In this document: positions 1-64,000 of the stretch, piece by piece
Layout of the letters: each line of letters begins with the position of its first letter
Numbering within the stretch: the first letter of the stretch is position 1
From: an uncultured delta proteobacterium
GTDB lineage: Bacteria; Desulfobacterota; Syntrophobacteria; Syntrophobacterales; Syntrophobacteraceae
Assembly: GCA_963808625.1 (NCBI GenBank)
Contig: CAWEHK010000018.1
Span: 1 to 64,000, forward strand
DNA length: 64,000 nucleotides
Direction of reading: 5' to 3'
The notes under the pieces: model-generated
What the model was told of the DNA's origin: nothing
Seen by the model: the letters and a program-made list of their open reading frames with translations, nothing else
Databases searched by the model: none
Made by a program: the position numbers and the translations under genes

Positions 1-3000
1 GAGGATGGGTGGCTCGTCCTTCGCAAACGTTGCCGGTTTCGGCGCTTCCGCATCGAGCCAGCGTAGGAGGTTCGTATAGCTCGGTGTGATGGTGTGGTGG
101 CATTCATCCACGACGACTAAAACCAGGTTTCCGGGGCCTACACCAGCCCATGGGTTCCCATTCGGCTGTCTAAGCGTCTGGATGGACGCCACGACGACCA
201 CAGGCTTGTCCGTGTCTTGGATGGCCGGATTCGGGTTCCCGCCCCACAGGCGAATGATTCGCAAGCTGGTGTTCTGCGCACCAAGATTGATCCAGACTTG
301 GCGAAAGGCCTGCACAGCCTGCCTCGCAAAGCTCGTCCGTCTGGGCCACCCACAGGACGCTACGCCGGTCACCGTTGGGGGCGAGGACGAGTCGCACAGC
401 ACCCTCCACTGTGACGCGCGTCTTTCCGGCGCCGGTGGGCAGGCTTACGACCGCGCGGTCGGCGCGAGGTGCCACTGGCCAGCAAACCCCGGATTCCTTC
501 GAACACCTCTTCCTGAAAATCATGCAGCGGTCGGGAGTTCAATGGGGCCGCTGATCAACTCCTCTTTGGTTCTCGTTGCGCTTCGGGAGATGCGGCGAAA
601 AGCTCCAGGAAAGTCGATGGCCGCGACGAAGGAGCGCGCCTCGGCAGTGTTCCATCGGGTCTGCGGCTTCAATCCCTCCTCTGAAAGCGTTTCTTTGAGA
701 GCCGTGAGGATGGCAGGGCCAAGTTGCGCGCGAGCGTCAGTTCTGCGAGTTCAAGCGGTGTGCATTTCTGCATGAAATCCATGCTCGCGAGGTTGCCGAG
801 CGCCTGGCGTAGCGGCTCCTCGCGGTTTCCCACAGCCAGAAGCAATCGTTCCACCAGTGTCGAGGCTTCCGCGACCTTCGCGCGCAAGGCATCCACCTGC
901 GCGTCCCCGACGACGGCCCAGCAGCTTCTCCAGGCTCGCATTTCAGCCATCCTGCCGCCGCAAATTCAGCGAGCAGACACTGGAGCCTGTCGGCACGCGA
1001 CAACGAAGCCTGCCGCGCCAGATCGAGAAGCAAGGAGTTATTCCACATCAGGCAGGGCACAAGGTCGCTGTCCCCGCCCATGATCAGCTTCAGGCGGGTA
1101 ATCGACTCGACATCTCGCAGGATAAATTGCCTGCCGTTCCGCAAGACCTCGGCAAGTTCGGGATCGTCTCGTAAACCAGGAGATCGGTCGGACCTGTATT
1201 CTTCAGCCGATGCTGGCGACATGAGCTCCGCAAGGTTCTTCGCTCCGCTCTGAGACCATAGCTTCCAGCGCGTGCTCGTCCAGCGTTACAACAATGCCGG
1301 ACCTAAGTAAGCTCACGTCGAGCGAGGTCCGGTGAGCCGGTCACGAAAACCTGCGCCAACGGAATCTCGCCCGCCTCCGTACGCAGTATTTGGGGAGCAA
1401 CATCATCTTTCGCCGCGCCCGCCCAAAGCTCGCGCAAAGAATCGTCTGCAAGGGCCTGGTGGAATAGCCAGCGCCTCATTAGCGCCAGCCACAAGGCTTC
1501 GAATGTCGGCTTCTGTGGCAGGTACTGGCGGTATTACGCCTCCCAGTTCTCGGAGCGCGGGCTGTAGCTCCTCCCAATTTGGCATCCTCGCCAGCGCCGA
1601 TCACCACTTGGCAACAACTGCCGCCAAGCGGACATTCTCGTCGCCGGCCTGCACAGTGCCATGTTTGAGTAAGAACCACGGCAGCGGATGTCTTCTATCT
1701 CCGGATAGCTGGCGACTGTGCAATGACGGGGCTTTAGCTTCTGCTTCATTTGGCCAATTGGGAAAGGAACTGCTCGGTAAGCTTGCCATTTGGAATGCCG
1801 CTCAACTTTGGCAGGAAGGCCCAGCCTTTAGGACATTTGAGGCCCGATGGTTTCAAGTAGCCCCAAAATGCCCTCCCGTTCACGTTCTGCTGGCAATAGT
1901 CCGCCAATGCGTTAGCCATTCCCTTCTTAATCCGTCGTGCCCGCCGACATCGACCACTCCATCCGGGAAATCGCAAATGCTCAGAGGCCGCCAGCAAGGC
2001 GCCGTCCCCGCCATGAATCCCAAAATCAACCAGGGTATTCTGGTTTGCAGAGGCATCGTCATAATCTGACGAACGCGCCGGGGGATAGAACCTCGTCCCC
2101 CAATACCATCCTGTAAACGCGCCTGCGTACACAGATCCGATAGGAATTCTGTGTGATGAACTGTTGGCGGACGGCAGAGGGTGCCGCGCGCAATCTCATC
2201 CAAAAAGCCTGCCATCCAGCATTTTTGGCTTCCGCTGAATAATTCGGGATACTACTCAGGGCCTCGCGAAGCACCGACTCCCACACGCTGTCGTCGAGTG
2301 GCTTCACTTTCATCACTTCAGCGAGAATCCGCCTCGTCTCCGCATCCTCGCACAGGGGCCGTGCAACCGGATGTCGGCCATCGGGAACGTGGGTGCCTTC
2401 GGGCGCGAATACCGACTGATCTGCGGTTAGCAATTGACCATCATCTGCCGGGATGATTTGGAGCAGTCAGGCGAACCGAACTCCACTCCCCCAGCCTGCA
2501 ATCTCTCTCGTAGGCTTCGGCGAGCTTGAGCACCTGGACCGCCTTCGCCAATTCACCGGGAGCGATGGCCGAAAACCACGAAGTCGCTTCACGTCTCCGA
2601 AGGTTCGGGCACACAGGTTGTTTCTTACCTTGCTTGCTGAGCCGTTCCGCAAGTGCATTCAAGCGGCTCCCACGTTGCCGCTCCAGGCATGAAGGATGAA
2701 CCATCTGCGCCCGTTCGTCACCACCTGCGAGCTCCCGCCACTGACGGGCGAGGTCGGTGTTTTCCAGCGGATGCTGCCACAACTCTCTAGCCGGCCGTAG
2801 CATGGTTGTCGCATCCGGAATCACCGCGGCACTTTCAAGTGCGGTCCACAGCGCCTCAACAAGGGGTGCTGCATCTTCATCCTTGCGTCCAAGTTGGCGA
2901 GGAAAGGCATCCAGCACGCGGGCTGGATCTGCATTCGTGCACAACTGCGGTAGTGTTTCTCCAATGAGACGCGCAGCTTCGAGCATCAGCTCGGTATTCC

Positions 3001-3991
3001 ACTCACCACCAATGATCGCGTTGCGGTCGCTGTTCAGCTTCCACGGCGCGTTCAGAATGCCCGGTAAATAGGTCGGCGTATGCGTCGGGAAAAAAGCCCA
3101 GAAGCATCCGGCCTCCTCCCGCTTACCCTCCAGCGGGATCGCCCAGGCCAGGGGCACAGAATCCCGCGCGTGGATATGTGTCGCATCGGCAACCGCGCGA
3201 GCGACGTCAATGGTGACGTCTCGTTTAGCGACACGCCAGCGTGACGTTTCAGTTCCGTCGTGCAGCAGACAATCGTTGCCATCCGGCTCGATCCTGAGCT
3301 CGCGCGATGATTTTTGTCCGTCATCGAGAAGCAAGGTGGTTGACACAGGAAAAAAGAGCAAGAACTCGGCTGGGAAGGCCCGGATTTCCTCCCCCAGATG
3401 ATCGAGAATCTCGCGCGTCTGAACTTTGACACGAACGATTGTCTCGGCCCACGTCAGTTGACCGAGAACGATGTCGTGACACAGTTCGCTCTCCTCCAAA
3501 GGCCACGCCAATCGCAGAGCGGGTGCTTCAGTTACATTAAACTCCCGTCTCAGGTCGTCACGGCACCGAGCAGGGTCGAACCGGATGGCCCCTGATCCCC
3601 TCATAAAGATGTCGATGGGTCCGCCGAGCCGAAGCAGCGATTTGAAACCCAGCCCAAACCGCCCGATCTGGTTACCTCGTTTGGGTGACGAATGAGAGCT
3701 GAGCAAAGCGTCTACGCCCTCTTCGCTCAATGGGGCACCGGTGTTGGCCACGTAAAGGCGTGACTCCCGAAGAAAGACATGAATCCGATTGCCGTCGACG
3801 GGCGGCACCCCATGCTCGTCGGCTTCGAGAATCGCATCCGCGCCGTTCTGTATGAGCTCCATGACCTGGCGATAGCCGTAACCCCCAGCCAGCACCGTCT
3901 GCTCGATTCCGTGGTGCTCCTTGAGCAAGCTGGGGAGGTTGCGATACGCGTCTCGCAGTGCGGCATTGCGGCTTTCTATGAATGACCTCAT
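1..3991 (-). CDS. Large sacsin-like GHKL ATPase + SF2 (DECH-box) helicase fusion; several frameshifts; runs off the window start
   Basis: ORF 2441..3991 has GHKL motifs ELIQNGADA, ANTGAPL, IGRFGLGFKS. Downstream minus-strand fragments continue in shifted frames to Walker A LPTGAGKT (~420-445), SVLWVAQTDELCE, and LVVVDECHH (~95-120). Confidence 0.8.
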
Positions 3992-4040
3992 TGGCTCCTT
4001 CTAGTAATGCGGAGGGTGTAATTTCGTTTAGTCCAAGGGT

Positions 4041-4150
4041 GGCTAATGCCCAAAATCACCGGCGGAGCAATTATTGATAAATATAAAGAAAACACTGCCT
4101 AGTTTATGGTACCTACGCATTTGCCATCCTCTCCATTTGCTTGTTATATA
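4041..4150 (-). other. Degenerate attC-like site downstream of a small AT-rich ORF
   Basis: Minus strand reads TATATAAC-aagcaaatggagagga...ccgccggtgattttgggc-ATTAGCC just after the stop of 4165..4428. The R' GTT is degenerate (ATT) and arm pairing is imperfect. Confidence 0.35.
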
Positions 4151-4164
4151 CTAATCCTTTGCTT

Positions 4165-4428
4165 TTACAGCCTATAACTAGCGCTCCCATCCCACTCTAT
4201 ATCTCCAGTTTTCTTTCTGTACTGCAAGACATTGCGGACATTTCTTTTCCATTTTGGAGTATCGGAACTTGGTGACTGCCATTCGTAGTCTTCCGCATCA
4301 AGGTCAACTTTGTGTTCGATGAGGCGATAAATGTCGTCCAACAGAACCCATTGCCTTCTTGGCAGGTATCGGACAATGCAATCCCAGATTTGTGGTAAAT
4401 GAGTCATGTCTTGGATTCCCTCACTCAA
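4165..4428 (-). CDS. Small hypothetical protein, probably winged-helix/Mrr-N-like DNA-binding domain
   Basis: 87-aa ORF with LDDIYRLIE...PKWKRNVRNVLQ..K..G.IE pattern typical of small wHTH domains. Confidence 0.6.
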   Translation of the reverse strand: MSEGIQDMTHLPQIWDCIVRYLPRRQWVLLDDIYRLIEHKVDLDAEDYEWQSPSSDTPKWKRNVRNVLQYRKKTGDIEWDGSASYRL

Positions 4429-4505
4429 TTAAAGGGATCAAGCGGTTCTTCTCGTGTAGGGGCTGGGGGATCCTCGCCCGAAGCGTACACTTTTCAAACA
4501 CGCTG

Positions 4506-4826
4506 TCAGTCCGTCTGTGCTTCTTGCGCCTCACTGAATTGAACGGTCTTTACTTTTTGCCATTCGGTAGACCCGTGGTATGTTCGCCAGAGTTTATAGT
4601 TTTTCTGTAGATTAAGCCACAAATCCGGGGTGGTGTTGAAAGCCCGGGACAGCCTCATTGCCATATCCGGAGTGATAGCGCCTCTCTGGTACACGATTTT
4701 GGACACGGTTCTTCTTGATACTCCAAGAATCTCGGCAAGCTGAGAGTTGGAGATGGTCAGAGCATCCAGACAGAGCCTCTTCAAAATGCCCCCGGGATGC
4801 GATGGCATCTTCTTTCTTTCTCTCAT
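4506..4826 (-). CDS. higA: HigA-family addiction module antitoxin (HTH)
   Basis: PSHPGGILK...LAEILGVSRRTVSKIV...ITPDMAMRLSRAFNTTPDLWLNLQ..Y. Confidence 0.9.
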   Translation of the reverse strand: MRERKKMPSHPGGILKRLCLDALTISNSQLAEILGVSRRTVSKIVYQRGAITPDMAMRLSRAFNTTPDLWLNLQKNYKLWRTYHGSTEWQKVKTVQFSEAQEAQTD

Positions 4827-4835
4827 GCTGACACC

Positions 4836-4935
4836 TCAGTGGTGTCCTCGTAGTTCACATCATGGGTATTGCCATTAATTAATGAACCTAAACGTAATCC
4901 GACCTCTTCCTGGAAACCTTTACTGCCGACTTCTC
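4836..4935 (-). pseudogene. higB: C-terminal remnant of HigB (RelE/ParE-like) toxin
   Basis: Minus strand, across frameshifts, reads AVKVS..RITFRF..NGNTHDVNYED.H-stop immediately upstream of higA; 5' part absent. Confidence 0.7.
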
Positions 4936-4939
4936 TTTC

Positions 4940-5865
4940 ATCGCGGACTTTCATGGTGGGCCGCTCGATGACGGCGCTCGCCTTCTTCAGCTCAGCGACA
5001 TAGCATCGGCCACGGCGTCGATGTCAGCATCCGATGCTTCGATCTCCTTAAAGAGGCGCTTGCGCATGATGGCGTAAAGCTCATCCTTGGTGTTGTCCAC
5101 CGGCGCAATAGTCTGAGCACCTTTGGAGACCTCATTGTTGACGCTCTGCATGGTGCCGCTCAGCAGCTCATTCGATTTGAGGATGCGGGCCAGTTCTTCC
5201 GCCCCCTGCTCCCAGTCCTTCTGGAGATCGGCGATGACGATCACGGAGCGTCGGCATTCTTTGTAGTCCCGCACAGCGCCAAAGAGCGTGGTGAGGGCAA
5301 TACTGGCGAGAGTGGCGGCCCGTGTCCCTTCTTCCTTGCTGCCCTGGCTGGCGGCGTGCACGAGATAAAAGGCCAGCTCGTCCAGAAGAATGAGAACGGA
5401 ACGGTCGCAGAGGGCATCGCGCCATTCTTCTTCAGACGGCGCACGATCGGAAGGGAAGTCCACACCGAGCACTTCGCTCAGGCTGACCCACACTTTTTTG
5501 TCCGTAGCACGACCGGTGAAAGAAGCCACCACATCGGGGGTGGCTTTGGGGAGCGGTTTCTGAAAGGGAAGCAGCGCAGCGAGATGGGGAAAGCGGGCGA
5601 GAATCCCGGCAACAATCATGCTCTGGGTTTTGCCGCCCCCCATGGACTCCGATAGTTTGTAAATGCCGCTCGCCGAGCCAACGCCGGCCAGGCGTGAGAA
5701 GGCCTGCATAAGGAGCAGTTCCATCCCCGACGTGAGCACATTGGAGTCAAGAAACTCGCGTGCTTCTTCTTCTGAAAGCTTGGGGAGATCGGCAAGATTG
5801 ACGACAAAATCAGCTGTCCCGTCAAGAACCGCCTGCCGTGGTTTGCAGGCTTGGAGTGTTTTCAT
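4940..5865 (-). pseudogene. Truncated DUF499-family AAA+-like ATPase (N-terminal ~300 aa)
   Basis: MKTLQACKPRQAVLD, Walker A MGGGKT, Walker B LILLDEL, ELYAIMRKRLF. After a frameshift near 5002 it reads YVAELKKASAVIERPTMKVRDE and then breaks off. Confidence 0.75.
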
Positions 5866-6034
5866 GCCCCGCTTCCTTCACTATAGGAGTTCCCGGATCA
5901 GATTCAGAAATTCTCGTGAGGAAGGATACATAAAAAGGGATGGTTCCACAATCATCTTGCTGAAAAGGAAACACACTCAAGTGTGGTCTTTAGGTCAGAA
6001 GCCGAGGGAGTGAAGACCTGTCAGCCATTTTGAA

Positions 6035-6065
6035 TTGACAGAGGAAAGGGAATAAAGGTAAGAAT
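6035..6065 (+). promoter_or_regulatory. Possible sigma70 promoter for the 6122-8689 operon
   Basis: TTGACA at 6035-6040 with TAAGAAT 18 nt downstream. Confidence 0.35.
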
Positions 6066-6121
6066 ACCAAACTACTCGCAAAGACCCTTTCAATATCATG
6101 CTTAGATGAGGATTCCGGCCT

Positions 6122-6934
6122 ATGCCTGTGATCGAACCTTCAGAATGCCTTACCGCCTTGCTCATTGGGCTTCATTATGCCAGATCGCGTTTCACCATTG
6201 GCAATTTCTTCAATGAGATCCTTGATTCAGTTGCAGAGCTCCCCAGCTTTCAGCCTCGCTCAGTGGGTCCTCATGAGCTTGTCTTTCGAATTGGAGGCAT
6301 AAAGGTAACGCTGACGCCGGAAGCCTTCGTCATCAATAGCCAGGTGACTGTCGGAAAAGACTTGCTTGCGTGCCTGCCTAAAAGGGACGAGAAATACATC
6401 ATGTTGCCGGCCTCGGTTTATGATGGAAGGTTCGAAATCCAAAAAGGGATCGAGGTGCTTAAGGAGAATCCGAAAACCTTTCGAAGGAACTTTGTCGAGG
6501 AAGGTATTGAAATCATACGGCTGGTGGATAAGATTGTCCAAGGAGGGCTCTATCCCCTCCGATTTATCGGGTTGGTGGAGTATTATGCTGTCCCCCTGGA
6601 TACTGTCAGCTGGGACATCTTGGACAAATTCACGAAGGAGGCTGATATTCCTGGCGGTTCAAATACTGAGAAGATAGCGCTTAATCGGTACTATTTCCCA
6701 GCAAGTCAGGAAGAGGACAAACGATGCTTAATCTTCAAACTTGTGAAGCCGGATGATCTTAAAGGCAAGGAAGCTGCTATCGGCGGAGCCAGTTTCGATT
6801 TCCAGTTTATACCGGAGAAACCTAAGGCAATCGCTGAATTTGGTGGACCCAAGGAGATGGTCACCTCACTTGCCATCGGCATTCAGAAGATGGTCGAGTA
6901 TTCAAAGTTTATGAACTTTACGCCCAGGAAATAA
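6122..6934 (+). CDS. Hypothetical protein, possibly TIGR04255-like
   Basis: 270-aa intact ORF; LRFIGLVEYY and SFDFQF segments resemble that family; first of three tightly coupled genes. Confidence 0.7.
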   Translation: MPVIEPSECLTALLIGLHYARSRFTIGNFFNEILDSVAELPSFQPRSVGPHELVFRIGGIKVTLTPEAFVINSQVTVGKDLLACLPKRDEKYIMLPASVYDGRFEIQKGIEVLKENPKTFRRNFVEEGIEIIRLVDKIVQGGLYPLRFIGLVEYYAVPLDTVSWDILDKFTKEADIPGGSNTEKIALNRYYFPASQEEDKRCLIFKLVKPDDLKGKEAAIGGASFDFQFIPEKPKAIAEFGGPKEMVTSLAIGIQKMVEYSKFMNFTPRK

Positions 6935-6936
6935 TA

Positions 6937-7527
6937 ATGAGCTCCCTGATAACACAGGATCAAATTATCACTCAAGACCAGGCAAAGGAGCGCACCACAA
7001 CGGACGACGCCATGCCTCTTGTGAGTACTGCAACCGGTCAGGTGGATGAAAAGACGAAACAAGGATTGTTTGATTGGCGTAAGGCAGTATCAATGGCCAT
7101 GGTTGCTGGGTCTTTGGGAGTTTCTTCGACACCCGCACTGGCCGAGGATCGCGCTTTTGTCCCCATCATAATGGAACAGACTGGCGCTTTTACCTCATCG
7201 GTCGCACACGCGCTCTCTGAGATTGCGGACCGCTACGAGAGTGTAATTTTTAGCTACCCTGCCAGGGTTTTGGAGATTGAGCGGAACGTCTCTGGAGATC
7301 CGATATCCGCGATTGTGCTCGTTTCGGTGGATGGGAATGATACCGTCATCAAGCGCTCTGTTCGGCAGTTTGGTTTTGAGCTCAGGCCAGACATGCGACT
7401 CATGGTTGATGGTGTACAAAGAGGCGGTGCGAAGCACCTTGCTTTTCGTGTAGCTCAGCCTCTGCAACTCGACGAGGAGCAGCAAGAATTGCTCAGGGGC
7501 ATCGTATCTGCATTCAAGACCGCTTGA
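6937..7527 (+). CDS. Hypothetical protein (low-complexity N-terminus, beta-rich possibly OB-like C-terminus)
   Basis: 196-aa intact ORF starting 2 nt after the upstream stop. Confidence 0.7.
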   Translation: MSSLITQDQIITQDQAKERTTTDDAMPLVSTATGQVDEKTKQGLFDWRKAVSMAMVAGSLGVSSTPALAEDRAFVPIIMEQTGAFTSSVAHALSEIADRYESVIFSYPARVLEIERNVSGDPISAIVLVSVDGNDTVIKRSVRQFGFELRPDMRLMVDGVQRGGAKHLAFRVAQPLQLDEEQQELLRGIVSAFKTA

Positions 7528-7528
7528 G

Positions 7529-8689
7529 ATGTTTAGAATCCACGTGCTCAACGTTAAGCTCGGGGATTCCTTAATCCTGGAAACTGAGCTCAATTCAAAA
7601 TCCTACTATTCCATCATTGACTGCAAGAGTATCGAAGGCAAGACCCCTACTGTTGAGTTCCTCCAGGAACGAGGCGTAACCCAGGTTCAGAGTGTTTTCC
7701 TGACCCACCTGCACAGCGATCATTACTCCGGCTTTCCCCGGCTGTGGGACTACCTTAGGGAAGTCAACGGTACACTCGAATATTTCGTATCGCCTCAAAT
7801 TCCAGACGAATATGACGTTTGGCGGAAAATTCTCGAGTTGGCGCATGACCAGACTACCAGCGTACAACTCATCAGCGTTTTAAAGGCGATGAGAGGTTTT
7901 CTGCAGCTGCCTTCTTTGACTCATGAACGCAAAAAGGCAATGCCCGTGCGGATGAATTACGAAGGGGGCCGAGATGAACGCTCTTGGCGTGAGCACCTGC
8001 ACCCGGCTCTGCTCTTTGCTGCGCTGAGTCCGTCTGATACTGAGGCTTTCCAGCTTCTTCGCTCGGCATTCGATGATGCTGCTCGTTACCACAAGGCAAT
8101 CAATGCCATCAGTCACGCTTTCCTGGTCAGGCATGAGGTAGGCTCCCATCGACATACGGGACTGTTTTGCGGTGATTTGGAGGGGCAAACCTGGAGGTAT
8201 GTAAAGAACCGGTGCCTGGAGATAACCAAACGCGCCATAAGATCTGAGCTCAGCTTTCTGAAAGTCCCTCACCATGGCGCTTCCAACCATGTTATGGAAC
8301 AATGCCTCCAAGAGCTGATCGACGACAAAAATCATTTTATGGCTTCCATAAGCTGTCCCCCGGGAGATCCGAAGCATCCAGCCCAGCGGACATTGGAGTC
8401 ACTGCGAACTGCCTTTGAGGATTGCTGTATAGCGTGCACAAACATCTCTGCACTCTGCCACAATCGAGGGTTTCCCTCCATCGCATATGAATTCTTTGAG
8501 CAGCCTCCCAAGGAAGCTGAATTTCTGGAAGTTGCCTCGTCTGAACAGTTTGGTGCCATCCATCCACGTGTGCCGGGTGCTTGTGCCGGCCATCACACGA
8601 TTACCATGACGGAAAACGATTGTACATTGACACGATCAACGGGGTTACCGTGCAGTTTCAACCCATCTGACTGCCGCAAGGAGCATTAA
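7529..8689 (+). CDS. ComEC/Rec2-like metallo-beta-lactamase fold hydrolase (putative nuclease), stand-alone
   Basis: VLNVKLGDS, IIDC, LTHLHSDHYSG (HxHxDH), FCGDLE, KVPHHGA, ISC..KHP; Cys-rich tail; no membrane competence domain. Confidence 0.85.
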   Translation: MFRIHVLNVKLGDSLILETELNSKSYYSIIDCKSIEGKTPTVEFLQERGVTQVQSVFLTHLHSDHYSGFPRLWDYLREVNGTLEYFVSPQIPDEYDVWRKILELAHDQTTSVQLISVLKAMRGFLQLPSLTHERKKAMPVRMNYEGGRDERSWREHLHPALLFAALSPSDTEAFQLLRSAFDDAARYHKAINAISHAFLVRHEVGSHRHTGLFCGDLEGQTWRYVKNRCLEITKRAIRSELSFLKVPHHGASNHVMEQCLQELIDDKNHFMASISCPPGDPKHPAQRTLESLRTAFEDCCIACTNISALCHNRGFPSIAYEFFEQPPKEAEFLEVASSEQFGAIHPRVPGACAGHHTITMTENDCTLTRSTGLPCSFNPSDCRKEH

Positions 8690-8952
8690 GGATACTTCCA
8701 CAAACAAGCTGCCCCATGAGCAGATCGAGAACTCGGTGGAAACCCTGCGTTCGGTTAGATGACAAGGCTCTGTGCATTTGGTGTTTCTTGAAGTATGTTG
8801 CATTCGGAACTCTATAGCCGGAGCTTTGCGGTGGGCAAAATTCAACCATGGGAAGTGTTTAAAGCTTTGTGGGAGAAAACCGCGCCTTTGATTCCTTGGC
8901 TTTTTCGAGATCCGAATGCGGTTCTACCAAGACTGCTCATAGGAATGAGTTG

Positions 8953-9207
8953 ATGAAGCCTATTGTTTTCACTTCCCACGCACGGCAACGAATTAAAGAT
9001 CGAGGTACTGATGAGGAGCGCGTCATCGAAGCGATCCGCAGTGGGGAACACGAGCCAACCCGCTCGGGGCGGGTCATGTGCAGACTGAATCTGGAGTACA
9101 AGCGGGAGTGGGATGGGGTATACTATCCGATACAACAGGTAGCTCCTGTTGTTGTCGAGGAAGACGAACGGATTGTGGTCATTACCGTTTACACATTCTA
9201 TTTTTGA
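8953..9207 (+). CDS. DUF4258-family putative toxin
   Basis: IVFTSHARQRIKDRG...IVVITVY; adjacent to a DUF2283 gene. Confidence 0.8.
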   Translation: MKPIVFTSHARQRIKDRGTDEERVIEAIRSGEHEPTRSGRVMCRLNLEYKREWDGVYYPIQQVAPVVVEEDERIVVITVYTFYF

Positions 9208-9221
9208 GGAGCATTGAAACC

Positions 9222-9479
9222 GTGGAAATCACATACGATAAGGAAGTCGATGCTCTCTACATTCGCCTCCTTGAAGGCGAGCATCAGTGCCGCGTAGTTC
9301 GGCTTACGGAAGATATTGCCCTGGACTTCACTCAAGGAGAAAGACTGGTCGGGATTGAGGTGCTGGGAGCAAGCCGGCTGTTCGAGACACCCGACAAACC
9401 GGTAGTCGTACTGAAAGACCTGATGCCGCGCATTCTGAATGATGTGCCTCTGACCAAACACGACACCGCTGTGGCTTGA
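9222..9479 (+). CDS. DUF2283-family putative antitoxin
   Basis: GTG start; ITYDKEVDALYIRL...IALDF..GERLVGIEVLGAS. Confidence 0.85.
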   Translation: MEITYDKEVDALYIRLLEGEHQCRVVRLTEDIALDFTQGERLVGIEVLGASRLFETPDKPVVVLKDLMPRILNDVPLTKHDTAVA

Positions 9480-9708
9480 GGCAGCATGCCCGGGCAACCC
9501 GGACAGCAAACCGCCAACTCCGCACAAGGGAACCAGTGAGGATCCACTCATTCCAATCCAGATACAGGGTGGAGTGAGCAACCTGCTCCCCACCCCCTTC
9601 GGATTCTCTTGATCTGACAGTCGGTTGAGTATAGACTGCGTTCAATGACGCATCGACGCACATTTCACGTTGAACAACGGTGAAACACGAGACAACAGGG
9701 AAGAAGTC

Positions 9709-11229
9709 ATGAATATCCTTCTTGTCTACCCCAAGGTTGCAGAGACTTTCTGGAGCTTTAAGCACGCTCTCCGCGTGGTGGGTCGGAAAGCCGCGTTTCC
9801 GCCGCTGGGCGCATTGACGGTGGCAGCCATGCTGCCCGGATCGTGGAACCTCAGACTGGTTGATTTGAATGTCAGGCCGGTCAAGGATGAAGATCTTGCC
9901 TGGGCCGACTACGTCTTCATCAGCGCCATGATTGCTCAGAAGGATTCGGCACGGCAGGTAATTGACCGGTGCCGCAAGCTGGGCGGTGAAGACGGTTGGC
10001 GGAGGGCCTCTGTTTCGGTCTTATGGGAATGATTTTTCAGACGTCGATCACCTCGTTTTGGGCGAAGGCGAAGCGACGGTCCCACGCTTTGTCCATGATC
10101 TGCAAAACGGCGTCCCGCAAGCCGTCTATGACTGCGATGACCACCCGTCCGCTGGAAAGCACGCCCACCCCTTTGTGGGATCTGATCGACCTGAACAATT
10201 ATTCCTGCATGAGCGTTCAGTATTCCCGAGGATGCCCATTCAATTGCGAGTTCTGTGACATCATCGTGATGAATGGTCGGGTCCCGCAGAACCAAGAGCA
10301 CGGAACAGATGCTGGCCGAGCTGGATGCGCTTTACGAGCGCGGGTGGCGGGGTTCGGTATTCATTGTCGACGACAATTTCATCGGCAAGAAGAAAGAGGT
10401 GAAAAGTCTGCTCCGAGCCATCGCGGTTTGGCAGGCCAGTCATAAGAAGCGCCTCACCTTCTTCACCGAAGCCTCGGTCGATCTGGCGGAAGATCCGGAA
10501 CTCATGGACCTTATGGTGCAAGCCGGCTTCAACAAGGTCTTTCTGGGGTTGGAAACTCCTTCCGAAGAGGGGCTCCGCGAATGCGGCAAGGCTCAGAACC
10601 TGCGCCGCAGTCTTTCCGAATCGGTGAGCATCATCCAGAACCAAGGCCTGGCGGCCATGGGAGGGTTCATCATTGGTTTCGACAGCGACCCTCCGGATAT
10701 TTTCCAGCGGCAGGTCAACTTCATTCAGAAAAACGGCATCGTCACGGCGATGATCGGACTCCTGACCGCGATTCCGGGAACGCGCCTCTATCAGCGATTG
10801 GAAGAAGAAGGCCGCCTGTTGTTCAAGTCCTCGGGCGACAACACGGATGCCAGCGGCAGCCTCAATTTCATTCCCAAAATGGACCGCAGCACCATTATCG
10901 AAGGCTATAAATGGGTGATGAACACCATTTATTCGCCCGAGATGTATTACAAACGAATCCTTGCTTTCCTTCATCAATACCACCCCAAGGCGGTAACCAG
11001 CCTCGAATCGCAGGATCTTCTCGCTCTTGTCCGTTCTCTCTGGTTTCTGGGACTCGCCGACAAGGACTCCAACAAAGGCTACTACTGGCGCCTGCTGAAG
11101 GATGGGCTCTCCAAATATCGGCAGGCATTTTCGGATGTGGTGACCATGTCGATCTATGGCTACCACTTTCGCAAGCTGTTCTGGTCCCCCCAAATTCCCT
11201 TGAAATGGGAAGAATGGTGGAATCATTAA
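9709..11229 (+). CDS. B12-binding radical SAM protein (DUF4070 type), frameshifted
   Basis: [28 protein letters not shown] (CxxxCxxC), [19 protein letters not shown] across ORFs 9670/9996/10273. Confidence 0.9.
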
Positions 11230-11285
11230 AGCGGACAATCACATCTTTAAATATTATCTCTAACCTTCATGAAGAGGAGACGACA

Positions 11286-11596
11286 ATGGACATGAATCGA
11301 AGAAGCAAAGACTTCCCGAAAACAGATCGGTATTCGGTTTCTCTACACCCTGCTCTACCTGATTGTCCTGGAAGTCATCAAAATGGTCGTTCAGGTTACC
11401 GTTATTCTGCAGTTCATTTACCTGTCTGATCACCCAGAAGTACAGCGAACCGCTGCGGAACTTTTCCAATAAGCTCGCCGCTTATGCCTACAAGGTCATC
11501 CGCTACGCCACGCTCAACGAGAACTTCCGGCCTTTTCCTTTCAACGATTTCCCGGCGGAGATGGAAAAACCGGAAGACCGGGTCCAGTTCGGTTAG
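11286..11596 (+). CDS. DUF4389-family small membrane protein, frameshifted
   Basis: RFLYTLLYLIVLEVIKMVV..LQFIYL..LRNFSNKLAAYAYKVIRYATLNENFRPFPFND. Confidence 0.7.
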
Positions 11597-11785
11597 CGGC
11601 TGTGAAAGTGCTCCGAGATCAGTTCAGGATCAGTGGTTGCGCTTAGTTCCGTGGTTCGTGATGCCACGCGAATGCCAGTGCCATTTAGTCGAGTTGTGCT
11701 GGAATCGGAAAAGCTGCCGCAGAGCCATCGCTCCGACGGAGTGCGATAGCTGGCCGGGAGGCTTGAGGTGGTGATTTCCGGCTGA

Positions 11786-12302
11786 TCACCAAGGGTGGTA
11801 TCTAGAGATCTTGAATCCTGGGTGATTTCGGTCAGTCCGGAGCCAGGCTCGCAAGCCTTGCCTGCTGGCTTTCGCCATGGGCGGCAGGGTGATGAGGCGG
11901 TGGTCGTCGTCCAGGAACTCAAAGCTGATGTCCCAACGTTTCTCGGGCAGCAGCCCACCCATACGATCGGGCCATTCAATGACGGCTACGCCATTTCCGA
12001 AGATCATTTCCCGCCAGGGGAGCGTTTCCAACTCCTCGAGCGTCGCCAACCGGTAAAGATCCAGGTGATAAAGCCTTAAGCGACCTTCATATTCATTGAT
12101 AATGGTGAAGGTCGGGCTGGTGATGCGGACCTGTTGCGGCACTCCCATGCCCCGCGCAATCCCGCGGGCAAAGAGCGTTTTGCCGGAACCGAGCTCACCC
12201 CAGAGGGCCAGCACGTCACCGGCCTCAACCTGCTCGCCAATCCTGGCACCAAGCCTCAGGCTGCAGCTTCTCGTTTGGCGAGGTGAGCTTCACGGATTGC
12301 AT
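11786..12302 (-). CDS. tsaE: tRNA threonylcarbamoyladenosine biosynthesis ATPase TsaE (frameshift near 5' end)
   Basis: LALWGELGSGKTLF, ITSPTFTIINEY, HLDLYRL, IEWPDR. Confidence 0.92.
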
Positions 12303-12384
12303 GTGAACTTCGTCCTGCGGCCTATGCGTTATTTGTTGCGAAAAGTTCCGGTTTGGGATTCGATTGCGTGTTACTCCGGCCTTT

Positions 12385-14027
12385 TCATGATTCAGAATTC
12401 GTCAATGATAGGAAGTACAGTGCTCGCAAGCCCCGGGAGATAAGTTTCAACGGATTTGCATGACGACCCTGCAAGCCTTCCAGCCGGCCAATCACATGGG
12501 GAGTCCGTTCCGCAACATCCGAAGCCAGCAGACCTCGGCTGGCCACGCCACCGCATGCAACAATCCGCCGCCGCACCATGAATGTAAACACCCAAACAGG
12601 CCGCTTCGAAAGGTTCATAACCCCTGCCCCAGAAAACCCGCGATCATTCCGGTCAGCACATCTCCCATGCCGCCACTGGCCATGGCCGGGTTCCCGGAAC
12701 TGTTGATGGCTAATCTTCCATCCGGAGCCGCAATCACCGTCCGATGCCCCTTCAGGACCAGGGTTACCCCATGCTCCCGGCTGAATTGCGCGGCGACCTC
12801 GAGCCGATTCTCCTGCACTTCCCGATTTGAACCATGGATGAGCCGAGCCATTTCGCCGGGATGCGGCGTCAGAATCACGGGTGAGGAAGCCTTCTGAAGC
12901 AATTCGAGATGGTCCGTCAGGGCCGTGAGCGCATCGGCATCCAGGACCATCGGACATGGAGCTTGACGCAGCAGGGCCCGCACCAGTTCCTGAGTTTCCG
13001 GGTGCAGCGAGACGCCCGGCCCCATCGCCAGGGCCTGCTTTCCCTCCAGGAACTCCAGGATCTCTGGGAGCGCCGCCAGGCCTGGGGTTTGCTCCGCAGT
13101 CTCGGCGATAGGATAGGTCATGGCTTCTGTCAGTTTGACTTCCAGGATGGGATTCAGACTGCCGGGAATGAAGAGCGTCACCAGTCCTGCGCCAACCCGC
13201 CCTGCCCCCAGGCAGATGAGCGTTGCCGCCCCGGTCTTTCCGACGGAGCCTGAAAGCACGGCCACGTGGCCGGCGGTGCCCTTATGGCTCTCGGCAGGTC
13301 GCGGCTGCAACCACCCGGAGGCAAGCTCTTCATCCAGCCAAAAGCGCCTGATACCGTTTGCTTCGGCAAGGCCACGGCGGAATCCCGATATCGACCACGT
13401 GGAGCTTCCCCACATAATCTTCACCGGGGGTGACCACATGACCCACTTTGAGAAACCCGAAAGTGGCCGTGGCCTGCGCCCGAACGGCTGCTCCAAGGGG
13501 TTTTCCGGTGCTGGCATCAAGCCCCGACGGGACATCCACCGCGAGCACTGGCACGGTAAGCGTATTCAGGGCTTCGATGACTGCTCGATAAAGCCCCTGC
13601 ACTTCACTTTTCAAGCCGGTTCCCAGGATGGCATCAATGACCGCATCACTTTGCGCAATCCATTCGCCATTGACTGCTGAAATCCTTCCCTTCATCCCAC
13701 ACGACCACCGGGACACGCAGTTTTTCCAGAATGCGAAAATTGGTGAGGGCATCTCCCTGAAGCCGATCAGGAGAGCGCAGGCATACCACGCGCACCGCAG
13801 CACCCTGGTTATGAAAGATCCTCGCGAGAACAAACCCATCTCCCGGCGTTATTTCCGGCCCCGGCGACGACGGCAATGCGGCGTTCCAAAAGATCGGGAA
13901 ACTCTCGAAGGAAGAAATCCGCTGCTCCCCGCGCCGCATTCTCCATGAGCACGATACCGGGGATGCCGATTTCTTCAATGGTTTGTCGGTCAAGCCGGGC
14001 CATTTCCGAAGCGGTCAGGATGAACAT
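12385..14027 (-). CDS. nnr: Bifunctional NAD(P)H-hydrate epimerase/dehydratase, frameshifted; 3' end approximate
   Basis: [72 protein letters not shown]. Confidence 0.92.
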
Positions 14028-14200
14028 GGCTTCCTCACGATCGTGAGAGTAAGATACAGAATAGTTCTCAATGAGCCCTAGCGCCTGTTTGAAACCCCCC
14101 AAAGCCACTGCGACCTCCAATCCTCCATCGCCCATCCCCATCCAAAATCCGAACATGTCACACGAAATCCGAAATCCGCCATCCGACACCCGCATCCGTT

Positions 14201-14584
14201 TCAAGTTTCCAAAATCACCACGGCCGCGCCATATTCGCCGTCGTCCGTCAGACTCAAATGCCAGGATCGAATCCCAAGATTATTGCAGAACTCGAGAGCG
14301 CGCGCGAGAAAGGGCAATCTCGGGTTTTCCGAGGTCATCGTTTTGCACCTCGATGTCACTCCAGAGGATGGGTGAACGCATGCCCCTTCCCAGGGCTTTG
14401 ACAAAAGCTTCTTTGGCCGCAAAGCGCATGGCCAGGCACGCGACCTGCTTCCTTCTGCCCGGCGCAGGCCGCCAGTTCCGCGGACGTGAAGACACGCCGG
14501 GTAAAACGTTCTCCCCAACGGGTCATGGCCTCGCCCAGCCGACCGACTCCGGACCAGGTCAATGCCTATTCCGTAAACGGCCAT
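14201..14584 (-). CDS. acpS: Holo-[acyl-carrier-protein] synthase, frameshifted
   Basis: [39 protein letters not shown]. Confidence 0.92.
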
Positions 14585-14585
14585 T

Positions 14586-15302
14586 TCAACCGTTCACCAG
14601 CGCAATCATTTCCCGCACCGCCCGCTCCATCCCAACCAGGACCGCGCGGGCAATGATGGCATGGCCGATACTGAATTCTTCGATTTCAGCAATCTTTCTG
14701 AGCCAGAGCACGTTGCGATAATCCACTCCGTGGCCCGCATGCACGCCCAATCCCAGTTTGCGGGAGAGTTTCGCGGCCGTCAGGACCCGCTCAAATTCCT
14801 CCTGACGTTCTGCAAACGTAGCGGCATCCGCAAAGGTTCCCGTGTGAATTTCCACGTAGTCCGCTTCCAGCCGGTGAGCAGTCTTGATCTGGTCGGGATC
14901 GGCATTGATGAAGAGACTCACCGCGATATTGCCGTCATGGAGGATCTTGATGGCGCCTTTGAGAGACTCCTCAAAGAGCACCACATCCAGGCCGCCTTCC
15001 GTCGTCAATTCCTGGCGTTTTTCCGGAACCAGGGTCACGACATCGGGTTTGATGCCGAGGGCGATTTTGACCATCTCTTCGGTTGCGGCCATTTCCAGGT
15101 TGAGTTTCGTCTTCACCGTCCGGCGCAACACCTCCACATCCCGATCCTGGATATGGCGACGATCTTCCCGGAGATGCACCACGATCCCCTGGGCCCCCGC
15201 AAGTTCCGCCAGGGCTGCCGCAGTAACGGGGTCCGGCTCAATTACCTTGCGGGCCTGCCTTACAGTAGCCACATGATCGACATTGATCGCCACTCGAGCC
15301 AC
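14586..15302 (-). CDS. pdxJ: Pyridoxine 5'-phosphate synthase
   Basis: NVDHVATVRQAR, HLREDRRHIQ, LVPEKRQELTTEGGL, IEIHTG-like YVEIHTG, IGHAIIARA. Confidence 0.97.
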   Translation of the reverse strand: MARVAINVDHVATVRQARKVIEPDPVTAAALAELAGAQGIVVHLREDRRHIQDRDVEVLRRTVKTKLNLEMAATEEMVKIALGIKPDVVTLVPEKRQELTTEGGLDVVLFEESLKGAIKILHDGNIAVSLFINADPDQIKTAHRLEADYVEIHTGTFADAATFAERQEEFERVLTAAKLSRKLGLGVHAGHGVDYRNVLWLRKIAEIEEFSIGHAIIARAVLVGMERAVREMIALVNG

Positions 15303-15324
15303 TTCTTCTCCTTTTGATAGCCCG

Positions 15325-15560
15325 GAGTAAGGAGTAGGCAGAAGCAGTAGGGAGCAAAAGCAGCGCAGTCGAGGCTATCTTGGCGATAACGCAGCCGGCA
15401 TGAGCGGCAGCCTCTCGCCCGACACTCATTTCACGCTATGCCCTCGTCCCCACCCCTCCTCACTGCCTGCTCCCTGCCTATCTAGTCTTACTCCTACTCC
15501 TACTCTACTCCTACTCCCTACTCCTTACTCATTACTCCTTACTCCTACTCATCACTCATC
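15325..15560. repeat. Degenerate short tandem repeats (CTACTC/CTCCTA) with a complementary GAGTAG-type tract upstream
   Basis: ~15485-15555 ctcctactcctactctactcctactccc...; 15325-15355 gagtaaggagtaggcagaagcagtaggga. Confidence 0.7.
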
Positions 15561-16052
15561 ACTTTTCGCCAAATACCACTCGAAGCCTTCCCGAGAATGC
15601 CCGAGCATCCCCAGAAGTTCCAGGGTCTTTTCGTCCATCCGGCAGGCTTCTTCCTCACTGCGCTCATGATCATAGCCGACCAGGTGCAGGATCCCATGCA
15701 CGAGCAGCAGGTCCATGACCATGGCCAGCGAGCACTGGTGATGGCGGCTCATGCCCCGAGCCGTAGGAGCAGAGATCACCACATCACCAAGAAGCTCGGG
15801 GAAGACATCGCCGCATTCGCCTTCGAGCATGGGAAAGGCAAGCACATCGGTGCTCGCGTTCACCTGCCGATACTGCATGTTGAAGCGCATCATTTCCTCA
15901 TCATCCACAATGAGGATGCTTAGCTCCGTATCAGTGAATCCCAAGCCGTTTAAGATCTCCGCGGCTGCTTTCTTGATGCGCCGCCGGCTTATCCCGATCC
16001 GGCCTGGGTTCACGCTGAGCCGAATCACCGGCATCTGCTTTGCTCTTTCCAT
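15552..16052 (-). CDS. ybeY: rRNA maturation endoribonuclease YbeY (start uncertain)
   Basis: [26 protein letters not shown]. Confidence 0.93.
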
Positions 16053-18414
16053 TGGGGGAGACGTTCGGATATTCAATCCTGCGGTGATGCACCGTGGCCA
16101 AAATCTGGTTGAAATGCTTGGCAATATGATGAAGGTCCTTGAGGGTGAGTTCACACTGCCCCAGTTGGCCGTCACTGAAGACATTATTGATCAACCGATT
16201 GATCATCCCCTGGATTCTTGCCGGAGTCGGGTCGTTGAGCGAGCGGCAGGCCGCCTCGACCACATCTGCCAGCATCACCAGGCCGGCTTCCTTGGTCTGG
16301 GGTTTGGGGCCGGGATAACGATAATCGTCAACGTCGATGGGAGGCAATTCAGAGCCCTTCGAGGTGCGGGTCTTCTGGCGAGCCTCCTGGGCTTTCATGT
16401 AAAAGAAGGAAATGAGACTCGTGCCGTGGTGCTGACTGATAATATCGATGATGGTTTTGCCCAGGCGGTGCTGTTTGGCCAGTTCGACTCCCTCTTTGAC
16501 ATGGGCGATGAGAATCAGACTACTCATCGAAGGGGCCAGCTTTTGATGGCGATTTTCACAGTCCAATTGGTTTTCGATGAAATACACCGGTTTCTTGATC
16601 TTGCCGATATCATGATAATAGGCGGCGACCTTGGCCAGCAGTGAATTGGCGCCGATGGACTTGGCCGCCGTCTCCACCATGTTGCCGACGATGATGCTGT
16701 GGTGGTAGGTCCCCGGCGCCTGCATCATCAATTCCTGAAGCAGGGGTTGATCCATGGTGACCAACTCAAGCAGTTTAATGTCGGTCGTGTAGCCGAATAC
16801 CATTTCCACCAGGGGGGTGAACCCCGTAACCAGAATGCCGGCCATGACCCCGCCAAAAAAGCCGAAAAAGACATTGGTCACCACGTGAAAAAACGCCCAC
16901 TGGTCTTGCAGCAGCGTACCCAGCACAATCAGCGCGGCATTGCTGCAGCCAACCAGCAGGCCGGCCTTGATCGGGACGATGCGGTTCCGGCAGGGACAGA
17001 CCCCGTGAGCGGCAACGAACGACCCAATCAGGAAATAGAGAAAAAGGCCAAGGTCCTTGCCGAAGAGGAACCCGGAAAAGAGGCAGAGGAGCAAAGAAAA
17101 GGTCAGCGACAGCGGAATCCCAAAGAAGATACACGCAATCATCCCCCCTGCGCTCAGGGGGCTGGCATAAATAAGGGTTTTCCCCGAGAGGCTGGTGGCA
17201 GCGCTCCCGATGCTTTCTCCAACCCACATGTTGAAGCTGCCAATGCCAAGCATAAGGATGAGCACGATGCCCAAAAATAGAAAATCCTTGCTCTCCATTC
17301 GCTGGGAAGGAAAATGCTGGACGGCGACATGGGCAAACACCCAGATGCACAGACCGCTGAGCAGAAACAGCGTAGCGAAGACGAGGAAACGATGGCCGTA
17401 AGACTTCCCCTGCTCCTGGCCTCGCAACTTGAGCAGTTCCTCCGGCCCGATGCGCTGTCCCTCGCGGACCAGCATTTCATTTCTCATGACCTGAAGGTAA
17501 ACCGGTTTGACCGAGGCGTAAGCCTCTTTTCGGCGCTGCTCCGTTTCCTGCAGATTGAATAGCAGGTTGGGCTGCAAGAACTGGGAAGTCAAGAAGACGA
17601 TGGCGATGATTTCGCCGGGATCTCCTCGATCCTCCAGGGCATGAACCTTCATCAGCTTACGAGCTTCCTCCAGGTCCTGAAAGGCGTGCGGAGGCGTCGA
17701 CAGAAATTCCTCCCGGGAGGGCACTTTGCGGACCAGGAGATTTTCTCCCTGGGCCTCCGGAAGCCTTGATTTGTCGGAGACAACCCCCTCTCCAAGGGCC
17801 CCTTTCAGCAGTTGCGTGATGCGGTCCTGGAGATGCTTACTGAATTGTTTTTCATGGAGAACGGAAAACACTGGGTCAGAAACCTGGAAACCCAGGAGGG
17901 CTTCGAATTCCTTTTTCTTCCGGGAGAGTTGCTCTGTGGGAGCACTTGCTTCGGGAAATCCTTGCTGCGGATAGCCCGGAGAGGAGGACACGGCCTGTCG
18001 CCCCTCTTGATTTGCAGAGTTTTGAGGGTGGTCGTCAGGCATGTCTTGCCGCATCGCCTGAAAGGCTGCCTCCAGTCTTTCCTGGATACGCTGCGCAACG
18101 GTCTCGTCCAGATCGTAGACCACCGCGGCCTGCCTCACTGCTTCTTCGCGCTTCTTCGCGGTGGCCTCCCGGTCTTCAATGAGGAAATCCCGTTTCGCCT
18201 TGATATTCTGATCGGCAATATCACCCAGTTGATAGAACGGGGTTTCCATGACAAAAGAGGGAGTGAGGAGGAGGGAGACGGCGAGACTGAATCCGGCCAG
18301 GATAAGGAGCTTTTGCACGGTGGTCTGGCGGAGAGCTGCCGGGATGCGGCTCTTGCCGTGCGCGGCTTTTGCCTTGTTCTTTGGTTTTTCGGGTTCTCGT
18401 TTCTCCTTATCCAT
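15931..18414 (-). CDS. 7TM-HD (HDIG) phosphohydrolase, PgpH-like
   Basis: Extracellular domain, several TM helices, [40 protein letters not shown]; phoH-7TMHD-ybeY synteny. Confidence 0.92.
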
Positions 18415-18419
18415 ACGCG

Positions 18420-19440
18420 CTAATTCTCTGTGACCGGACTGGTGGTCCGCGACTTGCGCTCTTCTGCACGTTCGTAGGCCAGAATGATTTCCTGCACGAG
18501 CCGGTGCCTCACGACATCACGGTTGGTGAAATAGACAAAACGAATATCGCGAATCCCTTTGAGCAACTGGATTGCTTCCACAAGCCCCGAGGTCTTGTTT
18601 TCGGGAAGATCAATCTGAGTAATATCGCCGGTAATCACCGCCTTCGAGCCCAGACCAAGCCGGGTGAGAAACATCTTCATCTGCTCGCTGGTGGTGTTTT
18701 GGGCCTCATCCAAAATGACAAACGAATCATTGAGTGTGCGGCCGCGCATAAAGGCCAGCGGGGCCACTTCAATGGCGCCGCGCTGGAGCAGACCGGAAGC
18801 CTTTTCGTAATCCATCATATCGTGGAGGGCATCATAAAGAGGGCGCAGGTAAGGGTTGACCTTCTCGGCCAGATCGCCCGGCAGGAACCCCAGTTTCTCA
18901 CCGGCTTCGACCGCCGGGACGCACCAGCACGATGCGGCGCACCTGCTCCTTGGTCATGGCGGCAACCGCCATCGCCATGGCAAGGTACGTCTTGCCGGTG
19001 CCCGCCGGACCAATCCCAAACACGACGTCGAAGTGGCGGATGGCCTCGATATATTCCTTCTGCCTGACACTTTTCGGGGAGATGGTCCTTTTGTTGGAGG
19101 CAATGAAGACGTGATCGAGGAAAATATCTTTCAAGCTGCGTTGAAGGTTCTCGCTGAGGATGCGGATGGCGTATACAATGTCACTGTCATAGACCGGATA
19201 TCCCTTTTGAATCAGCTCAGCAAGCTCTTTTAGCAGGCGTTCGGCCAGTTCCACGTGGGGCTCATCCCCGGCAATGCTAAACTGGTTTCCCCGCAGATGA
19301 ATCCGCACGTCCAGCTGTTTTTCAATGATTTTGAGATGGCTGTTCCGTTCTCCTGCAAGCTGTTGAACCAACTGGTTCTCTTCAAAAGAGAGCTGCGCTG
19401 CGGCTCCTTCGAGTTTGTCTCGTACGGGTAATTGGGTCAA
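18420..19440 (-). CDS. phoH: PhoH-family ATPase (frameshift ~18915)
   Basis: [45 protein letters not shown]. Confidence 0.95.
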
Positions 19441-19663
19441 GGTCTGGGAAGTCCTCTCAATACAGGATCAAGATCTGACTTCAACTTGCCACCCTTTTTC
19501 GCAAGCGAGCATATCTTTATCATGCCGGTCATCCTGTGGCAATACTCTCTTTAGCCGAGCGCAAAAGCCTAAAATCATTAAAATTCAATATAATCGCTCA
19601 GCATTTCAAGAGCTCCGTTCGACCCGGCACGGCCCCTGATTCAAACCAGCGAAAAAACACGGA

Positions 19664-20074
19664 TCAATTTCCATCGTTTCGCACGATCGTCCCAAGCTGC
19701 TTTCTCAGATGTTCGAGATTGCGTTTCAATTCCCCTATTTTTGCCTCAAGCACCGGCTCTGCCTGTTCCGGGTTCTTCAGCCATTCACCAAGTTCCTTAT
19801 CGCTGATCACTTCAAAGAATGGTTTCCAGAGGTCCATGTGCACTTCGGCCAAAACCGGATAGATGGCGTCATCGCCGGTTTCCTCCGGAGCGAGGACGTC
19901 CCCGAACAAGGTATCCTGGATGATCCCCGCGATGTGGGGCTTGTGCTTCTCAAATGCCAGCTCGAGGGCCATCGATTTCAAGCCGACAATTGTATTCAAC
20001 TTGCCATAAATCCCCAATTGCGCCCTGACCTGCTTTGCATCGAGAACCTCTGCCTCATCATGGCTAGAGTTCAT
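19664..20074 (-). CDS. Hypothetical protein
   Basis: 136-aa ORF with AGGAAAGG RBS-like sequence upstream. Confidence 0.65.
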   Translation of the reverse strand: MNSSHDEAEVLDAKQVRAQLGIYGKLNTIVGLKSMALELAFEKHKPHIAGIIQDTLFGDVLAPEETGDDAIYPVLAEVHMDLWKPFFEVISDKELGEWLKNPEQAEPVLEAKIGELKRNLEHLRKQLGTIVRNDGN

Positions 20075-20271
20075 AAACGCCCCTTTCCTGTGGTGAATCC
20101 TGGACCCGAAGGCCAGAAATCTTACCCTTGATACGCGATTTCTATTCCCTTAATAACCCTGCAAGCAGCCATGCTCTCTCCCTGGTTCTGCCAATGCATC
20201 ATGGAAGTAACTTTACACTACCCTGACCGTGGAAGTGTATAAATTATCAAGCGCGTACCTCCTCTGAAACG

Positions 20272-20441
20272 GTGTCTAAAGACCCTCAGTAAGTGGCTTT
20301 GTGATAATTGCCGAGTCGCATGCAAGACTCCAAAATCGTCATTCCCGCATGTTCTTGGCGGGAATCCAGGGTATTGTTTGTTCCCTGGAGCTCCGCCAAG
20401 AAGCATGCGGGGTGACGGCCGGAGGACCTTTTTAGACACAC
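20272..20441. repeat. Palindromic intergenic element with internal GTCATTCCCGC..GCGGGAATCCAG REP-like doublet
   Basis: Outer IR gtgtctaaa/tttagacac; inner hairpins at 20338-20416; related copy at ~43190-43337. Confidence 0.75.
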
Positions 20442-20511
20442 TCTGATAGACTCGCGTTTCAGGATTTGACATTGCCTGTCAGTGTGATAGGATCAGCTCG
20501 GTTTAATGGCA

Positions 20512-20592
20512 ACCGTTGGGGGTGCTCAGATTTCTGGGCTGAGAAAACACCCTTAAAACCTGATCTGGACAATACCAGCGTAGGGAAACGGT
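20512..20592 (+). ncRNA. TPP riboswitch aptamer
   Basis: accgtt-GGGGGTGC...GCTGAGA..ACACCCTT-AAACCTGATCTGGACAATACCAGCGTAGGGA-aacggt directly upstream of thiG. Confidence 0.95.
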
Positions 20593-20627
20593 GGCGCGTG
20601 ATGGGTGTTTTTCCATTCGCTCTCAAG

Positions 20628-20659
20628 ACCGTTTCCAGGATGCTGGAAACGGTTTTTTT
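20628..20659 (+). terminator. Intrinsic terminator of the TPP riboswitch expression platform
   Basis: ACCGTTTCCAG-gatg-CTGGAAACGGT followed by a T-run. Confidence 0.85.
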
Positions 20660-20680
20660 GTGGAGGAAGGCAAATATCCC

Positions 20681-21451
20681 ATGAGCGACCCATTGATGAT
20701 AGCAGGCCGTGTATTTCACTCCCGACTCCTGATGGGGACCGGAAAATTCGCTTCTCCGCACCTGATGAAGCAAGCCCTGGAGGCTTCGGGCGCGGAGATT
20801 GTGACCGTGGCGCTGCGCCGCGTGGAATTGGAGAACCCTCAGGACAGCATCCTGAGCCTCATTGACCCGAGCAGGTATCTGCTCCTGCCCAACACCTCCG
20901 GGGCGCGGGATGCGACCGAAGCGGTCAGGCTCGCGCGCATTGCCCGTGCCGCCGGGTGCGAACCCTGGGTTAAACTGGAAGTGACCCCCGATCCGCACCA
21001 CTTGCTGCCCGACCCGGTGGAAACCCTGAAGGCCGCGGAAATCCTCGTCAAGGAAGGATTTGTGGTGCTCCCTTACATCAATGCCGACCCCGTGCTTGCC
21101 AAGCGCCTCGAGGACGTGGGAACGGCCACGGTGATGCCGCTGGGGTCCGCGCATTGGCTCGAAGCAGGGTATACGAACCCGGGATGCCCTCGAGCTCATC
21201 ATCGAAAAAGCCCAGGTCCCGGTGGTGGTGGATGCCGGCCTGGGAGCTCCGTCCCACGCTGCCGAGGCGATGGAACTGGGCGCCGATGCCGTTTTGGTCA
21301 ACACCGCAGTGGCGGTGGCGGGAAACCCCGAAGCCATGGCGCAGGCGTTCAAGAAGGGCGTGGAAGCCGGACGCGAGGCGTTTTTGGCGGGTCTTGGCCG
21401 TCCTCAGCAAGGGCCTCCGCTTCAAGCCCGCTAACCGGATTTTTGAGGTGA
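20681..21451 (+). CDS. thiG: Thiazole synthase, frameshifted
   Basis: [57 protein letters not shown]. Confidence 0.95.
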
Positions 21452-21458
21452 GGGCCGC

Positions 21459-22586
21459 ATGGAATTCTACAACGAATTGAAGCAATACCCCTGGGATGAG
21501 ATCGAAAACCACATTGAGAGCCGCTCTGCAAGCGATGTGAAAAGGGCGATCGAGGCCCGAGCGATCAGCCTTGAGGACTTTCTAAGCCTCCTTTCTCCGG
21601 CCGCCGCGCCCTTCCTCGAAGCTATGGCCCAGCGCGCCCACCGGCTCACCGAACAGCGCTTCGGCAGAGTAATCAGCCTTTTCGCCCCTCTTTACCTTTC
21701 CAACGTGTGCTCGAACAGTTGCGTTTACTGTGGCTTTAACGTGCGCAACCCGGTCGCACGTCTGACCCTTACGCCGAGCAGGCAGCCGCGGAGGGCAAGG
21801 TCCTGCACGAGATGGGTTTTCGTCATCTCCTGCTGGTCTCCGGAGATTCGCCTCATCTTGTTACCATGGACTACTTGCGCGCCGTCTTGGAAAAGCTGCG
21901 CCCTCTGTTTGCTTCCCTTTCCATCGAGATCTTTCCCCTGGATACCGGCGCCTACAGGGAGCTTATCGGCCACGGTGTGGATGGCCTGACGGTTTTTCAG
22001 GAGACCTATAATGAGCATCGCTACCGTGATTTCCATCCCGCGGGAAGAAAGCGGGATTTCGCCTGGCGGCTGGGGACCCCGGAACGAGGCGGTGAAGCAG
22101 GATTCCGCAGGCTCGGCCTGGGCGCGCTTCTGGGACTCTGCAACTGGCGGGTGGAAGGCTTCTTCCTGGGGCTCCATGCCCGGCATCTCCTGCGCACTTT
22201 CTGGCAGTCCCAGATTGCCATTTCTTTCCCGCGTCTGCGGCCGGCGGCAGGGGCCTATGAGCCGCCGGCGCCGGTTTCCGACGCTCAGTTCGTGCAACTG
22301 CTGACGGCGCTGCGGCTGTTTCTACCCGACGCCGGCCTGGTGCTCTCGACGCGAGAATCCCCTTACTTCCGCGACCACCTGATTCCGGTCGGGGTGACCT
22401 CGATGAGCGCCGGTTCCCGGACCGAGCCCGGTGGCTACACCCAGGACCGCCACGCGGAGGCGCAGTTTGAAGTGGCGGATGAACGCCCGCCGCAGGTGGT
22501 CGCCGAGGTGATCCGCGCCGACGGGTTATGACCCCGTCTGGAAAGATTGGGACCCGGCTTTTCTTGAATACTCCCAAACAGGATAG
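21459..22586 (+). CDS. thiH: 2-iminoacetate synthase (radical SAM), frameshifted
   Basis: APLYLSNVCSNSCVYCGF, FQETY, ISFPRLRP, SAGSRTEPGGY, DPVWKDWD. Confidence 0.93.
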
Positions 22587-22595
22587 CAAAGCCTT

Positions 22596-22797
22596 ATGGA
22601 AATCACCGTAAACGGACAAAAGAAAAACTACGTCGGTCCACCGCTGGTTACCGGCCTTCTGGAATCCCTGGGCGTCAGCCCACGCGCGGTGGTGGTGGAG
22701 CGGAACCTCAGGATTGTGCCAAGGCTCGAATCTCGAGAATGAACCCATCCAGCATGGCGATTCCATTGAAATCATACGATTTGTGGGAGGGGGTTAG
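22596..22797 (+). CDS. thiS: Sulfur carrier protein ThiS (one frameshift; absent from ORF track)
   Basis: MEITVNG...VVVERN...GDSIEIIRFVGGG-stop. Confidence 0.9.
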
Positions 22798-23454
22798 ATG
22801 AACCGGGAAACCAGAAGGGCCAAATTCCTGGAAGTCGATATCTATCCCGTTACCTGCGAACGGCTTTCCGCGGGAAGGTCCAACCTCGAGGTCCTGCAGG
22901 CAGTCATCGCGGGAGGCGCCAGGATTATTCAACTGCGAGAGAAAGAATATTCCGGTAAAGATCTCTATCGCCTGGCCCGCAAATTTCGAGAAATCACCAA
23001 CATCGCGGGAGCCTTGCTGATCATCAATGATCATCTCGATATTGCCATGGCGGTTGCGGCTGACGGCGTCCACCTCGGGCAGGATGACCTGCCCGTGGCC
23101 GCGGCCAGGAGACTTGCCCCGGAACTGCTGATCGGAGCTTCCATCCATTCCCTGGAAGAGGCTCTGCAAGCCCAACAAGATGGCGCCGACTACGTGAACA
23201 TCGGCCCGATCTTCCCCACGAAAACGAAACCTGGAGTGACCCGTCATCTCGGGCCGGACGCTATCCCCACCATCGGGACCGGGATCCAGACGCCCTTTAC
23301 CGTGATGGGTGGCATTAACGAGTCCAATATCGATCAGGTTTTGGCCAAAGGTGCCCGGCGCATAGCGGTGGTGACGGCCATCACCCAGGCGCCCGATATC
23401 ACTGCAGCGGTAAGATCTTTGGGACAACGTATCAGGAGCTGCGATTCCGCCTGA
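22798..23454 (+). CDS. thiE: Thiamine-phosphate synthase
   Basis: IQLREK, IINDH, DGVHLGQDD, GPIFPTKTK, MGGI. Confidence 0.95.
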   Translation: MNRETRRAKFLEVDIYPVTCERLSAGRSNLEVLQAVIAGGARIIQLREKEYSGKDLYRLARKFREITNIAGALLIINDHLDIAMAVAADGVHLGQDDLPVAAARRLAPELLIGASIHSLEEALQAQQDGADYVNIGPIFPTKTKPGVTRHLGPDAIPTIGTGIQTPFTVMGGINESNIDQVLAKGARRIAVVTAITQAPDITAAVRSLGQRIRSCDSA

Positions 23455-23649
23455 TGACCCAGGAGCATCATCCGCAGCCTTTCCCTTCCACGGCCTCTCG
23501 TTAACCAATTATGCTTTCATCAGTTATCCTTTGTGGGTTATTATTTTCACCTTAAGGAACTGTTGGATGTGCTGGCGTCAGGCGATCAAGAGCGACCGTT
23601 TTCGTCTTTGCCAACACATGTTGCCTGAAGATGCGGGAAGGAGCGAGTT

Positions 23650-24506
23650 GTGCTTTATATCTTGGCGACCTATCTGGGGGTGGGTCTTAATCGCCGGCAT
23701 CCTTGCCGGCCTCTTTGGCATCGGCGGCGGCTTGATCATTGTGCCCATGTTGGTCATCTGCCTTACGTGGCAGGGAATCCCCCAGGAATATATCATGCAC
23801 CTCGCTTTGGGGACTTCCATGGCGAGCATCATCTTCACTTCGGTCTCGAGCTTCTGGGCGCACCACAGGCGGGGGGCGGTGCAGTGGCTGGTGGTGCGGC
23901 GCATCGTACCGGGCATTCTGGTGGGCACCTTCCTCGGAACCTGTGTCGCTGCCCGTCTGTCAAGCAATTTTCTGAAGGTCTTTTTTGTGGTCTTTCTTTA
24001 CTATGTCGCTGTGCAAATGCTCATTGACAAGAAACCCAAACCGTCGCGGGAGCTCCCCGGACAGCTCGGCATGTTTGGCGTGGGGAATGTCATCGGCGTC
24101 AGTCTCCAGCCTCGTCGGCATCGGTGGCGGCACCCTTTCCGTACCCTTTATGATGTGGTGCAATCTAGCCGTCCACCATGCGATCGGGACTTCAGCCGCC
24201 ATCGGTTTCCCCATTGCCATTGCCGGAACGGTCGGCTACATCTTGAACGGGTTGCAGGCGTCAGGGCTGCCGGAATACTCCTTCGGCTATATCTATCTCC
24301 CGGCGCTGGTGGGCATCGTCGGCGCCAGCGTCTTCACGGCGCCACTGGGAGTGCAATTGGCCCACAGCCTCCCGGTTGCCAGGCTTAAACGACTCTTCGC
24401 CATCCTGCTTCTCCTCGTCGGAACGCGCATGCTGATCGGTGCTTACGATCATTGGGGCGAGCTTCTCGAAAATCCTCCACCATGTGATGGGCCGGGCAAG
24501 ACCTGA
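23650..24506 (+). CDS. TauE/SafE-family (TSUP) transporter, frameshifted
   Basis: AGLFGIGGGLIIVP, ALGTSMA, SSLVGIGGG, AIGTSAAIG, TAPLG. Confidence 0.88.
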
Positions 24507-24597
24507 TCGCTGAACTTCCCCAAGGCAAGCGAGCATCCTGCGGCATGGACCTTTGGATTTCCGGAGCGATACCCATGGGGGCTGGAACTGTTCTCTT

Positions 24598-24791
24598 TCA
24601 CCGCAGTCACTCATGTCCCTTCGGGACACCCGAAGACACATGAAAAACTGTACGGTGGCGACCAGACCGACTCGGTTTCCCAAACCGAGTCGGTCTGGAA
24701 GGTGGCCTGCCCACCATGATTTTCGGAGCAGAGACGAGGATGCAAAGAATTCGTTATCTTGGCGGTTCTCCTCTCTGCGCCTCTGCGGTGA
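24598..24791. repeat. Nested palindromic intergenic element
   Basis: Perfect 17-bp stem ccagaccgactcggttt/aaaccgagtcggtctgg (24662-24698) inside outer tcaccgcag/ctgcggtga. Confidence 0.65.
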
Positions 24792-24873
24792 GTTTTGAAG
24801 ACCGTCAAAACTAATGATATCATCCCAGATCAAGGATAATTCGCATCACCAGGAAGCCGTGAGAGGTAACCGC

Positions 24874-25504
24874 ATGTTTCAGGCGAAAAACTCATCGGGG
24901 GAGTTTCAATGCGTGGCTGCTGCATTTCCTGGAAACTCACATGGACAGGACATACGGTGACCGCAAACACGCGGTTTTCGAAGGCCTCCCTGCCCAGGTT
25001 GTGGAAATCGGCCCCGGCACGGGTGCGAATCTTCGCTATTATCCAAGGGGTACCGTGGTCATTGCCATTGAGCCCAATCCCATGATGTATCCCCGGCTCC
25101 GGGCGAATGCTGATCGCTATGGCATTGAGCTTGAGATTCGAGGCATCAAAGGCGAGGAACTGGATCTGACGAGTGGCAGCATGGAGGCCGTTGTCGGGAC
25201 GCTGGTTTTGTGCACCGTCGATGATCCGCAACGCGTCGTCTCGGAGGTCCTTCGGGTTCTCAAACCGGGCGGTCGCTATATTTTTCTCGAACACGTTGCC
25301 GCGCCGCGAGGGAGTGGTATGAGCAAGCTCCAGAGCTCACTCCATAAGCCCTGGCATTGGCTTTCCGAAGGGTGCAATCTGAATCGGGACACCCACAGCA
25401 TCCTGTGGACGGCAGGATTCTCGTCGATCGACATGAATTGTTTTATGCTAAAGCCCGGTTTTGTCCCGATCACTCCTCATATCTTCGGAATGGCGATCAA
25501 ATAG
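24874..25504 (+). CDS. Class I SAM-dependent methyltransferase (METTL7/YbaJ-like; 5' frameshift)
   Basis: VEIGPGTGAN, IEPNP, TLVLCTV, RVLKPGG, FLEHV, GCNLNRD. Confidence 0.88.
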
Positions 25505-25526
25505 CAGAGGAAATCGGAGAGCCGCT

Positions 25527-26820
25527 TCACTGTTCGGCCGGAGCATTGTAGTTCTGCCGATGATCCGAGATCCGGCGTTCGAACTGCTCGACCGCCCGCA
25601 GCAGGTCATTCTGGTCGATCTTCTTCCGGTCCTGCAGGAGGGCATTGAGGACCGCTTCTCTGACCACGAGACGAAGGTCGGACCCGGTGTAGCCCTCGGT
25701 AAGCTCAGCGAGCCTCGGGGCATCGACCTCGGCATCCATCCGGTCGAGAACCTTGTCGAGAATCTTGCACCGCATCTCGGTATCGGGCCGCGAGAACCCG
25801 AGGACCTTGTCGAACCGCCGCCAGGCCGCATAGTCCAACAACTGCGCATAATTGGTGGCGGCAATCAGGAGCACCCCGTCTTCCACCAGGCTCACCTCGT
25901 CAATGGCTTTCAGCAGGGTGTTGACCGCCCGCTTCAAAGCCCCGTGATCGTCGGAGCCCCGCGTCTTGGCAACGAAGTCGAACTCATCGATGAAGAGGAT
26001 GCAGGGACTCAGTTCCTTGGCCAGCAAGAAAACCTTGTCGATATTTTTGGAGGTCTCACCCAGGTAGTGGCTGGTGATCATGGAGAGCTTCACCTCGACG
26101 AGGGGCAGTCCAAACCACCTGGAGAGGGCCCGGGCTGACGAGGTTTTGCCCGTTCCCGGCGGCCCCACGAGGAGGAGCTTGCCAATCTCGTAGAGGCCTA
26201 TATCCTTGAGGTATTGCCGGTACTCGAGGGCCTTGCCTGCCTTCGCGATTTCCTCCCGCTGCTCCGTCGGTCAGAATCAGATCGTCGAGCTTGTCCCTGA
26301 CGTCCTCCGGGGCCTTTATGGTTGCCAGCTTGAGGAGGTCCTCCGCTTCTTTCTTGTCGGCGCAAAGCTTCCTGATTTTGGCCTCGATCAGTTCGCGGTC
26401 AGCGGAAAAAGGCTGGTTTTGCTCCCTGACCTCAGCATAGCTGACATTCATGGAGCCATCTTTTTCATAGAAATAAGCAAGCACAGGATTCGCCCTGATC
26501 AGATACAGGGGACGCTGACTCGCGAACCATTGCGCTCCCTCTTCGAAGTCCAGAAGGGTCAACTGGAAACCGATTTCATGAAAAACCACCAAGGGATTCT
26601 CTTCAATGAGCTGCCGGATACGATCCACGCCGGAAATTTTCTCCACCGCCTTGAGGGTCACGCGAAGAGGACGCTCGACCCCCTTGATCACGGGATCGAA
26701 GTAATACTTGCGTATTTTGGGCGGCAGGTCATCTTCGGTGAGATTCTCCGACCGATTGTAGATCTCGGCAGTGAGCAGCAATTCAAAGATTTCCAGCGTT
26801 TTCCGCTTCTCCGTACCCAT
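25527..26820 (-). CDS. AAA+ ATPase of a type familiar from Halobacteria/Methanomicrobia (frameshift ~26270)
   Basis: N-terminus ELLLTAEIYN..DDLPPKIR..GVERPL..NPVLA; GPPGTGKT, FIDEFD, AATN, AAWRRFD, GYTGSDL. Confidence 0.85.
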
Positions 26821-27019
26821 CTTTCAGACTCCGTAGCACTCAAGATTCGCAACAGCTCAAAAAGAAAGAGCCAATCCCTTTCAAACGCGGGAAACTTATT
26901 CTAGAAGACGCACAGTGTCAACGGAAAGGAGCCGTCCAAAAACAAAGCGTTTTCTTTCACCACGAAGAGCACGAAGAAAAGGAAGGACACGCAGTGATTT
27001 CTTCGTGGTGCTTTGAGGT

Positions 27020-27185
27020 TAGGACCCTTCATGGTTTGAGGACTCACAAGCTCAAAGGCGGACTCGCAGGATCTTGGGCTTGCAGCGCTGGATACAATTT
27101 GCGCATAGTCTTCAAGTTTGTGGACTACCAAGGAGCAAAAGCCATTCTCCTCGAAACGATATGAACGCATGAGGAAGTCTACTGA
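27020..27185 (+). pseudogene. Remnant of YafQ/RelE-like mRNA interferase toxin
   Basis: DPF..RTHKLKGGLAGSWACSAGYNLRIVFKF...ILLETI*THEEVY-stop; 5' end missing and in-frame stop. Confidence 0.75.
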
Positions 27186-27212
27186 TCTTGCTGGTTGTCT
27201 AAAAAGGAGCGA

Positions 27213-28076
27213 TCACGATTTCTGGAAGACCTGATGGCCCCAGAGCCACTCATCGCGCCACACCTCGACAAAACCGAGGGCAGCCAATCGGCTAAGGGTC
27301 GGATCAAAATCCTGCACAATATGGTGAGGGCGCTCTTCATCCACTTCCGAATGGAAGCGGCCAAACAAATATCCTCCAGGCTTCAAGCTTCGCCAAAGTT
27401 CATCGACGGTCTTCACGGGATCGACCAGGTGTTCGAAGACATCCATCGCGGCCAGGATATCGTAGGCATTGCTGGGAAGCCCGCCCTCCTTGAGGTCAAT
27501 GAATTGTGCCGACATGCCCCGCAGGTCGAAACGCCACTGACTGAAGCGCACCATGGCCGAACTGATATCCGCCAGGGTGACGTCCAGCCCGTGCCGGGCA
27601 AAGAGGATGCCACCGGAACCCACGCCCGCCCCGAAATCCAAATAGGACTTACATCCGTGCAGCTGGGCAAAGTGGAGCGCGGTGACATAAGCAAGCGGTG
27701 AGGTGTCCTCGCTCAGGGTGTGCCACCACATCAGTTCATAGATCATGGCCTCACTCTCGTCGTAGAATTGTTGAACTGACTGCTGATCAGTGCGATCAAC
27801 CGAGGAACCATGCCACTCGCCTTTGACATTGGACAGCGCGCACAGGCACCGGCGCTGAATTTCCGCCGGGTCCTCACATCCCGTATATGAGGCAAGTTCG
27901 GAGCACAGGCTTTCCTGCAGGGTCTCATGTTCATTGAGGATCAGCGCCTGCTCCCATAAGGTCCGGTATTCAGCAAGACAACGTTCCTGTTCCCGACTGA
28001 ATTCTTCCCGGGTGAGCCGTTTTTCATCGACCATCTGCCACAACTGCTTCAACTGGTCAGGCAACAATTTTTCCAT
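27213..28076 (-). CDS. Class I SAM-dependent methyltransferase
   Basis: YLDFGAGVG, LADIS, DVFEHLVDP, LKPGG. Confidence 0.85.
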   Translation of the reverse strand: MEKLLPDQLKQLWQMVDEKRLTREEFSREQERCLAEYRTLWEQALILNEHETLQESLCSELASYTGCEDPAEIQRRCLCALSNVKGEWHGSSVDRTDQQSVQQFYDESEAMIYELMWWHTLSEDTSPLAYVTALHFAQLHGCKSYLDFGAGVGSGGILFARHGLDVTLADISSAMVRFSQWRFDLRGMSAQFIDLKEGGLPSNAYDILAAMDVFEHLVDPVKTVDELWRSLKPGGYLFGRFHSEVDEERPHHIVQDFDPTLSRLAALGFVEVWRDEWLWGHQVFQKS

Positions 28077-28294
28077 TACTAGACCCTTCCGTCCTAAAAC
28101 ATTTTGATTGCGCAGGACCTCGCGACAAGATCCAGAGATCCTGAGATATGCGGTAGCATAAAGCACGGCAGAGGCTGCGCCGGCTATGGCTCATAGCACA
28201 AGATACAAGAGTTTCGGCCGGCAGGCCACAGTTTAGTGCTCAGGGTGGCAATATGGGACGAGGTCCTTTCGAGAAATCCGGAAAACGAAGGCGA

Positions 28295-28489
28295 CTAAAC
28301 AACGTGAAGCCACGCCATCGGGTCGAAACATCTGGTCCGGTTTTTGGCCAATGATTCACGGGTCTTTTCGCGGCTCGGTTCTTCCTCGCCTTCGCAGCAC
28401 AAATCCCCCAGCATGAACTCAAAGTCCTCATCAAGAACCGCAAAACCGTTCACCCTTACTCGATCTTCGTATTCAAGCGGCCGATTCAT
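28295..28489 (-). CDS. Small hypothetical protein
   Basis: 64 aa; strong RBS AAGGAGGT upstream. Confidence 0.6.
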   Translation of the reverse strand: MNRPLEYEDRVRVNGFAVLDEDFEFMLGDLCCEGEEEPSREKTRESLAKNRTRCFDPMAWLHVV

Positions 28490-28618
28490 GGTCTTACCTC
28501 CTTGCCTGGATCTGAGGGTGGATTAATTATCCATCAATCCACCTTGATTCGTTATTTTTCTATCACGAACCGGTTAAAGAAAGGTTAAGGGAGAAGGCAA
28601 ACCACAGTACAAAAGCCC

Positions 28619-31600
28619 CTATTCTTCATAAATGAGGACCCCCTGCGAGCTGCGGCCATCCACCTTGAGGGTCAGAGGACGCGCCAGGGATACGCGGGCC
28701 ACGAAAGGCCACTCGTCGCTTTTTGGCAGCGACATGAGCCACGGCCAATCAAGCCGGTCGCCCCTTTGCTCGTCTATCGTCAGATAGTTGATGCCCAGCG
28801 AGATGAGATTATGGAAGAAATGAGAACCCTGGGATGGTTTGGCATGCAATTTCGGGTGGGCTGTTTCGATGATGGCTGCCACCCCGGAGATATCGGCCCA
28901 ACTGACGGGGATGCCCAACCAGCGGTCAGCCGATCCCCAGCGTCCGGGTCCGATGAGAACGTACTTGCGCCCTTCTTTCTCGAGGGCCGCGTTCACCTGA
29001 CCGATCTGCCTGGCAATCTCCGGGGTCTGGCCGGGGTCGAAGGCATCCGGCTTAACGAAGACGATATCGCCGATTCCACTGTTGATCCTGTTGCCCAAAG
29101 CCTGCATGGAGATACAAAAAGCTTTACCCAGGTCTTCCTCCGTAATGGTGACGTCCGCCATGTCTTCCCGAGCGCTCATCGGGCGAAGCTGCAGGATGGC
29201 AAAGCGGGGCTTGGCTTTCTGACCGAAGCTCCAAGTCGACGCAGAACTCCAGCTCCACGGGGCAGGCCATGCCTTCCTGGCCAATCTTCAAGAGCTCCGC
29301 TAGCACTTCCGCCAGGGGAAAGAGGCCGTATTTCAGGATCTGCGCAAAGGTGACCACGCGATAGCCCGGAACATTGTCAGAATCCCGGATCGCATGATCA
29401 TCCTGGCTGTATACGCTGGTCAGGGCCTTCACTGGTTCCTCGTCCCAGGCATCCATGACTTCGCGTTTGGCCAGGGTGAGCGCATCGTTCACACCAAGAG
29501 GGCAAACCGGGTCTTCGAGTTTCAAGGCATAAAAAAACCGTTGCGCATTATCCAGGGTGTCCTTGACCGTGCAGCACTGAGCGAGCAGGTCCGGGTACTG
29601 GGGTGCAAAGCGTAAGGCTTTTTCGCCATCCATCACGGTTTTCCCCAGTCCCAGAGCGATGGTCGCAATGCCCTCTTCCGGTCTCATGCTTTGATAAGGG
29701 TAATAATTGTGAGACTGCGCAACGCCCGCTATCATCGGGTAGAAGTAATTCTTGTGCCGCCCGCCGATAAGTTTTTGCACGATCACCGCCATTTTTTCTT
29801 CTTCCGTGCGGTGCCCTACCCGCCTTGAAAAGGATTTAGGCCCTTGAAAATAGGTCGAAGCAAAAACCATCTTAATGGCATTGATCAGTTGTTCCAGCCG
29901 GCAGTCCAGGTCGGGATGATCGTTGGGTAGCATGTAGGTCTTGTAGAGACCGGCGTAGGCTCGAAACTGAGCATCCTCCAGGAGGCCCGACGAGCGCACT
30001 GCCAGGGGATAGGAAAATTGGGCCAGGAAACCGGCCAACTGCGCCTTGAAACGCTCGGGAAACTCCGCCTCCATAAAGCGCGCGGCGATGACTTCGTCCG
30101 GTAAGTCGGATTTCGCCAGCTCCTTGAGGCCGTTACCGTCCACGAAGGCGTCGAACACCTCCGTCGTGACCACCAGGGTCTGGGGAATGAAGATTTCCAC
30201 TGCCGCGAACCTCTGTTCGAGATCGGGCTGACGACGCAGGAGAGCGGATACGAAGGACAGGCCTCTCGCCTTGCCACCAAGCGAGCCCTTCCCAATCTTG
30301 AAAAACTCTGAATCCTCATCAAAGGCCCTGGGATCGAAATCGACCACCACACCCTTTTGCCGCCCCATGCGCCGTTGATGAATGACGGAAACGAGGAACC
30401 GGCGATGGCTGTCAACGTCTGAGAAATCATCCTCTCTGACGGGCCTCACCCGCGTGGCCAGCTCGATTTCCGACCGGGCAAACAACCATCTCGAGAAATC
30501 GTTCCGGTTGCAGTGATAGACAAAGGAATCATCCGGAAGACCTTGCAGTTTCTTCTCCAGCATTCTCAGGTTGGACGCCCGCCCAATTTCCTCGCCTGCC
30601 GGTGAACGAAAGATGAAGTCGCCGAAGCCGAGATGATTGAGAAAAAAGGAGCGCACATCGGACAGCAGGGTCGGGGAATTCTTGTCGACAAAGACGGCGG
30701 AGATCGTCTCTGCCTTGCATGCATTGCCTGCTTCGCTGCTCATCAACAGCATCGGAATATCAAACCGTTCGCTCTTGATGGCTTTCAGCAACTCAACTCC
30801 GGCATTTTCATCGAACTGGTTCCCGCGGGGAAAGCGGACATCGGAAATGACGCCCAAAACATAAGGTTGGAACTTTCGAAACAGCTTCATGGCCTGTTCA
30901 TAGGTATGGGCCAGCAGGATTTTGGGACGCGCACGCATCGCGAGGAGGCGATGTTCTTCATTGAGTCCCTCCTCCATGACCGCCTGGGTCTGGATGACCA
31001 GTTCACGATAGAAGACGGGCAACAAGGCAGATAGATACTCGGGCGAATCTTCCACAAAAATGATCACGCGGATGCTGGCCGACCGTGTGTCACGGGCCAC
31101 ATTGTCCTGATCCTCGGCATTCTTGATCATGGCAAGGAGAAGATCAGAGTTTCCGCTCCAGATGAAGACGCGGTTGTGGGCCGGCAGCGACGACTCCGGG
31201 GGAAGACCATACTCCTGCCCCGCCTCGAAGCGGTGGCACAGCAACATGATGGGCAGATGCGGAGCTTTTGCCCTGATCTTCTCGGCGATGGCCGAGGCAT
31301 TGGCATCCGCCACGCGAGGCATAATGATGACCATGTCAAAATGCTTGGTATCCAGCGCCGCCAGAGCGGCATCAGCGGAGGACACCCAGTTCAGGCGCGG
31401 GGGATTGCTCAGATTCAGTCCCTTGTATTCGTTGTTGATCGCCTCGGACAGGCGGCAGTCCTCCTCCATGACCCAGGCATCATAGGGCGTTGAGATCAAA
31501 AGAACCTCCCGCACCTTCCTGCTCATGAGTTCATGAAACAACTTGAAGCGCGGGTCGAATTGTTCCGCCAAATCGTCAAGTCCTGATGTCGTCATGCTCC

Positions 31601-31619
31601 CATACCTTCTCTCATGCAA
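28619..31619 (-). CDS. Receiver-like domains + PEP/pyruvate-binding (ATP-grasp) domain protein (frameshift ~29225)
   Basis: IFVEDSP, VISDVRFP, IGKGSLGGKARG, PLAVRSSGLLED, EEKMAVIVQ, ALGLGKTV, GPGRWGS, SQGSHFFHNL. Confidence 0.88.
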
Positions 31620-31982
31620 CGCGGAAAAATTCAGCGAACGTGGCCAGCTTTCCGGAAATGGTGCCCGCCGAGTTCACTGCCTTCGCTCGGGCGCTTTGGT
31701 TTTGTGTCCACAAGCATTGTACCATAGAATAAGCCCCCTTTTCGACCTTGTGCGTAACCATTCGTGCGCCACAGCAGAGAGCCATACCAACGCCTCGTCA
31801 AGTGAGTTTGCTCTTGAAGTCGATGCGCGAACCCCTCATAATTTGAAGGCTGCGACATTTCACCAAGATATCACTCAAACCGAAGCTTCGGGCTCGGTGG
31901 CCCGGCAAAACGTCATGATCGATTGGCTCGAAAACAGTGGTCAGTGGTTGGTGTTCAGTAGCCGGAGAATAAGGAGAGATTG

Positions 31983-34634
31983 ATGGAACAGCCGCAAAGG
32001 ACCGTTCTTTATGACCGTCACAAGGCCGCCGGAGCACAGATGGTGGAGTTTGGCGGGTGGGAAATGCCGCTCCAATACCCTTCCGGAGTGGTGGAGGAAC
32101 ATCTGGCCACGCGCCGGAGGGCAGGGATTTTTGATATTTCCCACATGGGTCGCTTCGTCGTCAGAGGCGCCAAGGCGGTCCCGTTCCTCCAGCATGTCCT
32201 GAGCAACAACGCGGAGGCTCTCGATCTGAGACCGACCGGGGCGCAGTACACGCTCATCCCTGATGAGACGGGAGGAGTGATCGACGACGCCTATCTTTAT
32301 CGGTTTGCCGAGAGCGAGTATCTGCTGGTGGTCAACGCCGCCAACCGCCGCAAGGATTGGGAGCATCTTCAGAGGCATCTCAAGGATTTCGACGGCGTGG
32401 AACTTAGCGACCGCACCCTGGAGATCGCCATGCTCGCCCTGCAGGGGCCCCTGACCCACCGGCTGATGGCGGAAGCGGTGCAGTCCGGCAGGCTCCCGGA
32501 GCCGGCCCGAAATGCGGCAGGGGTGGTGACGATTGCCGGGGCTCGGGTGATGGTCGGCCGCACCGGTTATACGGGCGAACCGCTCGCTCTTGAACTTTTC
32601 GCAGACCGGGACGATGCGGCCATGCTCTGGGACCTCTTTGTGACGAAGGGAGCGGCACCGGTCGGTTTGGGAGCGCGGGATACGCTGCGTTTGGAAGCGG
32701 CTTTGCCGCTTTATGGTCATGAATACGGCCAGGACCATGAGGGCCGGGAGATTCCCGCTTATGCCGTGCCCATCGCCAAGTTCGCGATCAGCTTTTCCCC
32801 GTTCAAGGGTGACTTTATCGGCCGAGACGCCCTGGCCAGGCAGTTTGCGGCCTTCTCTAAAATCGTCTTTCGCGACTATTCCGCCCTTGCCGACCTCCCG
32901 CACAGGATCCAACCGGTCGCGGTGACGGGCCGCGGTATTGCCCGAGCGGGGGCCAGGGTCTTTCGAGGTGACCTACACGTCGGTTATGTCACCAGCGGTA
33001 CGATGGTGCCATATTGGGTCTTCGAGGACAAAGGGCTCGTCTCGAAGCAGACCGGCGAGCACCGCCTGCGCTCGATCTGCCTCGCTCATATGGACAGTGA
33101 CCTTCTCGAAGACGACCGGCTCACCATCGATATTCGGGGCAAGCTCGTGGAAGCCGTCGTCGTGCCGTTCCATCTTCGTTCCGAGGCGCCCCCCTACGCC
33201 CGGCCCATTGTGTACGGCCACGAATTGCCGGCGAAAACGACGGCCGCAGCCACCGGCGGCGCCAAAGCCCTCCGCCTGCTGGATAAGACCGTCGAAAACT
33301 GGGAGTGGCGCCAGCGTGAGTGCATCAATCTGATCCCCTCGGAAATGACCATGTCGCCAATGGTCCGCATGCTCTCGGTGATGGACCCGGTGTTCCGTTA
33401 TGCCGAGCATAAAGAAACGAAAGCCTTCTACGATGCCGACATCTTCTATTATCAGGGGACCGATTTCATTGCCGAAGTAGAATGGCTCCTGGAGGAGGAG
33501 ATGCGGAAATTCCTCGGCTGCACTGAGGTCGAGATGCGCTTGATCAGCGGGCAGATGGCCAACACGACCGTGTTCAGCGCCATGCTCGACTACCTCAACC
33601 GCGCCGATCGCCGCCGGGAACCGCGACGCATTCGCCGCGTCATGAACAATTATATCGGTAAGGGCGGTCACCTCAGCGCCCAGCCGATGGGCGCCCTCAG
33701 GGACTTCGTCGCCCGCGATCCGACGACCGAACGCCCGGCCGTGGTGAACTTTCCCGTGCTCGAGGAGAATCCCTATCAGATTGATGTGCCCGCTACCCTC
33801 GAATTGATCGACATCTGTCGACCCGAACTGATCATTTTCGGGAAGAGCATGGTTATTCATCGCGAGCCCGTGGCTGAAATTCGCCGCTATCTCGACGCCA
33901 TGCCAATCGATGCCGTAGTGATGTATGACATGGCCCACGTTGTGGGGCTTGTCGGCCCCCATTTTCAACAACCTTTTCTCGAAGGGGCCGATCTGGTGAC
34001 GGCTTCAACTCATAAGACCTTCTTCGGCACCCAGCGGGGGGTGGTGGGAAGCCGCTATCAGGAGCATGAAGAACGCTTTGAGCTGTGGGAGGCTATTCGC
34101 CGTCGGGCCTTTCCCGGCGCCGTGTCCAACCATCACCTGGGCACCCTCCTCGGGCTGCTCATGGCTGCCTACGAAATGAACCACTTCAAGAACGAATACC
34201 AGCCGCGCGTCGTGGCGAACGCCAAAGCCTTCGCTCGGGCGCTCAAGGAATGCGGCTTCGAGGTGGCCGGCGATCCGCGTATCGGCTACACCGAAACCCA
34301 TCAGGTGATCGTGAGTGTCGGCTACGCCCAGGGTCCGGAAATGGCGCAGCGGCTGGAAGCTAACAACATCATTTGCAATTTCCAGGCAACCCCGGATGAT
34401 GAGGGTTTCTCTGCCGCCGGGGCGATTCGGCTGGGGGTGTCGGAAATGACCCGTTTCGGCATGGAAGAAGACGACTTTCGCGCCCTGGCGCTCTTGATGA
34501 AGGAAGTCGTGATGGAAGGCGCCGCCGTGGTGAGTGAGGTCAAAACATTGCGTGAGCGATTCGGTGAATTGCGCTTCTGCTTCCGCGGCGACGACTTCGC
34601 GCCCCTCATGCAGAAGCTGCACGAGTTCCTCTAG
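31983..34634 (+). CDS. gcvT-glyA: Fused glycine cleavage T protein (aminomethyltransferase) + serine hydroxymethyltransferase
   Basis: GcvT: FGGWEMPLQY, FDISHMG, RTGYTGE, GLGARDTLRLEA. SHMT: INLIPSE, SGQMAN, GGHLS, YDMAH, STHKTFFG, FPGAVSNHH. One continuous frame. Confidence 0.95.
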   Translation: MEQPQRTVLYDRHKAAGAQMVEFGGWEMPLQYPSGVVEEHLATRRRAGIFDISHMGRFVVRGAKAVPFLQHVLSNNAEALDLRPTGAQYTLIPDETGGVIDDAYLYRFAESEYLLVVNAANRRKDWEHLQRHLKDFDGVELSDRTLEIAMLALQGPLTHRLMAEAVQSGRLPEPARNAAGVVTIAGARVMVGRTGYTGEPLALELFADRDDAAMLWDLFVTKGAAPVGLGARDTLRLEAALPLYGHEYGQDHEGREIPAYAVPIAKFAISFSPFKGDFIGRDALARQFAAFSKIVFRDYSALADLPHRIQPVAVTGRGIARAGARVFRGDLHVGYVTSGTMVPYWVFEDKGLVSKQTGEHRLRSICLAHMDSDLLEDDRLTIDIRGKLVEAVVVPFHLRSEAPPYARPIVYGHELPAKTTAAATGGAKALRLLDKTVENWEWRQRECINLIPSEMTMSPMVRMLSVMDPVFRYAEHKETKAFYDADIFYYQGTDFIAEVEWLLEEEMRKFLGCTEVEMRLISGQMANTTVFSAMLDYLNRADRRREPRRIRRVMNNYIGKGGHLSAQPMGALRDFVARDPTTERPAVVNFPVLEENPYQIDVPATLELIDICRPELIIFGKSMVIHREPVAEIRRYLDAMPIDAVVMYDMAHVVGLVGPHFQQPFLEGADLVTASTHKTFFGTQRGVVGSRYQEHEERFELWEAIRRRAFPGAVSNHHLGTLLGLLMAAYEMNHFKNEYQPRVVANAKAFARALKECGFEVAGDPRIGYTETHQVIVSVGYAQGPEMAQRLEANNIICNFQATPDDEGFSAAGAIRLGVSEMTRFGMEEDDFRALALLMKEVVMEGAAVVSEVKTLRERFGELRFCFRGDDFAPLMQKLHEFL

Positions 34635-34784
34635 CACACGTCGGCGTAAGTTTCTGCTCGGGTCCGGTGGGCACAAAAAGACGTGCCCACCCTACACTCT
34701 GCCTCAGGGCTTCAAACATCGTAGGGTGGGCACAGCTCTATCGTGCCCACCAACACCCCACGAATTTTCGCCCAGGTGTACTGG
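34631..34784. repeat. MITE/REPIN-like element containing two inverted GTAGGGTGGGCAC REP units
   Basis: ctagcacac...gtgtactgg ends; ggtgggcac..gtgcccaccctac / gtagggtgggcac..gtgcccacc; homologous copy at 59447-59590. Confidence 0.8.
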
Positions 34785-34804
34785 GGTGATATTTCGGCTA
34801 CCCC

Positions 34805-35260
34805 TCAGGCTGAATGGCGCCCCTCGAATTCTCGCGCAAAACGGACGCCCTGTTGGATATAACCCCGACGGCGATAGAACTCATGGGCCTCTTGACGGTG
34901 TGCCGCACTGGTGACTTCGAGGCGACTGCAGCCGAGCTTTCGGAGAAACGTTTCGGCGTGAAGCAGCAGCGCACTGCCGATGCCACGCCCGGCAAAAGCC
35001 TGTGCGACCGTGAGGACGCTTATCCTCCCGACGCCATGGGGGCGATGCAGGACGGAAGAGGCAAAGGCTGAGACCACGCCGACCACGGATTGGTTCATGA
35101 CGGCGACAAAAGTTCCATAACGCGGCGCGAGGGCCTTCATGGCAAGCAGATTGGCGCCGACTGTTTCCGTCTCGAGCGGATGGCCCATTTCGGCCAGAAG
35201 AGCGGAAATGAACCCGGAATCAGCTTCCTGTGCCTCGCGAATGTGGATTTCTGCACGCAT
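34805..35260 (-). CDS. GNAT-family acetyltransferase
   Basis: IREA, LTVAQAFAGRGIGSALL, AHEFYRRRGY. Confidence 0.88.
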   Translation of the reverse strand: MRAEIHIREAQEADSGFISALLAEMGHPLETETVGANLLAMKALAPRYGTFVAVMNQSVVGVVSAFASSVLHRPHGVGRISVLTVAQAFAGRGIGSALLLHAETFLRKLGCSRLEVTSAAHRQEAHEFYRRRGYIQQGVRFAREFEGRHSA

Positions 35261-35337
35261 GACTGCCCCTCTCGCCTCGGGTAAATGCCCCCTTTGCCCA
35301 TTGTTAGGAGTTTTCCAAGAACAAATAATCCGCTTTC

Positions 35338-35416
35338 ACCACGAAATACTCGAAACACCCGAAAGGCCAGAAGTAATTCTTTCCTGTATTCCGTGTGTTC
35401 CGTGTGTTCCGTGGTT
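35338..35416. repeat. 9-mer inverted tandem repeats (cacgaaata.. / ttccgtgtg)
   Basis: caccacgaaatactcgaaacacccgaaa ... ttccgtgtgttccgtgtgttccgtgg; similar tract at ~26958-27010. Confidence 0.55.
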
Positions 35417-35474
35417 TGAAAATGGGTTCATAATCAGCACAGGCTGTCTCTGGAAGACTCCTAACTGCCGCATG

Positions 35475-36044
35475 CTACCCTTTTTCGCAGTTGCTGCCGG
35501 GGGGCTTGAAATCCGTTGACTCCTCTCCGCCAACCCATTTTTCCAGCCTGTCCACAAATTCAATGGGAAGGATCGTGGCTTGTCCGGTAAAGTGGATGCA
35601 GACCATATTGAGAGTGACGGTCGTGCAAAGCACCAATCCCTCTTCTCCTTCATCACGGTAGATCGCTTGCGAAAGGGCGAGGCTGCGCCTTCGCCACCCC
35701 TTGACTCCCGTATGGATCTCGATCAGATCATCGTAGTGAAGGGGCCGTCGATAGGAGCAGGAAGCTTCGACAATGGCCAGATGCAACTCCTGATCCATAA
35801 AGCGGCGATACGGGTATCCCAGGTCGCGGAGAAAGGCTTCCCGGCCGAGCTCAAGAAGATGAAAGTAGTTGCCGTGGTAAACCGCCTGTCCCAGGTCCAC
35901 CTCGAAAAGCGGGACCCGCAGCGGCGTCCTGTGCCAGCGAAGGGAGGATTCGTGATTCGTTTTGCTTCCGACCATAGAGTTTGCCTCCGAGAGCACGATG
36001 AGAGTTTTGGCAATACTTAGGGCAGCAAAATTGCGATTGATCAC
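35475..36044 (-). CDS. YbgC/FadM-family acyl-CoA thioesterase (start uncertain)
   Basis: RVPLFEVDLGQAVYHGNYFHLLELGR, YRRPLHYDD. Confidence 0.88.
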   Translation of the reverse strand: MINRNFAALSIAKTLIVLSEANSMVGSKTNHESSLRWHRTPLRVPLFEVDLGQAVYHGNYFHLLELGREAFLRDLGYPYRRFMDQELHLAIVEASCSYRRPLHYDDLIEIHTGVKGWRRRSLALSQAIYRDEGEEGLVLCTTVTLNMVCIHFTGQATILPIEFVDRLEKWVGGEESTDFKPPGSNCEKG

Positions 36045-36149
36045 GCTCGCTGACTGTACTATTTTTTCACAAATTCTGCCAGCCCTCGTTCGCCGGCGTG
36101 GTCATTGGCGTCGGGATGGTGAAGGGAAGCCACTGGAAACGGTCGGCTG

Positions 36150-36296
36150 AGTACAGCAGCACAGAATAAGGTGACCGTTATCCCAGGACGTCATTCCCGC
36201 ATGCTTTAAGCGGAAATCCAGAAGAAAAGCCTGGACGCCCGCCTTCGCGGGCATGACAGGCGGATATCGGACACCCATTTATGTGGAGTTGTATCA
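36150..36296. repeat. ~150-bp MITE-like palindromic element with GTCATTCCCGC REP core
   Basis: agtacagcagcacagaataag...ggacacccatttatgtggagttgtat; homologous to 37439-37591 and 43539-43680. Confidence 0.75.
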
Positions 36297-36369
36297 ACCG
36301 TTTCCGGCACCAGCGGAACAGATTGTGCCGGCTGTACCCACCACAATTTATGACAGCAGGAGAGAGAGC

Positions 36370-37404
36370 ATGCGCATGGTGGATCTGCGATCCGATACGG
36401 TTACCCGGCCGACTCCGAGGATGCGTCGGGCAATGGCTGAGGCAGAAGTGGGGGATGATGTTTTTGGCGAGGACCCAACGGTAAACAAGCTCCAGGAGCG
36501 CGCCGCGGAGCGCCTCGGCAAGGAGGCCGCGCTCTTCGTTCCGAGCGGCACCATGGCGAACCTCGTCAGCCTTCTTGCCCATTGCGGCCGGGGTGATGAG
36601 GTGATCCTCGGGGATCAATCCCATACCTACTTATGTGAGCAGGGAGGCATGGCCGCTCTCGGGGCGATCCATCCGCGCCCCCTCCCCAATGAGCCGGATG
36701 GAACCATCGATTTGCATGACATTGAGGCCGCCATTCGGCCGGATAATGTGCACTTTCCCAGGACTCGCCTGATCTCGCTGGAAAATACGCACAATCGGTG
36801 CCACGGCAGTCCCCTCAGCCTCGCCTATCTGGCTGCGGTGAGGGAGATTGCCAGGCGTCACGGGCTCACGGTGCACCTTGACGGCGCCCGCCTGTTCAAC
36901 GCGGCCGTCGCACTCGGAGTGGAGGCCGGGGAAATTGCCGCGGAGGCCGATTCGGTGTCGTTTTGTTTCAGCAAAGCCCTTGCCGCTCCTGCCGGATCGG
37001 TGGTTTGCGGCGCCAGCGGTTTCATTGCCGAAGCGAGACGCGCACGCAAGGTGCTCGGGGGCGGCATGCGCCAGGCCGGTGTGCTCGCCGCAGCCTGCCT
37101 GGTGGCCCTCGAGGAGATGGTGGAGAGGCTTGCAGCCGATCACGCCAATGCCCGCAGGCTGGCCGAGGGTCTGGCGGAGGTAGCCGGACTCACAACCGAG
37201 CCTCAGCGTGCGGTAACCAATATCGTCTATGTGGGGATCGCGCGCGAGGACATGACCTCACAGCTTCTGGTCGAGAGGCTCAGCACCAAAGGAATTCTCG
37301 TCCTGCCCACCGGCCCCCGCCGGATCAGGGCCGTGACCCACTACCATATTACCCCGGATGACATCGAATATGCCCTCGAGGCATTCCGGCAGGTGGTGGG
37401 CTAG
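36370..37404 (+). CDS. ltaE: Low-specificity L-threonine aldolase
   Basis: [56 protein letters not shown]. Confidence 0.95.
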
Positions 37405-37438
37405 AGATCCCTTCAAGCGTGTGGTAAAAGTCCTTCTT

Positions 37439-37697
37439 AGTACAGCACCGCAGAATAGAGTGTCCATTACCCCCGGGCGTCATTCCCGCATGCTTTTAGC
37501 GGGAATCCAGAGTCTGCCCACCCTGGATTCCCGCCAGAAACACGCGGGAATGACGTCTGGGATTGGACACTTATTTATGCGGAGGTGTCTAGCGTCACCC
37601 CCGCAAATTCCCCGCTCAAAGCCTGCGAGGACAAGCTTTGACAGGGGGCCCAGGCTGTTTACAGGAACCTTGCCCGCTAAAAGCATGTGGGAATGAC
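37439..37697. repeat. MITE-like palindromic element (37439-37591) followed by a degenerate REP doublet
   Basis: agtacagcaccgcagaatagagtgtcc...gtcattcccgc..gcgggaatccag..ctggattcccgc..gcgggaatgac...ggacacttatttatgcggaggtgt. Confidence 0.8.
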
Positions 37698-37943
37698 AAT
37701 CGGTAGCTCATTCCGCAATCAGCGGCAAGGGCGCTTCGGTTTTAGATATGCTTTGAGGCCGCATTGATCTCTAAGCAGATTTGCACAAAAGCTCTTTCTT
37801 CCGCGGTAGGAAGTTAGCAGAGAGGAGGGCTTTACCGACCATATGATGGGTTACAGGCAGGGCGCATCGACCCTGCCCGTAAGGTTTTGGCAGATTGTCA
37901 ATCACGGGCCAGTCAAAACAAAGCGAGCAAAGCTTCCAGGACA

Positions 37944-38622
37944 TTATGCGGGAGTTGGTAGACCCAGTTCTTCCAAAAACTTTTCCAAACCGATCTCGTC
38001 GATCACTCGACCCAGGCGCTTCGCCTTCCCCGTTCGTTGGTACCAATCCACCACGGTATCGATTAGCGAAAGGGCCTCCGCGTCATTAAGACCGGTGGCA
38101 ATCACGTCAGCAAGCCGTGGTTTGAGGCCGGAGACAAAGCCGCCTGCCAGGACACGCCAGCCTTTGGCGGTGCCGACCAGGCCCAAGTCCTTGACCGAAG
38201 CTTCCGAACAGTTGTTGGGGCACCCCGAAACACCCATCTTAAACTTGTAGGGCAAGCTGTACCCGTGGTACTTTTCATCCAGTTTCAGGCCGACTCCTAC
38301 CGCATCCTGCGCGCCAATGCGGCAAAAAGTGGTGCCGGGGCAGATCTTGACCGAGCGTACGCAAAGACCAACGGCGGCTCCCGGTGACAGCCCCAGGTCC
38401 TGCCAGACCTGATCCAGGTCTTCGGCACGAATACCGACGATGGCAAAGCGCCCGGCAGAGGTGAGCTTAACGGCTTTGGCGCCGTACTTTTCGCTCGTAT
38501 CGGCGATCGTGCGCAACACGTTAAAGTCAGTTATGATGCCCCCGGGAATGTGTGGTGCAATCGCGTAGGTTTCCTTGTCTCGTCTGTAGAATTGCACCTT
38601 TCTCCAGCAGATCTCCAGCCAT
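37944..38622 (-). CDS. Nitrite/sulfite reductase 4Fe-4S domain small protein (5' frameshift)
   Basis: KGAILQ.DKETYAIAPHIPGG, KICPGTTFC, KFKMGVSGCPNNC, KDLGLVG. Confidence 0.88.
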
Positions 38623-38880
38623 TCTTGTCCTCCTTAATTGTTCCTCCCAAAAATCGTACCCCTTTGCCCACACGGAACACCCGTTCACCGAGCAATTTAG
38701 AGTCCATTTCCATCACTTCGGAATGAAAGTCCCTACCGAACCAACCTTCAAAGGTCCAGAGGATCCCGTTCTTTCAACGAAAGTGCACGACCCTATACCA
38801 AGTTGTGGATTCAGATTCAATCATTCTCTTGTGGTATTTTGCGAAAATTGCGGGGAAAAGACTTGGATGAATTGACAGGC

Positions 38881-39224
38881 TCAGTCCTCGACCGAGACTC
38901 TCTTCGATCTCTCACGCTTCAAGACGCTGTGCTGCTTCTTCTCTTCCAGGCGTCTTTGTTTCGCCATTCTGCTGACGCCCGTTTTCCTTCTAACCTTCTC
39001 CGGTTTCAACACCGCGCGCAGCAATTCCGCAAAACGTTCGATCGCTGCCTCCCGATTAGCACTTTGGCTGCGAGTCTGCTGCGAGATGACACGAAGCACT
39101 CCGTCCTTGCTCACACGACTGCCAAGGCGGCTCATGATGAGCTCTTTATGTTCCTGAGACAGGCTTGGTGAATCAGCGACGTCGAACCAGAGCGTCACCA
39201 GCGTGTTGACCTTGTTAACATTTT
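38881..39224 (-). pseudogene. arfB: 5'-truncated copy of alternative ribosome rescue factor ArfB (lacks GGQ)
   Basis: Begins abruptly at NVNKVNT.VTLWF; RSQSANREAAIERF; basic C-terminal tail. Confidence 0.85.
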
Positions 39225-39405
39225 AATCAATTTAACTCGGCCATGGCAGCCATTCTGGCGGAGTTAATCATTTCCTGCTGCCAGATTATCATCATATCCT
39301 TCAGGGCTCTTAAGCAGACCAATCCAAATATGATCAATATATCTTATAAGCTTTGAGTCGCAACATTCTTCAAATAGAGGAGAGAATATTGACTTCTGAA
39401 TTTGC

Positions 39406-39647
39406 CCTGAAGGCTCCTCTATGATTGAAACCACGTAGGACGGGTCAGGGTGGGTGTGGATCAGGAAGCACACCGGATCTGTCCACGGCGTATTCTACGT
39501 CTTGCGATCATTCAGCGGGGGAGTCCACTCTATAGGAAGGCGGCTCATTTCGGTCGAATGAATACGTTCGTGGGGAGGACGTAGCCGCACATCAGCCCCC
39601 CCCCAAAAAACTGGTCAAACGGAGACTTGACCCTTTCACCCTGCGGT
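39406..39647 (-). repeat. 242-bp non-coding inverted repeat, copy A
   Basis: Reverse complement of 41100-41340 with only a handful of differences. Confidence 0.95.
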
Positions 39648-39772
39648 CCGCTCTTTGATCTGAGGTGTTGCATTTGGCGAAAACTGTAATAAGATAATGC
39701 TCTCTCGATGAGGCAACCCTAAATTACGATCCCAATGCGGATTTGGAACCCTGCCGAGGCCAGGACACAACT

Positions 39773-40853
39773 ATGACAAACCGACCGAAGGTAAAAGCAA
39801 AATCTCAAAATCGACCGGTGCAGCATGTAGGTATGCAAGTCGGGAAGAAAGTTGTCCATTCTTTGCTCGACGAAATGCAGGATGGTTCGGAGTATCAGAG
39901 CATTGTGGGGGCAGTCCCCGAGAACCTGAACCTTGCTACTGAGCTTACGCGGGCACTCCGAGAAATTGAAACGACCAGAAATCGGCCCTGCCTTTGCTAT
40001 GTGGGCAATGTGGTGAAGCCGGACAGTGAAGCCGGGATTGATGCAACTGACGATCTCCCTTTTGCCGAAATGGTTGGGAAGATCGAGGGAACACCTGCTG
40101 GGGTCGATGTCCTATTAGCCACGAATGGTGGTTCAGCGTACCAGATCAGCAGGTTTGTGAATGCATTGCGCGGCCGGTTCCAATCGGTTTGAGTTTCTTC
40201 TTCCCTCATTTTGCATGAGTGCGGGTACTCTCTTTGCGCTCTCGGGCGACCGGATATGGATGACCTCACGGGCCTGCCTAGGCCCAATCGATCCTCAAGT
40301 TCCTTCAAAAGATGGCCGATTAGTACCAGCACAAGCTCTTTTGCTCTTGGTTGAGCAACTTCAAAAACAGGGCCAGGAAGCTTTAGATAACAAGAGAAGT
40401 GTACCATGGACGGCAGTCCGAATTATTGACAGCATCGACAAGAAAGAGCTTGGGGATGCCATTTAAGCGTCCGAATATTCCCGAACAATGGCCACCCAGT
40501 TCCTGAAGAGCTACAAGCTGCGTAGCTGGGTTACTCACAGATCATCAGGTTTAACCGTGACAGAGGATGAACGGGAAGAGGCAGCTGGAAACATAGCGGA
40601 TGCGCTTGCATCCCATTTGAGGTGGAAAGCCCATGGCCATGCCATCCCGCGACAGATTTTGTGGAGCGAAGTGAAATTGGAAATCGACCATCCCGAAACT
40701 GTCCCAGGATTGAACAGGGCAATGGCACGTTTTTGGGCGCTTTGCACTTGGCTTTTCGACAAGACGCCTGTGATCAAAGTGATGATTTCCGCGAATCATA
40801 CTTATATTAAACATAAGATTGTCACGGTACGGCAGGAGCCCCAACATGGTTGA
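39773..40853 (+). CDS. SDH/ClpP-fold serine protease (frameshift ~40185 and in-frame TAA at 40464-40466)
   Basis: DVLLATNGG, FLLPSFCMSAGTLFALSGDRIWM, LGPIDPQ, WKAHGHAI. Confidence 0.8.
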
Positions 40854-41064
40854 TGATAAGATGCTCGAACAGCTTGGTTGGTCCGACGATTTGATCAAAG
40901 AGGTGACACGTTCCTCTGATCTGATCCGCAAAACCACTCCCACTATGAAGGTGGTTGAGTCGCCATGGATCATTGATGAGACATCCTTTGCCAGCGACTC
41001 CTTCCAACTGTCTTCAGATACGGGAGTTTCGAATAGCCTCTTTGTCTCTCGTGAAGAACCATGA
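40846..41064 (+). CDS. Small acidic/Ser-rich hypothetical protein overlapping the protease stop
   Basis: AGGAG RBS; MVDDKMLEQLGWSDDLIKEV... Confidence 0.6.
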   Translation: MVDDKMLEQLGWSDDLIKEVTRSSDLIRKTTPTMKVVESPWIIDETSFASDSFQLSSDTGVSNSLFVSREEP

Positions 41065-41099
41065 ACAGCAAGGTTCAGCGGAGGTTGCGGACTCCGCTC

Positions 41100-41340
41100 A
41101 CCGCAGGGTGAAAGGGTCAAGTCTCCGTTTGACCAGTTTTTTGGGGGGGGCTGATGTGCGGCTACGTCCTCCCCGCGAACGTATTCATTCGACCGAAATG
41201 AGCCGCCTTCCTATAGAGTGGACTCCCCCGCTGAATGATCGCAAGACGTAGAATACGCCGTGGACAAATCCGGTGTGCTTCCTGATCCACACCCACCCTG
41301 ACCCGTCCTACGTGGTTTCAGTCATGGAAGAGCCCTCAGG
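41100..41340 (+). repeat. 241-bp non-coding inverted repeat, copy B
   Basis: accgcagggtgaaagggtcaagtct...tcatggaagagccctcagg. Confidence 0.95.
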
Positions 41341-41401
41341 CGCTGAAAGTGTTACCCTCCACCCTGTTTCTTTTTGCCACGCTCCAAGGAACGGAGCTCG
41401 C

Positions 41402-41784
41402 TTATCCGTTTTTCTTTGCAATATATTGAACCCCATCGATTTCCTCGAAGTCGGAATCTTGAGTCCATATGGTAGCCCCATGCACTCGTGCGGTCGCCAG
41501 GATGATGCTATCGGCCATAGGCAGGCGGCATTCGATACTCACTCTTGCAGCGAGGATTGAGATTTCTGCCGTGAGGTCTACAACAGAACCCTGCTGCATG
41601 AGTGCTACAGCTTGAAGTGCATCGGATTCATTGCGTTGGCGGAGAACCACCTTGAAAACCTCGTAAATCGTAATGGAAGGAACGACGAGATCGGACGTCT
41701 CTCGCAAGAGGGCTGGAAAAGAACGATGCGTTGGGGCCGTCCGCGAAAGTATTCAAGCCAGCCTGAGGAATCGACTATGTTCAT
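41402..41784 (-). CDS. vapC: VapC (PIN) toxin, frameshifted
   Basis: MNIVDSSGWLEYF, VPSITIYEVFK, LPMADSIILATA, WTQDSDF. Confidence 0.9.
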
Positions 41785-41988
41785 ATTCTGTCGGGTTCTC
41801 TTTCGACAGTGGTATCAATTCCTTTGAGAAACCCTTTCATTTCCGAAATCTTTCTGAGAGGGAATCATCTCGATTCTGTTGCCATAGACAACCATTTGAA
41901 CCTTTTGACCTGGCGATAGTTTTAAAGCATTGCGAAGTCTTTTGGGAATCACAACCTGGAACTTAGGGGAAATCTTAACTGCTTCCAT
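41781..41988 (-). CDS. vapB: AbrB/MazE-family antitoxin, frameshifted (absent from ORF track)
   Basis: MEAVKISPKFQVVIPKRLRNALKLSPGQKV...MKGFLKGIDT; ATGA overlap with vapC. Confidence 0.85.
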
Positions 41989-42448
41989 ACGCTTTCTCCA
42001 TCGATGATAGTTTTGTAATATTTTAGCTCATATCGTAGCGTTGAACAAGCAGTGCGTCTCTGATCCCTCCCGGCTGGTCCCTGCCATGGAGGAACCATCA
42101 GGCGCCACTATAAATTCCGATGTGTGGAACCAACTGGCCCAATACCTCCCCGGTAATATCCATCATGGAATACCCTGTGACGAAATCACCTGATCTTCAT
42201 GATCCCTACCATGCCCGACCCATCCTTGGTGGTATCAATCATAGAGGAGCCTTTGGGTGCATGCGAAAGTCACCATACCTTGCCAATATGCCAACTTGGC
42301 AATTTTCCAACATATGATTTGAATAATGGAACTTCGTCTGAGCGTTTTTGTATATTTCCCTTTCTCGTATGAGAATGCGGTATATGTTTGAGGATCAGCT
42401 CCAAACAACCTATTCTCCTTTACCTCGCTTCCACCAGTCAGGTGCGCT

Positions 42449-42871
42449 TCAATCCTCGACTATGGCCTTGGATCTTCCGTGTTTCACGATGCTGCGCTGC
42501 TTTTTCTCCTCCAGGCGGCGGAGCTTCCCTGCCTTACTCACTCGTGTCTTCTTTCTTACTGGAACCTGCCTTACTGCATCCCGCAACAGTTCAACGAAAC
42601 GGTTTATAGCCAATTCCCGGTTGGCTGCCTGGCTGCGGGTCTGCTGAGATATTACTCGAAGAACCCCGTTCTTGCCCACCCGGCCCCCGAGGCGGCGCGC
42701 GATAAGTTCCTTATCCTCAAGGGAGAGGCTTGGTGAGTTGACCAAATTGAACCAGAGGGTGACTCTGCTGCTCACCTTGTTGACATTTTGGCCTCCCGGT
42801 CCGCTGCTGAGGGAGGCCGTGAACCAGAGTTCCTCCTCGGGAATAGAGATTCTGTGCGTCACTTCTATCAT
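42449..42871 (-). CDS. arfB: Alternative ribosome rescue peptidyl-tRNA hydrolase ArfB
   Basis: SSGPGGQNVNKVSS, RSQAANRE, basic tail. Confidence 0.95.
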   Translation of the reverse strand: MIEVTHRISIPEEELWFTASLSSGPGGQNVNKVSSRVTLWFNLVNSPSLSLEDKELIARRLGGRVGKNGVLRVISQQTRSQAANRELAINRFVELLRDAVRQVPVRKKTRVSKAGKLRRLEEKKQRSIVKHGRSKAIVED

Positions 42872-43139
42872 TCTTTAGACCCCTGCACGGGAATGGCGCC
42901 GCGAGGGTTTCCTCGCGGGCGCTTTCGCTCAGACGGTTTTCTTCTCTCTCGATCCAGTAAGTTTGCTTGTGGTGTCGCGACTCGAACCGGGCCAACGCCT
43001 CGCGTGCCGCCTCTTGCTCCTCAAAGTGGGCAACGACCACGCGAATCCCGTTGTCATCCTGCCTCCACAGCTCCCAACGGGCCGGGTTATTGGTGGCTTG
43101 CGCTTCCCCAGACTCGCAAACCTCTCGAATATCCTCCAC
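42868..43139 (-). CDS. Small conserved hypothetical protein (3' end uncertain)
   Basis: WELWRQDDNG...ARFESRHHKQTYW motif. Confidence 0.65.
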
Positions 43140-43538
43140 TTTCTTTCCTTCCTGTAAAGGTTGCACCGGTTCTAATTATACCTCTCGGAGGGCATCCAAA
43201 AACCCTTAACAGACACCTTTGTGCTGATTGCCGCGATCCGCCACGATTCAGGCAAAGTCCGAGATCGTCATTCCCGAAGGCTTCAGGCGGGGAGCATGCG
43301 GAGGTAACGACCTGAGGGCTTTCTTGGACATGCGCTCAAACAACATTAGTTTGGCATATTTTTGCTTTGATCTGAAGCTCTGTCTTGGTAATAGAAGCGA
43401 GTTCATCTAAGATTTCATCGAAGCCAGATGCTTCGTATTTCGTAGGTTGTTTTTCCCAATGGTTTCCGGATCACTGACCGGGTTTCTGGCAGAGATGGCT
43501 CGCAGGTACTCGAACTCAGCATCCCAATGGGGACTGCT

Positions 43539-43680
43539 AAGTACGGCCCTGCATAAATGAGTGTCCGAGGCAGTTCGTCATAACGGCGGAAGCCGATATC
43601 CAGGCAATTTTTCTGGATTCCGGTTTTCACCGGAATGACGCGTCCGGTATATGGTCACTTTATTGTGCAAGCCTGTACTA
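43539..43680. repeat. Divergent copy of the ~150-bp MITE-like palindromic element
   Basis: agtacggccctgcataaatgagtgtcc...ctggattccgg..ccggaatgac...ggtcactttattgtgcaagcctgtact. Confidence 0.7.
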
Positions 43681-43690
43681 AGGGGGTGGA

Positions 43691-45863
43691 TTGATGCGAT
43701 TTTTCCCAAAGCTGTTGCTTTTGCTTACGGCTATTGCCATTGTCCCCCTCTCCGCGGTAACGATTTATGAATGGATGGCCACGCAGCGCCTCAGTTCCGA
43801 CATTTCCGAACACGCGGGCGCCTTGCTTACCAGAGAAGCGACAGCGATGCTCGAACAAGCGGTTGAGACCTACGCCAGGCTGGTGAGGGAGCAGGCGCGT
43901 ACGCTGGAGATGATCGTCACCATGCAGGCCAGGGAAATGGAACGGCTGCTTGCGCAGGAACCTGCCGCATTACCCGAGGTATATTTTTCTGAAGCTTACG
44001 ACGAGGGCGTCGTCCCAGGTCTGATCACAGCCCCGCCGCGATATGACAGAATGGGAGATGACGGCAGTGTCATCCCGGGCCGCATTTCTCTGGAACATGC
44101 GGAGCTCAAGCTGGCGCCGCACGTTGACCGCGAAACGGTTGCCGGGGACATTGCCCGCCTCGCGAAGATGGCTGCTATCTATCGCACTTTCTACGAAAAG
44201 CACCCGAATATCCTGGTATTTCTCTATACCGCTACGGAAAGTGGTGCGTTCTCATCCTATCCCGGTATGGGAGGATTTCCGGAAGACTATGATCCCCGCC
44301 TGACCCACTGGTACAGGAGAGCCAAAGATGAGGAAGGACTGGTCTGGAACCCCCCTGCCGTCGATGCCGCCGGCATGGGGGTCTTAGCCGGCGTGAGCAT
44401 GCCCGTACGCTGGCCTGATGGTTCTTTGGCCGGCATCACCGCAATCGATGTACCCAATATTCAAGAGCTCCCATCGACCTTACCGAATGCGCCATGGGCC
44501 ACCAATCTGCAGGTCTTTCTTACGCATGTGGACCCACGTCAGGACCCGAACGAGCCGAAATTGCTGATAACCAGCGTAAAGGACTACCACAAGGAGCTCA
44601 AAGACTGGCGAACCCCGCTCCAGGAGACATGGCTCGCATCCGAGGATCAGCAAGACCTACCGCCGGATGGTCCATGGCATCCAGGAAGGCAAGTCGGGTG
44701 CTGTAAGAATGCCCTACGAGGGCCGCGACTCACTCTGGGCTTACGGGCTGATCGACAAAGGTGCCGCAGCTTTGGTCTTCATCGTCCCCATGGAAAACGT
44801 CGTTGCCAACGCCAGGGAGATGGGCGAGTTCATCTTCAACGAAGAGTACCGCGAACTGGCTGTTATCGGCACCATTGCGCTTATGGCCGTCGCTGCCGTG
44901 GTGCTGTTTTCCTTTGTGGGGTCGCGCTCCATCGCGAATCCTTTGCGGGCATTGGCAAAAGCCACCAACGAGATCGCGGCAGGGAATCTTGATGCCCGGG
45001 TCCCTGAGGTTTCTTCCCACGACGAGGTCGGCGATCTCACCCACGCCGTGGCTTCCATGCAGGGAGATTTGAGGAAATTCATCGCCGACCTCACGGAAGC
45101 TGCGGGGGCGAGGGAGCGGATCGAGAGCGAACTGAGAATTGCTCGTGAAATCCAGATGAGCTTTTTGCCCAGGGTGTTTCCTCAGTCGCCTCGCGGGAAC
45201 GAGTTTCAAGTTTTTGCCGCGATTCAGCCCGCCCGCGAAGTCGGCGGGGACCTCTACGACGTTTTCCTGATTGACGACAGCAGCCTCTTCTTTGCCATCG
45301 GTGACGTTTCCGGCAAAGGGATACCCGCAGCGCTCTTCATGGCCAAGACGAAGACGATGCTGAAAGGCATTACGCGCGAGCATCGCGTCCCCCACAAGAT
45401 CCTCACAACCATGAACACAGAACTTGCAGAGGGCAATGACACCTGTATGTTCGTAACGTTTTTCTGTGGCATATTGAATACCGGCACGGGGGAAGTCCTG
45501 TTCTGCAATGCCGGACATAATCCACCGGTAGTGCTCCGGAAGCAGGAAGACGCGACGTTCCTGTGCCCCGAGAAGACCTTGATGCTGGGGGTTTTTGAGG
45601 ACGCCAAATACTATACGGAAAGGATTTTGTTGGGCCCTGGTGACGGTCTCTTCCTCTATACCGACGGCGTCACGGAGGCAACCAACGAGACCAATGAATT
45701 CTACTCCTCCGCGCGATTGCAGAAGGACCTCTCCTCGTTTCGCGGACTTTCACCCGACGAGACGGTTGCCGCTCTCACCAATGAGCTCCGCTCCTTTTGC
45801 GGCCCGACCCCGCAGGCAGACGACATCACCATGCTCATGGTCCGTTTCACCGGCATTGGTTAG
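43691..45863 (+). CDS. Cache-HAMP-PP2C (SpoIIE/RsbU-like) sensor phosphatase (frameshift ~44660)
   Basis: YDPRLTHWY, HAMP DEVGDL, AREVGGDLYD, IGDVSGKGIPAAL, NAGHNPP, YTDGVTE, DDITML. Confidence 0.92.
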
Positions 45864-45926
45864 CAGCTTGTTCGAGAAGTAAGGACTCATTGACTCATTG
45901 ACATATTTGCGTTGACCGGAGAAGTT

Positions 45927-46316
45927 ATGGGAACACCTCGCCGATTCAGAAAGAAGGCCGATCGCTCTGTTGTGGCCGTTCCGTTAGCTCTCGACACTGA
46001 GGGGTTCACCTACAGGAAGTGGGGGGCCTCACAGCAGTGCAAACCGGGAGACTGGCTTGTCGACAACGAAGGGGATATCTACACCGTGGACGGGGCCGTA
46101 TTTGCGAAGACATATCGCAGGGTGAGCCCCGGCATCTACGTCAAGGCCACGCCGGTGTGGGCCGAGGTCGCGAGCAAACCGGGGAGTGTGGCAACCAAAG
46201 AAGGGGAATCCCACTACGAGGCGGGCGATTACCTCGTCTCCAACAACGAAGACGGCACGGATGCCTATTGCGTCAGCCGCACGAAGTTCGAGTCGATATA
46301 CGAACCAGACGAGTAG
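45927..46316 (+). CDS. PGDYG-like tandem-repeat small protein
   Basis: Two repeats: KPGDWLV..Y.VDGAVFAKTY and EAGDYLV..Y.VSRTKFESIYEP. Confidence 0.7.
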   Translation: MGTPRRFRKKADRSVVAVPLALDTEGFTYRKWGASQQCKPGDWLVDNEGDIYTVDGAVFAKTYRRVSPGIYVKATPVWAEVASKPGSVATKEGESHYEAGDYLVSNNEDGTDAYCVSRTKFESIYEPDE

Positions 46317-46335
46317 CAAAACAGTGGAGCAAGCC

Positions 46336-49300
46336 ATGTTTCCCATGGAATTTGACAGTCGCATCCTGGCCACTTTGCCGCTTCCCGGCGACGAACGGAT
46401 CAAGAATGTCATCCAGTTGCTCAGGGCGATTGTGGTCCGGCGTGTGCTCCCCTATTTCAGGAGCAAAAGGGGGACGGACCCTTTGCGGCTCGGTCATGTC
46501 CCGGATCACCTCACCATCACCCGCCTGGAAGATGAAAACAACCGGATCAGAATCGTCAGCATCATCTCGGCTGCAGATCATGACTGGAACCTAAAGATCC
46601 ACGAACGCATCTTTGATTTCCTCTCCTTTGTCCTCCCCACCGACCCCGAGGCCAGGCTCGGCGAGGGCACGCGCGAAGTACAGAAAATGCTGGCTTTCAC
46701 CGAATTCCTCCTGCGCCACCAGGTCGAACACATGCTCTATCCCGAACGGAAGGAACGGGAAGTCATTCAGGCTGACCTGGCTTTCGCGCAGGACCGCCGC
46801 ACGAGTGATCCCACTTTTTACCGCATGCTGCGCTACGCCTTATCCGACGAAATGAACGGGCTCCGGGGGGGACCGTATGTCGCCTTGTTCGATGCCTCGG
46901 AAAGAACGCTCCCCCTTGACCCTCTCATCGGGGACATTTTCAACACCCTGCCCGCGGTTCTCGGAGAATTCCCCGACAGCTTGCTCCAGGAAGTCTTTCC
47001 GGATCTGGATGCAGAGATCAAGGGCCGAGTTCTGGGCGAAATCTATCGCAAGAGTCGCGACGCTTCATGTTCTCTGCTGCAACGCACTCACGATCTCAGG
47101 CTGACACTCAACCTTTTTGCTCTGCTGACAAGAAGGAGCGAAAAAGAAGCCGTGGAGGTCTTCCGCTCCTTCATGGACCGCTGGGGGCTGGTAGACCTGC
47201 TGAAGGAGCTCGACCTTCCGGAAACAACCGTCGATGCCGAAACCCAGGAAGAGCTCCTCCACCGCTTCACCACGGCCCTTTACGCTCATCTCGAGGAGGC
47301 CTCGACAGAACCGCTGATGCGCCCTCCAAAGGCGACACCGGCGGCGCCCTCAAGGCCGGCCGAAGCGCCGGCAAAAACCCTGATGGAGCGCGTCGAGGAA
47401 GCCCGCAACAATCCGGCCGTCCCCCGGCAGGTCATCGAAGCCATCGACAAGAACAAGCAAAACGCCATCGGCCACAGCGGCTCGAAATACAGCGAACTGA
47501 TCGAAACCCTGCTCGCCATTCCCTGGGGAAGAATCCATAAAATCCAGGTGACTCCGGAGGCCTTCGAAGCGGGCCTGAACCGCTCCCACTATGGCATCCA
47601 AACGCCGAAGGAAATCCTTTGCGACTTCTTCTCCAACCTTATCTGGCGCTACCGCCGTTTTACCGAGGATCAGGCCGCGTCCTGGCGCAGGACCGGGAGT
47701 GCCTTTTTGCTCGTTGGCCCGCCGGGGGTCGGCAAGACCTCCCTTGCCATCTCGATTGCGCAGAATCTTGGCATTCCCTACCACAAAATCTCCCTCGGCG
47801 GCATGCGCGACGAAGCGGACATGCGCGGCCACGGTTTCACCTACGAAGGGTCCAAGCCGGGGGCCATCGTCCAGGGACTGATCAAGATGCAGACCATGAA
47901 TGGCATGTTCATCCTGGACGAAGCCGATAAGACCGAGAAATTTGCCATTGCGACCTTGCTGGAAATCCTCGACCCGGAACAGAATCACCTGTTTCACGAC
48001 AAGTACACGGAAACGACCGTCGACATCGATCTGTCCAACTGCCATTTCTTCCTCACGGCGAACACCCTCGAGGGCGTGCCCCCGGTCGTGGTGAACCGCT
48101 GCGAAGTGATTGTCCTGAGCCAATACAGTGTCGAGGAAAAAGTCGTCATTGCCCGCGAGCACCTGATCAAACGGCTGCGGAGCCAATACCAGATCACCGA
48201 GGAGGCCATTGCTTTTGATCCGGAAGAGGAGGCTGACCTGCTCCGCTATCTCATCCGCATTTACACCTATGAGGCGGGAGTAAGGGAGCTGGAGCGCATC
48301 ATCCGGACCCTCTTTCTGCGCATCCAGCGCAAGGAACTCTTGGACCGGGAGAATCAGTCCATCCGGATCACTCGTGAGCGGATCAAGCAATACCTCAAGG
48401 AACCCACCCGCCCGCGGCAGATCAATCCCGAAGATGCCGTCGGCGAAATGCTGGGGCTGGGAGTCGATGTGGAACGGGGCATCGGGTCGATTATTCCCAT
48501 CCAGGCCACCCAAATGGGGGCAGGCGCGACAGAAGGAGACGCGCCTCGGGGGTTTTTGAGCGTCATTCATGCCACGGGAAACATCGAAAAGGTCATGGAC
48601 GAGAGCCGCAAAGTCGCCACCACCGGGATTTTCAGTTGCGCCGCGGAACTGGGGATTGCCGGGAAGGCCGGGACCGAACCCATTCACCTGCACTTTATGG
48701 GCGGTTCGACGCGCAAGGACGGACCCTCTGCCGGAGGCGCCATTGCCCTGGCCCTGGCGTCGCTGCTTTCCGGGCGGAAGATTCGCAGGGATGTGGCCAT
48801 GACCGGGGAGATCGACACCAAGGGCCGCATTACCCTCGTGGGAGGGCTGTCCTTGAAGATCGAGACGGCCTTCAACGCCGGGTGCCGGACGATGATCATC
48901 CCCAGGGAAAACCTTTCCGGCGAAGGCGGGATCGAGCGCCTGCCGGAAGCCCTGAAGGAAGAGCTCCAGGTGCTGACCTATGAGGAATGGCGCGGCGCGC
49001 ACCCGCCCTTCGACTATTCCCGGCATATTCTGGAGGTGGTCGCCGTCGACAACATCGTCCAGGCCGCCGGGGTTGCGTTCATCGACGATTCGGAACTGGA
49101 TGCGCTCGAGGTTTGTTTTGAATCCCATGCCCGCGAAGTGGCTCACATGCTTGTGCAGGAGTCTTCCCGACTCGCCCGCGGGTTGCCGGTCCTCCAGGTG
49201 AAGACCCCGGAGGAAATCGACCCGGCAATGATTGATGCCGCTTCTGGTGAAATGTCGGCGGGCCTTCATCTGTTGGTCCTGCCGGAAGTGCGTGAGGCCG

Positions 49301-49788
49301 TCCTGGCCAGCTTGGGAGCTCGGCAGGAACGCTTTGGGATCAGTGATTTTGATCCGAAGCAGCAGAAGCTTTCCGAGGTCCTTCCAGGAATCCTGGGACC
49401 GTCTCCTGGAGAGCTTCCCTCGCCGGTTCACCTCGGCCTGATTGCCCCCTATTTTCTCCTCAAGCGGGACGGCATTAGCAGTGAAGCGTTCCCCAGCGTT
49501 CCCGGTCTTGCCGGTATAAGCCTTTTCGCAAACAACTACGCGGCACAGGAAGTCAAGATAAAACGCTGCAAACTCCTCCTCAACCAGGTTTGTTCCATTC
49601 TGGCGCTGCTGCCACCGGCAGCACTCGCCGCCTGCCCCTTCCTGACCAGGCGCGACGGCATCTACGTTGCCGATCTTTCCTTCATCCCGGAAAAATATCG
49701 CCTGGACGTGCACCGTGCCGAAAGAATCCTCAATCGCGCCCTCGCCCACTGGCTTGAAACGATCAAGCGGTTCGCGCGCGGGGGCTAA
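46336..49788 (+). CDS. Atypical Lon-family (S16) ATP-dependent protease with long unique N- and C-terminal regions
   Basis: LVGPPGVGKTSLA, GFTYEGSKPG, FILDEADK, LLEILDPEQN, EAGVRELER, KDGPSAG, AMTGEI, VGGLSLK. Confidence 0.9.
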   Translation: MFPMEFDSRILATLPLPGDERIKNVIQLLRAIVVRRVLPYFRSKRGTDPLRLGHVPDHLTITRLEDENNRIRIVSIISAADHDWNLKIHERIFDFLSFVLPTDPEARLGEGTREVQKMLAFTEFLLRHQVEHMLYPERKEREVIQADLAFAQDRRTSDPTFYRMLRYALSDEMNGLRGGPYVALFDASERTLPLDPLIGDIFNTLPAVLGEFPDSLLQEVFPDLDAEIKGRVLGEIYRKSRDASCSLLQRTHDLRLTLNLFALLTRRSEKEAVEVFRSFMDRWGLVDLLKELDLPETTVDAETQEELLHRFTTALYAHLEEASTEPLMRPPKATPAAPSRPAEAPAKTLMERVEEARNNPAVPRQVIEAIDKNKQNAIGHSGSKYSELIETLLAIPWGRIHKIQVTPEAFEAGLNRSHYGIQTPKEILCDFFSNLIWRYRRFTEDQAASWRRTGSAFLLVGPPGVGKTSLAISIAQNLGIPYHKISLGGMRDEADMRGHGFTYEGSKPGAIVQGLIKMQTMNGMFILDEADKTEKFAIATLLEILDPEQNHLFHDKYTETTVDIDLSNCHFFLTANTLEGVPPVVVNRCEVIVLSQYSVEEKVVIAREHLIKRLRSQYQITEEAIAFDPEEEADLLRYLIRIYTYEAGVRELERIIRTLFLRIQRKELLDRENQSIRITRERIKQYLKEPTRPRQINPEDAVGEMLGLGVDVERGIGSIIPIQATQMGAGATEGDAPRGFLSVIHATGNIEKVMDESRKVATTGIFSCAAELGIAGKAGTEPIHLHFMGGSTRKDGPSAGGAIALALASLLSGRKIRRDVAMTGEIDTKGRITLVGGLSLKIETAFNAGCRTMIIPRENLSGEGGIERLPEALKEELQVLTYEEWRGAHPPFDYSRHILEVVAVDNIVQAAGVAFIDDSELDALEVCFESHAREVAHMLVQESSRLARGLPVLQVKTPEEIDPAMIDAASGEMSAGLHLLVLPEVREAVLASLGARQERFGISDFDPKQQKLSEVLPGILGPSPGELPSPVHLGLIAPYFLLKRDGISSEAFPSVPGLAGISLFANNYAAQEVKIKRCKLLLNQVCSILALLPPAALAACPFLTRRDGIYVADLSFIPEKYRLDVHRAERILNRALAHWLETIKRFARGG

Positions 49789-50159
49789 GAATACCCATGA
49801 TGCGCACCGGTCATGTCTGAACACCTTTTCTGGTTGACAACGCAAACTCACCTCCATTAGGCTTGCGCTGCGCAGGGAAGAATTTTGTGGTGGTAGCTCG
49901 ATCGCTATTCTTCGCAGGCGGGCAAATCAGAGCTGTGTAACACTTAAAGGCGCAACCCATCTGCTATCGTCAGTTTCCGCGCCTCATTTCTCATCATCCG
50001 CATCCGCTAAAAAAACTTCTGTTTGGTTCGATATTCGCTCTTAAGCCATTATTGCGGAGAAGGGGGTGACAAGGGTCGAATGTAACTGGTTAGTATCATT
50101 ATTAAAAATGAAGATAGGCGAGTGTGGTTAACCAGTGAGATGACAACGGGAGGTCCAAG

Positions 50160-51926
50160 ATGCCCTACGATGCAACAAAACTGAAGGATTGGCAAATTTC
50201 CGAAGAAGCTGAAAAGAACATGCCCACGCCGTGGGAATGGCAAGAGAAGCTGGGGTTGAAAAAGGATGAAATTCTGCCCATGGGGCGGCTCTGCAAATTG
50301 GATTTCCTCAAGATCATGGAGCGTCTCAAGGATCGGCCCGATGGCAAGTATATCGAGGTGACCGCCATTACACCTACGCCCCTTGGGCGAGGGCAAGAGC
50401 ACCACTTCCTGCGGCCTTATGGAAGGCCTGGGGATGCGCGGAGTCAATGTCGGCGGGTGCTTGCGGCAGCCGTCGGGCGGGCCGACGATGAATGTCAAGG
50501 GAACCGCAGCCGGTGGCGGCAATTCGCTCCTGATCCCGATGACCGAATTCTCCATGGGGCTCACGGGCGACATCAACGACATCATGAATGCTCACAATCT
50601 GGCCATGGTGGCCCTGACCGCCCGGATGCAGCACGAGCGGAACTACAACGACGAACAACTGCAGCGGCTCACCAGGATGCGCCGCCTGGACATCGATCCC
50701 ACCCGGGTGGAAATGGGCTGGATCATGGATTTCTGTGCCCAGTCCCTGCGCAATATCGTCATCGGCATGGGCGGCCGGATGGACGGCTACATGATGCAAT
50801 CCAAGTTCGGGATTGCGGTCAGCTCCGAGCTGATGGCGACTCTCTCCATCGTCAGAGACCTGGCTGATCTTAAAGAGCGCTTGAACAACATCACGGTGGC
50901 TTTTGACAAGCGCGGCAATCCCGTAACCACAGGCGATCTGGAAGTGGGAAATGCCATGACCGCCTGGATGCGCAACACCATCAATCCCACCCTCATGTGC
51001 ACCGCCGAGTATCAGCCGTGCATGGTTCACGCCGGTCCTTTTGCCAATATCGCCGTCGGCCAGTCCTCCATCATCGCCGACCGGATCGGCCTCAAGATGT
51101 TCGATTATCATGTTACCGAGAGCGGTTTTGCCGCCGATATCGGCTTCGAGAAATTCTGGAACGTGAAGTGCCGCTACAGCGGTCTGAAGCCGCATGTTTC
51201 CGTACTGACCACAACGATTCGCGCCCTCAAGATGCATGGCGGCGGGCCGAAGGTCGTCGCCGGCATTGCCTCTGCCGGACGCCTACACCAAAGAAGACCT
51301 GGCGATTGCTGGAAAAGGGCATTCCCAACATGGTGCACCACATCAACACGATCCGGAAAGCCGGGATCAACCCGGTCGTTTGCATCAACGCCTTCCATAC
51401 CGATACCAAGGACGAGATTGCTCTGGTGCGCAAGTATGCCGAGGCCGCCGGGGCTCGTTGCGCCGCGTCCGAACACTGGGCCAAAGGCGGCGAAGGGGCC
51501 CTGGAATTTGCCGATGCGGTGATGGATGCCTGCAACGAAGAAAACGATTTCAAGTTCCTTTATCCCGTGGAAATGAAGCTGAGAGACCGGGTGGCAACGG
51601 TCGCCAGGGAAGTCTACGGCGCCGACGGCGTGGCCTGGACTCCCGAAGCCGAAGCCAAGGCCAAAATGCTCGAAGGCGATCCCAAGTATGATGACTATAC
51701 GACGATGATGGTGAAGACCCATCTCAGTCTCACCCATGACCCGACCGTCAAAGGCGTGCCCAAGGGCTGGGTCCTTCCCATCCGGGACGTGCTGATCTAC
51801 TCCGGCGCCAAGTTCCTTTGTCCCTGCGCCGGCGCCATCAGCCTGATGCCCGGGACCTCTTCCGACCCGGCCTTCCGCCGCGTGGATGTGGATGTCAAGA
51901 CCGGCAAAGTGATGGGGCTGTTTTAA
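50160..51926 (+). CDS. fhs: Formate--tetrahydrofolate ligase (two frameshifts)
   Basis: [74 protein letters not shown]. Confidence 0.97.
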
Positions 51927-51929
51927 AGA

Positions 51930-51985
51930 AGTGATGAGTGATGAGTGATGAGTAAAGAGTGATGAGTTGAGTAAAGAGTGAAAAG
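51930..51985. repeat. Short tandem GTGATGA(G) heptamer-like repeats
   Basis: gtgatgagtgatgagtgatgagtaaagagtgatgagttgagtaaagagtg between fhs and folD. Confidence 0.7.
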
Positions 51986-52043
51986 GATGAGCGTGGAGTG
52001 AACCAAGGCGGGGCAGACGATGCCCTGCCTTTATTGGGGAGGG

Positions 52044-52941
52044 ATGAAGATGCCGGCCAAGTTGCTCAAAGGGGCCGATGTGGCCAAGGAAATCCGGGCG
52101 GAACTCAAGACGGAAGTCGAGAACCTGCAGGCTAAATACGGGGTGGTACCGGGCCTGGTGACGATTCTCGTGGGGGAAAATCCTGCCTCCCAGAGCTATG
52201 TGAGAGGGAAGCAGAAGACCGCCCATGAATTGGGGTTCTATTCCATTCAGGACAATCAGCCCGCTGACTTGAGCGAAGAAAAACTGCTTGCAGCTTGTCG
52301 ATCAGTACAACAAGGACCCCAAGATCCATGGCATTCTGGTGCAGCTGCCGCTGCCCAAGCATATCAATGAAAACCGCGTCCTGCTCGCCATTGACCCGAG
52401 CAAAGACGTGGATGCTTTTCATCCGGTCAATGTCGGAAAGCTCTTGATCGGTGAGCCCGACTACCTGCCTTGCACCCCGGCGGGGATTCAGGAGCTGCTC
52501 GTCCGTTCCGGGACCGAGATTTCCGGCGCCGAAGTGGTGGTCGTCGGCCGTTCCAACATCGTGGGAAAGCCGATCGCCGCCATGCTCATGCAAAAGGCCA
52601 AGGGCGCCAATGCCACGGTCACCGTATGTCACACCCGCACGAAGGATGTGAAGTTCCATACCACCCGTGCTGACATCCTGATTGTGGCCGCCGGAGTGAA
52701 GGAATATGTCACGGGCGACATGGTCAAACCGGGCGCCGTTGTGATCGATGTGGGCGTCAACGACGTGGGAGTGACCGCAGACGGCAAGAGGATCCTCAAG
52801 GGTGATGTGGCCTTTGATCAGGCGGTGGAAATTGCCAGCGCCATCACGCCGGTGCCCGGGGGAGTCGGCCCCATGACCATCACCATGCTCATGAAGAACA
52901 CGGTCCGGGCCTGTAAGGTGCACAATAACATCAAAGATTAA
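52044..52941 (+). CDS. folD: Methylenetetrahydrofolate dehydrogenase/cyclohydrolase (one frameshift)
   Basis: LVGENPASQSYVRGK, GILVQLPLP, KDVDAFHP, PCTPAG, GRSNIVGKP, TPVPGGVGPMT. Confidence 0.97.
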
Positions 52942-53548
52942 CCCCGGCCCAATTTCAGATCCTCTACCAACCGGCCCGCAGATGCTCGTTTCATCATCTG
53001 CGGGTCAATCACTCGTTGCGCCACAAGCCTTTTTATAAAAGATTCCCAATGGTTGACCTGACTGTGGGAATACTGCCGATCTTCCGTGTAAGCCGATGAT
53101 AAGATTGTGAAACTTTTTATGTGGCCACGGTCCGGGTTTTATGGTTTAATTTTTTGTTGAGAGAAATGAGCTTCCCTCTTTAGGGCGTTCTTGATCACGC
53201 GATTTTATTGCTGGCAATACCATTCCTCGCGCATTGCTCTTCCTGACAAGCTCCTGCTAATCAATCAGCACCCCCTCAATGACGGTTGCATCGCACCACC
53301 GACAGCGTGGCCATCGTTTCTCGGAACAGTTATTAACCTCCCCTCTGTGGTCCAGGGAGTTTGGATTATCTCAAGGGCAGTTTGTTTTTTTTACGTACCG
53401 GTTAAATTTACAGGGCTTTTTGCAGGTGCATGAAACCCGTTGTCCGGGTTTGTGGTTCGAAGGTGCGAAGATGCCGGGGCGACGGGTTTGAATATTTGGA
53501 GCAAGCTTCATCATTGGTTTCGAAATCGTCAAAATAGGAGGCTGGGGT

Positions 53549-54196
53549 ATGTATGAATTTGTTCGCGGTCCGCTTTTGTGGGTTGCCTTCATCGTCTTTA
53601 TTGTCGGTATGATTTATCGGGTCGCCGCCCTGGTCAGTCTCAGCCTGAAGAAGGACCAAGTGGTCTATGACCACTTCAGCACGAAGTGGGCACTGCGGTC
53701 CATCTTCCACTGGCTGCTGCCACTCAACCGCACGGTCGCGCAGTACCCCGTGTATGCGATCATGACTTATGCCTTCCACATCCTGCTGCTGGGTGTCCCG
53801 ATCTTCCTTCTGGCTCATAACGTTCTCTGGTATGAATCGTGGAAGATAAGCTGGTGGAGTCTGCCGGAAGATGTTGCCGACTATCTGTCTCTGCTCATGC
53901 TCGCGCTGATTCTGTTTCTCGTCATCCGAAGGATGGTTGTTCCCTATGCAAGGATCGTAACCTCTGCCGTCGATTACCTGCTGCTTGTTGCCATCGCCCT
54001 GCCCTTCCTTACCGGTTATCTGGCTTACCATCAGTGGATCAACTACCAGTGGATGGTGATCCTGCATATGCTCAGCGGCGAATTGATGTTGATCCTCATT
54101 CCCTTTACCAAGCTTTCGCATATGGTCTTTTTCTTCTTTTCCAGAGCTCACATCGGCAGTGAGTTCGGAGAACGAAGAGGGACCGTAACCTGGTAA
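53549..54196 (+). CDS. tmcC: TmcC/HmcE-like membrane cytochrome b (NarI family)
   Basis: Hydrophobic; YAFHI, LAHN, LAYH, LHMLSGE, IPFTKLSHM. Confidence 0.85.
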   Translation: MYEFVRGPLLWVAFIVFIVGMIYRVAALVSLSLKKDQVVYDHFSTKWALRSIFHWLLPLNRTVAQYPVYAIMTYAFHILLLGVPIFLLAHNVLWYESWKISWWSLPEDVADYLSLLMLALILFLVIRRMVVPYARIVTSAVDYLLLVAIALPFLTGYLAYHQWINYQWMVILHMLSGELMLILIPFTKLSHMVFFFFSRAHIGSEFGERRGTVTW

Positions 54197-54239
54197 AGCG
54201 GCATAGGATTTAGAAAAAGAGAAAAAGGAGAATCAGAAG

Positions 54240-55535
54240 ATGGGTGAACCTGTCAATACGGAAGTGATCAAAGAGCGCTTGGATGCCGCAAAGGGTGCAC
54301 GCATGAAAATGTGGCTTGAGCTGTGCGCTCACTGTGGCCTCTGCGCGGAGAGCTGCTTCTTTTATCTGGCCCATGACAAAGATCCAACGTACATGCCTTC
54401 CTACAAGGTCATCAAAACCCTTGGGGAAATGTACAAAAAGAAGGGCAAGGTGACGAGAGAATTCCTCGAGGAAACGCTCGAAATCGCATGGGGCAAGTGC
54501 TCCGTCTGCAGGAGGTGTTCCCAATACTGCCCCTTTGGGATCGACATGGCCTTGATGATCGCCACCGCGCGAGGCGTCTGCAACAGCCAGGGCGTAGTCC
54601 CGGAAGGACTCCAGAGGGCCGTCGCGAACTACCTGGCCGAAGGCAATCAGATGGCCATGACCAAGGAAGATTGGCTTGAGACCTGCACCTGGATGGAATC
54701 GGAAACAGGAGAGGAAATAGTTGGCCTCGAGATTCCCATGGATAAGGAAGGCGCCAACATCATGTACACGGTCAACGCCCGGGAGCCCATGTACTACCCC
54801 CAGGATATCGGCATGGCGGCCACCATTTTGCATATTGCCGGGGAAGACTGGACCATGAGTTCCGAAGGTTGGGACGACACCAACCTGGCCATGTTTGCAG
54901 GCGATGCCAAGGTCATGGCCCAGGTGACCAAAAACACCTACGATGCGGCCATAAGACTGAAAGCGAAACACATAGCAGTCACCGAGTGAGGGCACGCTTA
55001 CCGACACCTTCGGTACGAAGGTCCATACTGGCTTGGTTATCCCAATGGCGAACCCCCGGTCCCGGTGATCCACTCCGTTGAACTTTTTGCGAAGTACTTG
55101 CGCGAGGGTCGCATCAAGATCGATCCTGAGAAGCGGATCAAAGAAAGAGTCACTTATCAGGACCCCTGCAACCTATCCCGAAGTGGAGATCTGGCTGGAT
55201 ACGGCAGAGAGATTATCAGCTATCTCGCAGACGATTTCGTTGAAATGCAACCCAACCGCGAACACGGTCACTGCTGCGGAGGCGGCGGGGGATTCATCCC
55301 CATGGGACCTCCTTTTAAGCGCAGGAGAATGGAGTCCGGCAGAGTAAAAGCAGAACAAATTCGAGCCACCGGCGCTACGCTCGCGATTGTCCCCTGTCAC
55401 AACTGCTTTGATCAAATTCGCGATCTCAGCAAGGAATATGAACTGGGAGTTAAGGTTAAGTCCTTTAAGGAGCTCATCACCGAAACCATGATCATTCCTG
55501 AGGAATTCAAGCCGAAGGAAGAAACTGATGAGTAG
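54240..55535 (+). CDS. tmcB: TmcB/HmcF-like (Fe-S)-binding CCG-domain protein with in-frame TGA (probable selenocysteine) at 54987-54989
   Basis: CAHCGLCAESC, CSVCRRCSQYCP, TE*GHAY, YQDPCN, HCCGGGGG, PCHNC; ORFs 54240 and 55065 share a frame. Confidence 0.9.
55006..55022 (+). promoter_or_regulatory. Putative bacterial SECIS hairpin
   Basis: ACCTTCG-gta-CGAAGGT; G-initiated apical loop ~23 nt after the UGA. Confidence 0.7.
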
Positions 55536-55593
55536 GACGCGGAAGACCGGGGGAAGAGGCGCAGTCACAGTCACCAAAAGAGGAGGCGGTAAT

Positions 55594-56001
55594 ATGGGGA
55601 GGGGATTGATCATCTTCCTGTCGGGCTTGATGCTCGCGGTGCTGGTTGTGGCGTTCCATGGCAGGGTTGCGGCCCAAGAAGATATTATTACCCTTGAACA
55701 CAAGGATGTTCTCGAGAAGCTGCAGCGGCCGCCGGTGAAATTCACCCACCAAAAGCATGCCGATCTCTATTCCAATTGCACGGAATGCCACCACACCTAC
55801 GAATATAAAGGCGGCCAGAAGGTAAACGAATGGAGCGGAGAGGGACAGCCGTGTTCGGAGTGCCACAAGGCGGAGGAAGCAGGCAAGAAGATCTCGCTGA
55901 TGAATGCGTTTCATGAAAGCTGTACGGGATGCCATCGGCAGCTTGGCAAGGAAGGCAAAAAGAGTGGTCCCATGGCCTGCGGAGAGTGCCACGTCCGTTA
56001 G
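55594..56001 (+). CDS. tmcA: Tetraheme cytochrome c3 (TmcA-like), signal peptide
   Basis: FTHQKH plus CTECH, CSECH, CTGCH, CGECH; AGGAGG RBS. Confidence 0.9.
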   Translation: MGRGLIIFLSGLMLAVLVVAFHGRVAAQEDIITLEHKDVLEKLQRPPVKFTHQKHADLYSNCTECHHTYEYKGGQKVNEWSGEGQPCSECHKAEEAGKKISLMNAFHESCTGCHRQLGKEGKKSGPMACGECHVR

Positions 56002-56106
56002 CCCTTCCCGCCCCAGCACCAGAAAGCACGTGAGAGGATCGCTGCCGATGCGGGATGAGACCAACGCGGAGGAGTGGCAAACTTTTCCTGGGGTCCGATC
56101 TTCGCC

Positions 56107-56529
56107 TCAGAGCGGAATGAGCTTCGAGACCTGCTTGTTTACGCAGTGGTAGATATCTTCGTCGGTGCCGTAAATCTCCACGATACACCGGTGATTGATC
56201 AGCTTTTCAATGACATACGCCGTCACATAAAGGCTGATGAAATGCGGGCGTGGCACCAGGGTGCGGACATTGGCAATGTGATACTGGATCTCGAACTCCT
56301 CGGCGGTTAAAAGATTCTGCAGCGCAAAATTGATCTGGCCGTCCAAATCATCTTTACTGGTAGTCTCCACCAATCTTTCTTCAATCAGCTTCGTGGCGAT
56401 TTTTTCACTCAGGGTATCCATATTCTGACGCAGAAGATTCATCGCATTAAAACGTTGTGATTCCTTCTCGTGGTCCAGCCGCGAGATGACTGCCGACTCC
56501 CTGGCGTTGGGTCGATGCTCTTTAGCCAC
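56107..56529 (-). CDS. Conserved hypothetical protein (DUF507-like)
   Basis: 140 aa; LSEKIATKLIEERLVE, EIYGTDEDIY. Confidence 0.7.
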   Translation of the reverse strand: MAKEHRPNARESAVISRLDHEKESQRFNAMNLLRQNMDTLSEKIATKLIEERLVETTSKDDLDGQINFALQNLLTAEEFEIQYHIANVRTLVPRPHFISLYVTAYVIEKLINHRCIVEIYGTDEDIYHCVNKQVSKLIPL

Positions 56530-57856
56530 TTTTATTCCTTTCCTTGCCCGCTTCCATATCGAGTGATGCTCGCTCGGAAAGAGCGGTCATAATGATTTCA
56601 ACCTGTCTTGCAGAGACTCCGCCCAGTTTCGAGAGCGCTCCTTCGGCATTCTCTCCGAACCGTCGGAGTTCGGGGAGGTGCTGAATCCAGTAACTCCACT
56701 GTTCGAGGAGATCACGTGAATCCTGCACCAGAAAGCCCCCTTTAAAAACCTGGAGGATATTATGTTCATCCGACACTTTTTGCAAGTGAGGGCCGTAAAA
56801 AACAGGCTTTCCCCACGCTGCCGGCTCCAGGATGTTGTGCCCGCCAAAGGGTTCGAGCGTGCCGCCGCAGAACACAAGGTCCCCGAGGGCATAGAGATCG
56901 AAAAGGATGCCGATGCGATCTACCAGGACGACCGAGGAGGACCGTTTTTCCTTGCCCGCCTCGATCTCTGACAGCAACTGGAAGGCAATTTTCTGATCAT
57001 TCAGCCACCTGGTCATCTCGGTTATCTGTGCCATGTGTCTTGGCGCAAATATTCCAATAAGCCGGGGAGCAACATTCTGCAGGCCCTGGAAAACCTCCAG
57101 GAGCCTGATGCATTCCATGTGGCGCAGACTTCCGCCAACCAGCACCGGGGCTTCGCCGTGAAGATCCAGGATTCGCCGCCACGCAAGCACCTTTTCCGGA
57201 TCCTTTCGCAAGGAAAGCGCATCGTATTTGGAACTCCCCAGAACGCAGGTGCGCTCGGGGTCGGCTCCGAGATACACGACATTGTTCCGATCTTCCTCAG
57301 AATGCATGGCAAGCCATACAAACTGCTTGAAAATTGGTCGAAAAAGCGATCCAAAGAGGCCATACCAGCGGGCGGAGCGAGAAGAAAGTTGCCCATTCAG
57401 GAGGATCGCCGGCGTTTGGCAGCGGTCCAGCCAATGGAACAGGTTGGGCCAGAATTCGCCCTCCAGGGCCACATAAAGGTCAGGCTGCAAATTCATGAAA
57501 GCCTGTTCCAGGGCAGCCGGAAAATCGAGAGGAAAGGGCAGAATCTGAGCCCACGGCGAAAGGGTTAGGCGAGCGAAGCGAAATCCCTGGGGAGTGGTCA
57601 CGGTCAGGGTGATCCCGGCATCGGGCAAACGCTCTCGCAACGTCCGAACAATGGGGATCGCCCCGGTCACCTCACCGACCGACGCCGCATGCAGCCAGAT
57701 TCGCGGCGTCCGGTCACGCGCCGATTGGAGGCCGTAGTGCCCTAATCTCCCGTGCCAAAACAAAGGGTCCTCTTGTATTCTTGAGGAAAGAAAGCGAGGC
57801 GCCAGGGGTTCCAGAAAATTTGCCATGCCGTGATAGGATAATCTCGCCAGTTCCAA
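56522..57856 (-). CDS. waaA: 3-deoxy-D-manno-octulosonic acid transferase
   Basis: IWLHAASVGEV, PLDF, EGEFWPNL, APRH, GGHNILEPA. Confidence 0.93.
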   Translation of the reverse strand: MELARLSYHGMANFLEPLAPRFLSSRIQEDPLFWHGRLGHYGLQSARDRTPRIWLHAASVGEVTGAIPIVRTLRERLPDAGITLTVTTPQGFRFARLTLSPWAQILPFPLDFPAALEQAFMNLQPDLYVALEGEFWPNLFHWLDRCQTPAILLNGQLSSRSARWYGLFGSLFRPIFKQFVWLAMHSEEDRNNVVYLGADPERTCVLGSSKYDALSLRKDPEKVLAWRRILDLHGEAPVLVGGSLRHMECIRLLEVFQGLQNVAPRLIGIFAPRHMAQITEMTRWLNDQKIAFQLLSEIEAGKEKRSSSVVLVDRIGILFDLYALGDLVFCGGTLEPFGGHNILEPAAWGKPVFYGPHLQKVSDEHNILQVFKGGFLVQDSRDLLEQWSYWIQHLPELRRFGENAEGALSKLGGVSARQVEIIMTALSERASLDMEAGKERNKSG

Positions 57857-58046
57857 GAATAAGGTCTCCTCTCAATCATCATCACAGCGAACGACAGAAA
57901 TCCGCGATCAGATGGCAAAGCCGGGGAAGACACTTTCAAACAGCTTATTTCTGACCTCCGGCCATTGACTTCTGACGTCCGCAACAAAAACGTGGTAAGA
58001 TAATATTGATAAATTCAACAATAGCCAAGAGAGGATCACACCTGTC

Positions 58047-59450
58047 ATGATGGAAAAGGCAACGAGCATTGCAGAACTTTTTGCACACACTGAGGCATAC
58101 CTCGGGGAAGCCGCCCGCGTAAGGGGCTGGGTGCGTACCCGAAGGGATTCCAAGGCCGGCATCAGTTTTATCGAGCTCAATGACGGATCATGCCTGAAGA
58201 GTGTGCAAATCATCGCGGACCATAACCATCCCGAGTATCAGGAAGTTCTTGCCGACATTACTACGGGAAGCAGCCTCCAGGTGGAAGGCACGGTAACGCC
58301 TTCTCCCGGAAAGGGCCAACCAATTGAAATCCATGCAAATCGAATCATGCTTTTCGGACGGTCTGACCCGCTGACCTATCCCCTGCAAAAAAAGCGGCAT
58401 TCTCTCGAATTCCTGAGGCAGATTGCTCACCTGCGGCCCCGTTCCAACACCATCGGTGCGGTGACCCGGGTGCGCAATCGACTGAGCTACAAGGTTCACC
58501 AATTTTTCCAGGAGCGCGGATTCTGCTACATCCACACTCCAATCATTACCTCGAGTGACTGTGAAGGGGCCGGTGACGTTTTTCGCGTGACGACGCTCGG
58601 ACCGGAGAGCCTGCTTTCAGCCCAGTCCGGCAATGCTTTCGAGAGCGATTTCTTCAACAGGCCGGCCTTTCTGACCGTGAGTGGTCAGCTCCAGGCAGAA
58701 ATCTACGCCCTGGCGCTCGGCAAAGTCTACACCTTCGGTCCCACGTTTCGCTCGGAAAATTCAAACACGAGCAGGCATCTGGCGGAATTCTGGATGATCG
58801 AGCCGGAAGTGGCGTTTTGCGACCTGCAGGATAACCTGGAATTGGCAGTACAATTCGTGAAACATCTTGTGGGTGCAGTCCTTAGCGATTGCAGTGAGGA
58901 TCTGGAATTTTTCTCCCGTTTCGTCGAACCCACCTTGATGGAAACACTCCAAAAGACGGTGGAGACTCCTTTTGAAATCATTACCTACACCGAGGCCGTG
59001 AAATTTCTTAAACGCTCAGGCGAAGCCTTCACTTTCCCGGTGGACTGGGGGAACGACCTGCAGGCGGAACATGAACGCTACCTCACCGAAAAGCTGTTTC
59101 AAAGACCGGTGGCCATTATCGATTTCCCGCGGGCACTGAAGCCCTTCTACATGAGGGTCAATGCCGATGAACAGACCGTCGCGGCGATGGACATTCTCGT
59201 CCCGCGTATTGGCGAAATCATCGGGGGCTCTCAGCGTGAGGAGCGCCGCGACGTGCTGCTCGCGCAGATGCAGCTGAAGGGGATTTCCGCTGAAGACTAT
59301 CGCTGGTATGTCGAATTGAGAGAGTTCGGTTCCGCTCCCCATGCCGGTTTCGGCTGCGGTTTGGAACGGTTGGTCCAGTTCGCGACCGGTCTTCCTAATA
59401 TCCGAGAGGTGATTCCCTTTCCAAGAACTCCCGGGCATGCGGAGTTCTAG
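58047..59450 (+). CDS. asnS: Asparagine--tRNA ligase
   Basis: GWVRTRR, HLRPRSN, SDCEGAG, LTVSGQL, RSENSNTSRHLAEFWMIEPE, EIIGGSQRE, PFPR. Confidence 0.97.
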   Translation: MMEKATSIAELFAHTEAYLGEAARVRGWVRTRRDSKAGISFIELNDGSCLKSVQIIADHNHPEYQEVLADITTGSSLQVEGTVTPSPGKGQPIEIHANRIMLFGRSDPLTYPLQKKRHSLEFLRQIAHLRPRSNTIGAVTRVRNRLSYKVHQFFQERGFCYIHTPIITSSDCEGAGDVFRVTTLGPESLLSAQSGNAFESDFFNRPAFLTVSGQLQAEIYALALGKVYTFGPTFRSENSNTSRHLAEFWMIEPEVAFCDLQDNLELAVQFVKHLVGAVLSDCSEDLEFFSRFVEPTLMETLQKTVETPFEIITYTEAVKFLKRSGEAFTFPVDWGNDLQAEHERYLTEKLFQRPVAIIDFPRALKPFYMRVNADEQTVAAMDILVPRIGEIIGGSQREERRDVLLAQMQLKGISAEDYRWYVELREFGSAPHAGFGCGLERLVQFATGLPNIREVIPFPRTPGHAEF

Positions 59451-59590
59451 TACACACGGGCATAAGTTCGTGCATGTTTCCGGTGGGCAAAAAAACCTGC
59501 CCACCCTACGGAACCGAGAGCACTGTAGGGTGGGCACAGCTTCACCGTGCCCACCGGAACTGGTTACCGATTTCCGCCCAAGGATACTAG
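59447..59590. repeat. MITE/REPIN-like element with GTAGGGTGGGCAC REP doublet
   Basis: ctagtacac...gatactag ends; homologous to 34631-34784. Confidence 0.8.
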
Positions 59591-59673
59591 CGATTAGTGG
59601 CCAGTGATCAGTGGTTGTTTGTTGGTGTCGAGTGGTTAGAGCCTGCGTGCGGTTTCGAGAAGGAAGCAAGAGC

Positions 59674-59877
59674 ATGACGCTGCCGGAGTTGGAGACGAAG
59701 TGCTGGCAATGCTGGGGGAGTGGCGTGATCCCCTGGAATGATCACGCTGAACTGATCGACTGCCCAGGGTGTGGCGGTCTCGGCTGGATTCCGACCGACG
59801 AGGGAAAACGCCTGCTCGATTTCCTGAGGCGCCATTTGGGGCTCGACTTCGAAGAAGAAGCGGAGCCTGCGGAGTGA
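59674..59877 (+). CDS. Anti-TRAP (RtpA)-like / DnaJ-type zinc-finger small protein
   Basis: ELETKCWQCWGSG...CPGCGGLGWIPTDEGKRLLDFLRRHL. Confidence 0.75.
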   Translation: MTLPELETKCWQCWGSGVIPWNDHAELIDCPGCGGLGWIPTDEGKRLLDFLRRHLGLDFEEEAEPAE

Positions 59878-59923
59878 TTGGAGGAAGGACAACATAAGGG
59901 ACGATTTAACGAAAGGATTCTAG

Positions 59924-60430
59924 ATGATGTCGCTTTTCCAGCCGGAAAAAAAGGCGCTCAAAGTTGGCTTAATCGTGGGGATTGGAGCAGTCCTCCTGAT
60001 AGGTTACCTGCTTCTCAGCACCACTGCCAAGGAGCCCGCCGATTTCCGGGGCATCAAGTGGGGCAGCCCCATTGCCGACTTGCCGGACATGAAGCTGTTG
60101 GCCGAAGATGGTGATCTCAGATTTTATGAGAAGACAAACGACCGGATGAAAATCGGCGATGTCGATGTAGAGAGGATCGTCTATGGTTTTTACAAGGACC
60201 GTTTCTACAATGTGATGATCTACTACAGCTCACCCGCCAGCTATAACAGGATTCAGGAAACGCTCTCCGATACTTTTGGAAAACCGTTTCAGCCGAACGA
60301 ATCGGAAAAAAAGCTCTTCTGGAATGGTGAACATGTCAACCTCCTGCTGCACTTCGACGAGGCGACCAATGCCGGGAGAGTTACCTATCTCTATAAGCCG
60401 ATCCAGCTGGAAATAGAGGTCAGCGGGTGA
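59924..60430 (+). CDS. Hypothetical membrane-anchored periplasmic protein
   Basis: N-terminal TM helix; FRGIKWG, YGFYKDRFY. Confidence 0.75.
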   Translation: MMSLFQPEKKALKVGLIVGIGAVLLIGYLLLSTTAKEPADFRGIKWGSPIADLPDMKLLAEDGDLRFYEKTNDRMKIGDVDVERIVYGFYKDRFYNVMIYYSSPASYNRIQETLSDTFGKPFQPNESEKKLFWNGEHVNLLLHFDEATNAGRVTYLYKPIQLEIEVSG

Positions 60431-60479
60431 CAGGAAGAGAATCCAAGAGATTGCTCCAGAAAGGAACGGGAGGAGGATT

Positions 60480-61412
60480 GTGGACATGAGCAATCAACCT
60501 TCAGGCAGGAAATTAGGAGTCATGGTGAGCTGGTCGGTGAGCCTGGTTTTGTTGCTGGCGCTGGCAGCGATCTGGCTAAGATTTCATAATGCAACGATTC
60601 GGCTTGAAGACGTGATCGGCAACTTGAGCAAGAAGAATCAGGTCCTGTCCCAGATCAAAGACGATCTGCTCCGTTCGGTAGCGGCTGAGAAGAGCGCTGT
60701 GCTGAGTGAATCAGACGAGGAATCAGAGGCTTTCGCCGCCGAATCCCTTCAGGCAATCGCCGCGGTCGAAACAAACCGCAGCGAACTGGTCAAACTCATT
60801 GAGAATTCGAAGAATGACGATGAACTCAAGCTACTTCACGAGTTCAGCCAGTGCTGGGCGGAGTTTCAGAAAACCGAGAGAATGGTCCTTGACTTGGCGG
60901 TTCAAAACACCAATCTAAAGGCGGCCAGGTTATCCCAGACCAAGGCCAACGATGATGTGCAGCGTTTTGTGCATGACCTGTCCGCGTTCATCGTGACAGA
61001 CGCTTCGTCCGGGAAATGCGGGCAAATGGTAAGGCCGGTTTTTGACGCCCTCACCTCCTGCCTCCACATCCATTACCTCCACACGCCGCACATCAAGGCA
61101 GCCGGCGACGGAGAAATGGATCAAATCGAGGCTGAGATGGAAAGCAGCAACAACGTGGTTGAACAGTCCCTAACAGCACTGACCGACCTTGCCGGAGAGC
61201 AGGGCCGTATCGTTCTGCAGGACGCCGGGAAGGCCTACACCGACTTTATGAAGGTCACGAAAGAAGTGGTGCGTCTCTCCAGGCAAAACACCAACGTCAA
61301 GTCTCTGGAGCTCTCCCTGGGCAAGAAACGCGCCGTCACGGCTGAGTGCGAAGATATTTTGACCGGTCTTCAGGAAATGGTTCAGAGTAAGACCTTCAGG
61401 GCGACCAGGTAA
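60480..61412 (+). CDS. Stand-alone tandem four-helix-bundle (MCP-type) sensor-like protein
   Basis: N-terminal TM; AEKSAVLS, LAVQNTNLKAARLS and LSRQNTNVKSLELS repeats; no HAMP or signalling domain. Confidence 0.75.
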   Translation: MDMSNQPSGRKLGVMVSWSVSLVLLLALAAIWLRFHNATIRLEDVIGNLSKKNQVLSQIKDDLLRSVAAEKSAVLSESDEESEAFAAESLQAIAAVETNRSELVKLIENSKNDDELKLLHEFSQCWAEFQKTERMVLDLAVQNTNLKAARLSQTKANDDVQRFVHDLSAFIVTDASSGKCGQMVRPVFDALTSCLHIHYLHTPHIKAAGDGEMDQIEAEMESSNNVVEQSLTALTDLAGEQGRIVLQDAGKAYTDFMKVTKEVVRLSRQNTNVKSLELSLGKKRAVTAECEDILTGLQEMVQSKTFRATR

Positions 61413-61427
61413 AGGAGTGGCCACTAC

Positions 61428-61667
61428 TCAGTGCAGGATTTCCTCTTCGGCCAGGGCCGCCATTTCTCGAAGCATTCGCAGCGACTCCCGGGCTTCCTCC
61501 GGGTCTATCTTGTGCAGGGCGAAGCCCGCGTGCACAATCACATAATCACCAAGCTCCGCCGCTTCGGGCAAAAGCAACAGGGAGGCCTTCCTGAGAGCAT
61601 CCCCCACCTTAATCGTCGCCATTTCATCTTCAATGTGAACGATTTCTGCCGGGATGGCCAAGCACAT
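61428..61667 (-). CDS. hypC: Hydrogenase maturation chaperone HypC/HybG
   Basis: MCLAIPA, GDYVIVHAGFAL. Confidence 0.95.
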   Translation of the reverse strand: MCLAIPAEIVHIEDEMATIKVGDALRKASLLLLPEAAELGDYVIVHAGFALHKIDPEEARESLRMLREMAALAEEEILH

Positions 61668-62193
61668 TTATGTAATCCTTTCTGAGGGTTGTTCCTGCAA
61701 CGCTCCATTCCTGGGCGTGAACGTTCCCCCCGCCGCCGCAATCTCTTCGAGCACCTTCGAGCAAATATCAGGCAGCCGGGCCTGGACAATTTCGGTCAAT
61801 TCCATACCCCAGGGCGACATATCTTCCGGCTCGATACCAACCACCACAGCGCTGGGGCGCTTTTCAAGCATTTCCGCATACGCAAGAGTTTCCACGAGAT
61901 CCAGCTGATGAAGAGAGTGCTTGTACCTCACCCGTGCTTTGAAAATCTTCTGCCGTGAAGCGGTAGAGGGTTCCGGGAGGATGGCCATATTTCACGGCAT
62001 CCACCACAATGAGATGGTCTGCTCCGCAGATCGGATCCAGCAGGCTCAAACCCAAAGTGCCGCCATCCATCAGTTCCACGTTATGAGAAAAGTCATATTC
62101 CGATTGGAGCTTGACCACGGCCTTCACGCCAACTCCCTCATCCCGCAGGAGAATGTTGCCCACTCCCAGAACCAGTATCCGTTTGTTTTCCAT
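61668..62193 (-). CDS. Hydrogenase maturation endopeptidase (HyaD/HybD family), frameshifted
   Basis: VLGVGNILLRDEGVG, DGGT, IVVDAV, SLHQ, VGIEP. Confidence 0.92.
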
Positions 62194-62225
62194 GGCGAGC
62201 GCCTTCATCGTCCGAGTATTAAAAC

Positions 62226-62270
62226 AAAAAAACAGGAACCCGGCTCAGCAGCGACAGAGCCAGGTTCCTG
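62226..62270 (-). terminator. Intrinsic terminator-like hairpin downstream of the hydrogenase large subunit
   Basis: caggaacccggctc/gagccaggttcctg stem followed on the minus strand by T7. Confidence 0.7.
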
Positions 62271-62298
62271 CTTTAAATGATAGCCACAATAGGTGGGC

Positions 62299-63939
62299 TT
62301 AGACAACTTTAAATTTGTACACCTCATTGGTCTTCGGGTCGATCACATGCACGCCGCAGGCAATGCAGGGATCGAACGAATGAATGGTGCGCAGGATTTC
62401 GACCGGGCGCTTCGGATCGGCAACCGGGGTATTCATGAGCGCTTCCTCAAGGGGACCCGGCTTGTTCTGAGCACAGCGCGGTCCCAGGTTCCAGGTGGAA
62501 GGCACCACGAGTTGGAAGTTCCCGATCTTCTGGTCCTTAATCTCGATCCAATGTCCGAGAGCACCACGGGGAACATCGTTCAGACCTGCGCCCATGGCCG
62601 CATCCGGCATCTGGTACTCCTGGTAGATCTTGGTGTCGCCTTTCGCCACATTAGCAATCAATTGCGCCATCCAGCCTTCCATGGCTTCGCCGATGATCTT
62701 GGTTTCCAACGCCCTGGCAGCGGTCCTGCCGAGCGTCGAGAAGAGCGCATCCTGGGGAACTGCCAGCGTTTTCAGTAACCCGTCAACGGCGGCTTTGGTC
62801 GGCGCATGACCCTTGCCGTAAGCCACCAGAACGCGCGCCAGCGGTCCCACTTCCATCGGCTCGCCATTGTAGCGCGGCGCCTTCATCCAGCTGTAGCGAT
62901 CGTTGACATCGAGTTTGCCGGGTTTGGGCTTGGTTTCGCCCTTGGCCGGATGCAACGCCTTGTCGCCCTCATACCAGCTGTGCTTGACACCTTCCTCGAT
63001 CTTGCCAATATCGACTGCCTGCACCTGACCGATGTTACGCTTGAAAATGGCGCCCCGCGGGAAGAGGAAGCTGTCAGGTTCCTTGGAGCTTTGCGGAAAT
63101 TCGCCATAGACCAGGAAGTTCGTGGTCCCGCCGATTTTACCCCAGTCTTTATAGAACCCGGCCACCGCTACCACATCCGGGATGTAGACGTTGTTGACAA
63201 AGTCCATGGTCTCTGCCCAGAGGTACTTGAACTCGGCGATGCGGTCGGCGGTCAAATCCGTGGCGCAGGTTACCCCACCCACCACCAGGCCCTGGGGGTG
63301 CGGGTTCTTGCCGCCGAAAATGGCATGCATGCGCGCCGTCCGGGCCTGCTGCCGAAGTGCCATGAGATAGTGATGCACGGCCAGCAAATTCACTTCGGGA
63401 GGCAGCTTATAGGCCGGACTTCCCCAGTAGCCGTTGGCGAAAATGCCGAGCTGGCCGCTGTCGACGAATTTTTTCAATCTGGCCTGGGTCGCCTTGAAAT
63501 CATTGATACCGCTATTGGGCGCGGGAGTCACCTTCGCGGCGAGGTCGGCGGTCTTCTTGGCATCGGCCTTGAGGGAACTCACCACATCTACCCAATCCAG
63601 AGCGCTCAGCTGATAGAAATGGACGATGTGGTCATGGAGGAATTGCGCGCCCAGAAGGAGGTTTCGAATCAACCTGGCATTATCGGGGATGGTGACCTTG
63701 GCTGCGTCGTCCACGGCTCGCACCGAAGCCAGCCCATGAACATAGGTGCACACGCCGCAGGAACGCTGGGTAAAAAGCCATGCATCGCGGGGATCGCGGC
63801 CCTGAAGGATAATCTCCAGGCCGCGGAACAGCATCGAACTGCTCCACGCGTTGCTTACCTTCCCGTTGGTTATTTCCACTTCTATCCGCAAATGACCCTC
63901 AATCCGGGTGATCGGGTCGATGACTACTCTCTGTCCCAT
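62299..63939 (-). CDS. Group 1 [NiFe] hydrogenase large subunit
   Basis: DPITRIEGH, L1 QRSCGVCTYVH, PRGALGHW, VVPSTWN, L2 SFDPCIACGVH + cleavable tail. Confidence 0.97.
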   Translation of the reverse strand: MGQRVVIDPITRIEGHLRIEVEITNGKVSNAWSSSMLFRGLEIILQGRDPRDAWLFTQRSCGVCTYVHGLASVRAVDDAAKVTIPDNARLIRNLLLGAQFLHDHIVHFYQLSALDWVDVVSSLKADAKKTADLAAKVTPAPNSGINDFKATQARLKKFVDSGQLGIFANGYWGSPAYKLPPEVNLLAVHHYLMALRQQARTARMHAIFGGKNPHPQGLVVGGVTCATDLTADRIAEFKYLWAETMDFVNNVYIPDVVAVAGFYKDWGKIGGTTNFLVYGEFPQSSKEPDSFLFPRGAIFKRNIGQVQAVDIGKIEEGVKHSWYEGDKALHPAKGETKPKPGKLDVNDRYSWMKAPRYNGEPMEVGPLARVLVAYGKGHAPTKAAVDGLLKTLAVPQDALFSTLGRTAARALETKIIGEAMEGWMAQLIANVAKGDTKIYQEYQMPDAAMGAGLNDVPRGALGHWIEIKDQKIGNFQLVVPSTWNLGPRCAQNKPGPLEEALMNTPVADPKRPVEILRTIHSFDPCIACGVHVIDPKTNEVYKFKVV

Positions 63940-64000
63940 AGTCAGTTCTCCTTGCTTCTCATAGTGCTATCTCAGGTTTGCTCCACAGACAGGGGTTACC

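Follow-up and report, generated by a model that had tools for sequence, protein, structure and literature searches.

Do three tightly coupled genes, the first two without a family match and the third encoding a stand-alone hydrolase, make up an undescribed anti-phage system, as the initial annotation of this DNA proposed? The question is raised by positions 6122–8689 of the window, by which we mean the whole 64,000-nucleotide stretch analysed from contig CAWEHK010000018.1 of an uncultured delta proteobacterium. It has to be weighed against DS-42 (working name PRO1), an anti-phage system from an E. coli prophage described in the available portion of DeWeirdt et al. (Science 2026, PMC13092281). 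The features of the locus are as follows.

6035–6040, plus strand: TTGACA, an isolated perfect −35 box with no good −10, absent from the promoter-scan list
6122–6934, plus strand: gene 1, 270 aa, alpha/beta protein modelled with two sheet-and-helix halves; putative sensor or chaperone
6937–7527, plus strand: gene 2, 196 aa, putative adaptor or antitoxin between genes 1 and 3
6937–7191, plus strand: gene 2 arm, residues 1–85, predicted disordered (pLDDT <50), fast-evolving
7237–7461, plus strand: gene 2 OB-like beta barrel, residues 101–175, from fold matches
7462–7524, plus strand: gene 2 acidic C-terminal helix, residues 176–196, conserved; predicted main MBL anchor
7529–8689, plus strand: gene 3, 386 aa, stand-alone ComEC-type MBL metallo-hydrolase; predicted nuclease effector
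8435–8653, plus strand: gene 3 four-cysteine tail (C303, C310, C352, C375), invariant

Locus architecture

The three open reading frames lie where they had been placed, with the sizes and plus-strand orientation first given, and are separated by only 2 nt (genes 1 and 2) and 1 nt (genes 2 and 3), upholding the claim of tight coupling. The promoter proposed at 6035 did not hold up, as the −35 box there has no good −10 and is missing from the output of a scan of the region that found 5 sites against 3.1 expected by chance.

The G+C content of the trio region (0.47–0.51) is below that of most of the window. The left flank, on the opposite strand, carries a DUF499 fragment, higA, a small Mrr_N-like ORF (sub-cut-off) and a GHKL gene of sacsin type, and the right flank a DUF4258/DUF2283 pair. 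The DUF499, higA, GHKL and DUF4258/DUF2283 neighbours had been correctly named; higB has no Pfam match on the contig and is at most a 3′ remnant, seen by eye near 4832–4890. The DUF499 remnant spans positions 5–282 of a 1025-position model, and no other piece of this gene was found on the contig.

That the trio is intact among broken neighbours, as first pointed out, is no sign of selection. In the same window acpS, phoH and nnrE are likewise split or truncated, and the acpS copy is the sole match in the source genome, which is 84.6% complete; this pattern in housekeeping genes points to assembly indels as the probable cause. Because housekeeping genes in the window are also frameshifted, the difference between an intact trio and broken neighbours carries no weight. 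Not one sequencing run contained as many as half of the words of this region, and RNA was absent from the runs listed.

Conservation and spread of the trio

Evidence that the three genes belong together comes from other genomes. Scans with the gene 1 alignment led to 13 fetched loci carrying gene 1 (10 metagenome and 3 genome loci), and in all 13 genes 2 and 3 stand directly behind gene 1 in the same order; merging near-identical copies (L001/L002, L003–L005 and L009/L010) leaves 9 distinct cassettes. Gene 1 had 19 matches in a word search and 20 in a full profile search, 2 of the latter being short repeats, and gene 3 had 29. Gene 3 itself is split in L008, is represented by its 3′ third only in L012 and runs off the contig in L005 and L009; G000:C54 and L002 hold isolated 3′ fragments of it.

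DNA similarity between the window and L001/L002 is confined to 6107–8674, that is, to the three genes. L001 and L002 share one cassette (98.8% over 3.7 kb) but differ in their downstream genes. Relative to the L002 and L011 cassettes, dN/dS is 0.07–0.13 for each of the three genes (the comparison with L003 is saturated), which, judged from codon changes, establishes purifying selection on all of them.

A search of 400 other genomes from the phylum gave no match to gene 1, which is therefore not core. A gene 3 profile run over 250 genomes yielded one further, distant full-length relative (genome G032, locus L105), an MBL that also stands behind two genes (260 and 165 aa) and matches the gene 3 family at E 2e-23 and DS-42C, the MBL of DS-42, at 6e-7; the first two genes of L105 have no significant match to genes 1 and 2. 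No relatives of gene 1 were found in viral contigs, no full-length match to gene 3 in phages or plasmids, and no match in plasmids to the first gene of L105 or to P0066. Three regions beneath weak gene 3 matches (L024–L026) proved to be other MBL contexts. Across the genomes searched, the trio is thus a conserved, rare and sporadically spread three-gene module.

The surroundings of the homologues were surveyed by scanning 55 flanking proteins from 9 loci, with the flanks of L005, L009 and L010 outside that scan. BREX genes brxL and pglZ and a RelE pair neighbour L001, whereas L002, with the same cassette, sits with Septu PtuAB, type I RM, HNH and several toxin–antitoxin genes. L003 has a SoFic neighbour, L011 a DarG-like gene and L012 a type III REase; in L007 an SNF2 helicase lies directly downstream and MNT-HEPN upstream. 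The surroundings of L013 are mostly housekeeping, with MNT-HEPN 2.6 kb away, and the scanned flanks of L004, L006 and L008 contain no defence matches, that of L004 including a helicase/regulator fragment. As a plain tally of neighbours, these surroundings would fit defence islands, and the defence setting first suggested for the window extends to many homologues, which adjoin defence or toxin–antitoxin genes. No metabolic gene recurs next to the trio in the flanks scanned.

Gene 3 is a stand-alone ComEC-type MBL

Gene 3 has the composition originally described for it: full metal motifs, a cysteine-rich tail and no ComEC membrane domain. The motifs are THLHSDH (residues 59–65), GD (215–216), KVPHHG (245–250) and HP (283–284), and the protein opens directly with the MBL domain, the membrane part of ComEC being absent. 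HxHxDH and the downstream Asp/His ligands identify it as an MBL-fold metallo-hydrolase, and PF00753 matches above its cut-off. Residues D31, H60, H62, D64, H65, N192, D216, H248 and H249 are invariant and H283 is present in 25 of 26 aligned sequences, so that at the level of its ligands the metal site is intact. Residues 1–72 match the PADLOC LmuA MBL at E 2.7e-10, the closest solved sequence is a competence protein (E 3.5e-4), and bit scores fall well short of the family cut-offs, at 14 of 420 for Avs1a, 20 of 220 for 6A-MBL and 10 of 190 for TIGR00361 (ComEC). In the rows that reach those columns, the tail cysteines are present throughout (C303 and C310 in 26/26, C352 and C375 in 25/25), and the tail is likely to form a structural zinc site.

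Gene 2 is predicted to combine a variable arm with a small beta domain

Gene 2 has no Pfam, NCBIfam or PADLOC match, and the Atlas gave no usable one. Its predicted structure bears out the description of a disordered N-terminus followed by a beta-rich domain, with residues from about 89 to 195 confidently folded. Identity to homologues is 9–51% over residues 1–85 and 32–77% over residues 86–196. Within the arm, a moderately hydrophobic stretch near residues 51–69 recurs, the hydropathy of a 19-residue window reaching at least 1.0 in 8 of 10 homologues. Top fold matches of the barrel are mostly OB-type (EF-P, Z 7.3, rmsd 2.3, 59 aligned) and include cold-shock domains and the Chs5 N-terminus (Z 6.0, rmsd 2.0, 52 aligned). 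A relation to Ambrosia by way of an OB domain was set aside, as the available preprint text assigns AbrC a winged HTH. In the C-terminal helix, L178 and E181 are invariant (10/10).

Gene 1 and the TIGR04255 family

Among the window proteins gene 1 has no Pfam, NCBIfam or PADLOC match, and the alignment of gene 1 with 21 relatives (22 members) likewise has no NCBIfam or PADLOC match. Its best model has a pLDDT of 81 and the other four 52–58, and the two sheet-and-helix halves appear in one of the five. Nothing in the fold search reached Z 8; the best match is the McsB kinase domain (Z 7.3, rmsd 3.9, 171 aligned, 5% identity). Foldseek on the PDB returned only low-TM matches of TBP/AdoMetDC type, and the top match in a viral library is a 202-aa protein (TM 0.46/0.59). 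SecB is not among the 50 matches listed (VIA) for gene 1, and other sheets rank ahead in the fold searches.

The initial annotation called gene 1 TIGR04255-like, which its profile scores do not sustain. Neither gene 1 nor its 21 relatives match TIGR04255 over the 30-bit cut-off, nor does anything in G000; profile comparison gives an in-register alignment over about 130 columns at E 0.07–0.11, a score equalled by 6 of 40 shuffled decoys. The sole lead in that direction is an Atlas neighbour at 0.89. DS-42A, the first protein of DS-42, scores against TIGR04255 above all 40 decoys, and one DS-42A relative is named TIGR04255 in UniRef.

TIGR04255 itself is present in 42 of 401 genomes of the phylum. 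At the best 30 loci a short protein (80–210 aa in the 27 measured) usually comes next, and then a third gene. Nine of 27 such third genes match toxin families (5 PIN, 2 PemK, 1 HEPN and 1 weak HicA), 5 match DUF7689 and 13 have no match. Literature searches, largely covering papers outside subscription, found none under TIGR04255, DUF7689 or PDC-M48, and no description of such an MBL trio or of an McsB-like tripartite toxin–antitoxin system. TIGR04255-like proteins may mark a common, undescribed third component of toxin–antitoxin operons.

A predicted three-chain complex

The role of gene 2 as an adaptor, first proposed alongside that of an antitoxin, is backed by a controlled complex prediction. 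In the three-chain model gene 2 forms a bridge from gene 1 to the active-site rim of the MBL, with a score of 0.80 (0.79, 0.81 and 0.80); at least 60% of contacts agree between runs and partner pLDDT is at least 62. Replacing gene 2 reduces the score to 0.00 and 0.00. Replacing the MBL gives 0.44, the best control, which we read as leftover binding between the modelled genes 1 and 2. In calibration, 116 of 157 solved pairs and 2 of 215 mismatched pairs attained the mark, a benchmark from which the present prediction differs in having three chains and its own shallow alignments (22, 28 and 10 rows).

The lowest-error contacts of the model are those of gene 2 helix 176–190, which packs on MBL helices 95–125. 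Further predicted MBL contacts with gene 2 involve residues 10–11, 33–37, 63–64, 67, 277–282 and 326–345, of which 63–64 fall in the metal motif and 277–282 adjoin H283. On the other side, gene 1 helix 123–138 touches gene 2, whose residue 96 contacts gene 1 residue 134; gene 2 residues 70–78 and 87–101 are in the modelled interface, and all of them appear to face gene 1. The hydrophobic part of the arm (46–69) makes no confident contact. In neither gene 1 (0.37 vs 0.48) nor gene 3 (0.56 vs 0.64) does conservation at the predicted interface exceed that of the remaining residues, and the model therefore draws no independent support from conservation. Its geometry would be compatible with gene 2 either blocking or assisting catalysis.

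Proposed mechanism and alternatives

That the trio is anti-phage in some form seems to us probable. How it would act is a more finely balanced matter, and we give roughly even credence to the reading that we prefer, a toxin–antitoxin-like complex directed against phages, with gene 1 controlling gene 2 and gene 2 in turn gating the MBL. The acidic helix and OB-like domain of gene 2 are predicted to bind the insert of the MBL and its active-site rim, and gene 2 residues 70–101 to bind gene 1. Docking would restrain the gene 3 metallo-enzyme, for which the substrate would be DNA. Gene 1 could act on the disordered arm of gene 2 as its chaperone or sensor, comparable to SecB in toxin–antitoxin–chaperone (TAC) systems, and a phage-derived trigger would free the enzyme, stopping infection.

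Several fold matches of gene 2 are nucleic-acid-binding OB domains, and ComEC too combines an OB domain with its MBL. Together with the modelled position of gene 2 at the active-site rim, these facts could mean that the OB-like domain loads substrate and that the trimer is a direct nuclease acting on foreign nucleic acid with no antitoxin step. We think this unlikely, as the charges of the OB region almost balance (10 K/R vs 8 D/E), and both the long, fast-evolving disordered arm and the place of gene 2 between a regulator and a toxin-type gene suit the antitoxins of TIGR04255 trios.

Distinctly unlikely, in our view, is an addiction or stress module of toxin–antitoxin type, serving to stabilise mobile DNA without truly protecting against phages. 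Several homologues adjoin BREX, Septu and RM genes, and DS-42, of the same layout, protects against a phage and occupies prophage accessory slots. Such a module would nevertheless account for neighbours that are often plain toxin–antitoxin pairs, for the sporadic distribution, and for the broken gene 3 copies in L008 and L012 and the stray fragments at G000:C54 and in L002.

Least probable is that gene 3 is some other phosphodiesterase or hydrolase, acting for example on a signalling nucleotide, in a regulatory or metabolic accessory: MBL folds act on many substrates, gene 3 matches characterised nucleases weakly (best solved E 3.5e-4) and the best fold match of gene 1 is a kinase/ligase-type sheet, but the motif set of gene 3 follows the ComEC-type subgroup, the kinase-type match lies below Z 8 at 5% identity, and no metabolic neighbour recurs in the flanks scanned.

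The preferred gating model can be extended into a broader proposal, which as a whole we hold to be possible but doubtful. Gene 1, DS-42A and TIGR04255 would form one non-SecB superfamily of immune regulators, heading regulator–antitoxin–toxin trios in which toxins are freely swapped (PIN, PemK, HEPN, HicA, DUF7689 and MBL). At the present locus, an MBL nuclease would be gated without a protease: the OB adaptor would cap its active site in trans, and the regulator would retain the adaptor until a phage protein took its place. If true, this proposal would give DS-42, a validated system, its missing mechanism, and would do the same for a family in ~1/10 of the genomes sampled in the phylum (42/401).

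Comparison with known systems

DS-42 matches the trio in layout. According to the supplements of PMC13092281, it consists of three genes (238, 190 and 363 aa) with the MBL last, and it is named there and not in the main text available. Its own protection is weak: one row records a 1.1 log plating drop and smaller plaques with phage Bas1, marked as replicated (PMC13092281, part available). DS-42B, the middle protein, has an HHpred match to CHS5_N (78%) in the same material. We fetched a DS-42 copy from viral contigs (L016) and found DS-42 in prophage accessory slots (L015–L023).

The resemblance extends to the order unknown–unknown–MBL in three coupled genes of similar size (270/196/386 aa here vs 238/190/363), to a third gene of ComEC type (HHalign 98%, E 2.4e-13, 272 columns, 20% identity, a match partly generic to ComEC-type MBLs) and to a middle gene in which a variable N-terminal part accompanies a small beta domain, a Chs5-N/OB-like fold being indicated for both. 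By contrast, genes 1 and 2 have no significant sequence-profile similarity to DS-42A and DS-42B: E is 0.055–0.27 for gene 1, with 2 of 40 shuffled decoys as high, and 0.06–0.4 for gene 2, with 4 of 60 as high. Bridging the profiles of DS-42A/B and TIGR04255 failed also with enlarged alignments and the distant member L105. Moreover, the four-cysteine tail lies outside the DS-42C alignment, which stops at residue 307, and the clade of gene 3 was not found in viral contigs, unlike DS-42. A quick tree built from 43 MBL domains separates the Cys-tail and DS-42C clades (support 98 and 100), and their union receives only 59.

The original claim of an undescribed system thus survives in part: a system of the same layout was validated in 2026, and homology to it is detectable for the MBL only. 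Because such homology can be demonstrated for the MBLs alone, and these fall in separate clades, the trio is DS-42-like by layout with membership unproven. It appears to represent a separate lineage laid out like DS-42, not a categorically new system. Were it only a distant cousin of DS-42, it would add modestly to what was published on that system in 2026; the residue-level hypotheses developed here (gene 2 176–190 with MBL 95–125, and gene 2 70–101 with gene 1 123–138) could also be applied to DS-42.

Operons headed by TIGR04255 (sporadTIGR04255) share with the trio a first gene of ~250 aa, a short protein with a variable N-terminus and, often, a third gene of a toxin family. They differ in that gene 1 misses the model and that an MBL family occurs in 0 of their 27 third genes. 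Mechanistically, the closest analogue of three genes that include a disordered antitoxin may be TAC. In HigBAC and CmdTAC, a toxin–antitoxin pair is followed by a SecB-like chaperone and the disordered element is C-terminal (bioRxiv 10.1101/2024.02.24.581848, part available). As far as that source portrays them, TAC systems resemble the trio in having three genes and a disordered, fast-evolving middle protein, predicted here to be bound by another component. The trio, however, opens with the putative regulator, has its arm at the N-terminus and would use an MBL as toxin; gene 1, with 270 aa and two modelled sheet–helix halves, also differs from the SecB-like chaperone described there.

With respect to the enzyme, the available portions of two reports describe defence MBLs as Zn-dependent dsDNA nucleases that stay latent, with a blocked active site, until they are activated, and Avs1a, HamM and CanC as MBL nucleases gated by protease cleavage (bioRxiv 10.1101/2025.11.14.688446; PMC12799240). 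Gene 3 resembles these proteins, as portrayed there, in being a ComEC-like MBL with insertions relative to ComEC in defence settings, and it departs from ComEC itself in lacking a fused membrane competence domain, its 386 aa being MBL from the start. The trio differs from Avs1a, HamM and CanC in that no protease was detected within or next to it, and no trypsin, caspase or subtilisin protease was found among the window neighbours or the 55 scanned flanking proteins; control would instead come from a bound protein. If the modelled gating is correct, the trio would illustrate a second switch for MBL nucleases, in which a bound adaptor and a dedicated regulator take the place of a partner protease.

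Surroundings of the cassette and traces of its mobility

Three housekeeping genes, nnrE, acpS and phoH (window 12615-19440), occur in split or truncated form. This points to indel errors in the assembly of the window's genome; the broken genes of this genome should not be taken as decay. In the left flank, the DUF499 gene breaks off after ~290 codons. What appear to be the final codons of a higB come within the next ~100 bases, and an intact higA comes after them (window 4832-5865); the arrangement is an apparent deletion. Contig C49 of the same genome carries a longer DUF499 gene with frameshifts, and pieces are also present on contig C31. The window opens with a further gene.

Window 1-3991, - strand: long sacsin-type GHKL gene, whose first ORF matches PADLOC TmtA (E 2.6e-45)

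This gene apparently extends across several ORFs that are offset by frameshifts and reaches helicase-like sequence where the window begins. Isolated pieces of gene 3, which encodes the MBL protein, occur at two other sites.

G000:C54:69032-69214 (the window's own genome): gene 3 3' fragment, 108 bp at 90% identity
L002:17498-17773 (a locus with a homologous cassette): gene 3 3' fragment adjoining a type I RM specificity gene

Both fragments are traces left by past insertions or deletions of the cassette. In L013, which also carries a homologous cassette, the neighboring gene encodes a penicillin-binding protein with transglycosylase and transpeptidase domains; this contig may be bacterial despite its record being labelled an archaeal MAG.

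Related three-gene operons

Trios with an MBL gene are also found elsewhere in the phylum.

L105:5022-7421 (G032:C5): distant trio of 260, 165 and 368 aa, MBL with Cys tail
L068-L072 (G318, G050, G338, G369, G138): five DS-42-type trios matching DS-42 profiles

The L105 trio, which adjoins RelB/YafQ, an MqsA-like gene and an ATPase, is a possible bridge between the window's cassette clade and others. In every DS-42-type trio (5/5), the first, second and MBL genes match profiles of DS-42, the E. coli prophage anti-phage system. Three additional loci (L073-L075) match the DS-42A profile weakly (E 6e-8 to 0.004), and their DS-42A-like genes precede gene pairs with no MBL. Because these pairs resemble, by eye, those behind some TIGR04255 genes, they suggest that DS-42A-like and TIGR04255 genes form a single superfamily. 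In loci L038-L067, a TIGR04255 gene is usually the first of a three-gene operon, in which the middle gene is short and variable and the third is interchangeable (PIN, PemK, HEPN, HicA or DUF7689; several lack a Pfam match). A literature search by the names TIGR04255 and DUF7689 found no paper.

A hydrophobic stretch in gene 2

Window 7075-7146: signal-peptide-like stretch (by eye), gene 2 residues 47-70, within the disordered arm

By eye, this stretch combines basic residues, a hydrophobic core and small residues. Similarly hydrophobic stretches occur in 9 of 27 second genes of TIGR04255 operons, in 8 of 10 gene 2 homologues and in none of 15 DS-42B proteins.
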